Positions 1 to 5,353 of a stretch of DNA of 5,353 nucleotides are shown here, one piece after another. How positions within the stretch are numbered: position 1 is the first letter of the stretch; each line of letters starts with the position of its first letter. This DNA is from Escherichia coli. Its GTDB lineage: Bacteria > Pseudomonadota > Gammaproteobacteria > Enterobacterales > Enterobacteriaceae. The position numbers were made by a program, and so were the translations under genes. The notes beneath the pieces are model-generated. The model made no database searches and was not told the origin of the DNA. It saw nothing but the letters and a program-made list of their open reading frames with translations. The stretch lies in NCBI RefSeq assembly GCF_003334315.1, contig NZ_QOWR01000096.1; one strand, given 5' to 3'.

Positions 1-75
1 TTATCGTGAGAGTAATTCATCGGCACGTTAAATCATATCAGGCGTAATACCACAACCCTTAAGTTAGCGCTTATG
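1..75. mobile_element. Terminal end of an IS186-like insertion sequence (IS4 family); partial, element continues left of the window, terminus at about position 75
   Basis: Reading the minus strand from position 75 gives CATAAGCGCTAACTTAAGGGTTGTGGTATTACGCC..., which I recognise from memory as the IS186 terminal inverted repeat (IS4-family ACTTAAGG-type end). As I recall, E. coli K-12 carries an IS186 copy immediately next to yfeA. Only one end is visible, so inverted-repeat pairing and target-site duplication cannot be checked here. Confidence 0.5.
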
Positions 76-103
76 GGATAATTCCCCGGTTTTTTTACGC
101 CTG

Positions 104-2293
104 TTAATCAGCTAATGGCTGCGGGCGACCAATCAAATACCCTTGCAGATATTGCACCCCGAGCTTATGCAATAGCGCCTGCTGCTGTTGCGTCTCGACA
201 AACTCCGCGACCACACTCAATGACTTCGCTTTCGCCAGATCGGTAATTGATCTCACAATCATCGCATCCAGCGTGTTCGTGACAATATCTTTCACAAAGA
301 CGCCATCAATTTTGATGATATCAGCCTGCAAACGCTTTAACCGTTCGTAGTTGGCATATCCGGTGCCAAAGTCATCAATCGCAATCCGGAAACCAAACTT
401 ATGCAGCTGCTCGATGTTGTACATGCTGCTTTCTGCGTTAGAAAACGCCTGCTCCTCGGTGATCTCAAGAATGACCGCCTGCGGGGAGATGTGATAACGC
501 TTAAACAGACGAATAATCCGCCCGGCAATATTCTTTTGCAGCAGCGTGAGCGGCATTAAATTGACTGAAAAGCGCGGTCCTTTTTTGTCGCAAGGGTGTG
601 TTGCCAGCCACTTCAACAAGGATTCCAGCACTTGCAAATCAAAACGCGCGCTAAGGTTAAACTGAGCAATAAGGGGCAGAAACTTATCCGGGGTCATAAT
701 GCCGCCGTCATATTTCAGTCGCGCGAGGATCTCATCATAACCTTCACCCTCTTTGTTGCGAATTGGCTGGGCGTAGAGCAGCAAATCACCCTGATCTAAC
801 GCCGTGCGAATGGTATTCAGCAATAGCACCTGTTTAGTGGTCTGCCCGGAAACCATCTCCTCTCTGCTATCCAGCGCCAGCACATGATGATGTGCGCAGG
901 ATTGCTCCGCCAGCCAGCTTAACTGCCCCAACAAGGGTTGCAGGGTTTCCTGATTTCCATCAAAACGCCCCCAGGCAGCACCATAGCCCATATCCAGCCC
1001 GGTATTGTTCCAGTGAATTTGCCGACTATTCAGGATGTTAACCATATGCTGGAGTCGCCCTTCCGTTTCCGGCCCGCTCAGCACTAACAGCAGTTCACTA
1101 CCCGGCAATTGATACAACTTTTCGTTTTCCTGCATCAACGGCAGCAGCGTACGGCAAATTGAGCGGATACAGTGAACGCGCATCATTAAGCCGTAATGAC
1201 GACTCATAAACTCAAGATTATCAATGCGCAGGCAGCAAAAACTCTTGCCCGCCTCTTGCTCCGGCGCTTGTTCCAACGCACGAAAGTTGGGTAGGAGCGT
1301 TAACGGATCTGTCAGCGCCTGCAAATGCCAGCGGCGATTAAGCCATTCACTGCGATGATAAATGCGCACCATATAGAGCAGGCAAACGCTAAAGGAAATC
1401 AGCACCGCAAGAATAAATGCCAGCGAATATTCGGTTTCCACCCCTTGCAAAAAGTTCTGGTTGTAATTCAGAAGGCAAAGCGTTGAAACAGCCCAGGTGA
1501 GATTTAAAAACGGATAGCGAAGCTTACCGACCCCGAGGGTAAAGATGATGAAGAAAACGGGTACCAGGTAACCGGCAATAAAGTCGTTTTCATAAGGTGT
1601 GCACAACAGAAGTAGCAGCACGCTTAACGCTGCCAGCCAGCTTAAGGTAAATGCGCGTTTCTCTTTGCCCAACGACGGAGCGATATCCCTGCGCCACAAT
1701 ATCTGCGCAAAGTGGGGACTTACAATCATGCGAGTGAGATAGTAGAAAAGCATGTTGTAAATCAGCACAGCGGTGAAAAGGCTTAGCAAATCAACGACCG
1801 TGAAAATGGCATCCGCATCGCCGAAAAAGGTGGATATCTTTAGCGGGAAATCAAAGAAGCTCCCCACAAGATACATGCTGCATTTGATGCCGATCGGCGT
1901 CACCAAACCAAGCCAGAACAGACGTTGCCAGACATATCGGCTGGTCAATCCATAACGCCAACGCGTCCCCAGCTGCCAGCGTAATATTGCGCAGGCACAC
2001 AACACGACAAACGTCTGGCTACCGAGCATGACCGCAGTCTGTAAAAAAGAGAGATGAAAGTTCCACAGATTGGTGCAAAACATCCCGCATAAAACGGGAA
2101 CGACACCGCGCCAGCCAAAGATAAACAAGATTGACAGCATTACGCACAGTGGCATCCACGCCAGAAAGATATAACTGGAATGGATAATGGCAAGTGGCGA
2201 AATAAAACGGGATAGCTGAATAAGTACCACGGTGAGCGTAAACGCTAGTGTGAATATCTTGATATTTTTTATCAGGTTATGCTCCACAAACAT
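104..2293 (-). CDS. pdeA: c-di-GMP phosphodiesterase PdeA (YfeA): N-terminal MASE1 membrane sensor domain, degenerate GGDEF domain, C-terminal EAL domain; 729 aa
   Basis: Single long minus-strand ORF ending in TAA at 104-106. The supplied ORF (104..2410) starts at a GTG; I place the start at the in-frame ATG at 2293 (MFVEHNLIKN...), which gives the 729 aa I remember for K-12 YfeA and begins directly with the hydrophobic multi-TM segment. A weak GAGAG Shine-Dalgarno-like element lies about 12 nt upstream. The C-terminal half carries EAL-domain signatures in the translation: YAQPI...EILARL, LEITEEQ, IDDFGTGYANY, KIDGVFV, EFVET. The GGDEF-equivalent position reads QLPGSEL, so the cyclase domain looks degenerate. 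Confidence 0.88.
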   Translation of the reverse strand: MFVEHNLIKNIKIFTLAFTLTVVLIQLSRFISPLAIIHSSYIFLAWMPLCVMLSILFIFGWRGVVPVLCGMFCTNLWNFHLSFLQTAVMLGSQTFVVLCACAILRWQLGTRWRYGLTSRYVWQRLFWLGLVTPIGIKCSMYLVGSFFDFPLKISTFFGDADAIFTVVDLLSLFTAVLIYNMLFYYLTRMIVSPHFAQILWRRDIAPSLGKEKRAFTLSWLAALSVLLLLLCTPYENDFIAGYLVPVFFIIFTLGVGKLRYPFLNLTWAVSTLCLLNYNQNFLQGVETEYSLAFILAVLISFSVCLLYMVRIYHRSEWLNRRWHLQALTDPLTLLPNFRALEQAPEQEAGKSFCCLRIDNLEFMSRHYGLMMRVHCIRSICRTLLPLMQENEKLYQLPGSELLLVLSGPETEGRLQHMVNILNSRQIHWNNTGLDMGYGAAWGRFDGNQETLQPLLGQLSWLAEQSCAHHHVLALDSREEMVSGQTTKQVLLLNTIRTALDQGDLLLYAQPIRNKEGEGYDEILARLKYDGGIMTPDKFLPLIAQFNLSARFDLQVLESLLKWLATHPCDKKGPRFSVNLMPLTLLQKNIAGRIIRLFKRYHISPQAVILEITEEQAFSNAESSMYNIEQLHKFGFRIAIDDFGTGYANYERLKRLQADIIKIDGVFVKDIVTNTLDAMIVRSITDLAKAKSLSVVAEFVETQQQQALLHKLGVQYLQGYLIGRPQPLAD

Positions 2294-2334
2294 GAGTACA
2301 CTACTCTCACTGATCGGGGTTTTCAGGCACACAA

Positions 2335-2363
2335 ATAATAAGTTTATTCGCATCGCGAAGCAA
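2335..2363 (-). promoter_or_regulatory. Candidate sigma70 promoter for pdeA (-35 TTGCTT, 17-nt spacer, -10 TATTAT on the minus strand)
   Basis: Minus strand reads TTGCTT (plus 2358-2363), a 17-nt spacer, then TATTAT (plus 2335-2340), about 45 nt upstream of the ATG at 2293. Motif match only. Confidence 0.2.
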
Positions 2364-2466
2364 ACAGGGGGCCAGCCTGTTGCCGATTTTTCATCCAATG
2401 ATGCTTTCACCAGGCGGCACTAACCCGGACGTAGACTGTATTACAAAAGCGGCAAAAAGCAGAGAC

Positions 2467-2492
2467 AAAAAACCCCCGCTTTGCAGCGAGGG
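2467..2492 (-). terminator. Rho-independent terminator of the tRNA-Ala transcription unit
   Basis: Minus strand reads CCCTCGCT-GCAA-AGCGGGGG followed by TTTTTTG: an 8-bp GC-rich stem (one G-U pair), 4-nt loop and 6-T tract, starting 9 nt after the tRNA 3' CCA. Confidence 0.75.
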
Positions 2493-2501
2493 TTGGAAAT
2501 T

Positions 2502-2577
<76 letters not shown>

Positions 2578-2609
2578 GTCACGTAAAGCTTGTCGAGTTG
2601 ACGGGCGGC

Positions 2610-2638
2610 ATCATATGAATTCCGCCCGAATGTGTCAA
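2610..2638 (-). promoter_or_regulatory. Promoter of the tRNA-Ala gene (-35 TTGACA, 17-nt spacer, -10 TATGAT, GC-rich discriminator)
   Basis: Minus strand reads TTGACA (plus 2633-2638), CATTCGGGCGGAATTCA, TATGAT (plus 2610-2615), then GCCGCCC. This is a consensus -35 with a 5/6 -10 and the GC-rich discriminator typical of stringently controlled stable-RNA promoters. The predicted start is roughly 20-25 nt upstream of the mature tRNA 5' end. Confidence 0.6.
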
Positions 2639-2748
2639 CGGCAAATTGCAACGTGTAGTTTCAATCGCTGAAAAATCAGGCAAATGAACAATTTTGGAAA
2701 ACCGCTCGCATTCAGTAGTTATTCATGTCACGGTTTCCTGTAAAGTGG

Positions 2749-2757
2749 TGTTATAAA
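2749..2757 (+). promoter_or_regulatory. Candidate extended -10 promoter element for yfeC-yfeD (TGtTATAAA)
   Basis: Plus strand has TG (2749-2750), one nt, then TATAAA (2752-2757). No good -35 lies at 16-18 nt, which an extended -10 can tolerate. It sits about 55 nt upstream of the yfeC start. Motif match only. Confidence 0.25.
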
Positions 2758-2812
2758 ATGAACTACTAATAGACCCACATACATTCAGGGAATTGTTATG
2801 TTCAAGGAGAGG

Positions 2813-3157
2813 ATGACACCAGATGAACTTGCCAGACTGACCGGCTATAGCCGCCAGACCATTAATAAATGGGTACGCAAGGAAGGCTGGACAACGTCAC
2901 CAAAACCTGGCGTCCAGGGTGGCAAAGCCCGACTGGTTCACGTCAATGAACAGGTTCGTGAATATATTCGCAATGCTGAACGTCCAGAAGGTCAGGGAGA
3001 AGCGCCTGCCCTTTCTGGTGATGCGCCGCTTGAAGTATTGCTGGTGACACTGGCGAAAGAGATGACGCCAGTTGAACAAAAACAGTTTACATCCTTGCTT
3101 CTGCGGGAAGGGATTATCGGATTGTTACAACGCTTAGGGATTCGCGATAGCAAATAA
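2813..3157 (+). CDS. yfeC: YfeC, small putative DNA-binding protein with an N-terminal excisionase/MerR-like winged HTH (DUF1323-type); 114 aa
   Basis: The supplied ORF is 2798..3157. I favour the internal ATG at 2813 (MTPDELARL...) because a strong Shine-Dalgarno AAGGAGAGG (2803-2811) sits directly upstream and it gives the 114-aa length I recall for K-12 YfeC; ATG 2798 remains possible. HTH signature ELARLTGYSRQTINKWVRKEGW. Stop TAA at 3155-3157. Confidence 0.82.
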   Translation: MTPDELARLTGYSRQTINKWVRKEGWTTSPKPGVQGGKARLVHVNEQVREYIRNAERPEGQGEAPALSGDAPLEVLLVTLAKEMTPVEQKQFTSLLLREGIIGLLQRLGIRDSK

Positions 3158-3158
3158 T

Positions 3159-3551
3159 ATGAAAAGATTACGCAATAAAATGACCACCGAAGAACTGGCT
3201 GAATGCCTCGGTGTGGCTAAACAAACTGTTAACCGTTGGATCAGAGAAAAAGGCTGGAAAACGGAAAAATTTCCCGGCGTGAAAGGCGGTCGTGCCAGAC
3301 TTATTCTGGTCGATACGCAAGTTTGCGAGTTTATTCAGAACACGCCAGCCTTCCATAACACACCAATGTTGATGGAAGCTGAAGAGAGAATTGCTGAATA
3401 CGCTCCTGGAGCACGCGCCCCGGCGTATCGACAAATCATCAACGCGATAGATAATATGACAGACATTGAGCAGGAAAAAGTCGCGCAATTTTTGTCACGT
3501 GAAGGAATTCGCAATTTCCTCGCCCGTCTCGATATTGACGAATCAGCATAA
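3159..3551 (+). CDS. yfeD: YfeD, paralog of YfeC; small putative DNA-binding protein with the same HTH type; 130 aa
   Basis: ORF starts at ATG 3159, 1 nt after the yfeC stop (TAAtATG), with no convincing independent Shine-Dalgarno, which suggests translational coupling. The N-terminus EELAECLGVAKQTVNRWIREKGW and C-terminus align with YfeC at about half of positions by eye. Stop TAA at 3549-3551. Confidence 0.85.
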   Translation: MKRLRNKMTTEELAECLGVAKQTVNRWIREKGWKTEKFPGVKGGRARLILVDTQVCEFIQNTPAFHNTPMLMEAEERIAEYAPGARAPAYRQIINAIDNMTDIEQEKVAQFLSREGIRNFLARLDIDESA

Positions 3552-3593
3552 ATAAAAAACGGCAGGATATTATCTCCTGCCGTTTATCTTTTT
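3551..3593. terminator. Bidirectional rho-independent terminator shared by convergent yfeD (+) and gltX (-)
   Basis: Perfect 11-bp stem AAACGGCAGGA (3557-3567) / TCCTGCCGTTT (3575-3585) with a 7-nt loop. It is followed on the plus strand by ATCTTTTT and on the minus strand by TTTTTTATTT. It lies between the yfeD stop (3551) and the gltX stop (3603). Confidence 0.8.
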
Positions 3594-3602
3594 ACACGCT
3601 AA

Positions 3603-5018
3603 TTACTGCTGATTTTCGCGTTCAGCAATAAAATCCAGCGCTTTGTTGATACGCTCGATACTGCGGGTCTTACCAATTGCGTGAACGGTAACATCCAGTG
3701 CTGGAGACTGCCCCGCACCGGTTACGGCGACACGCAGCGGCATACCAACTTTACCCATACCCACTTCCAGCTCATCCGCCGTCGCCTGAATAGCGTGATG
3801 AACGTTTTCAGCGGTCCAGTCAGTAATCGCGGCCAGTTTGTCACGAACCACTTCCAGCGGCTGACGCGCTACCGGACGCAGATGTTTTTTCGCGGCGTCG
3901 GCATCGAACTCAGCAAAATCTTCGTAGAAATAACGGCAGCTCTGTGCCATCTCTTTCAGCGTCTTGCAGCGTTCGCCCAGCAGTTTCACCAGATCAGCCA
4001 GCTGCGGGCCGTTACGGGTATCGATATTTTCCTGCTCAATGTGCCACTGTAAGTGAGTAGCAACATACTCCGGCGGCAGCGCGTTAATGTAGTGATGGTT
4101 CAGCCACAGCAGCTTGTCGGTGTTGAACGCACTGGCAGATTTGCTGACGGCATTCAAAGTGAAGTATTTGATCATCTCTTCACGAGTGAAGATTTCCTGA
4201 TCGCCGTGGGACCAGCCCAGACGCACCAGATAGTTCAGCAGTGCTTCTGGCAAATAACCGTCATCACGATACTGCATTACGCTGACTGCCCCGTGACGTT
4301 TGGACAGTTTTTTACCGTCATCGCCATTGATCATAGAAACGTGCGCGTAAACCGGCACCGGCGCTTTCAGGGCCTTAAGAATGTTGATCTGGCGTGGCGT
4401 GTTGTTGATATGGTCTTCGCCACGGATAACGTGGGTGATTTCCATATCCCAGTCATCGACAACCACACAGAAGTTATAGGTTGGGGAACCATCGGTACGG
4501 CGGATAATAAGATCGTCCAGTTCCTGGTTGCTGAACTCGATCGGACCACGGATCTGATCGTCAAAAACAACAGAACCTTCCTGCGGGTTAGCAAAACGTA
4601 CAACACACGGTTCATCATCAGCATGATGCTCATGGCTGTGGCGGCAGCGACCGTCATAACGCGGCTTCTCACCTTTCGCCATTTGCTCTTCGCGCAGCGC
4701 TTCCAGGCGCTCTTTAGAGCAATAGCATTTATAAGCAGTGCCCTCTTCCAGCATCTGATCGATCACCGCGTTGTAGCGATCAAAACGTTTGGTCTGGTAG
4801 TACGGACCTTCATCCCACTCCAGGCTCAGCCAGTTCATGCCATCCATAATGGCTTCGATAGCTTCCGGCGTGGAACGCTCAAGATCGGTGTCTTCAATAC
4901 GCAGCACGAACTCACCGCCGTGGTTACGTGCAAAAAGCCAGGAGTAAAGAGCAGTACGCGCGCCGCCAACGTGCAGATAGCCTGTTGGGCTTGGCGCGAA
5001 GCGAGTTTTGATTTTCAT
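3603..5018 (-). CDS. gltX: Glutamyl-tRNA synthetase (GluRS), class I aminoacyl-tRNA synthetase; 471 aa
   Basis: Translation begins [27 protein letters not shown] with the class I HIGH motif (HVGG), contains the KMSKS-type motif KLSKR, and has the zinc-binding CYC...CRH segment of E. coli GluRS. ATG at 5018 is preceded by Shine-Dalgarno TAAGG; stop TAA at 3603-3605. The length matches E. coli GltX as I recall it. Confidence 0.97.
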
Positions 5019-5083
5019 GAAATGGCCTTACGTTTAGAAAGATGCCGACAACCGGCAAATCCTGGAAAAATTAAGTGGGCGAT

Positions 5084-5111
5084 ATTCTATCACTCCCGCC
5101 TGATTCCTCAA
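5084..5111 (-). promoter_or_regulatory. Candidate gltX promoter with extended -10 (-35 TTGAGG, 16-nt spacer, TGaTAGAAT)
   Basis: Minus strand reads TTGAGG (plus 5106-5111), a 16-nt spacer, then TGATAGAAT (-10 hexamer at plus 5084-5089), roughly 60 nt upstream of the gltX ATG. gltX is reported to have several promoters; the assignment here is a motif match only. Confidence 0.35.
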
Positions 5112-5136
5112 TGTAGTTCGGGTTTCTACCTTACGC

Positions 5137-5165
5137 ATTATTGTTTTCGTTGACAAATTGCGCAA
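5137..5165 (-). promoter_or_regulatory. Second candidate gltX promoter (-35 TTGCGC, 17-nt spacer, -10 AATAAT)
   Basis: Minus strand reads TTGCGC (plus 5160-5165), a 17-nt spacer, then AATAAT (plus 5137-5142). An overlapping alternative is TTGTCA with 17 nt to TAAGGT. Motif match only. Confidence 0.25.
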
Positions 5166-5231
5166 CACGGTCTGTTTTGCGATCATCTTGCTTAAATTTA
5201 CGACGAACGAACAATTTCTTTAGAAAATGCG

Positions 5232-5259
5232 TTGACTCATTTTGAACTCTCCCTATAAT
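5232..5259 (+). promoter_or_regulatory. valU tRNA operon promoter (-35 TTGACT, 16-nt spacer, -10 TATAAT, GC-rich discriminator, AT-rich upstream region)
   Basis: Plus strand has TTGACT (5232-5237) and consensus TATAAT (5254-5259), followed by the discriminator GCGACTCC. The tRNA begins at 5277, about 10 nt past the predicted start. Upstream 5190-5231 is AT-rich (UP-element-like). Confidence 0.8.
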
Positions 5260-5276
5260 GCGACTCCACACAGCGG

Positions 5277-5352
5277 GGGTGATTAGCTCAGCTGGGAGAG
5301 CACCTCCCTTACAAGGAGGGGGTCGGCGGTTCGATCCCGTCATCACCCACCA
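5277..5352 (+). tRNA. valU: tRNA-Val (anticodon UAC), 76 nt with encoded CCA; first gene of the valU operon
   Basis: Sequence GGGTGATTAGCTCAGCTGGGAGAGCACCTCCCTTACAAGGAGGGGGTCGGCGGTTCGATCCCGTCATCACCCACCA. Acceptor stem GGGUGAU/AUCACCC, anticodon loop CUUACAA (anticodon UAC), GGTTCGATCC T-arm. It ends 1 nt before the window edge. Confidence 0.95.
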
Positions 5353-5353
5353 C

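Follow-up and report, generated by a model that had tools for sequence, protein, structure and literature searches.

We found that positions 1-75 of the window (the whole stretch of Escherichia coli DNA that was analysed, 5,353 nucleotides) are one end of an IS186 element, which has integrated into the loop of a predicted bidirectional Rho-independent terminator lying between nupC and pdeA. Integration duplicated GGATAATTCC and separated the hairpin arms by 1.3 kb. Transcripts of pdeA would no longer be stopped 5-30 nt past the stop codon and would cross the terminal repeat into the transposase gene, and nupC transcripts would enter the element antisense; in K-12, which has this element in the opposite orientation, these relations would be reversed. 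The two orientations occur in near-equal numbers, which would reflect repeated independent insertions at a hot spot whose symmetry allows entry either way. We put the probability of this account as a whole (IS186 in a shared terminator, predicted read-through and repeated hits) at roughly 0.88. Genome comparisons covered 5,426 complete E. coli genomes, with the locus of E. coli C (L001) as the main point of reference, and the features on which the argument rests are as follows.

1-75, minus strand: transposase-proximal (left) end of IS186, identical to L001 4001-4075 of E. coli C.
1-20, minus strand: first 20 nt of insL, the transposase gene, with its ATG at 20-18 (reverse complement ATGAATTACTCTCACGATAA).
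21-52, minus strand: leader of 32 nt between the insL ATG and the terminal repeat.
53-75, minus strand: 23-bp terminal inverted repeat of IS186, CATAAGCGCTAACTTAAGGGTTG, an exact and unique match.
76-85: pdeA-side copy of the target-site duplication, 10 bp, GGATAATTCC, defined by comparing the junctions with the single copy in the empty site.
76-96, plus strand: terminator remnant, comprising the 3' arm TCCCCGG (83-89) and a T7 run (90-96), with GGGA (75-78) left to pair.
97-103: native spacer, unaltered, identical in empty-site and occupied genomes.
104-2293, minus strand: pdeA (yfeA, b2395), a MASE1-GGDEF-EAL cyclic-di-GMP phosphodiesterase according to the PGAP and MG1655 annotations, with its stop codon (TAA) at 104-106.

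The identity of the element is given by its terminal repeat and by genomes in which the whole of it is present. On the minus strand, positions 53-75 match CATAAGCGCTAACTTAAGGGTTG with no mismatches; this is the sole match in the window even when up to three mismatches are allowed, and none is expected by chance. A chance resemblance to IS186 was rejected, as the 23-mer is exact and 103/103 bases of this end of the window are shared with hundreds of genomes. The remainder of the 1339-bp element lies upstream of position 1. E. coli C equals the window over 1-2577 and there the whole IS186 occupies L001 2737-4075, 1339 bp with perfect 23-bp inverted ends, the far end bearing the inverted copy of CATAAGCGCTAACTTAAGGGTTG. 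This element is the exact reverse complement of the MG1655 feature annotated "insertion sequence:IS186C" (insL3), at 1339/1339 bases. The insL start seen in the window agrees with the coding sequence at 2908-4020 (minus strand) of L001, an intact open reading frame whose 370-aa product scores 133.3 bits on NCBIfam NF033592 (transpos_IS4_1, IS4 family transposase; cut-off 115). PGAP names the transposase 'IS4-like element IS421 family transposase', and window 1-103 matches loci annotated in this way in 2,188/5,426 complete genomes. Positions 1-75 are thus apparently the left end of a complete and apparently functional IS186, an IS4-family cut-and-paste element. The initial annotation, made from the window sequence, had already recognized an IS186 end and placed it 28 bp from the pdeA stop codon, and both the identification and the distance (76-103) are borne out; the start of the transposase gene within the window had been overlooked.

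Both ends of the insertion can be read at the E. coli C locus. With a slash marking the junction, the nupC side reads TAA (the nupC stop codon), then gaccatacataaaaaagccGGGGATAATTCC/CATAAGCG, and the pdeA side reads CGCTTATG/GGATAATTCCCCggtttttttacgcctg, then TTA (the pdeA stop codon); in short form these are GGGGATAATTCC/CATAAG and CTTATG/GGATAATTCCCC, respectively. The same junctions and duplication were seen again across 19 sampled loci. The empty site holds one copy only (GGGGATAATTCCCC), and taking out the element together with one copy of GGATAATTCC leaves AAAAAAGCCGGGGATAATTCCCCGGTTTTTTT. Comparison with genomes lacking the insertion, proposed at the outset as a check, therefore reconstructed both the empty site and the target duplication. 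The exact limits of the element depend on convention: the MG1655 annotation gives IS186 1345 bp, which here takes in three more bases (GGA, window 76-78). GGA...TCC adjoins the terminal repeat in every IS186 target seen, and because the target is palindromic with these bases beside the repeat, the boundary is ambiguous (1339 versus 1345 bp). The length of the duplication is equally ambiguous for the same reason, being 10 bp here or a 6-bp core, ATAATT, when counted in the manner of Lee et al. 2016 (PMC5009759).

The target itself fits a published rule, according to which IS186 inserts at 5'-GGGG(N6/N7)CCCC-3' and, the target being palindromic, goes into one site either way round; K-12 has 54 such sites, only 19 of them N6 (Lee et al. 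2016, PMC5009759). The nupC/pdeA hairpin, GGGG-ATAATT-CCCC, conforms to this target and has its core duplicated. Like palindromes occur at the other two MG1655 copies and at one BL21 copy, among them GGCGGGGATCACTCCCCGCC downstream of dnaJ and GCGGGGATTACTCCCCGC next to hokE. As a separate observation, IS186A (L022 141-1479) and IS186B (L023 911 onward) of MG1655 have hairpin palindromes of the form GGGGA-N4-TCCCC at gene 3' ends. This suggests, on sequence grounds, that IS186 targets may often coincide with stem-loops.

The empty site has the properties of a terminator in both directions. The reconstructed 330-nt version is uninterrupted in 4,441/5,426 genomes, where the annotated genes flanking it are nupC and pdeA, and an 80-nt version was found in 4,412. 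Within it, AAAAAAGCCGGGGATAATTCCCCGGTTTTTTT is a predicted bidirectional intrinsic terminator common to the converging genes nupC (plus) and pdeA (minus). Read on the pdeA strand, a 7-bp G+C-rich hairpin (CCGGGGA/TCCCCGG, loop AATT) is followed by CTTTTTT. A scan of an empty-site locus from a BL21 derivative (L004) called two terminators, one per strand: CCGGGGAATTATCCCCGG then CTTTTTTATG on the minus strand, with seven pairs of which six are G-C, and GGGGATAATTCCC then CGGTTTTTTT on the plus strand. For RNA of the intact hairpin the predicted folding energies were -24.4 kcal/mol (z = -4.94) for the pdeA strand and -22.6 kcal/mol (z = -5.35) for the nupC strand, and 0/200 shuffles fold as well as the intact site. 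A G+C-rich hairpin with an immediate U-tract, and hence a predicted terminator, is therefore present on both strands, and it is intact in approximately 82% of complete genomes.

The same criteria give a different picture for the occupied site. IS186 sets the hairpin arms 1.3 kb apart, and the stem remaining in the window is the 4-bp GGGA/TCCC beside the T7 run. A consensus scan of window 1-400 detected no terminator-like site on either strand, z-scores for RNA folds of the window version were -1.3 and -1.6, and the minimum-energy fold of the plus strand lacks the 4-bp stem. The insertion lies in the terminator loop and leaves no predicted terminator for nupC or pdeA at this site. The initial annotation had concluded that pdeA lacks an obvious terminator of its own and that no stem with a T tract follows its stop codon on the minus strand. 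The second statement agrees with our scan; the first holds for the window sequence and not for the empty site, where the 7-bp hairpin and CTTTTTT follow pdeA in about 82% of genomes. The lack of a pdeA terminator is due to the IS186 insertion only, since the ancestral site has one. A promoter-like match on the minus strand at 107-78 was disregarded, as the empty site has it too and its score is the minimum, 9/12.

A more specific suggestion was that GGGATAATTCCCC-GG-T7 on the plus strand is a terminator for a gene upstream of the element or for read-out from it. The sequence elements are present, GGGATAATTCCCC occupying 75-87, GG 88-89 and T7 90-96, but the first G of GGGATAATTCCCC doubles as the final base of the terminal repeat, so that the two overlap by one base. 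What had been read as a self-standing hairpin is the distal half of the shared nupC/pdeA terminator plus one copy of the duplication. Nevertheless, this remnant might still terminate IS read-out, or nupC read-through, ahead of pdeA antisense: it offers a short G/C stem with a T7 run after it, and for the intact site the scan did call a plus-strand version with five pairs, GGGGATAATTCCC. Against this, only four pairs (GGGA/TCCC) are possible in the window, located 2 nt from the T run and below the scan minimum of five, and the stem appears in neither the minimum-energy nor the centroid fold of the plus strand (z = -1.3). We therefore consider residual termination by the remnant unlikely, and the original reading of it as a terminator, which fails the scan criteria and has no 4-bp stem in the minimum-energy fold, is not retained.

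With the terminator split, the consequences for transcription would depend on the orientation of the element. Because the transposase start lies in window 1-75, pdeA and the transposase gene are co-directional in the window, 83 nt apart; in K-12 the arrangement is opposite. Nothing between the two genes is predicted to end transcription, and transcripts of pdeA are therefore expected to continue, in sense orientation, into the transposase gene. Rho-dependent termination, RNase processing or a long-range stem in the read-through RNA could limit this read-through. Such a stem is found in the predicted RNA, where window 95-103 pairs with 41-49 in a 9-bp outer stem (overall z -1.6). It belongs to a 12-nt inverted repeat, TATCAGGCGTAA/TTACGCCTGTTA, at 36-47 and 95-106 (11/12 complementary), which connects the inside of IS186 with the surroundings of the pdeA stop codon and is present only in the window's orientation of the element. 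By a rough estimate, approximately 0.01 such inverted repeats are expected by chance in a stretch of this size. The folding predictions leave the start codon outside the stem, and the stem itself is probably coincidental. Across the whole element in L001, terminator-like sites are at chance level (2 versus 1.7 expected), and these counts were therefore not used for placing the end of read-through.

We examined how often, and in which orientation, the site is occupied, using a junction-specific 90-mer for each orientation (E <= 1e-30). Some 4,412-4,441 genomes have an empty site and ~940 an occupied one, or 82% empty with ~8.6% and ~8.8% for the two orientations, in accordance with the early suggestion that the insertion is polymorphic between strains. 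Approximately 43% of the ~2,188 IS186-carrying genomes have a copy at the nupC/pdeA site. The occupied genomes are divided as follows.

Window orientation: 464 genomes (410 exact), for the most part natural isolates, ETEC H10407 and E. coli C among them.
K-12 orientation: 475 genomes (447 exact), mostly K-12 laboratory derivatives, with some natural isolates.

The two orientations are not confined to separate lineages. K-12 and E. coli C carry the same element with the same junctions in opposite orientation, and their flanks are without mismatch over 1,200 bp on the left side and 2,500 bp on the right. MAFFT-aligned distances over 1.25 kb plus 2.3 kb of flank were obtained for 19 occupied loci, in which the IS186 copies are 0-2 SNPs apart. 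Both orientations were found on each of three nupC-flank haplotypes.

Haplotype alpha: E. coli C in the window orientation; K-12 in the K-12 orientation.
Haplotype beta: H10407 in the window orientation; 510016 in the K-12 orientation; BL21 empty.
Haplotype gamma: HCM-22C-2 in the window orientation; B25FEP and ws5-3 in the K-12 orientation.

For haplotype gamma both copies of the duplication are GGATCATTCC, and the exact empty allele of this variant is present in 757 genomes. The gamma insertions are thus independent of those on alpha and beta. Presence/absence polymorphism of IS186 at this site therefore takes the form of empty alleles and of alleles occupied two ways on several haplotypes. 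The distribution requires a minimum of four events overall, no fewer than two of them independent insertions. With three or more flank haplotypes each carrying the element both ways round, the nupC/pdeA site has probably been hit repeatedly. Spontaneous insertion of IS186 at the same position and in opposite orientation has been observed at the lon promoter (Lyons et al. 2011, PMC3045373), which makes repeated hot-spot insertion the simplest account.

An alternative for the orientation switches is inversion of the element in place, by recombination between the 23-bp terminal repeats (25-26 bp with the palindromic target). At this locus E. coli C and K-12 differ only in IS orientation, a like orientation pairing recurs on two further haplotypes, and the 19-locus sample alone is compatible with inversion for some of the switches. 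This process would, however, operate at the limit of homologous exchange, 25 bp of inverted homology being the lower limit for RecA-mediated events. The abundance of empty alleles also argues against it, BL21 having the beta flank and 757 genomes the exact gamma empty allele, and no such inversion of IS186 was found in the literature searched. Moreover, IS186 enters palindromic targets both ways at measurable rates and with identical junctions (PMC5009759, PMC3045373). In-place inversion is accordingly regarded as quite improbable, and repeated insertion is preferred.

It is very improbable that the match is a mere relic, such as a solo IS end or a degenerate one, for although the window holds just 75 bases of the element and copies at the site in B25FEP, 510016 and ET896 have frameshifts or internal stops, an annotated transposase gene adjoins the exact junction in the sampled rows of the 464 genomes in the window orientation, and E. 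coli C, equal to the window over 1-2577, has a complete element with an intact 370-aa open reading frame. In the three exceptional loci (L005, L007 and L010, respectively) the annotation gives the transposase gene a frameshift or an internal stop, and some IS186 copies at the nupC/pdeA site are, on this annotation, apparently decaying. Other loci show further changes. IS1 interrupts pdeA in L012 (NCCP 13717, 8089-11055) and in strain C21, besides the downstream IS186. In L021 (EM20-18-50) the duplication is mismatched, with GGAGAGATCC on the pdeA side and GGATAATTCC on the nupC side. In L018 (OkiPb01676) an IS186 lies beside pdeA at 6685-8075, but its other neighbour is hyfB instead of nupC, and the flanks are mismatched (GGGGATCCTCC versus GGATAATTCCCC); this sequence pattern indicates a probable rearrangement between two IS186 copies.

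The wider region has the order nupC-pdeA-alaX-yfeC-yfeD-gltX-valU, and the window was matched in 5,426/5,426 complete genomes. The open frame of pdeA runs a further 39 codons upstream to a GTG at 2410, giving a 768-aa reading frame as compared with the annotated 729 aa. Rfam matches in the window are two tRNAs only. Only one tRNA-Ala(GGC) gene is present in the window (2502-2577; 2497-2577 compared with L001 6497-6692), in contrast to two tandem copies (alaX/alaW, 115-bp unit) in E. coli C, K-12 and 59/60 sampled genomes; one copy is also present in the sampled strain 19KM1776. The single copy is probably due to recombinational loss of one repeat unit or to assembly collapse. The last base of the window (5353), which follows the first tRNA-Val, is not the one found in E. 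coli C (L001 9468) but equals the base that comes after copies two and three of tRNA-Val, a hint that the source genome may differ in its number of tRNA-Val copies.

The closest known counterpart is IS186C (insL3, b2394) of MG1655, which has the same 1339-bp sequence, site, junction bases, duplication and neighbours (nupC and pdeA/yfeA). The difference is one of orientation: in K-12 the transposase gene has its start on the nupC side and shares the direction of nupC, whereas in the window its start is on the pdeA side and it shares the direction of pdeA. The original paper on the target consensus is said to be that of SaiSree et al. in 2001, which reportedly described hot-spot insertions of IS186 at GGGG(N6/N7)CCCC. 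Known hot spots in the lon promoter of E. coli B, menC and fimA (PMC5009759, PMC3045373) have in common with the window the G4-N6-C4 palindrome and the duplicated core, as well as insertion both ways round at a single position and independent hits that recur. The window differs in that its target is the bidirectional-terminator stem-loop of converging genes, whereas the other hot spots are promoter or coding sequence; the expected effect would be loss of termination here, in place of gene inactivation. Compared with other bidirectional Rho-independent terminators of E. coli, the empty site is alike in having a symmetric G+C-rich hairpin between an A-tract and a T-tract, but the structure in the window is split by the 1.3-kb IS and neither half meets the criteria for a terminator.

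The predicted read-through also recalls the 'fold-back inhibition' of IS10 and IS50, members of the IS4 family. The likeness lies in a host transcript that would enter the transposase end in the sense direction and in an RNA stem, predicted in the window, that encloses the terminal repeat. Unlike in those elements, the stem stops ~20 nt before the ATG and leaves the start codon uncovered (z -1.6), and we take this as a resemblance only. We know of no documented case of anything like fold-back inhibition for IS186.

Part of what we describe is already known, as the IS186 found here is at the locus annotated IS186C in K-12, and the target rule and orientation behaviour have been published. What is added is the reconstruction of the split nupC/pdeA terminator, together with the frequency of each site state in the population and the case for repeated insertion, which will be unsurprising to specialists. 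A full-text literature search for IS186 together with nupC, yfeA or pdeA returned no matches; a preprint (10.1101/2024.07.17.603904) describes intrinsic-terminator families overlapping IS186. A broader possibility, which we hold to be doubtful, is that the target rule in effect steers IS186 to the stem-loops of intrinsic terminators, each hit at this site ending nupC/pdeA termination and coupling the transposase to read-through; all three copies of K-12 would lie in GGGGA-N4-TCCCC hairpins at the 3' ends of genes, and the nupC/pdeA terminator would have received at least four separate hits, with both orientations represented.

The site is a clear natural example of a repeatedly hit IS186 hot spot, of little importance beyond correct annotation. 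The insertion explains the apparent terminator loss of pdeA and nupC both here and in K-12, which is useful for the reading of K-12 transcriptome and Term-seq data. The arrangement in K-12 is a minority state, 82% of E. coli genomes having an intact bidirectional terminator. Since K-12 and most natural carriers are opposite in orientation, effects on pdeA, nupC and the transposase are not transferable from K-12. If the broader possibility of steering to terminator stem-loops is true, the transposase would be under read-through from pdeA in the window and from nupC in K-12, and IS186 activity would be coupled differently between strains to the expression of c-di-GMP or nucleoside-uptake genes.

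Follow-up and report, generated by a model that had tools for sequence, protein, structure and literature searches.

Does the product of pdeA (yfeA) make c-di-GMP, hydrolyse it, or do both? The question is raised by its annotation, as in many RefSeq records the identical or a near-identical protein goes by the name "bifunctional diguanylate cyclase/phosphodiesterase", a designation for which the sequence gives no support and whose correction is of annotation value. The RefSeq label of PdeA in K-12 still carries the word "putative". Here, we analysed a stretch of E. coli chromosome (5,353 bases, in the following called the window) that contains the complete gene. Judged from sequence together with published Salmonella genetics, pdeA very probably encodes an inner-membrane protein composed of a MASE1 domain, a GGDEF-like domain that is dead as a cyclase and an EAL domain that hydrolyses c-di-GMP. 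This finding is a known one, because architecture and residue states have already been published for this exact protein. Table 1 of Spurbeck 2012 lists yfeA with a MASE1 domain, with the GGDEF A-site ESRLVQPGSEL in place of the consensus KNDHDRGGDEF, and with the EAL signatures EILR, QRDD, TE and ENEEDKEQ all intact. YfeA was described as catalytically inactive in its GGDEF domain and active in its EAL domain (Lacey 2013), and both PdeA and PdeF were classified as MASE1-GGDEFdeg-EAL proteins (Pfiffer 2019).

The encoded protein is 100% identical to PdeA/YfeA of K-12 MG1655 (b2395), with zero amino acid differences over all 729 residues, and RefSeq places pdeA at the same bounds as the open reading frame (Table 1). 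The identification of this coding sequence as PdeA in the initial annotation, which was made from the letters alone, is thereby confirmed. From base 53 on, the DNA of the window is likewise 100% identical to MG1655, except that one tRNA-Ala repeat unit is absent; one tRNA-Ala(GGC) gene is found upstream of pdeA in the window compared to two in K-12. The neighbours are those of K-12 pdeA (IS186, tRNA-Ala, yfeC, yfeD, gltX and tRNA-Val), the IS186 copy downstream of pdeA lying in the opposite orientation. The region was matched in all complete E. coli genomes of the collection (5426/5426), and in 5421 of them the greater part of it lies in a single place. An Rfam scan of the window returned nothing beyond the two tRNAs. 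Among NCBIfam models, no equivalog reached its cut-off; a dedicated PdeA model is absent and the matches obtained reflect generic EAL similarity.

Table 1. Features of the 5,353-base window; residue numbers refer to the 729-aa PdeA protein.
Feature	Position in window	Strand	Residues or length	Basis
IS186/IS421 copy, end portion	~1-97			
pdeA (yfeA) CDS	104-2293	-	729 aa	ORF list and RefSeq annotation with identical bounds
EAL phosphodiesterase domain	122-817	-	493-724	Pfam PF00563, E 2.7e-59, model 2-236 of 236
Degenerate GGDEF-like domain	854-1345	-	~317-480	Weak, partial Pfam match; alignments; fold
PGSEL	1091-1105	-	397-401	Alignment to GGDEF/GGEEF
Predicted continuous helix	1316-1432	-	288-326	DSSP on AlphaFold2 model
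MASE1 membrane domain	1349-2248	-	16-315	Pfam PF05231, E 3.9e-67, model 2-298 of 299
tRNA-Ala(GGC), one gene, upstream of pdeA	2502-2577	-		
yfeC	2798-3157	+		
yfeD	3159-3551	+		
gltX	3603-5018	-		
tRNA-Val(UAC)	5277-5352	+		

The profile searches return MASE1 and EAL domains at full length and a GGDEF domain in part, in agreement with the domain order first proposed. For all three domains chance is far from being an explanation, and the score itself gives a measure of how degenerate the GGDEF domain is, its Pfam match being confined to residues 326-423 (model positions 1-109 of 161) with an E-value of only 7.4e-4. Assignment to MASE1 is based on the full-length profile match and on a polytopic helical N-terminal region of about 300 residues. 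In the AlphaFold2 model (mean pLDDT 79) ten helices are predicted within residues 7-326, where hydrophobic stretches are also present; this count agrees with the ten transmembrane segments proposed for MASE1 (Pfiffer 2019). The motifs picked out in the initial annotation are all present, namely QLPGSEL (395-401) in the GGDEF-like domain and EILAR (521-525), N578 (within SVNL), EITE (610-613), DDFGTGY (640-646), KID (661-663), EFVE (697-700) and QGY (717-719) in the EAL domain.

To evaluate the EAL domain residue by residue, we aligned PdeA with the K-12 paralogues PdeL/YahA, PdeH/YhjH, PdeR, DosP and PdeF, to which PdeK was added. Fourteen catalytic or substrate positions of PdeA (Q509, E521, R525, N578, E610, T612, E613, D640, D641, K661, D663, E697, E700 and Q717) are the same in PdeL, PdeR, DosP and PdeF in every column. 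PdeH agrees with PdeA at these positions except for three, at which PdeH itself departs. All 14 are also invariant in 25 enterobacterial orthologues. The residues regarded as catalytic by Seshasayee 2010, numbered after RocR (E175, N233, E265, E268, D295, K316 and E352), are present as E521, N578, E610, E613, D640, K661 and E697, and those for c-di-GMP recognition (Q161, R179, D296 and D318 in RocR) as Q509, R525, D641 and D663; this mapping was made by motif, RocR standing outside the set of aligned sequences. Loop 6 is intact, reading DFGTGYAN against the consensus DFG(T/A)GYSS. Its last two positions deviate, and the endings of PdeL (DFGTGYAT), PdeH (DFGTGMAN) and PdeF (AS) are off consensus as well. 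The possibility that an essential EAL residue has been lost was rejected. The sole departure is A543 in the FxPxAE segment, where PdeL, PdeK, PdeR, DosP, MucR and RbdA have a Glu, and we judge it non-disqualifying. The column contains Ala or Thr in PdeA orthologues, Thr in PdeH and His in PdeF, and because PdeH and PdeF also do without the Glu it can be no strict requirement. In line with these data, the modelled EAL domain, with its TIM-barrel-like fold, superposes on that of MucR (Foldseek TM 0.87-0.90, rmsd 2.0-2.5 Å) and is 30-35% identical to solved isolated EAL domains, with which it shares the catalytic motifs. The claim that the set of catalytic motifs is retained thus holds at the level of single residues.

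The published genetics come largely from Salmonella, whose YfeA (STM2410) is the orthologue of PdeA, with about 69% identity, the same length, PGSEL and the same EAL residues. There, the motility of a yhjH mutant is further impaired by deletion of yfeA, and PGA, the synthesis of which depends on c-di-GMP, is not made by a strain in which YfeA is the one remaining GGDEF protein. Colonisation of the cecum in mice is poor for an STM2410 mutant. Moreover, YfeA is needed for the fall in both c-di-GMP and aggregation that follows on external 5-oxoproline. The 5-oxoproline response and the gut-colonisation defect belong to Salmonella YfeA, where they were shown, and not to the E. coli protein. Taken together, the Salmonella genetics speak for a phosphodiesterase in vivo and against a cyclase. 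In E. coli CFT073, deletion of yfeA lowered biofilm formation, opposite to the naive expectation for the loss of a phosphodiesterase. This deletion was complemented by a foreign phosphodiesterase and by a foreign diguanylate cyclase, so that the active domain was not assignable in that study.

Could the EAL domain nevertheless be silent, serving only as a c-di-GMP receptor or for protein contacts in the manner of LapD, FimX, YdiV or CsrD, or could PdeA be a trigger enzyme whose MASE1 domain functions independently of c-di-GMP? In the literature covered, hydrolysis of c-di-GMP in vitro is not reported for E. coli PdeA. The ambiguous CFT073 complementation, A543 in place of the usual Glu and the c-di-GMP-independent effect of the YfgF MASE1 domain (Lacey 2013) would also fit such a reading. 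Every residue that is lost in degenerate EAL proteins is, however, kept in PdeA and invariant among its orthologues, and the yfeA phenotypes in Salmonella are consistent with phosphodiesterase activity. Likewise, the aspartate phenotype of YfgF was not obtained when E. coli YfeA was expressed (Lacey 2013), which speaks against a trigger enzyme. Dictated by the retention of all catalytic and metal-binding residues we reject membership in the class of degenerate EAL receptors, and a silent EAL domain or a trigger function is altogether quite improbable.

The GGDEF-like domain presents the opposite picture. PGSEL stands in place of GGDEF or GGEEF in three independent comparisons, by HMMER to P. 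aeruginosa RbdA and by MAFFT to DgcZ, DosC and PdeR; in the HMMER alignment "klyqlPGSELllvl" of PdeA lies beneath "tlarlGGDEFgill" of RbdA. The placement of QLPGSEL at the diguanylate-cyclase motif, originally read from the translation, is therefore correct, and a regular-expression search of the whole protein found no GG[DE]EF-like motif elsewhere. The changes extend to the metal and GTP site. With DgcZ as reference, D165 is replaced by R356, K170 by E361, N173 by S364, D174 by R365, H178 by L369 and D182 by V373, while R204, the Arg before the motif, corresponds to Q395 and the residues G206, G207, E208, E209 and F210 correspond to P397, G398, S399, E400 and L401. The metal-binding Asp and the GTP-contacting Lys, Asn and Asp are thus replaced, and PdeA lacks what defines a diguanylate cyclase. 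The RxxD I-site is lost as well, Q388-E-N-E391 standing at the position of R365-S-S-D368 in DosC, so that the domain is unequipped to bind metal and GTP or, at an I-site, c-di-GMP. The fold itself is kept, as seen from the succession of strands and helices in the AlphaFold2 model, in which PGSEL lies on a hairpin between strands 392-395 and 400-405, and from Foldseek alignments across both cytoplasmic domains. Hence, PdeA belongs to the GGDEF fold family only and is outside the enzyme class of diguanylate cyclases.

The same fold is evident in the comparison with tandem GGDEF-EAL structures, among them crystal and cryo-EM structures, where the cytoplasmic half of PdeA is aligned over about 420-440 columns with PA0575, MorA, RbdA/PA0861, DosP and LapD. 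The matches to RbdA, MorA, PA0575 and DosP stop short of the MASE1 region; in the RbdA structure, the upstream position is taken by a PAS domain. RbdA further carries GGDEF at the position of PGSEL in PdeA.

A degenerate GGDEF domain may still serve an enzyme. In the PdeA protein of Caulobacter (CC3396), such a domain senses GTP and allosterically activates the EAL domain. The overall arrangement of a degenerate GGDEF and an active EAL domain is the same in the E. coli protein, and the conservation of its GGDEF-like domain implies that the latter has some function. A corresponding role as GTP sensor is nonetheless very unlikely, since the residues that would contact GTP and metal are almost all substituted and the 11-residue A-site signature retains no more than one Gly and one Glu; on this residue evidence we rejected it. 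The loss of metal, GTP and I-site residues argues against a cyclase just as it does against a sensor. That the domain is an active diguanylate cyclase in a bifunctional enzyme is scarcely credible, as the RefSeq product names and the existence of a Pfam match are outweighed by the weakness and partial extent of that match, by the PGSEL motif with its replaced metal Asp, GTP-contacting Lys, Asn and Asp and preceding Arg, and by the missing PGA synthesis in Salmonella with YfeA as only GGDEF protein.

What, then, may the GGDEF-like domain contribute to PdeA as a membrane-bound phosphodiesterase? In the 25 aligned orthologues, from Citrobacter, Salmonella, Enterobacter, Lelliottia, Leclercia and Kosakonia, QLPGSEL is nearly unchanged throughout, and the mean identity to E. 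coli PdeA amounts to 53% in MASE1, 62% in the GGDEF-like domain and 69% in the EAL domain. The domain is thus dead as a cyclase and yet conserved, which suggests a structural or relay function. In the initial annotation a regulatory or structural role behind the MASE1 domain had been considered. A non-catalytic domain, with a structural or relay role as the more likely one, agrees with our results; regulation by nucleotide sensing does not, and is unlikely because the losses reach beyond the signature motif to the GTP-, metal- and I-site residues.

The most plausible mechanism would accordingly start at the N-terminal MASE1 domain, which with its approximately ten helices in the inner membrane may gate the EAL phosphodiesterase. 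Between the last membrane helix and the GGDEF-like domain, the model contains an unbroken helix (H288-326 according to DSSP), which could act as a stalk and pass a conformational signal from MASE1 towards the EAL domain. The GGDEF-like domain, unable to make c-di-GMP, would most likely be a structural relay or dimerisation module in this path. At its end, the C-terminal EAL domain with its complete catalytic site would convert c-di-GMP to pGpG. This relay is inferred, and the AlphaFold2 model lends it no structural support, its inter-domain confidence being low (pTM 0.47).

As for the input, the signal perceived by MASE1 was called unknown in general at the outset. This is too broad in view of the 5-oxoproline response in Salmonella, whose authors propose MASE1 as a direct or indirect sensor, and of the inputs or functions reported for MASE1 in DgcE and YfgF (Lacey 2013, Pfiffer 2019); it is accurate for E. 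coli PdeA itself. By analogy to Salmonella, external 5-oxoproline might be the signal in E. coli, too. Two more specific proposals, that the GGDEF-like domain is a docking site for a ligand or partner or, separately, that MASE1 directly senses external 5-oxoproline, are in our estimate unlikely. If either were true, PdeA would be a defined ligand-gated phosphodiesterase, beyond the generic designation as a putative one.

Within K-12, PdeF (YfgF) shares with PdeA the MASE1-GGDEFdeg-EAL architecture and all EAL catalytic residues. Its degenerate motif at the position of PGSEL is SGNDL, and in its C-terminal half the GGDEF-like domain carries the same additional segment in both proteins. Overall identity is 30%, with 23% in MASE1, 27% in the GGDEF-like domain and 42% in the EAL domain. 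Further points of difference are the anaerobic induction of PdeF and the effect of its MASE1 domain on the aspartate response, which YfeA failed to reproduce. PdeA was found to be heavily proteolysed, and PdeF was suggested to replace it in anaerobiosis (Sarenko 2017).

With regard to the gene boundaries, a GTG start at position 2410, which would extend the protein upstream to 768 aa, was rejected in favour of the 729-aa form, because the MASE1 profile starts at residue 16 of the latter, because the M1 column is invariant with orthologue lengths of mostly 727-732 aa, and because 729 aa are annotated in both RefSeq and K-12. The extension falls just downstream of the terminator-like hairpin of tRNA-Ala. 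Small open reading frames on the plus strand within pdeA, at 596-799 and 1773-1955, lie inside the conserved coding gene.

The FxPxAE segment of most EAL domains contains a conserved Glu; at this position PdeA has A543, and its orthologues likewise carry Ala or, occasionally, Thr. This Glu is also absent from the paralogues PdeH (Thr) and PdeF (His). PdeA is encoded at window 104-2293 on the minus strand, and identical or near-identical proteins in other genomes bear disagreeing RefSeq product names, namely 'bifunctional diguanylate cyclase/phosphodiesterase', 'sensor domain-containing phosphodiesterase' and 'putative cyclic di-GMP phosphodiesterase PdeA'. As judged from the protein sequence, the name 'bifunctional' finds no support.

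Positions of the features discussed, with strand and sequence characteristics
Feature	Window position	Strand	Remarks
End of IS186/IS421 copy	1-97		
PdeA residue A543	665-667	-	
Hairpin with T-run	2471-2494	-	10-bp
tRNA-Ala(GGC)	2497-2577	-	one gene
Sigma-70 promoter-like site	2610-2638	-	near-consensus; TTGACA-17-TATGAT, 11/12
yfeC	2798-3157	+	

The sigma-70 promoter-like site is located upstream of tRNA-Ala, and the hairpin with its T-run directly downstream of it. From these two elements, a separate promoter is expected for pdeA within about window 2294-2470, although no such promoter was identified. The tRNA gene itself is present once in the window, compared to two tandem copies (alaX, alaW) in K-12 MG1655 and E. 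coli C. The window is shorter by exactly one 115-bp repeat unit, the remainder being 100% identical. The single gene could reflect either a real recombinational collapse or a collapse in the assembly.

On its other side, pdeA is flanked by the IS186/IS421 copy, the end of which lies about 10-25 bp from the pdeA stop codon. The transposase coding sequence overlaps window bases 1-20, as it does in E. coli C. In K-12 MG1655, IS186C occupies the same site, but in the orientation opposite to that of the element in the window.

Some lineages carry a disrupted pdeA. In E. coli C21 an IS1 insertion divides the gene into a MASE1 fragment and an EAL fragment, and in Shigella flexneri a MASE1-only fragment of 440 aa is annotated, whose cluster comprises 314 member sequences; a second fragment cluster is EAL-only (445 aa). 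The start of yfeC, located beyond the tRNA gene, is annotated differently in E. coli C RefSeq (119 aa) and K-12 MG1655 (114 aa), and the yfeC reading frame of the window agrees with the 119-aa form.

Follow-up and report, generated by a model that had tools for sequence, protein, structure and literature searches.

The segment from position 2294 to position 2410 of the window (the whole analysed stretch of 5,353 nt of Escherichia coli DNA from contig NZ_QOWR01000096.1) is probably a non-coding region consisting of the core promoter and the short leader of pdeA, in which the open reading frame upstream of the gene and the hairpin are both incidental. In the arrangement proposed here, an RNA polymerase carrying, as we infer, sigma-70 would use TTGCTT (2363-2358) and, after a 17-nt spacer, TATTAT (2340-2335), and would initiate transcription at G 2328; the 35-nt leader formed in this way, with its weak Shine-Dalgarno-like GAGAG, would then be translated from ATG 2293. 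A weaker distal start at 2426, located just past the tRNA-Ala terminator, would produce a leader of 133 nt. The open frame upstream would be an accident of a G5 allele, with relatives carrying G4 and with other small indels breaking the frame further down, and the hairpin would be an Escherichia-restricted inverted repeat, the sense-strand 3' arm of which abuts the -35 hexamer. Both the promoter and the start sites were already present in the literature, and the current annotation of the pdeA start is confirmed by the analysis.

The window corresponds to a part of the E. coli chromosome that contains, from left to right, one end of IS186/IS421, pdeA, tRNA-Ala(GGC), yfeC, yfeD, gltX (on the minus strand in the window) and tRNA-Val (valU). 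Positions 53-2577 and 2497-5352 are each 100% identical to MG1655, and the MG1655 coordinate (NC_000913.3) is obtained by adding 2515539 to the window position, a conversion that is valid to about window position 2497. The features of pdeA, its promoter and the adjoining tRNA gene are as follows.

104..2293, minus strand: pdeA (yfeA) coding sequence, 2190 nt, 729 amino acids, with MASE1, degenerate GGDEF and EAL domains
2291..2293, minus strand: ATG, assigned as the true start codon from orthologue alignment, the P1 mRNA and anti-Shine-Dalgarno pairing
2294..2327, minus strand: rest of the 35-nt P1 leader, with the Shine-Dalgarno-like GAGAG at 2304-2308 and a 5-bp GAGUA/UACUC hairpin abutting the AUG
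2328, minus strand: P1, the proximal transcription start site, a G (MG1655 v3 2517867; Kim 2012, 3 reads)
2335..2340, minus strand: P1 -10 hexamer TATTAT, 7 nt upstream of the mapped start
2358..2363, minus strand: P1 -35 hexamer TTGCTT, with a 17-nt spacer to the -10 hexamer
2426, minus strand: P2, the distal transcription start site (MG1655 v3 2517965; Kim 2012, 7 reads), with a 133-nt leader that includes the hairpin
2461..2494, minus strand: intrinsic terminator of the tRNA-Ala operon, a 10-bp stem and a T run
2502..2577, minus strand: tRNA-Ala(GGC), found by ARAGORN and by Rfam RF00005

The pair TTGCTT-17-TATTAT was first noticed in an alignment of Escherichia sequences, and a start near 2328-2330 was then predicted from it, ahead of the published table. 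Start-site mapping, which the preliminary description of this DNA had proposed as a check, is available from Kim et al. (2012; PMC3415461, supplementary file 2), in which 5'-RACE sequencing enriched for primary (5'-triphosphate) transcripts from exponential phase in M9 glucose gave two minus-strand start sites for yfeA, with 5' UTRs of 35 and 133 nt. The published 51-mers map to 2328-2378 (the site with the 35-nt UTR) and to 2426-2476 (the site with the 133-nt UTR), both on the minus strand, and both sites come from one dataset and one growth condition with low read numbers (3 and 7). P1 is credible because the sequence-based prediction, the conservation across genera and the mapped 5' end agree exactly. 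The 5' end lies 7 nt past the -10 hexamer, within the range of 6-8 nt, and the spacer of 17 nt is likewise within the range of 16-18 nt. Among the nine Escherichia sequences, the -10 hexamer and TGCTT (2362-2358) of the -35 element contain no variable position in the per-region count, and the remaining, sixth position of the -35 element (T 2363) is the same in all nine rows. The P1 block is also retained in C. koseri, S. enterica, S. bongori and L020 (a relative with 59% identity), with the -10 hexamer kept as TATTAT or TATCAT in Citrobacter, Salmonella and L020; the Citrobacter and Salmonella loci were reached through the contigs of PdeA protein homologues, the scan of genome contigs having given Escherichia only. 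The agreement with the consensus amounts to three of six positions in the -35 hexamer and five of six in the -10 hexamer, which is below the threshold of the consensus scan, so the promoter was left unflagged. The leader (2294..2327) is nearly invariant in Escherichia, and its predicted fold is not unusual (z -0.45 and -0.57). In the ChIP-chip data of Cho (2014), the resolution of which is coarse, an RNA polymerase region begins at the pdeA start, but the sigma-70 peak is attributed to the side of the tRNA and yfeC. A search of the literature on the regulation of yfeA/pdeA turned up phenotype or expression tables only.

The distal start, P2, is located just downstream of the tRNA-Ala operon terminator, which is itself nearly invariant across Escherichia, Citrobacter and Salmonella. 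A -10-like hexamer, TACAGT (2440-2435, minus strand), lies within a TTTTGTAATACAGT block that is common to Citrobacter and L020. The TTTTGTAATACAGT block as a whole (2435-2448, minus strand), just upstream of 2426, is conserved in Escherichia, C. koseri and L020, and not in Salmonella; it may represent the -10 region of a putative distal promoter or another site. The 133-nt distal leader is not unusually stable in its predicted fold (z -1.07).

The position of P1 bears directly on where PdeA begins. As had been reported from the sequence, the pdeA frame remains open past ATG 2293 to a GTG at 2410, with an ATG at 2353 in between, giving an open reading frame (104..2410, minus strand) of 768 amino acids. 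The frame is open for 126 nt from ATG 2293 and is closed by a TAG at 2420-2422, and it contains two further in-frame starts, GTG 2332 and TTG 2398, that were absent from the preliminary description. The elements concerned are as follows.

2330..2410, minus strand: four non-conserved in-frame upstream starts, GTG 2330-2332, ATG 2351-2353, TTG 2396-2398 and GTG 2408-2410
2367..2371, either strand: G5 (plus) or C5 (minus) run, a length polymorphism that sets whether GTG 2410 is in frame

We agree that the start is ambiguous from this one sequence; comparative and published data settle on the annotated ATG 2293, which, judged from the aligned orthologues together with the published start site, is the real start of pdeA. 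A 2190-nt coding sequence with the equivalent start is annotated by RefSeq/PGAP in MG1655 and in five other genomes, and ATG 2293 aligns exactly with the orthologue ATG in C. koseri, S. enterica, S. bongori and L020. The residues that follow the ATG are conserved among the pdeA orthologues, with a consensus that ends in N-L-(L/I)-K-N-I-K-I-F, and the Pfam MASE1 domain occupies residues 55-354 of the extended reading frame, that is, residue 16 onward of the 729-amino-acid protein. The 39-residue extension is covered by none of the 64 database homologues, for which the top query coverage of 89% corresponds to residues 40-340. The pairing with the anti-Shine-Dalgarno sequence is best at ATG 2293 among the candidate starts, yet weak itself (-4.0 kcal/mol), and is followed by GTG 2410 (-3.2), TTG 2398 (-2.8), ATG 2353 (-1.5) and GTG 2332 (+0.1 kcal/mol), so that the upstream starts lack a good ribosome-binding site. 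As the proximal start site is at 2328, ATG 2293 is the sole candidate start within the proximal mRNA, and the upstream candidates are present only in the distal transcript.

In the sampled strains of C. koseri, S. enterica and S. bongori, the pdeA orthologues are called as split or N-terminally shortened proteins (335 + 389, 150 + 579 and 540 amino acids; loci L013 3001-5200, L014/L015 and L016). This suggests frameshifts or pseudogenes of pdeA in these strains, in a sample that leans toward truncated database entries.

Upstream of the ATG, indels of 1, 2 and 5 nt in the alignment of the relatives break the frame, and the distance from the -10 hexamer to the ATG differs among them by 1, 2 or 5 nt. 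The upstream frame is closed after 3 nt in L020, 9 nt in L019 (47% identical), 27 nt in E. whittamii, 54 nt in Salmonella and 96 nt in E. coli with the G4 allele (four other E. coli genomes sampled). The sole relative in which it does not close within 3-96 nt is Escherichia sp. MOD1 (L007), where a 1-nt deletion alters the set of upstream codons that are in frame and leaves it open for 123 nt in another register. In the window, GTG 2410 is in frame only because of the G5 run at 2367-2371. Each of the eight other Escherichia sequences in the sample has G4 at this run. Of 5426 complete E. coli genomes, 2056 carry a perfect match to the 56-mer of the window, and at least 1903 differ from it. Among the matches listed, all 17 examples of 98.2%-identity variants of the 56-mer span 55 nt, one base shorter.

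A PdeA isoform lengthened at its N-terminus by as many as 39 residues, made in G5 strains by translation of the distal transcript from GTG 2410 (or ATG 2353), is very improbable. The extended frame is indeed open in the allele of the window, and P2 lies 16 nt upstream of GTG 2410, the pairing of which is little below that of ATG 2293. However, the pairing is weak to negligible over these two candidates, the frame of the extension is broken in each of the eight other Escherichia sequences and the large share of E. coli genomes counted above differs at the run on which it hangs, ATG 2353 is replaced by ACG in E. albertii and is followed downstream by indels in three taxa, and the extension is carried by no homologue. 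Conservation of frame and start, coverage by homologues and the ribosome-binding site all speak against a translated N-terminal extension.

The second element of the region is the inverted repeat upstream of the P1 -10 hexamer, with the tract that follows it.

2360..2383, either strand: inverted repeat or hairpin, with arms 2363-2368 and 2376-2381, loop 2369-2375 and two further pairs with one bulge
2387..2391, plus strand: T5 tract after the hairpin, with GCCGA in between

The hairpin exists as first described, with AACAGG (2363-2368) and CCTGTT (2376-2381) separated by a 7-nt loop and extendable to 8 bp with one bulge, followed on the plus strand by GCCGA-TTTTT. It is at chance level. The folding energy is -9.5 kcal/mol (z -0.09) on the plus strand and -10.2 kcal/mol (z -0.6) on the minus strand relative to shuffles; when dinucleotide shuffling is applied to the 208-nt intergenic region, 23% of the resulting sequences contain a perfect 6-bp repeat with a loop of 3-8 nt, and 5% contain one with a T/A-rich tail in addition. 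The terminator-like scan of 1-2500 gave seven sites against 3.5 +/- 1.8 in shuffles. The search of Rfam gave no match in 2294-2470 at E <= 1, and no significant covariation accompanies the one compensatory pair, so the region does not resemble a known cis-regulatory RNA in these respects.

The suggestion that the hairpin and T5 tract might terminate antisense transcription is unsupported by this comparison, and an intrinsic terminator that halts plus-strand transcription from pdeA before the tRNA-Ala gene is highly unlikely, even though the terminator-like scan flagged the hairpin and T5 tract on that strand. The stem has six pairs, of which three are G-C, with the near-average plus-strand energy given above, and the T tract is just 5 nt long and starts 5 nt past the perfect stem (3 nt past the extended stem). 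The nearest plus-strand promoter-like site upstream, at 291-319, is about 2 kb away inside pdeA, and the table of Kim et al. (2012; PMC3415461) gives no start site for the plus strand between nupC and yfeC. Upstream there is nothing but the antisense of pdeA, and the hairpin does not close a transcription unit of its own strand. The tract is interrupted (sense AAATAT) in three of the nine Escherichia sequences, E. whittamii, E. coli SCPM-O-B-8794 and Escherichia sp. E1V33, and two single changes in the stem are A-C mismatches on the plus strand. As for Term-seq, another check that had been proposed, the accessible part of the tables of Adams et al. (2021; PMC7815308) contains neither a 3' end at these coordinates (25179xx in MG1655) nor a Term-seq end labelled pdeA.

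The same tables, in the part accessible, place a region of Rho termination within pdeA, at window position about 2024 (MG1655 2517563, minus strand), some 270 nt from the beginning of the open reading frame. Its Rho score is 7.7 (p 2.6e-39), and bicyclomycin raises the downstream reads from 38 to 298 (Adams et al., 2021; PMC7815308). On this basis, Rho appears to abort most transcription of pdeA early in the gene. A terminator-like hairpin in the sense orientation, TCCCGTTTTATGCGGGA followed by TGTTTTGCAC (2083-2099, minus strand), is also located within the pdeA open reading frame, about 200 nt past the start codon and upstream of the Rho region.

With respect to P1, the hairpin occupies -53 to -35, and its sense-strand 3' arm ends on the first T (2363) of the -35 hexamer; because of this position it is promoter DNA, not RNA, for the P1 transcript. 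The reading of the hairpin as a 5'-UTR structure consequently holds for the minor distal transcript from 2426 only, in the leader of which it lies at about +44 to +67, and fails for the P1 transcript. Within the distal leader, other pairings replace it in the predicted minimum-energy fold.

The conservation of the repeat within Escherichia was considered separately. The stem is kept in seven of the nine sequences; its variation consists of one double compensatory change (AACAGA/TCTGTT in E. albertii), two G-U-compatible changes and one break, and the two single changes that form G-U pairs do so only in pdeA-sense RNA. The frequency of minority cells per cell is 0.04-0.06 in the arms, compared with 0.16 in the loop and 0.16 in the region upstream. 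Because the arms vary less than the loop and because of the double compensatory change in E. albertii, some constraint on the repeat is possible. It nevertheless appears unlikely that the repeat controls pdeA in Escherichia, whether as a palindromic operator centred near -44 of P1 or as an RNA hairpin of the distal leader tuned by the G4/G5 loop. The conserved arms with their variable loop, the compensatory and sense-only G-U changes, the inclusion of the hairpin in the RNAalifold consensus fold and the distal start at 2426, which places the repeat in an RNA, are consistent with such control. Against it, 55 of 500 column shuffles do as well as the observed stem conservation, the RNAalifold covariation term is -0.03 kcal/mol, the stem is broken in one Escherichia sequence and the repeat is not part of the predicted minimum-energy fold of the leader. 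The hairpin was not found in the aligned loci of Citrobacter, Salmonella, L020 and L019, even though the P1 promoter is kept in Citrobacter, Salmonella and L020; another palindrome lies farther upstream in C. koseri, and there is none in Salmonella. No regulator with this half-site is known, and the half-sites are not known to match those of PurR, PhoP, Fur, LexA, CRP or FNR. That an Escherichia-specific repeat centred about 44 nt 5' of the P1 start is a real control element (an operator or a distal-leader hairpin), with the G4/G5 difference altering pdeA expression, is quite doubtful; if it were true, the polymorphism would shift pdeA expression, and so c-di-GMP turnover, between E. coli lineages, which would be of modest interest. 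The option of no function, which the preliminary description had kept, was rightly retained, and we infer that the hairpin most likely has no termination function.

The loop and the sense-strand 3' arm also contain CTGGCCCCCTGTTTGCT (2375-2359), in which GG and GC stand at the canonical -24/-12 spacing, and could in principle be read as a sigma-54 promoter. The window contains TGGCNC-N5-TTGCW once, where 0.02 occurrences would be expected, although this pattern was picked after the sequence was seen, and CTGGCCCCCTGTTTGCT resembles CTGGCCCGCCTTTTGCG, the weakly bound site of yegT. However, no sigma-54 ChIP-seq peak is present upstream of yfeA at either threshold in MG1655, which has the same G5 allele (Bonocora et al., 2015), and against a matrix built from 42 bound intergenic sites CTGGCCCCCTGTTTGCT scores 12.7 bits, below 39 of the 42, with about 160 such matches expected per genome. 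The arrangement GG-N10-GC is found in the G5 allele only; with G4 the score drops below -5 bits, which makes the match an accident of the derived allele. With its low score, the missing ChIP-seq peak and the failure of the G4 allele, a sigma-54 promoter at pdeA was rejected as extremely improbable. Elsewhere in the gene, a sigma-54 motif, TTGGCACCGGATATGCCA, is found in the 3' part of pdeA (352-369, minus strand), and this motif was reported as an intragenic-sense ChIP-seq peak at the reduced threshold (yfeA, 2513904, v2 coordinates; Bonocora et al., 2015).

Several differences between the window and other genomes were observed around pdeA. The tRNA-Ala(GGC) gene (window 2497-2577) is present in one copy, whereas two tandem copies are present in MG1655 (alaX and alaW) and in all the other genomes of E. 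coli, Citrobacter and Salmonella that were inspected; the window is short of exactly one 115-nt repeat unit, which could reflect a real recombination between the copies or a collapse of the assembly. The end of IS186/IS421 (window 1-78), which adjoins the pdeA stop, has the orientation opposite to that of IS186C of MG1655. Read as the reverse complement, positions 1-52 correspond to the 5' end of insL (ATGAATTACTCTCACGATAA), and within 1-78 only positions 53-78 match MG1655; the same IS186-pdeA junction is found in 467 of the 5426 genomes, for example ATCC 8739 and ML35. The window thus comes from a strain other than MG1655, in spite of the full identity elsewhere. For yfeC (window 2798-2815), the start is ATG 2798 (119 amino acids) in PGAP genomes and ATG 2813 (114 amino acids) in the RefSeq annotation of MG1655. 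The Shine-Dalgarno pairing is much stronger for ATG 2813 (-8.5 compared with -5.1 kcal/mol for ATG 2798), and the yfeC start site of Kim et al. (2012; PMC3415461) corresponds to window position 2753, upstream of both ATGs and 60 nt 5' of ATG 2813. Finally, a fragment with 100% identity to PdeA of E. coli is encoded on the 631-nt contig NZ_BOQD01000653.1, which belongs to a 'Bacillus hominis' assembly and is almost certainly a contaminant there.

In summary, the reading of 2294-2410 as promoter and leader ties a published start site of low coverage to a promoter that is conserved across genera, and removes one candidate antisense terminator and one candidate protein isoform from consideration. 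The common G4/G5 indel beside the -35 element, which separates E. coli lineages and might affect the expression of PdeA, a c-di-GMP phosphodiesterase, is a mildly useful by-product. The overall importance is small.

When compared with known systems, the hairpin and T5 tract are similar to a Rho-independent terminator in that a stem-loop is followed by a T run on one strand, but differ from it in that the stem is short and poor in G+C, the T5 tract is set back by 5 nt, no transcription unit feeds into it and the arrangement is not conserved. The GG and GC of the window allele resemble a sigma-54 -24/-12 promoter in their canonical spacing, whereas the score is low, ChIP-seq gives no signal and in the ancestral G4 allele the two elements are wrongly spaced. 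The upstream frame has the properties of a spurious N-terminal extension of an open reading frame, with in-frame upstream GTG and ATG codons, no intervening stop, no Shine-Dalgarno sequence and a frame that is lost in relatives, and is unusual in that the opening depends on a homopolymer polymorphism, G4/G5, that segregates within E. coli. In contrast to a typical sigma-70 promoter, pdeA P1 has a weak -35 hexamer (three of six positions) and no extended -10, and the sigma factor is presumed; P1 otherwise corresponds to a sigma-70 promoter with a short leader, with hexamers 17 nt apart, a start 7 nt past the -10, a leader of 35 nt and conservation across genera.

Follow-up and report, generated by a model that had tools for sequence, protein, structure and literature searches.

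The window, that is, the whole 5,353-nt stretch of Escherichia coli DNA analyzed here, carries at positions 2597 to 2639 three overlapping inverted repeats that lie directly on the promoter of a tRNA-Ala gene, which raises the question of whether this symmetry marks a regulatory element or is a by-product of the promoter itself. The initial annotation of the stretch had proposed a binding site for a dimeric regulator or a structure-prone element, with chance overlap with promoter hexamers as its fallback, and it is this fallback that the evidence favors. The stretch is very probably the core sigma-70 promoter of the E. coli alaWX tRNA-Ala(GGC) operon, a promoter of the stringent type, with the symmetry arising as a by-product. 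The alaWX promoter is already known and is an ordinary stable-RNA promoter, and the nested symmetry over it is, judging from the orthologous sequences, incidental and largely Escherichia-specific. Only the standard promoter parts are conserved, and this indicates that the symmetry is a by-product of these parts rather than a regulator binding site. The symmetric stretch was accordingly listed as a composite of promoter parts and not as a unit of its own.

The alaWX locus and its promoter

The locus corresponds to the pdeA(yfeA)-alaX-alaW-yfeC-yfeD-gltX-valU neighborhood of E. coli, which was found in 5426 of 5426 complete E. coli genomes. In K-12 MG1655 (NC_000913.3), the symmetric stretch lies at 2,518,251 to 2,518,293, directly upstream of alaW. 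The 123-nt promoter region around it occurs as a single copy per genome in all 5426 complete genomes, which rules out a repeated or mobile element at this site. Since this region is near-invariant within E. coli, with at least 99% identity in 5355 of 5428 E. coli records, within-species variation is uninformative. The tRNA-Ala(GGC) gene (2502 to 2577, minus strand) was identified by ARAGORN, by an Rfam tRNA match of 63 bits, and by the K-12 annotation (alaW/alaX), and an intrinsic terminator of the tRNA-Ala unit (2471 to 2494, minus strand), with a 10-pair stem containing 6 GC pairs and a T-run, was predicted by a terminator scan. In positions 2300 to 2900, no Rfam family except tRNA reached the gathering score, and the weak matches all fell on the tRNA 3' end and the terminator. 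Literature searches for alaWX by name found only a Fis-module listing and a tRNA-deletion study.

The window contains one tRNA-Ala(GGC) copy; K-12 and every E. coli genome among those listed carry the tandem genes alaX and alaW, an arrangement that is 115 bp longer. Over the full window, the best matches (E. coli C, WG5, and others) show 100% identity and align in 3 pieces over 5588 bp. The single copy in the window suggests a tandem repeat that was collapsed or recombined in the source sequence. One tRNA-Ala copy is also present in Escherichia whittamii, Pseudescherichia, some Enterobacter, and Atlantibacter. Two further elements were observed in the neighborhood. Upstream of yfeC, a conserved block at 2727 to 2760 contains gTGtTATAAA, an extended -10-like element, and is probably the yfeC promoter; it is separated from the alaWX -35 by about 115 bp and does not overlap the symmetric stretch. 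Between the convergent yfeD and gltX genes lies a hairpin at 3553 to 3592 with an A-run and T-runs on its sides (aaaaaacggcaggatattatctcctgccgtttatcttttt), which resembles an intrinsic terminator acting in both directions.

A promoter scan of positions 2300 to 2900 returned one match, on the minus strand, consisting of TTGACA, a 17-bp spacer, and TATGAT and matching the consensus at 11 of 12 positions. This confirmed the earlier promoter map, in which the -35 had been placed in an outer arm and the -10 in the center. The -35 hexamer (2633 to 2638) has the consensus sequence and overlaps the outer arm GTCAAC (2634 to 2639). The spacer (2616 to 2632) has two halves, a -10-proximal half, GGAATTCA (2616 to 2623), and 8 -35-proximal nucleotides, ATTCGGGC (2624 to 2631), which hold 4 of the 6 bases of the inner arm at 2622 to 2627. 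The -10 hexamer TATGAT (2610 to 2615) makes, together with the TCA that precedes it, the central palindrome TCATATGA (2611 to 2618), which overlaps 5 of the 6 bases of the hexamer. The discriminator GCCGCCC (2603 to 2609), 7 of 7 bases being G or C, contains the other inner arm (2603 to 2608), and the GC-rich inner arms had thus been correctly assigned to the spacer and discriminator of a tRNA-Ala promoter. All of these elements are read on the minus strand. A plus-strand promoter built on the inverted TTGACG (2598 to 2603) was rejected, having no -10 at 16 to 18 bp (TCCGCC or CCGCCC at that distance) and giving no match in the scan.

From the spacing to the -10, transcription would start at G2602 (K-12 NC_000913.3 position 2,518,256), 8 nt after the -10, or alternatively at C2603. 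A search of the supplementary text of one Cappable-seq study at the corresponding coordinates gave no entry. The tRNA-Ala 5' end lies 32 nt downstream of the -10, and the 25-nt 5' leader GUCAACUCGACAAGCUUUACGUGAC (2578 to 2602, minus strand), whose length is 22 to 25 nt among the orthologues, begins with six bases that constitute the outer arm at 2597 to 2602. The leader alone shows no stable fold (z = +0.27). Upstream of the -35, a Fis-like site, GCTGAAAAATCAGGC (minus strand, GCCTGATTTTTCAGC), is located at 2667 to 2681 within a conserved block (2666 to 2685) and is centered at about -71 or -72 relative to the predicted start. The 15-mer has the features typical of a Fis site, with G1, C15, and an A/T core, and these keep a constant spacing to the -35 in nearly all 79 of the promoters compared below. 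Fis may bind at 2667 to 2681. A RegulonDB-derived network groups alaWX with Fis-regulated stable-RNA operons (PMC544888, Table 2). The region from -40 to -60 is weakly A/T-rich, with no strong A/T-rich UP element evident.

This arrangement suggests how the promoter would operate. RNA polymerase holoenzyme would read TTGACA and the near-consensus TATGAT across the 17-bp spacer, and the GCCGCCC discriminator, with a C at -1 if G2602 is the start, would yield a short-lived open complex. Discriminators rich in G+C are the basis of the sensitivity of stable-RNA promoters to supercoiling and stringent control, and a C at -1 is associated with inhibition by ppGpp (PMC8422995). A short-lived open complex would tie the output of alaWX to ppGpp/DksA, to the initiating nucleoside triphosphate, and to negative supercoiling, so that ppGpp/DksA control of this operon is to be expected. 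The predicted Fis-like site near -71 would probably add growth-phase activation. Transcription would proceed from about 25 nt before the tRNA to the hairpin at 2471 to 2494, and the leader would be removed by RNase P.

Geometry, chance, and conservation of the symmetry

The letters and coordinates given for the three repeats were exact, as seen by reading the sequence and from a repeat finder, which reported the outer arms GTTGAC (2597 to 2602) and GTCAAC (2634 to 2639) as I17, the inner arms GGGCGG (2603 to 2608) and CCGCCC (2622 to 2627) as I4, and the central palindrome (2611 to 2618) as I18; I4 extends to 2602 to 2611 and 2619 to 2628 at 90%. The elements of the "nested dyad" are therefore real, but they do not constitute one dyad. 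The axes of symmetry differ (2618 for the outer arms, 2615 for the inner arms, and 2614.5 for the center), and the spacing is not equal on either side, with 0 versus 6 nt between the outer and inner arms and 2 versus 3 nt between the inner arms and the center. Three different axes mean that there is no single two-fold site.

The number of perfect 6-nt inverted repeats with arms no more than 60 nt apart is 79 in the window, compared with 71.7 +/- 10.8 in dinucleotide-preserving shuffles. A nested arrangement of two 6-nt inverted repeats and an 8-nt palindrome occurred in 4.5% of the shuffled 5353-nt windows, with a mean of 0.068 per window, a rate that amounts to about 60 per E. coli-sized genome. 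The nested triple is thus uncommon locally and not clearly beyond chance.

To compare orthologous promoters, YfeC was used as the anchor, and an alignment of 15 homologues led to 80 syntenic loci, with one genome per species, from about 21 genera of Enterobacteriaceae. The promoter-proximal tRNA-Ala(GGC) gene with 110 nt of upstream sequence was obtained from 78 of the 80 loci, which together with the window gave 79 promoters. The -35 TTGACA is present in all 79, and the -10-proximal half of the spacer is likewise invariant (79/79). The -10 is TATTAT in 59, TATGAT in 19, and TATCAT in 1. Of the 79 discriminators, 74 read GCCGCCC, and the other 5 have G or C at 6 of 7 positions. GTCAAC is found at +1 to +6 in 77 of the 79, the exceptions being two Superficieibacter promoters with GTCTAC, in which the -35 is unchanged. 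The eight -35-proximal spacer bases are hypervariable, occurring in 45 versions in the 79 loci, such as ATTCGGGC in E. coli, ATGCGAAG in Salmonella and Citrobacter, and CTGGCGAA in Klebsiella, and in the conservation footprint, conservation within the core promoter is lowest at 2623 to 2631.

The symmetry follows the fate of the parts on which it lies. The inner arms are fully complementary in 4 of the 79 promoters, those of the window, E. whittamii, Escherichia sp. E1V33, and one Enterobacter, and the inner arm is broken even inside Escherichia, with GGACGG in Escherichia albertii and AGGCGG at one further locus (L005). The central palindrome is kept in 19 of the 79 (Escherichia, Citrobacter, and Salmonella) and is lost in the other 60 because the -10 differs from TATGAT there, being mostly TATTAT. 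All three symmetries occur together in 3 of the 79. Over 16 pairs, no compensatory change was found (0), and the changes are one-sided: the spacer arm is altered in 25 to 36 of the 49 distinct sequences, with the discriminator fixed. The comparison of orthologous ala tRNA promoters, which the initial annotation had itself put forward as a check, therefore revealed that the symmetry is unconserved while the -35 is conserved, both for the inner arms (4/79) and for the center (19/79).

Each part of the symmetric stretch can be accounted for by the promoter. One outer arm is the -35, and the other is the conserved hexamer with which the transcript is predicted to begin. One inner arm belongs to the discriminator, the other to a spacer patch that is free of constraint and has this form specifically in Escherichia, and the palindrome is TCA joined to the TATGAT variant of the -10. 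Two side observations concern the spacer. Across about 21 genera, the -10-proximal half, GGAATTCA, does not vary even though a TG extended -10 is absent, and it appears to be under strong constraint. In E. coli CD306 (locus L084), one base pair is missing from the CCGCCC run (window 2622 to 2627), which would shorten the spacer to 16 bp; this may be a true variant or an error in sequencing the homopolymer.

The outer arms, retained in 77 of the 79 promoters, differ from the other two symmetries in their conservation. They could have been jointly selected if GTTGAC at the -35 and GTCAAC at +1 to +6 acted together, for example as a second, inverted -35-like contact for sigma region 4 or for another factor, and tuned promoter escape, an explanation that would fit their invariance across about 21 genera, including Atlantibacter, in which the discriminator between them has changed. 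Because both arms are invariant, however, they leave no covariation signal to test, and each of them lies within a wholly conserved block (2582 to 2621 and 2632 to 2647). The valU promoter of the same window, used as a control, is equally invariant without such a pair. The arm centers are 37 bp apart, which corresponds to about 3.5 helical turns and places them on opposite faces of the helix, an awkward arrangement for a dimer. In the two Superficieibacter promoters, one arm changed to GTCTAC with the -35 intact, and the inverted TTGACG is without a plus-strand -10 partner. In addition, the reverse complement of a 6-mer overlapping the -35 is expected within about 45 nt in a few percent of promoters by chance (approximately 4 registers x 40 positions / 4096). 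Joint selection of the outer arms is thus very unlikely, and their conservation is most likely that of the promoter parts to which they belong.

Possible structure formation and regulator binding

The repeats might also act through structure, by forming a cruciform or hairpin under negative supercoiling that modulates promoter opening. As single-stranded DNA, positions 2592 to 2644 fold with -11.3 and -11.4 kcal/mol on the two strands (z = -2.3 and -2.5), values equaled by 4 to 8 of 200 shuffles, and the fold is mildly to moderately unusual compared with the shuffles without being striking, the more so as the pattern was chosen post hoc. The best fold, however, consists of stems of 5 and 7 bp with a 6-nt bulge and a loop of 9 to 13 nt, and cruciform extrusion requires longer, near-perfect arms. 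The 7-bp GC stem is present in 4 of the 79 orthologues and shows no compensatory change. Stable-RNA promoters are indeed sensitive to supercoiling, but this sensitivity of the promoter class is explained by the melting energy of the discriminator and not by hairpins (PMC8422995). With the stem so rarely present and no covariation, the suggestion of a structure-prone element is unsupported, and an extruded structure is highly improbable as the explanation of the symmetry.

A second possible structure would form in the leader RNA. A perfect 7-nt inverted repeat (I8; CCCGTCA/TGACGGG, 2575 to 2581 and 2599 to 2605) links the region of the discriminator and start with the final bases of the leader and the first three bases of the tRNA. 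In the RNA, CCCGUCA (2605 to 2599) paired with UGACGGG (2581 to 2575) would sequester the tRNA 5' end and influence processing by RNase P. The minus strand from 2560 to 2605 does fold with the I8 stem (-7.3 kcal/mol, z = -1.8, DNA parameters). With a start at 2602 or 2603, however, only GUCA would be transcribed, leaving a 4-bp stem, and the leader alone has no stable fold, as noted above. Moreover, the 3' partner varies among genera (GTGAC, GTAAT, GCGAT, CGTT, and others) while GTCAAC is fixed, which indicates that the I8 pairing is not maintained. The leader hairpin, which would be incompletely transcribed and is unconserved on the leader side, was rejected, and its probability is close to negligible.

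The symmetry could instead be the operator of a dimeric factor that covers the alaWX -35 and -10, for which the products of the divergent genes yfeC and yfeD are the obvious candidates. Three overlapping inverted repeats lie on a promoter, and the two genes, which encode small helix-turn-helix (HTH) proteins, are about 160 bp away, with YfeD annotated as "MerR family" by PGAP. YfeC is reported to bind inverted repeats, and a ChIP-exo peak has been assigned to yfeC (PMC8464067). The repeats, however, share no axis, and the inner arm (4/79) and palindrome (19/79) are unconserved and without compensatory change. The 17-bp spacer also differs from the 19 to 20 bp of MerR-type promoters. The coordinates of NC_000913.2 and NC_000913.3 are offset here by 1978 bp. 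The YfeC site assigned to yfeC is at 2516052 to 2516085 in NC_000913.2, with a signal-to-noise ratio of 12.8 (PMC8464067, Dataset S4). With this offset, the peak appears to fall on the alaX 3' end and terminator (window positions of about 2491 to 2524), about 190 bp from the symmetric stretch. YfeD has no ChIP-exo site in the region (PMC8464067), and the intergenic region contains no copy of the reported YfeC motif TTC-N6-GAA, in which TTC-rich inverted repeats are separated by 6 nt. On the ChIP-exo lists and the missing motif, YfeC and YfeD were rejected as the binding proteins. With differing axes, unconserved half-sites, and no YfeC or YfeD ChIP-exo site on the stretch, the proposal of a dimeric-regulator site finds no support, and an operator at this position is extremely unlikely.

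The YfeC peak itself appears to lie not on the yfeC promoter but over the terminator and 3' end of alaX, a highly transcribed gene. YfeC ChIP-exo targets also include the very highly expressed genes lpp, rpmH, rpmB, rplU, and rpsU (PMC8464067). It is possible that YfeC peaks at highly expressed genes are hyper-ChIPable artifacts.

Significance and comparison with known promoters

Read as the known alaWX stable-RNA promoter, the stretch has little import beyond housekeeping. The natural variation among the 79 genomes nevertheless works like a mutational scan of this strong tRNA promoter and provides a template for designing or annotating enterobacterial stable-RNA promoters. In this template, the -35, GGAATTCA, the discriminator, the first 12 or so transcribed bases, and the Fis-like site at -71 are invariant or nearly so, and the eight -35-proximal spacer bases are free to vary. 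The case also cautions against interpreting short nested inverted repeats on a promoter as an operator unless they share an axis and are conserved.

The features of alaWX recur in other promoters. Like alaWX, the tyrT promoter drives a tandem tRNA pair and has the -10 TATGAT followed by G, a G+C-rich discriminator (GCGCCCCGC in tyrT and GCCGCCC in alaWX), a GC-rich block in the spacer (GCGGCGCG in tyrT and GGGCGG in alaWX), and a short or imperfect inverted repeat around the -10. The GC-rich spacer and discriminator around TATGAT in tyrT indicate that a GC repeat of this kind can arise from G+C content alone. The tyrT promoter differs in its weaker -35 (TTTACA), its 16-bp spacer, and the interrupted complementarity between its spacer and discriminator (4 + 3 bp). 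In addition, the stringent, supercoiling, and Fis behavior of tyrT has been established experimentally (PMC8422995), whereas we infer it for alaWX.

The valU promoter of the valUXY-lysV operon (about 5225 to 5276) is likewise a stable-RNA sigma-70 promoter, with TTGACT, 16 bp, TATAAT, and GCGACTCC, and in 34 genomes its sequence does not change between about -40 and the tRNA. In contrast to alaWX, in which the -35-proximal spacer varies, the spacer of valU is constant throughout, and nested symmetry is absent from this promoter in E. coli. Such invariance without a dyad indicates that core promoters and leaders of stable RNAs are normally conserved base for base in this bacterial family. In most other genera, the valU spacer has GTTGACTCATTTTCAAC, which forms a 5-bp inverted repeat with the -35, and E. 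coli has GAAC there; this -35-linked symmetry is likely incidental.

MerR-type promoters resemble the alaWX region in having a dyad on the core promoter, and the divergent pair of small-HTH genes, with YfeD labeled as a MerR family member, adds to the resemblance. In MerR-type promoters, however, the dyad is centered in the long spacer, whereas in alaWX the axis of the inner arms lies in the -10. The rrn P1 promoters belong to the growth-rate-regulated, stringent class and combine near-consensus hexamers with a G+C-rich discriminator and a Fis site at about -71. The alaWX promoter shares the hexamers and the discriminator, and its predicted Fis-like site lies at a similar position. The spacers of rrn P1 promoters are 16 bp long, and these promoters carry several Fis sites and a strong UP element, whereas one conserved Fis-like site is evident in alaWX and its -40 to -60 region is only weakly A/T-rich.

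Follow-up and report, generated by a model that had tools for sequence, protein, structure and literature searches.

BldC of Streptomyces and the phage excisionases (Xis) are known to oligomerise cooperatively on DNA, and BldC, which has no C-terminal dimerisation hairpin, multimerises head to tail. Together with the Mu repressor and the MerR family, these are the described systems to which YfeC and YfeD of Escherichia coli are most readily compared, two small proteins encoded side by side within the 5,353 nucleotides of E. coli DNA analysed here (the window). Both are founding members of PF07037, the NCBI 'YfeC-like transcriptional regulator' family, and do not differ from it. They match this Pfam model (YfeC-like, formerly DUF1323) over its full length, positions 1-122 of 122, at E=3.8e-51 for YfeC and E=1.1e-63 for YfeD. 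The next-best Pfam match is HTH_17, at E=8.5e-4 for YfeC and 4.9e-7 for YfeD, of which we count only that of YfeD as significant; thus, the two matches expected in the original prediction, DUF1323 and HTH_17, were both obtained. The family is tiny: among 1.84 billion cluster representatives, 237 match at E<=1e-3, many of them fragments, and it appears essentially limited to the Enterobacteriaceae lineage.

At the level of single domains, Foldseek returned BldC, Xis, the Mu repressor and RacA with probabilities of 0.96-0.99. The best structural match is BldC (PDB 6ama/6amk; target TM 0.65-0.72, with 0.72 for 6amk, probability 0.98-0.99), which resembles YfeC and YfeD in being a small MerR-like winged helix-turn-helix (HTH) protein without effector domain. 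However, BldC stems from a different phylum, its identity to the two proteins is 17-20%, and the NCBIfam model HTH_BldC, which has a cut-off of 77 bits, is matched at only 14 bits (E=0.025). The phage excisionases and HTH_17 proteins (PF12728, TIGR01764) share the winged HTH (probability 0.98-0.99, target TM 0.66-0.68, the latter value for Xis of mycobacteriophage Pukovnik, PDB 4j2n), and YfeD matches their HTH_17 model as given above. In contrast to excisionases, YfeC and YfeD carry an additional linker and C-terminal hairpin, they score 18.6 and 27.7 bits, respectively, with the TIGR01764 excisionase model and hence below its curated cut-off of 28.8, and their neighbours are pdeA, tRNA-Ala and gltX rather than an integrase or other parts of an integrated element. 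The Mu repressor (1qpm) matches in fold with 28% identity over 60 columns and an rmsd of 3.7 Å, MuA transposase (1tns) weakly so (8.0 Å over 71 columns), and a homolog from Chimaeribacter is labelled 'HTH Mu-type domain-containing protein' by UniRef; however, Pfam HTH_Tnp_Mu_1 is matched only at E=0.043, and the context is neither that of a transposase nor that of a repressor. Similarly, MerR proteins belong to the same winged-HTH superfamily, and CarH and RacA are among the structural matches, but the matches to Pfam MerR_1 are non-significant (E=0.2 for YfeC, 0.32 for YfeD), and in place of a long antiparallel coiled coil and effector region the AlphaFold2 (AF2) models have a linker and a short two-helix hairpin. 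The RefSeq name 'MerR family' for YfeD is thus unsupported and looks like an over-assignment. No PDB entry was matched by the YfeD sequence even at E<=10. The excisionase/MerR-like winged HTH proposed from the sequence alone is borne out by the HTH_17 match, the AF2 fold and the Foldseek results.

In our opinion, yfeC-yfeD is best explained as a vertically inherited two-gene operon for two paralogous DNA-binding regulators which act mostly as separate dimers at different sites, a reading to which we assign a probability of about 0.6. The genes, the family, DNA binding in vivo and target lists are already published, and the discovery value is accordingly small.

The locus, its gene starts and its inheritance

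The features of the locus are as follows.

2502-2577, minus strand: tRNA-Ala(GGC)
2749-2757, plus strand: predicted extended -10 element TGtTATAAA of the yfeCD operon, read from the sequence
2787-2792, plus strand: Shine-Dalgarno-like AGGGAA, 5 nt 5' of the ATG at 2798
2798-3157, plus strand: yfeC, 119-residue form (open reading frame list, PF07037 match, start-codon conservation)
2813-3157, plus strand: yfeC as annotated in K-12, 114 residues
3155-3161, plus strand: junction TAA-T-ATG (yfeC stop 3155-3157, T 3158, yfeD ATG from 3159)
3159-3551, plus strand: yfeD, 130 residues (open reading frame list, PF07037 match)
3557-3585, both strands: predicted bidirectional intrinsic terminator common to the convergent yfeD and gltX, 11-pair stem with a T-rich tail on both strands
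3603-5018, minus strand: gltX

Comparison of related loci points to the ATG at 2798 (MFKER-MTPDEL...), rather than that at 2813, as the most likely conserved start of yfeC. An in-frame ATG or GTG is located 15 nt upstream of the K-12 start in 91 of 91 related loci, nearly all of which have an AGGAA or AGGGAA box before it, and distant homologs possess Ile or Val where 'M1' of the K-12 protein stands. The 119-residue form is already annotated by PGAP in other E. coli genomes. The common strand originally noted for the two genes stands, whereas the predicted length of 114 residues for YfeC follows the K-12 annotation, in which the start codon has probably been placed 15 nt too far downstream. 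YfeD has an N-terminal extension, MKRLRNK, which precedes the Met (codon at 3180) aligning with M1 of K-12 YfeC and which is kept at the amino-acid level across genera.

The operon is predicted to be transcribed from an extended -10 promoter with a start near 2764, and transcription would extend to the terminator shared with gltX. A gtgcTATAA block is kept in 26 aligned upstream regions from various genera. Inspection of the sequence revealed no recognisable -35 hexamer for this promoter, and a simple promoter scan missed the extended -10 element because the -35 region is poor. In a search against Rfam, the tRNA was the sole match.

As predicted, the pair is flanked by a tRNA gene, that of tRNA-Ala(GGC), and a synthetase gene, gltX. 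In a scan of a genome collection, for which one genome per species was used, 80 Enterobacteriaceae loci were retained, and the pair was present in 80 of the 80. The gene order yfeA-yfeC-yfeD-gltX holds in these 80 species, with pdeA, tRNA-Ala and gltX as neighbours both there and in the window, and distant PF07037 members likewise adjoin gltX. This fixed order, together with the position of the distant members, argues for vertical inheritance, and the conservation of the pair across the Enterobacteriaceae, which the original prediction had named as a check, was thus found. The operon would be a chromosomal one, occurring essentially only in Enterobacteriaceae. In one natural isolate, an IS903B insertion is present at the locus and the YfeC-like regulator is annotated in two pieces.

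The two proteins are tandem paralogs, as had been proposed: in BLASTP, the alignment extends across practically the whole of both proteins, C-terminal motif included, with 48 of 123 residues identical (39%), 55% positives and E=6e-27. Among the first 55 positions, of which about half had been predicted to align, 28 are identical by hand count on this alignment. In a tree, first copies and second copies form separate clades, and single-copy genes fall outside both. Along with the presence of the pair in all Enterobacteriaceae loci, this agrees with the ancient duplication suggested originally, and the pattern is read as a single such event, followed by faster divergence of YfeD. Across species, the mean pairwise identity of YfeC is 88% in the N-terminal domain, 35% in the middle region (residues 61-82) and 76% in the C-terminal hairpin, while the N-terminal domain of YfeD (residues 1-62) remains below that of YfeC at 67%. 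Of the two copies, YfeC would thus be the constrained one which resembles the ancestor, whereas YfeD diverges faster.

Two further classifications of the pair bear on this history. RASTA-Bacteria (2007) predicted yfeC-yfeD to be a toxin-antitoxin system and ranked it as a high-confidence candidate, and the label was repeated in the E. coli K1 TraDIS paper. The features that invite a type II assignment are indeed present, that is, two small, adjacent, co-oriented and co-transcribed genes with a tight junction and an HTH on one of the products. However, the two products, being paralogs, agree in fold and domain order, and neither belongs to a distinct toxin family, as searches of NCBIfam, PHROGs and PADLOC for toxin families gave no match above noise, PADLOC giving no more than a weak match of generic HTH type, to MADS mad1. 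The genes are inherited strictly vertically in fixed order instead of showing a patchy or mobile spread. Loss of the supposed antitoxin is not deleterious in the literature: yfeC deletion mutants grow like wild type (E. coli K1 TraDIS paper), although yfeD mRNA rises about 20-fold. The natural isolate with the interrupted regulator does not fit such a system either. We therefore regard a toxin-antitoxin pair as effectively refuted and its probability as negligible.

A mobile element or domesticated excisionase was rejected as well. A tblastn search detected no phage homologs of the pair, no integrase or att site was found near yfeC-yfeD, and the pair is situated on the promoter side of the tRNA gene and not on its 3' side. 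Matches occurred in 13 of 72,556 records of a plasmid collection, 12 of them typed as non-mobilizable and one as conjugative, and these include megabase-size records which, judging from their size, resemble mislabelled chromosomes. Together with the fixed gene order, these findings agree with the initial view that the pair has no link to a mobile element.

The stop-start junction

The genes had been described as separated by a single nucleotide without a ribosome-binding site in between, and this proved to be conserved. Of 82 Enterobacteriaceae loci, 52 have a gap of 1 nt, and in 79 the gap does not exceed 9 nt or the genes overlap; among genera it ranges from -20 to +19 nt, with 47 nt in Cedecea. 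Pairing of the anti-Shine-Dalgarno sequence with the 18 nt preceding the yfeD ATG amounts to +0.3 kcal/mol, so yfeD is devoid of a Shine-Dalgarno sequence, and in nearly all loci the corresponding duplex is weaker than -3.5 kcal/mol. Since yfeD has no Shine-Dalgarno sequence and begins 1 nt past the yfeC stop, we infer that the two genes are translationally coupled, and that most YfeD would be made by ribosomes which have just finished yfeC and reinitiate after termination. A hairpin hiding the yfeD start codon was sought and rejected: shuffled sequences fold at least as well as the AU-rich junction RNA (z=+0.85), in whose minimum-energy fold the start codon remains single-stranded.

The same lack of structure could permit Shine-Dalgarno-independent initiation from scratch, and the junction may then reflect nothing but compact operon packing, with yfeD initiated independently, for example by way of ribosomal protein S1 on an unstructured, A-rich leader, and the stoichiometry left unfixed. 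Such an arrangement would be in line with the A-rich and conserved early codons of yfeD (AUGAAAAGAUUACGCAAUAAAAUG) and with a gap that varies between genera and widens in Cedecea. In addition, the wild-type read density of yfeD, back-calculated from published baseMean and fold-change values, lies about 5-fold below that of yfeC, and this does not agree with simple 1:1 co-expression. However, 52 of the 82 loci keep exactly a stop codon (TAA or TGA), one nucleotide and ATG, further loci display ATGA and TAATG overlaps, which are classical reinitiation layouts, and a Shine-Dalgarno sequence is almost universally missing from yfeD though the yfeC start has one. We thus consider independent initiation the less probable explanation. 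With translational coupling as the preferred reading, the junction, available from about 80 species, offers a clean natural system for studying both coupling and the divergence of paralogous dimers.

Domain order and oligomeric state

Both proteins consist of a short basic arm, a winged HTH of the Xis/BldC/Mu-repressor/MerR superfamily, a disordered linker of 15-25 residues and a C-terminal hairpin. The corresponding segments are listed below.

2798-2977, plus strand: YfeC residues 1-60, basic N-terminal arm (MFKER) and winged HTH (AF2, Foldseek)
2978-3022, plus strand: YfeC residues 61-75, disordered and poorly conserved linker (pLDDT <50)
3023-3136, plus strand: YfeC C-terminal two-helix hairpin, a putative dimerisation module (AF2)
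3159-3344, plus strand: YfeD residues 1-62, basic arm and winged HTH (AF2)
3420-3527, plus strand: YfeD residues 88-123, C-terminal two-helix hairpin (AF2, fused C-domain model)

The N-terminal blocks are modelled with pLDDT values of 72-82 for YfeC and 73-87 for YfeD (residues 150-211 of the AF2 model), with the winged HTH in the order strand-helix-helix-strand-strand-helix. The sequence PGVQGGKARL of YfeC forms the loop between strands 2 and 3, that is, the wing, and extends into strand 3. Helix 2 would read the major groove, while the GG(K/R)AR wing would touch the backbone or the minor groove. The hairpin of YfeC is characterised by the motif EMTPxEQKQ...LLLREGIxGLLQRLGI, with AF2 helices at residues 77-88 and 91-112, and the R, E and G of REG as well as the RL positions are invariant in YfeC and YfeD. 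These hairpins may pair two subunits into a four-helix bundle. The active species would then be dimeric, with its two DNA-reading heads on loose tethers.

If coupled translation fixed the stoichiometry, as suggested originally along with a heterodimer, an obligate or at least predominant YfeC-YfeD heterodimer might be the species that binds DNA, and a number of observations are compatible with this: the junction is kept in 79 of 82 loci, neither gene occurs without the other in the Enterobacteriaceae loci analysed, and the invariant residues of the C-terminal motif are common to both paralogs. An AF2 model of the YfeC C-domain fused through a 20-residue linker to the YfeD C-domain, built with a paired alignment and for the YfeC-YfeD combination alone, is compact (pTM 0.65), and the pLDDT of the helix block increases from 67-78 to 83-89. 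The model thus allows that the hairpins of YfeC and YfeD can still pair. Foldseek found no meaningful neighbour for it, and a model of the fused full-length proteins reached a pTM of 0.31 and is therefore uninformative on the interface.

Against the heterodimer stands, in the first place, the distribution of binding sites. Among 48 YfeC and 41 YfeD ChIP-exo peak positions, one is common within 100 bp and three within 1 kb; the common peak has the same coordinate for both proteins (3332954, ispB/rplU/sfsB region), and is in itself a point for mixed dimers. A single common site argues against an obligate heterodimer. It should be noted that this non-overlap is weak evidence against mixed dimers, since the strains carried C-terminal 8xmyc tags (PMC8464067), which are located beside the putative hairpin and, in the case of yfeC, break the junction. 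In addition, single-copy homologs in Chimaeribacter and in one metagenomic contig indicate that the ancestral protein worked without a partner. In Cedecea, 47 nt separate the two genes, YfeD has diverged at a much higher rate than YfeC, and the yfeC deletion grows normally with about 20-fold more yfeD mRNA. For these reasons an obligate or predominant heterodimer appears unlikely, and we favour YfeC and YfeD as mostly separate dimers at different sites; mixed dimers may form, but would not be the main DNA-bound species.

DNA binding and the published targets

The original statement that the function is essentially unknown and that no regulon is defined is outdated. The ChIP-exo data of Gao et al. 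(2021, PMC8464067) comprise 50 sites for YfeC and 43 for YfeD, and for YfeC the authors also give a motif and the transcriptome of the knockout. Binding to DNA in vivo is thus shown for both proteins, and as 16 of the 20 direct targets of YfeC are repressed (PMC8464067), repression is its main mode of action; in K-12 RefSeq it is named 'DNA-binding transcriptional dual regulator'. Some positions turn up again among the sites of unrelated factors in this dataset (PMC8464067), suggesting noise in the ChIP-exo data. With regard to phenotypes, an altered release of extracellular DNA by the knockout, also a phenotype of the hns mutant, is cited in PMC8464067, and the E. coli K1 TraDIS paper reports that the knockout lowers gut colonisation and lethality.

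In the yfeC deletion, yfeD is strongly upregulated (log2FC +4.3, padj 5e-133, about 20-fold), and yfeCD was entered among the direct YfeC targets by the authors (PMC8464067). By ChIP-exo, YfeC has a single peak in the vicinity of the operon, at about 2491-2524 of the window and thus at the 3' end of the tRNA-Ala gene, approximately 270 bp before the predicted transcription start and 310 bp from the ATG at 2798, and hence off the promoter. No TTC-N6-GAA site occurs in the yfeC promoter region, the only one in the window being located inside gltX, and no TTCCGGAA-like site is present near the operon and its promoter region. Direct autoregulation thus finds no confirmation in the sequence, and the rise of yfeD may stem from polarity of the deletion construct. 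The published deletion data are confounded by this rise, and part of the YfeC regulon in RegulonDB and EcoCyc may belong to YfeD. An example is ybaQ, which is about 36-fold down in the yfeC deletion and at which a YfeD peak, and no YfeC peak, was found by ChIP-exo.

The ybaQ pattern also hints at a self-limiting circuit, in which YfeC would repress the operon, coupling would tie YfeD output to that of YfeC, and YfeD would titrate or redirect YfeC. We regard such a circuit as doubtful, and equally so the proposed routes, by which YfeD would act through the shared C-terminal hairpin or send YfeC to other sites. If it were true, the effects on extracellular DNA and gut colonisation and part of the 'YfeC regulon' would be owed to an excess of YfeD.

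A different view of the binding data is that YfeC and YfeD are not classical operator-specific regulators but architectural proteins, similar to nucleoid-associated proteins or to Xis and BldC. They would occupy numerous weak and degenerate sites, possibly multimerising head to tail, and alter the shape of the DNA, and the published 'regulons' would be mostly indirect. Their nearest structural matches are BldC and phage Xis, each protein possesses a flexible linker and a basic arm, and the extracellular-DNA phenotype is common to the hns mutant. Furthermore, 40% of the YfeC sites are located within genes and the motif is weak (MEME E=7e-10; PMC8464067). Our k-mer scan of the 10 strongest YfeC sites recovered only a loose TCCGGAA/CGGAAA core in 3-4 of them, and by a rough calculation this does not remain significant once multiple testing is allowed for. 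However, read counts for the two genes are low (baseMean 55 and 267; PMC8464067), which suggests an expression too low for a nucleoid protein, and the conserved C-terminal hairpin, missing in BldC and Xis, points to a defined dimer. Some peaks are also very strong, such as that in the cha region (NC_000913.2 1271664-1271685), which has a signal-to-noise ratio of 2057 (PMC8464067). An architectural role thus seems rather improbable to us, and separate dimers at different sites remain the preferred reading.

Gene pair, family and yfeC start codon

The yfeC-yfeD locus would be a single operon encoding two small dimeric DNA-binding regulators, in each of which a basic arm and a winged helix-turn-helix (HTH) would read DNA, while a flexible linker would tether these parts to a dimerising C-terminal two-helix hairpin. 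Most translation of yfeD would come from ribosomes that terminate on yfeC, YfeC would be the constrained copy and mainly a repressor, and the two proteins would mostly occupy different sites, mixed dimers being possible as a secondary species. We give this mechanism as a whole a probability of roughly 60%. The window is E. coli K-12 sequence, being identical to MG1655 (NC_000913.3) over positions 2161-3745 (1,585 bases compared) save for one absent 115-bp tRNA-Ala unit, and is arranged as follows.

Annotated start near 2293, minus strand: pdeA/yfeA
2502-2577, minus strand: tRNA-Ala(GGC)
Between tRNA-Ala and gltX, plus strand: yfeC, then yfeD
3557-3585: bidirectional terminator downstream of yfeD
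3603-5018, minus strand: gltX
5277-5352: tRNA-Val

Both open reading frames of the original prediction are present at 2813-3551, and their products are paralogs, with 48 of 123 residues identical (39%; BLASTP, E=6e-27) in a full-length alignment that includes the C-terminal motifs noted as similar. As expected, the Pfam family PF07037 (YfeC-like, formerly DUF1323) is the top match for both proteins, over the entire length of the model (E=3.8e-51 for YfeC, 1.1e-63 for YfeD), followed by HTH_17.

The start of yfeC requires correction. An in-frame ATG or GTG is located 15 nt upstream of the K-12 start in 91/91 related loci, with an AGGAA/AGGGAA box about 5-8 nt ahead of it, and yields the N-terminus M(F/I/L)KER-MTP; the most distant homologs have Ile or Val in place of the K-12 'M1', and PGAP annotates 119 aa in other E. 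coli genomes versus 114 aa in the K-12 reference. Thus, the yfeC coding sequence is likely 2798-3157. With this start, the conserved 'MT(P/T)xEL' would be preceded in both paralogs by a short basic arm at the N-terminus (YfeC, MFKER; YfeD, MKRLRNK). Across genera, the amino-acid sequence of the YfeD arm is conserved.

The junction and the modelled domains

The yfeC stop codon (TAA, 3155-3157) is separated from the yfeD ATG at 3159 by the proposed single nucleotide, and the 18 nt upstream of this ATG lack Shine-Dalgarno complementarity (+0.3 kcal/mol), in line with the suggested absence of an independent ribosome-binding site. The stop-to-start distance is 1 nt in 52 of 82 loci; the genes overlap by 1 to 20 nt in 8, and are spaced by 2 to 9 nt in 19 and by 19 nt in 3 (47 nt in Cedecea, which lies outside this set). 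A Shine-Dalgarno sequence precedes yfeD in almost no locus. This layout fits termination-reinitiation. The RNA fold of 3100-3220 is less stable than that of shuffled sequence (z=+0.85) and its start codon is unpaired, leaving no RNA hairpin for yfeC-translating ribosomes to open. Since an unstructured, A-rich start region could also allow independent initiation of yfeD, we only infer translational coupling of the two genes.

A sequence search of the PDB with YfeD returned no relative up to E<=10. AlphaFold2 was run on artificial single-chain fusions with paired alignments built from the loci. In the full-length YfeC-(GGGGS)6-YfeD model (mean pLDDT 66.7, pTM 0.31), each half is predicted as a strand-helix-helix-strand-strand-helix block (pLDDT 72-87), a disordered linker (pLDDT <50) and two helices. 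Foldseek found no PDB match to the whole fused chain at E<=0.001; at the domain level, BldC (target TM 0.65-0.72), Pukovnik Xis (target TM 0.66-0.68), the Mu repressor (28% identity) and RacA matched the winged-HTH domain with probabilities of 0.96-0.99, which backs the proposed excisionase/MerR-like fold. The MuA DNA-binding domain matched more weakly (rmsd 8.0 Å), and CarH chains gave long, high-rmsd alignments (probability 0.66-0.84). The conserved PGVxGGxARL sits in the modelled strand 2-3 loop (the wing) and extends into strand 3. Modelled alone with a 20-residue linker, the C-terminal hairpins gave five consistent models (pTM 0.65, helix block pLDDT 83-89) compatible with packing as a four-helix bundle; pairing of the hairpins is plausible, and the model is not specific to a heterodimer. 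A Foldseek search for solved structures resembling this module found none. The original observation is thus real and its structural reading largely correct.

Published binding sites and a possible role of yfeD in yfeC deletion data

DNA binding in vivo has been shown for both proteins by ChIP-exo with 8xmyc-tagged YfeC and YfeD (Gao et al. 2021; PMC8464067), yielding 50 YfeC sites, with a motif given as TTC-rich inverted repeats, and 43 YfeD sites; deletion of yfeC altered 205 genes, 20 of which were called direct targets, 16 of these being repressed. RefSeq names K-12 YfeC a 'DNA-binding transcriptional dual regulator', and other publications already cite YfeC interactions. An E. coli K1 yfeC deletion strain colonised the small intestine poorly and was less lethal in neonatal rats, LEE1 transcription in EHEC was unaffected according to published yfeC phenotype data, and a yfeC mutant has been cited as having altered extracellular DNA production. 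Already in 2007, RASTA-Bacteria predicted yfeC/yfeD to be a toxin-antitoxin pair. In view of the regulon data, the phenotypes and the RefSeq name, the statement that neither protein has a defined regulon is outdated; with genes named, family known and regulons published, the finding itself is already known. What remains of value are the corrected yfeC start codon, the conserved coupling arrangement and the caution that yfeD confounds yfeC deletion data.

A heterodimer had been proposed as a possibility. Among 48 distinct YfeC and 41 distinct YfeD peak positions, a single one is shared, at 3332954 (ispB/rplU/sfsB region), with two further pairs within 1 kb, an overlap to be read with the caveats that the 8xmyc tags adjoin the putative dimerisation hairpin and that the yfeC tag breaks the junction with yfeD. 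This argues against an obligate YfeC-YfeD heterodimer as the DNA-bound species; mostly separate sites would be the preferred reading. A further caveat is that several sites are found for unrelated factors in the dataset as well, including uxaB 1608739, yffQ 2561401, uxaC 3242823 and mdtL 3889534.

Deletion of yfeC is accompanied by an increase of about 20-fold in yfeD mRNA (padj 5e-133), and yfeCD is among the direct targets given by the authors (PMC8464067). The sole nearby YfeC peak, NC_000913.2 2516052-2516085, assigned to 'yfeC', maps to window positions 2491-2524, which is the tRNA-Ala 3' end next to the terminator at 2471-2494 and not the yfeC promoter; the predicted yfeC transcription start is about 270 bp further downstream, and the ATG at 2798 is about 310 bp away. 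The mapping uses an NC_000913.2-to-.3 offset which we take to be correct and which agrees with the gene labels at four other fetched peaks. ChIP artefacts are known to arise at strongly transcribed tRNA genes and in repeated sequence. A TTC-N6-GAA or TTCCGGAA-like element was not found in the yfeC promoter region. Given the distant peak and the lack of a promoter element, the rise in yfeD could therefore be due either to autoregulation or to polarity caused by deleting yfeC. ybaQ, which is down about 36-fold in the deletion strain, has a YfeD peak (signal/noise 29.7) and no YfeC peak (PMC8464067, Datasets S4 and S6), and may be repressed by YfeD. Part of the 'YfeC regulon' may thus reflect YfeD excess, which would confound the yfeC deletion transcriptome.

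Distribution and the tRNA-Ala neighbourhood

In a scan of one genome per bacterial species, the best 80 of 195 confirmed loci were kept. All 80 are from Enterobacteriaceae (including Escherichia, Citrobacter, Salmonella, Enterobacter, Klebsiella, Raoultella, Kluyvera and Kosakonia), and in all 80 yfeD directly follows yfeC, confirming conservation of the pair; in most, gltX is convergent downstream and yfeA lies upstream. Among 1.84 billion cluster representatives, a profile search returned only 237 proteins at E<=1e-3, many of them fragments. The divergent full-length named members belong to Enterobacteriaceae (Atlantibacter, Cedecea, Scandinavium, Entomohabitans), with Chimaeribacter (Yersiniaceae) as sole exception, and also adjoin gltX on the contigs examined; Atlantibacter, Entomohabitans and Cedecea carry pairs, Chimaeribacter and one metagenomic contig a single gene. 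In a neighbour-joining tree without bootstrap support, all first copies form one short-branched clade and nearly all second copies one long-branched clade, the single-copy genes fall outside both, and the Cedecea second copy is unresolved at the base. Mean pairwise identity is 88% for YfeC versus 67% for YfeD in the N-domain, and 76% versus 54% in the C-domain. The pattern is consistent with a single old duplication, after which the copies diverged asymmetrically.

No tblastn match was found among 50,697 phage records, and 13 of 72,556 'plasmid' records matched, several of them megabase-size and resembling mislabelled chromosomes, one typed conjugative. The locus looks chromosomal and vertically inherited. 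In E. coli BL12 (NZ_CP079780.1), a natural duck isolate, an IS5-like IS903B is inserted at the locus, where the annotation splits the YfeC-like regulator in two; this suggests that at least one natural isolate can do without an intact yfeC. Separately, proteins of 400-1300 aa (P0174, P0175, P0182, P0185 and others) with 5-14 tandem stretches matching the YfeC-like HTH profile look like multi-HTH repeat proteins.

The window has a single tRNA-Ala gene, because one tandem alaX/alaW tRNA-Ala(GGC) gene with its spacer (NC_000913.3 2518036-2518150) is absent at 2496/2497; two are present in 15/15 E. coli genomes listed among 5,428 matching records. The loss could be a real recombinational collapse or a repeat collapsed in assembly. 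The tRNA-Ala operon has a near-consensus promoter divergent from yfeC (2610-2638, minus strand; TTGACA, 17 nt, TATGAT, GC-rich discriminator GCCGCCC), which together with its intrinsic terminator (2471-2494, minus strand) accounts for the intergenic blocks of highest conservation. The palindrome TTTCA-atcgc-TGAAA (2659-2673), situated between the divergent promoters of tRNA-Ala and yfeC, is strongly conserved across genera and could be a Fis or UP-type element of the tRNA promoter, or a regulator site. On the other side, the mechanical pdeA/yfeA reading frame (104-2410, minus strand) reaches a GTG at 2410 (768 aa; the annotated protein has 729 aa), and this upstream extension, ending within about 90 bp of the tRNA gene, is probably untranslated. 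About 100 nt upstream of yfeC, 26 of 92 loci (L018-L071, about -102 from the ATG; including Leclercia, Lelliottia, Enterobacter, Phytobacter, Pluralibacter and Yokenella) have GCGAG-N4-CTCGC, a perfect inverted repeat whose arms are conserved and whose spacer varies; in E. coli, Salmonella and Citrobacter the right arm alone is left (CTCGCA; window 2705-2710), and the repeat could represent an operator that the Escherichia lineage has lost.

Follow-up and report, generated by a model that had tools for sequence, protein, structure and literature searches.

The divergent gltX–valU control region of Escherichia coli and its layout in Enterobacterales

How can one shared upstream region serve both a tRNA operon and the gene of an aminoacyl-tRNA synthetase? 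This question is raised by the 258-bp spacer between gltX and valU, which we examined within a window of 5,353 nucleotides (the whole stretch of DNA analyzed here; Escherichia coli assembly GCF_003334315.1, contig NZ_QOWR01000096.1). A preliminary description, made from the letters of this window alone, had placed the spacer at the gltX/valU locus. We found that positions 4900–5353 are 100% identical to K-12 MG1655 and have a match in every one of the 5426 complete E. coli genomes. The K-12 annotation of the flanks, gltX on one side and the first tRNA-Val gene of a Val-Val-Val-Lys cluster on the other, agrees with that placement. Because of this identity, data obtained with K-12 are directly applicable to the window. 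Published coordinates were converted by subtracting 2513676 from the NC_000913.2 position, and this conversion was checked against the limits of the gltX coding sequence.

The spacer is a control region already known from E. coli, with its two genes back to back, and the features assigned to it are real and were correctly interpreted. Judging by their titles, two papers were devoted to the gltX–valU locus (Brun et al. 1990, J Mol Biol 214:845, pmid 2201777; Champagne & Lapointe 1998, Mol Microbiol 27:1141, pmid 9570400). These titles speak of divergent, closely spaced and non-overlapping promoters and of an involvement of Fis, and that of the 1998 paper names FIS. As far as titles can tell, the preliminary description was right to present the locus as already described in these terms, and right to call it probably not new. 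The locus in the window is that of the published divergent promoter region; its sequence is identical, and it does not differ in kind. The coordinates of all features discussed below are collected in Table 1.

Table 1. Features of the gltX–valU region in window coordinates (offsets of Fis-type sites and of the UP element are relative to the predicted valU +1)
Feature	Position	Strand	Basis
gltX coding sequence, glutamate--tRNA ligase, 471 aa	3603..5018; ATG 5018..5016	-	ORF list; RefSeq annotation of the identical K-12 sequence
gltX Shine-Dalgarno UAAGG, 7 nt before AUG	5026..5030	-	Read from sequence; block 5024-5030 conserved 70-99% in 69 orthologues
Small gltX leader hairpin, GCCGG-loop-CCGGC	5043..5057	-	In MFE fold, z = -0.9
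Major gltX transcription start, 58-nt leader	5076	-	Kim et al. 2012 Table S1
Fourth Fis-type 15-mer, GGGCGATATTCTATC, score 8.0, highest in the spacer	5077-5091	.	Overlaps gltX -10 hexamer and start
gltX extended -10, TGaTAGAAT (TGATAGAAT)	5092..5084	-	Promoter scan; conservation; mapped start
Second, weaker gltX transcription start, 83-nt leader	5101	-	Kim et al. 2012 Table S1
gltX -35 TTGAGG, 16-nt spacer to -10	5111..5106	-	Promoter scan; block 5102-5112 conserved 90-99%
Fis-type site III (candidate of the preliminary description), GTTGACAAATTGCGC, centre -112	5149..5163	.	44/69 orthologues, with 11 more at -111
Fis-type site II, GTCTGTTTTGCGATC, centre -91	5170..5184	.	58/69 orthologues
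Fis-type site I, GCTTAAATTTACGAC, centre -71	5190..5204	.	G/C boundaries in 66/69 orthologues
valU UP element, -59 to -38	5209..5230	+	Match to AAAWWTWTTTTNNAAAA
valU core promoter: -35 TTGACT 5232-5237, 16-nt spacer, -10 TATAAT 5254-5259	5232..5259	+	11/12 consensus match
GC-rich discriminator GCGACTCC 5260-5267, predicted +1 A5268, 9-nt pre-tRNA leader	5260..5276	+	
valU, tRNA-Val(UAC), first gene of valU-valX-valY-lysV	5277..5352	+	ARAGORN; Rfam tRNA 65.9 bits; K-12 annotation

An Rfam search returned tRNA and no other family. Two short minus-strand open reading frames, 5034–5186 and 5131–5346, run across the promoters and the tRNA gene and were treated as spurious.

Elsewhere in the window we noted several features that lie outside the spacer. 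At 2502–2577 the minus strand carries a single tRNA-Ala(GGC) gene, where K-12 MG1655 has the tandem pair alaX and alaW at the matching place; either this strain holds one repeat copy fewer, or the repeat was collapsed in the assembly. On the same strand, this gene is preceded by a near-consensus promoter (TTGACA-17-TATGAT, 11/12, 2610–2638) and followed by a strong intrinsic terminator (2471–2494), an arrangement that resembles the alaW-type tRNA operon reportedly described by Brun in 1990. Between the convergent genes yfeD (3159–3551, plus strand) and gltX, a hairpin with an 11-bp stem and T-runs on both strands (3557–3585) looks like a bidirectional terminator. The homologue of pdeA (yfeA) at 104–2410 on the minus strand has a longest reading frame of 768 aa from a GTG codon; the K-12 gene measures 2190 nt (729 aa), and the true start is probably further downstream than this GTG.

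Two divergent promoters in a length-constrained spacer

For comparison across species, one genome per species was scanned with the first 200 residues of GltX, which yielded 80 Enterobacterales loci. In most of them a tRNA-Val gene stands upstream of gltX on the opposite strand, across a spacer of 256–277 bp. From these loci 69 distinct spacers were aligned; the orthologues are related, and some of the conservation reported here is inherited rather than selected. Conserved blocks cover 5084–5092, 5102–5112 and 5189–5276, and the middle of the spacer (5115–5185) is poorly conserved. In 41 of 56 orthologues exactly 184 bp separate the gltX -10 hexamer from the predicted valU +1, and in another 13 the distance is 187 bp, with the sequence in between free to vary. 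Spacers of 310–452 bp instead of 256–277 bp occur in Buttiauxella brennerae, Entomohabitans, Hafnia paralvei and two metagenome bins, which suggests an insertion in an otherwise length-constrained region.

A promoter scan of positions 4900–5353 returned exactly two promoters, that of valU and one for gltX on the minus strand, against 0.3 ± 0.6 in shuffled sequences. The plus-strand hexamer TTGACA at 5150–5155 was considered as a further promoter and discarded, as it has no -10 element at a usable distance. The two -35 hexamers of valU and gltX lie 120 bp apart, and the core promoters face away from each other on opposite strands without overlap. This distance places the region of Fis-type sites and UP element upstream of both promoters.

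The valU hexamers are kept in nearly all of the 69 orthologues. The discriminator GCGACTCC, with G or C at six of eight positions, is invariant among them, and TATAATGCGACTCCA was found in every one (69/69). By analogy to the layout of rrnB P1, the transcription start of valU is predicted at A5268. When the UP-element consensus AAAWWTWTTTTNNAAAA (reportedly from the work of Estrem et al. in 1998) is searched with up to two mismatches, the sole match in the window is 5211–5227, with two mismatches, where 0.28 matches are expected anywhere. If A5268 is indeed +1, this match stands in the exact register of -57 to -41. The AAAA at -44 to -41 is invariant among the orthologues.

The model stable-RNA promoter is rrnB P1, which combines an UP element with three Fis sites. 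The valU promoter shares with it the TATAAT hexamer, an 8-nt GC-rich discriminator (GCGCCACC in rrnB P1), a start at A and a spacer of 16 bp, and between -36 and +1 the two agree at 24 of 38 bases. The UP element stands in the identical register in both, and a Fis-type site is centred exactly at -71. The two promoters differ in their -35 hexamers (TTGACT in valU, TTGTCA in rrnB P1) and in the positions of the distal sites, which are -91 and -112 in valU but -102 and -143 in rrnB P1. Unlike rrnB P1, the valU promoter has no second tandem (P2) promoter beside it, and a divergent protein-coding gene makes use of the same upstream sequence. Judged by its discriminator, the register of its UP element and the Fis-type motif at -71, the valU promoter would belong to the stable-RNA promoters of the rrn P1 type.

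On the gltX side, three promoters were reportedly described by Brun in 1990. In the published data that we examined, gltX has two starts. Kim et al. 2012 (Table S1, PMC3415461) list a start at 2518752 of NC_000913.2 with 33 reads, corresponding to window position 5076, and another at 2518777 with 19 reads, corresponding to 5101. The upstream sequence that these authors print for the former ends in TTGAGGAATCAGGCGGGAGTGATAGAATATCGCCCA, and we therefore assign this start to the extended -10 promoter. In the alignment of 69 orthologues, the hexamer and the TG of this element are conserved to 90–99%, and the base between them, the "n" of the motif, is variable (about 60%). Before the start at 5101 we found weak hexamers only (TACATT, 5115..5110). 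Another minus-strand candidate, TTGCGC-17-AATAAT (5165..5137), was rejected, as it is poorly kept among the orthologues and no start in the data examined belongs to it.

These observations bear out most of what the preliminary description had said about the promoters. The near-consensus valU promoter with its GC-rich discriminator lies where it had been placed, and the distance from the gltX ATG to the valU -35, given as about 215 bp, measures 214 bp. The extended -10 of gltX on the opposite strand is present and passes the scan. Mapping of start sites had been proposed as a check, and for gltX the published record answers it, with the major start 8 nt past the end of the extended -10 hexamer. 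The mention of several gltX promoter candidates was generous: one candidate passes the scan, while the second start is known from the data and is accompanied by weak hexamers.

Phased Fis-type sites upstream of valU

The preliminary description had also singled out 5149–5163 as a Fis candidate, and the 15-mer at exactly these positions, GTTGACAAATTGCGC, does fit the degenerate pattern GN3AN5TN3C. We counted 28 occurrences of this pattern in the window, where 20.3 ± 4.3 are expected, or about one per 258 bp. Since its matches occur at chance level, a match in a single sequence carries no information and has no discriminating power, and any weight must come from comparison between species.

For this comparison the 69 spacers were anchored without gaps on TATAATGCGACTCCA, and 15-mers with G at -7 and C at +7 were counted. 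Relative to the predicted valU +1, such 15-mers are centred at -71 in 66 of the 69 orthologues, at -91 in 58 and at -112 in 44 (with 11 more at -111); a further peak stands at -184 (51/69). The median for other offsets is 0.5 of 69. When conservation had been gauged by identity to E. coli, the site at 5149–5163 was initially read as unconserved; anchoring on the valU promoter reversed this reading.

The motif rules of Hancock 2016 ask for G and C at ±7, an A/T-rich centre, pyrimidine-purine steps at ±(3–4) or ±(4–5), and T/A at ±8; G at -8 is inhibitory. Site I has T at -8, TA at -4/-3, the centre AATTT, and CG at +4/+5. Across the orthologues its positions -6/-5 vary freely, -4/-3 are always TA, and the centre swaps between A and T only. 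At site II the best-conserved columns are G at -98 (93%) and C at -84 (87%), the rest of the block staying at or below 62%; at three positions of the centre, 96–99% of the sequences have A or T, with no single base dominant. In E. coli this site is weaker, with the centre TTTTG and a simple score of 6.5. Site III has TG at -5/-4 and at +3/+4 and one C in its centre, and its counterparts in relatives differ in sequence yet still fit (for example GTTTAGAAATCATGC and GTATATAAATCATGC). Taken as sequence motifs, all three sites would thus conform to the rules for Fis binding, and the column profile, with its conserved boundaries and A/T centre and no constraint elsewhere, bears the Fis signature.

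The E. coli sequence by itself shows a modest enrichment. With a simple Fis score of at least 7, there are 16 matches in 5353 bp, and three of these fall in the 258-bp spacer, where 0.77 are expected. As a positive control, the same threshold applied to rrnB P1 (NC_000913.3) marks only -71, -102 and -143, the positions at which the three Fis sites of rrnB P1 are established. The evidence from other species is stronger than this score alone. The candidate at 5149–5163 therefore holds up by virtue of its position, kept in 55 of 69 orthologues at -112 or -111, and not by its pattern, which occurs at chance level; the sites at -71 and -91 had been missed. That the candidate is the distal member of three phased, putative Fis sites is the sole refinement that we add to the preliminary account.

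The spacing recalls another tRNA operon: in the upstream activating sequence of tyrT, three phased Fis sites are found at -71, -91 and -122. The promoters of tyrT and valU both drive tRNA operons and both carry a triplet of Fis sites, putative ones in valU, aligned along one face of the helix. The two proximal positions, -71 and -91, agree, and the third lies at -112 in valU and at -122 in tyrT. In rrnB P1, most of the activation comes from site I. By analogy, the site at -71 should matter most for activation of valU. Seen from gltX, sites III, II and I are centred at -55, -76 and -96 from the start at 5101, and site III at -80 from the start at 5076.

The peak at -184 corresponds to GGGCGATATTCTATC, a 15-mer that retains its G and C at ±7 in 51 of 69 orthologues. 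Conservation of the gltX promoter may explain this peak, and the two causes are inseparable here.

Possible modes of control

The reading that best explains these data, and that we hold with high confidence, is that of the known gltX / valU–valX–valY–lysV control region with an rrn-P1-type valU promoter, three Fis-type sites and an extended -10 promoter for gltX. The Fis-type sites at -71, -91 and -112, about two helical turns apart, would form the upstream activating region of valU. During rapid growth, RNA polymerase would be recruited by the UP element and by Fis bound at -71, with assistance from the -91 and -112 sites, which share its helical face. Fis and the alpha C-terminal domains of the polymerase would jointly sustain a high level of valU transcription that follows the growth phase. 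Through the GC-rich discriminator, ppGpp and DksA would restrain the same promoter. Transcription of gltX proceeds mainly from the extended -10 promoter, with its start at 5076, 192 bp away on the other strand, and to a lesser extent from 5101. The same Fis-bent region, along with transcription-induced supercoiling, may modulate gltX.

A narrower interpretation holds that -71 is the only working Fis site, and that 5149–5163 and the site at -91 are matches by chance or structural elements of A/T-rich bent DNA without a specific protein. The chance-level frequency of the degenerate pattern agrees with this interpretation, as do the score of 6.5 for site II in E. coli and the composition of site III, which has C at -2 and lacks a pyrimidine-purine step at -4/-3; the dominance of site I in rrnB P1 points the same way. 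It is difficult to reconcile with the columns at -91, where a G and a C 14 bp apart are the only well-conserved positions (93% and 87%) in otherwise free sequence. Curvature alone is also hard to invoke for boundaries kept in 55 of 69 orthologues at -112 or -111. We regard this interpretation as unlikely. More improbable still, by a wide step, is that some protein other than Fis binds the conserved motifs, or that these serve mainly as upstream elements of the gltX promoters themselves. In favour of such a reading stand the positions of the motifs at -55, -76 and -96 from the gltX start at 5101, the fixed spacing between the gltX -10 and the valU +1, and a FabR ChIP-chip peak in the gltX–valU spacer of Salmonella (PMC4804515, Table 2). 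However, this peak is listed beside others at tRNA and ribosomal promoters and was left unpursued by its authors; ChIP peaks at highly transcribed loci of this kind are often non-specific, and very high transcription alone may be its cause. The motif features are Fis-specific, the offset of site I matches that of rrnB P1, and the 1998 title names FIS at this very locus.

The gltX leader could add another layer of control, if its hairpin and the interrupted U-rich run that follows, UCUUUCUAAA (5057..5034, minus strand), were to act as a transcription attenuator. A scan did report a terminator-like site here, and Mendoza-Vargas 2009 (Table S6) predicts a "translational attenuator" over window positions 5026–5073, which covers the hairpin; the same study has one read whose 5' end falls within the hairpin loop, at 5051. 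This read and this prediction are not strong evidence. Chance would yield 0.7 terminator-like matches where one was reported, the z-score of the fold is -0.9, and the U-tract is interrupted. The hairpin is present in Enterobacteriaceae but lost in Erwinia, Pantoea and Rahnella; its stability is not significant, and the orthologues yielded no consensus structure. Attenuation at this point thus appears very improbable to us. The leader also contains a CUUUC that, according to what Brun is said to have proposed in 1990, resembles the anticodon of tRNA-Glu. As a mimic of the tRNA-Glu anticodon loop this motif was set aside, as it is not conserved and reads CUUUA in most relatives.

Beyond the known control region, we considered a more speculative extension, to which we give little credence at present. 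The sites at -71, -91 and -112, together with GGGCGATATTCTATC at 5077–5091 over the -10 and start of gltX and the 184-bp spacing, might form a deeply conserved and rigid bidirectional module across Enterobacterales, in which Fis would simultaneously turn the tRNA operon on and the main synthetase promoter off. If true, this would amount to anti-correlated control of tRNA and synthetase, which is not known to have been described at such resolution.

As to mechanism, nothing new is learned from this locus. A loose Fis pattern match is meaningless by itself, though here it falls on a positionally conserved site. What the comparison of orthologues does show is that the layout of three sites with fixed spacing is conserved across Enterobacterales. 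The gltX–valU region offers a textbook-style case in which a single upstream region, common to both sides, links the provision of tRNAs with that of an aminoacyl-tRNA synthetase.
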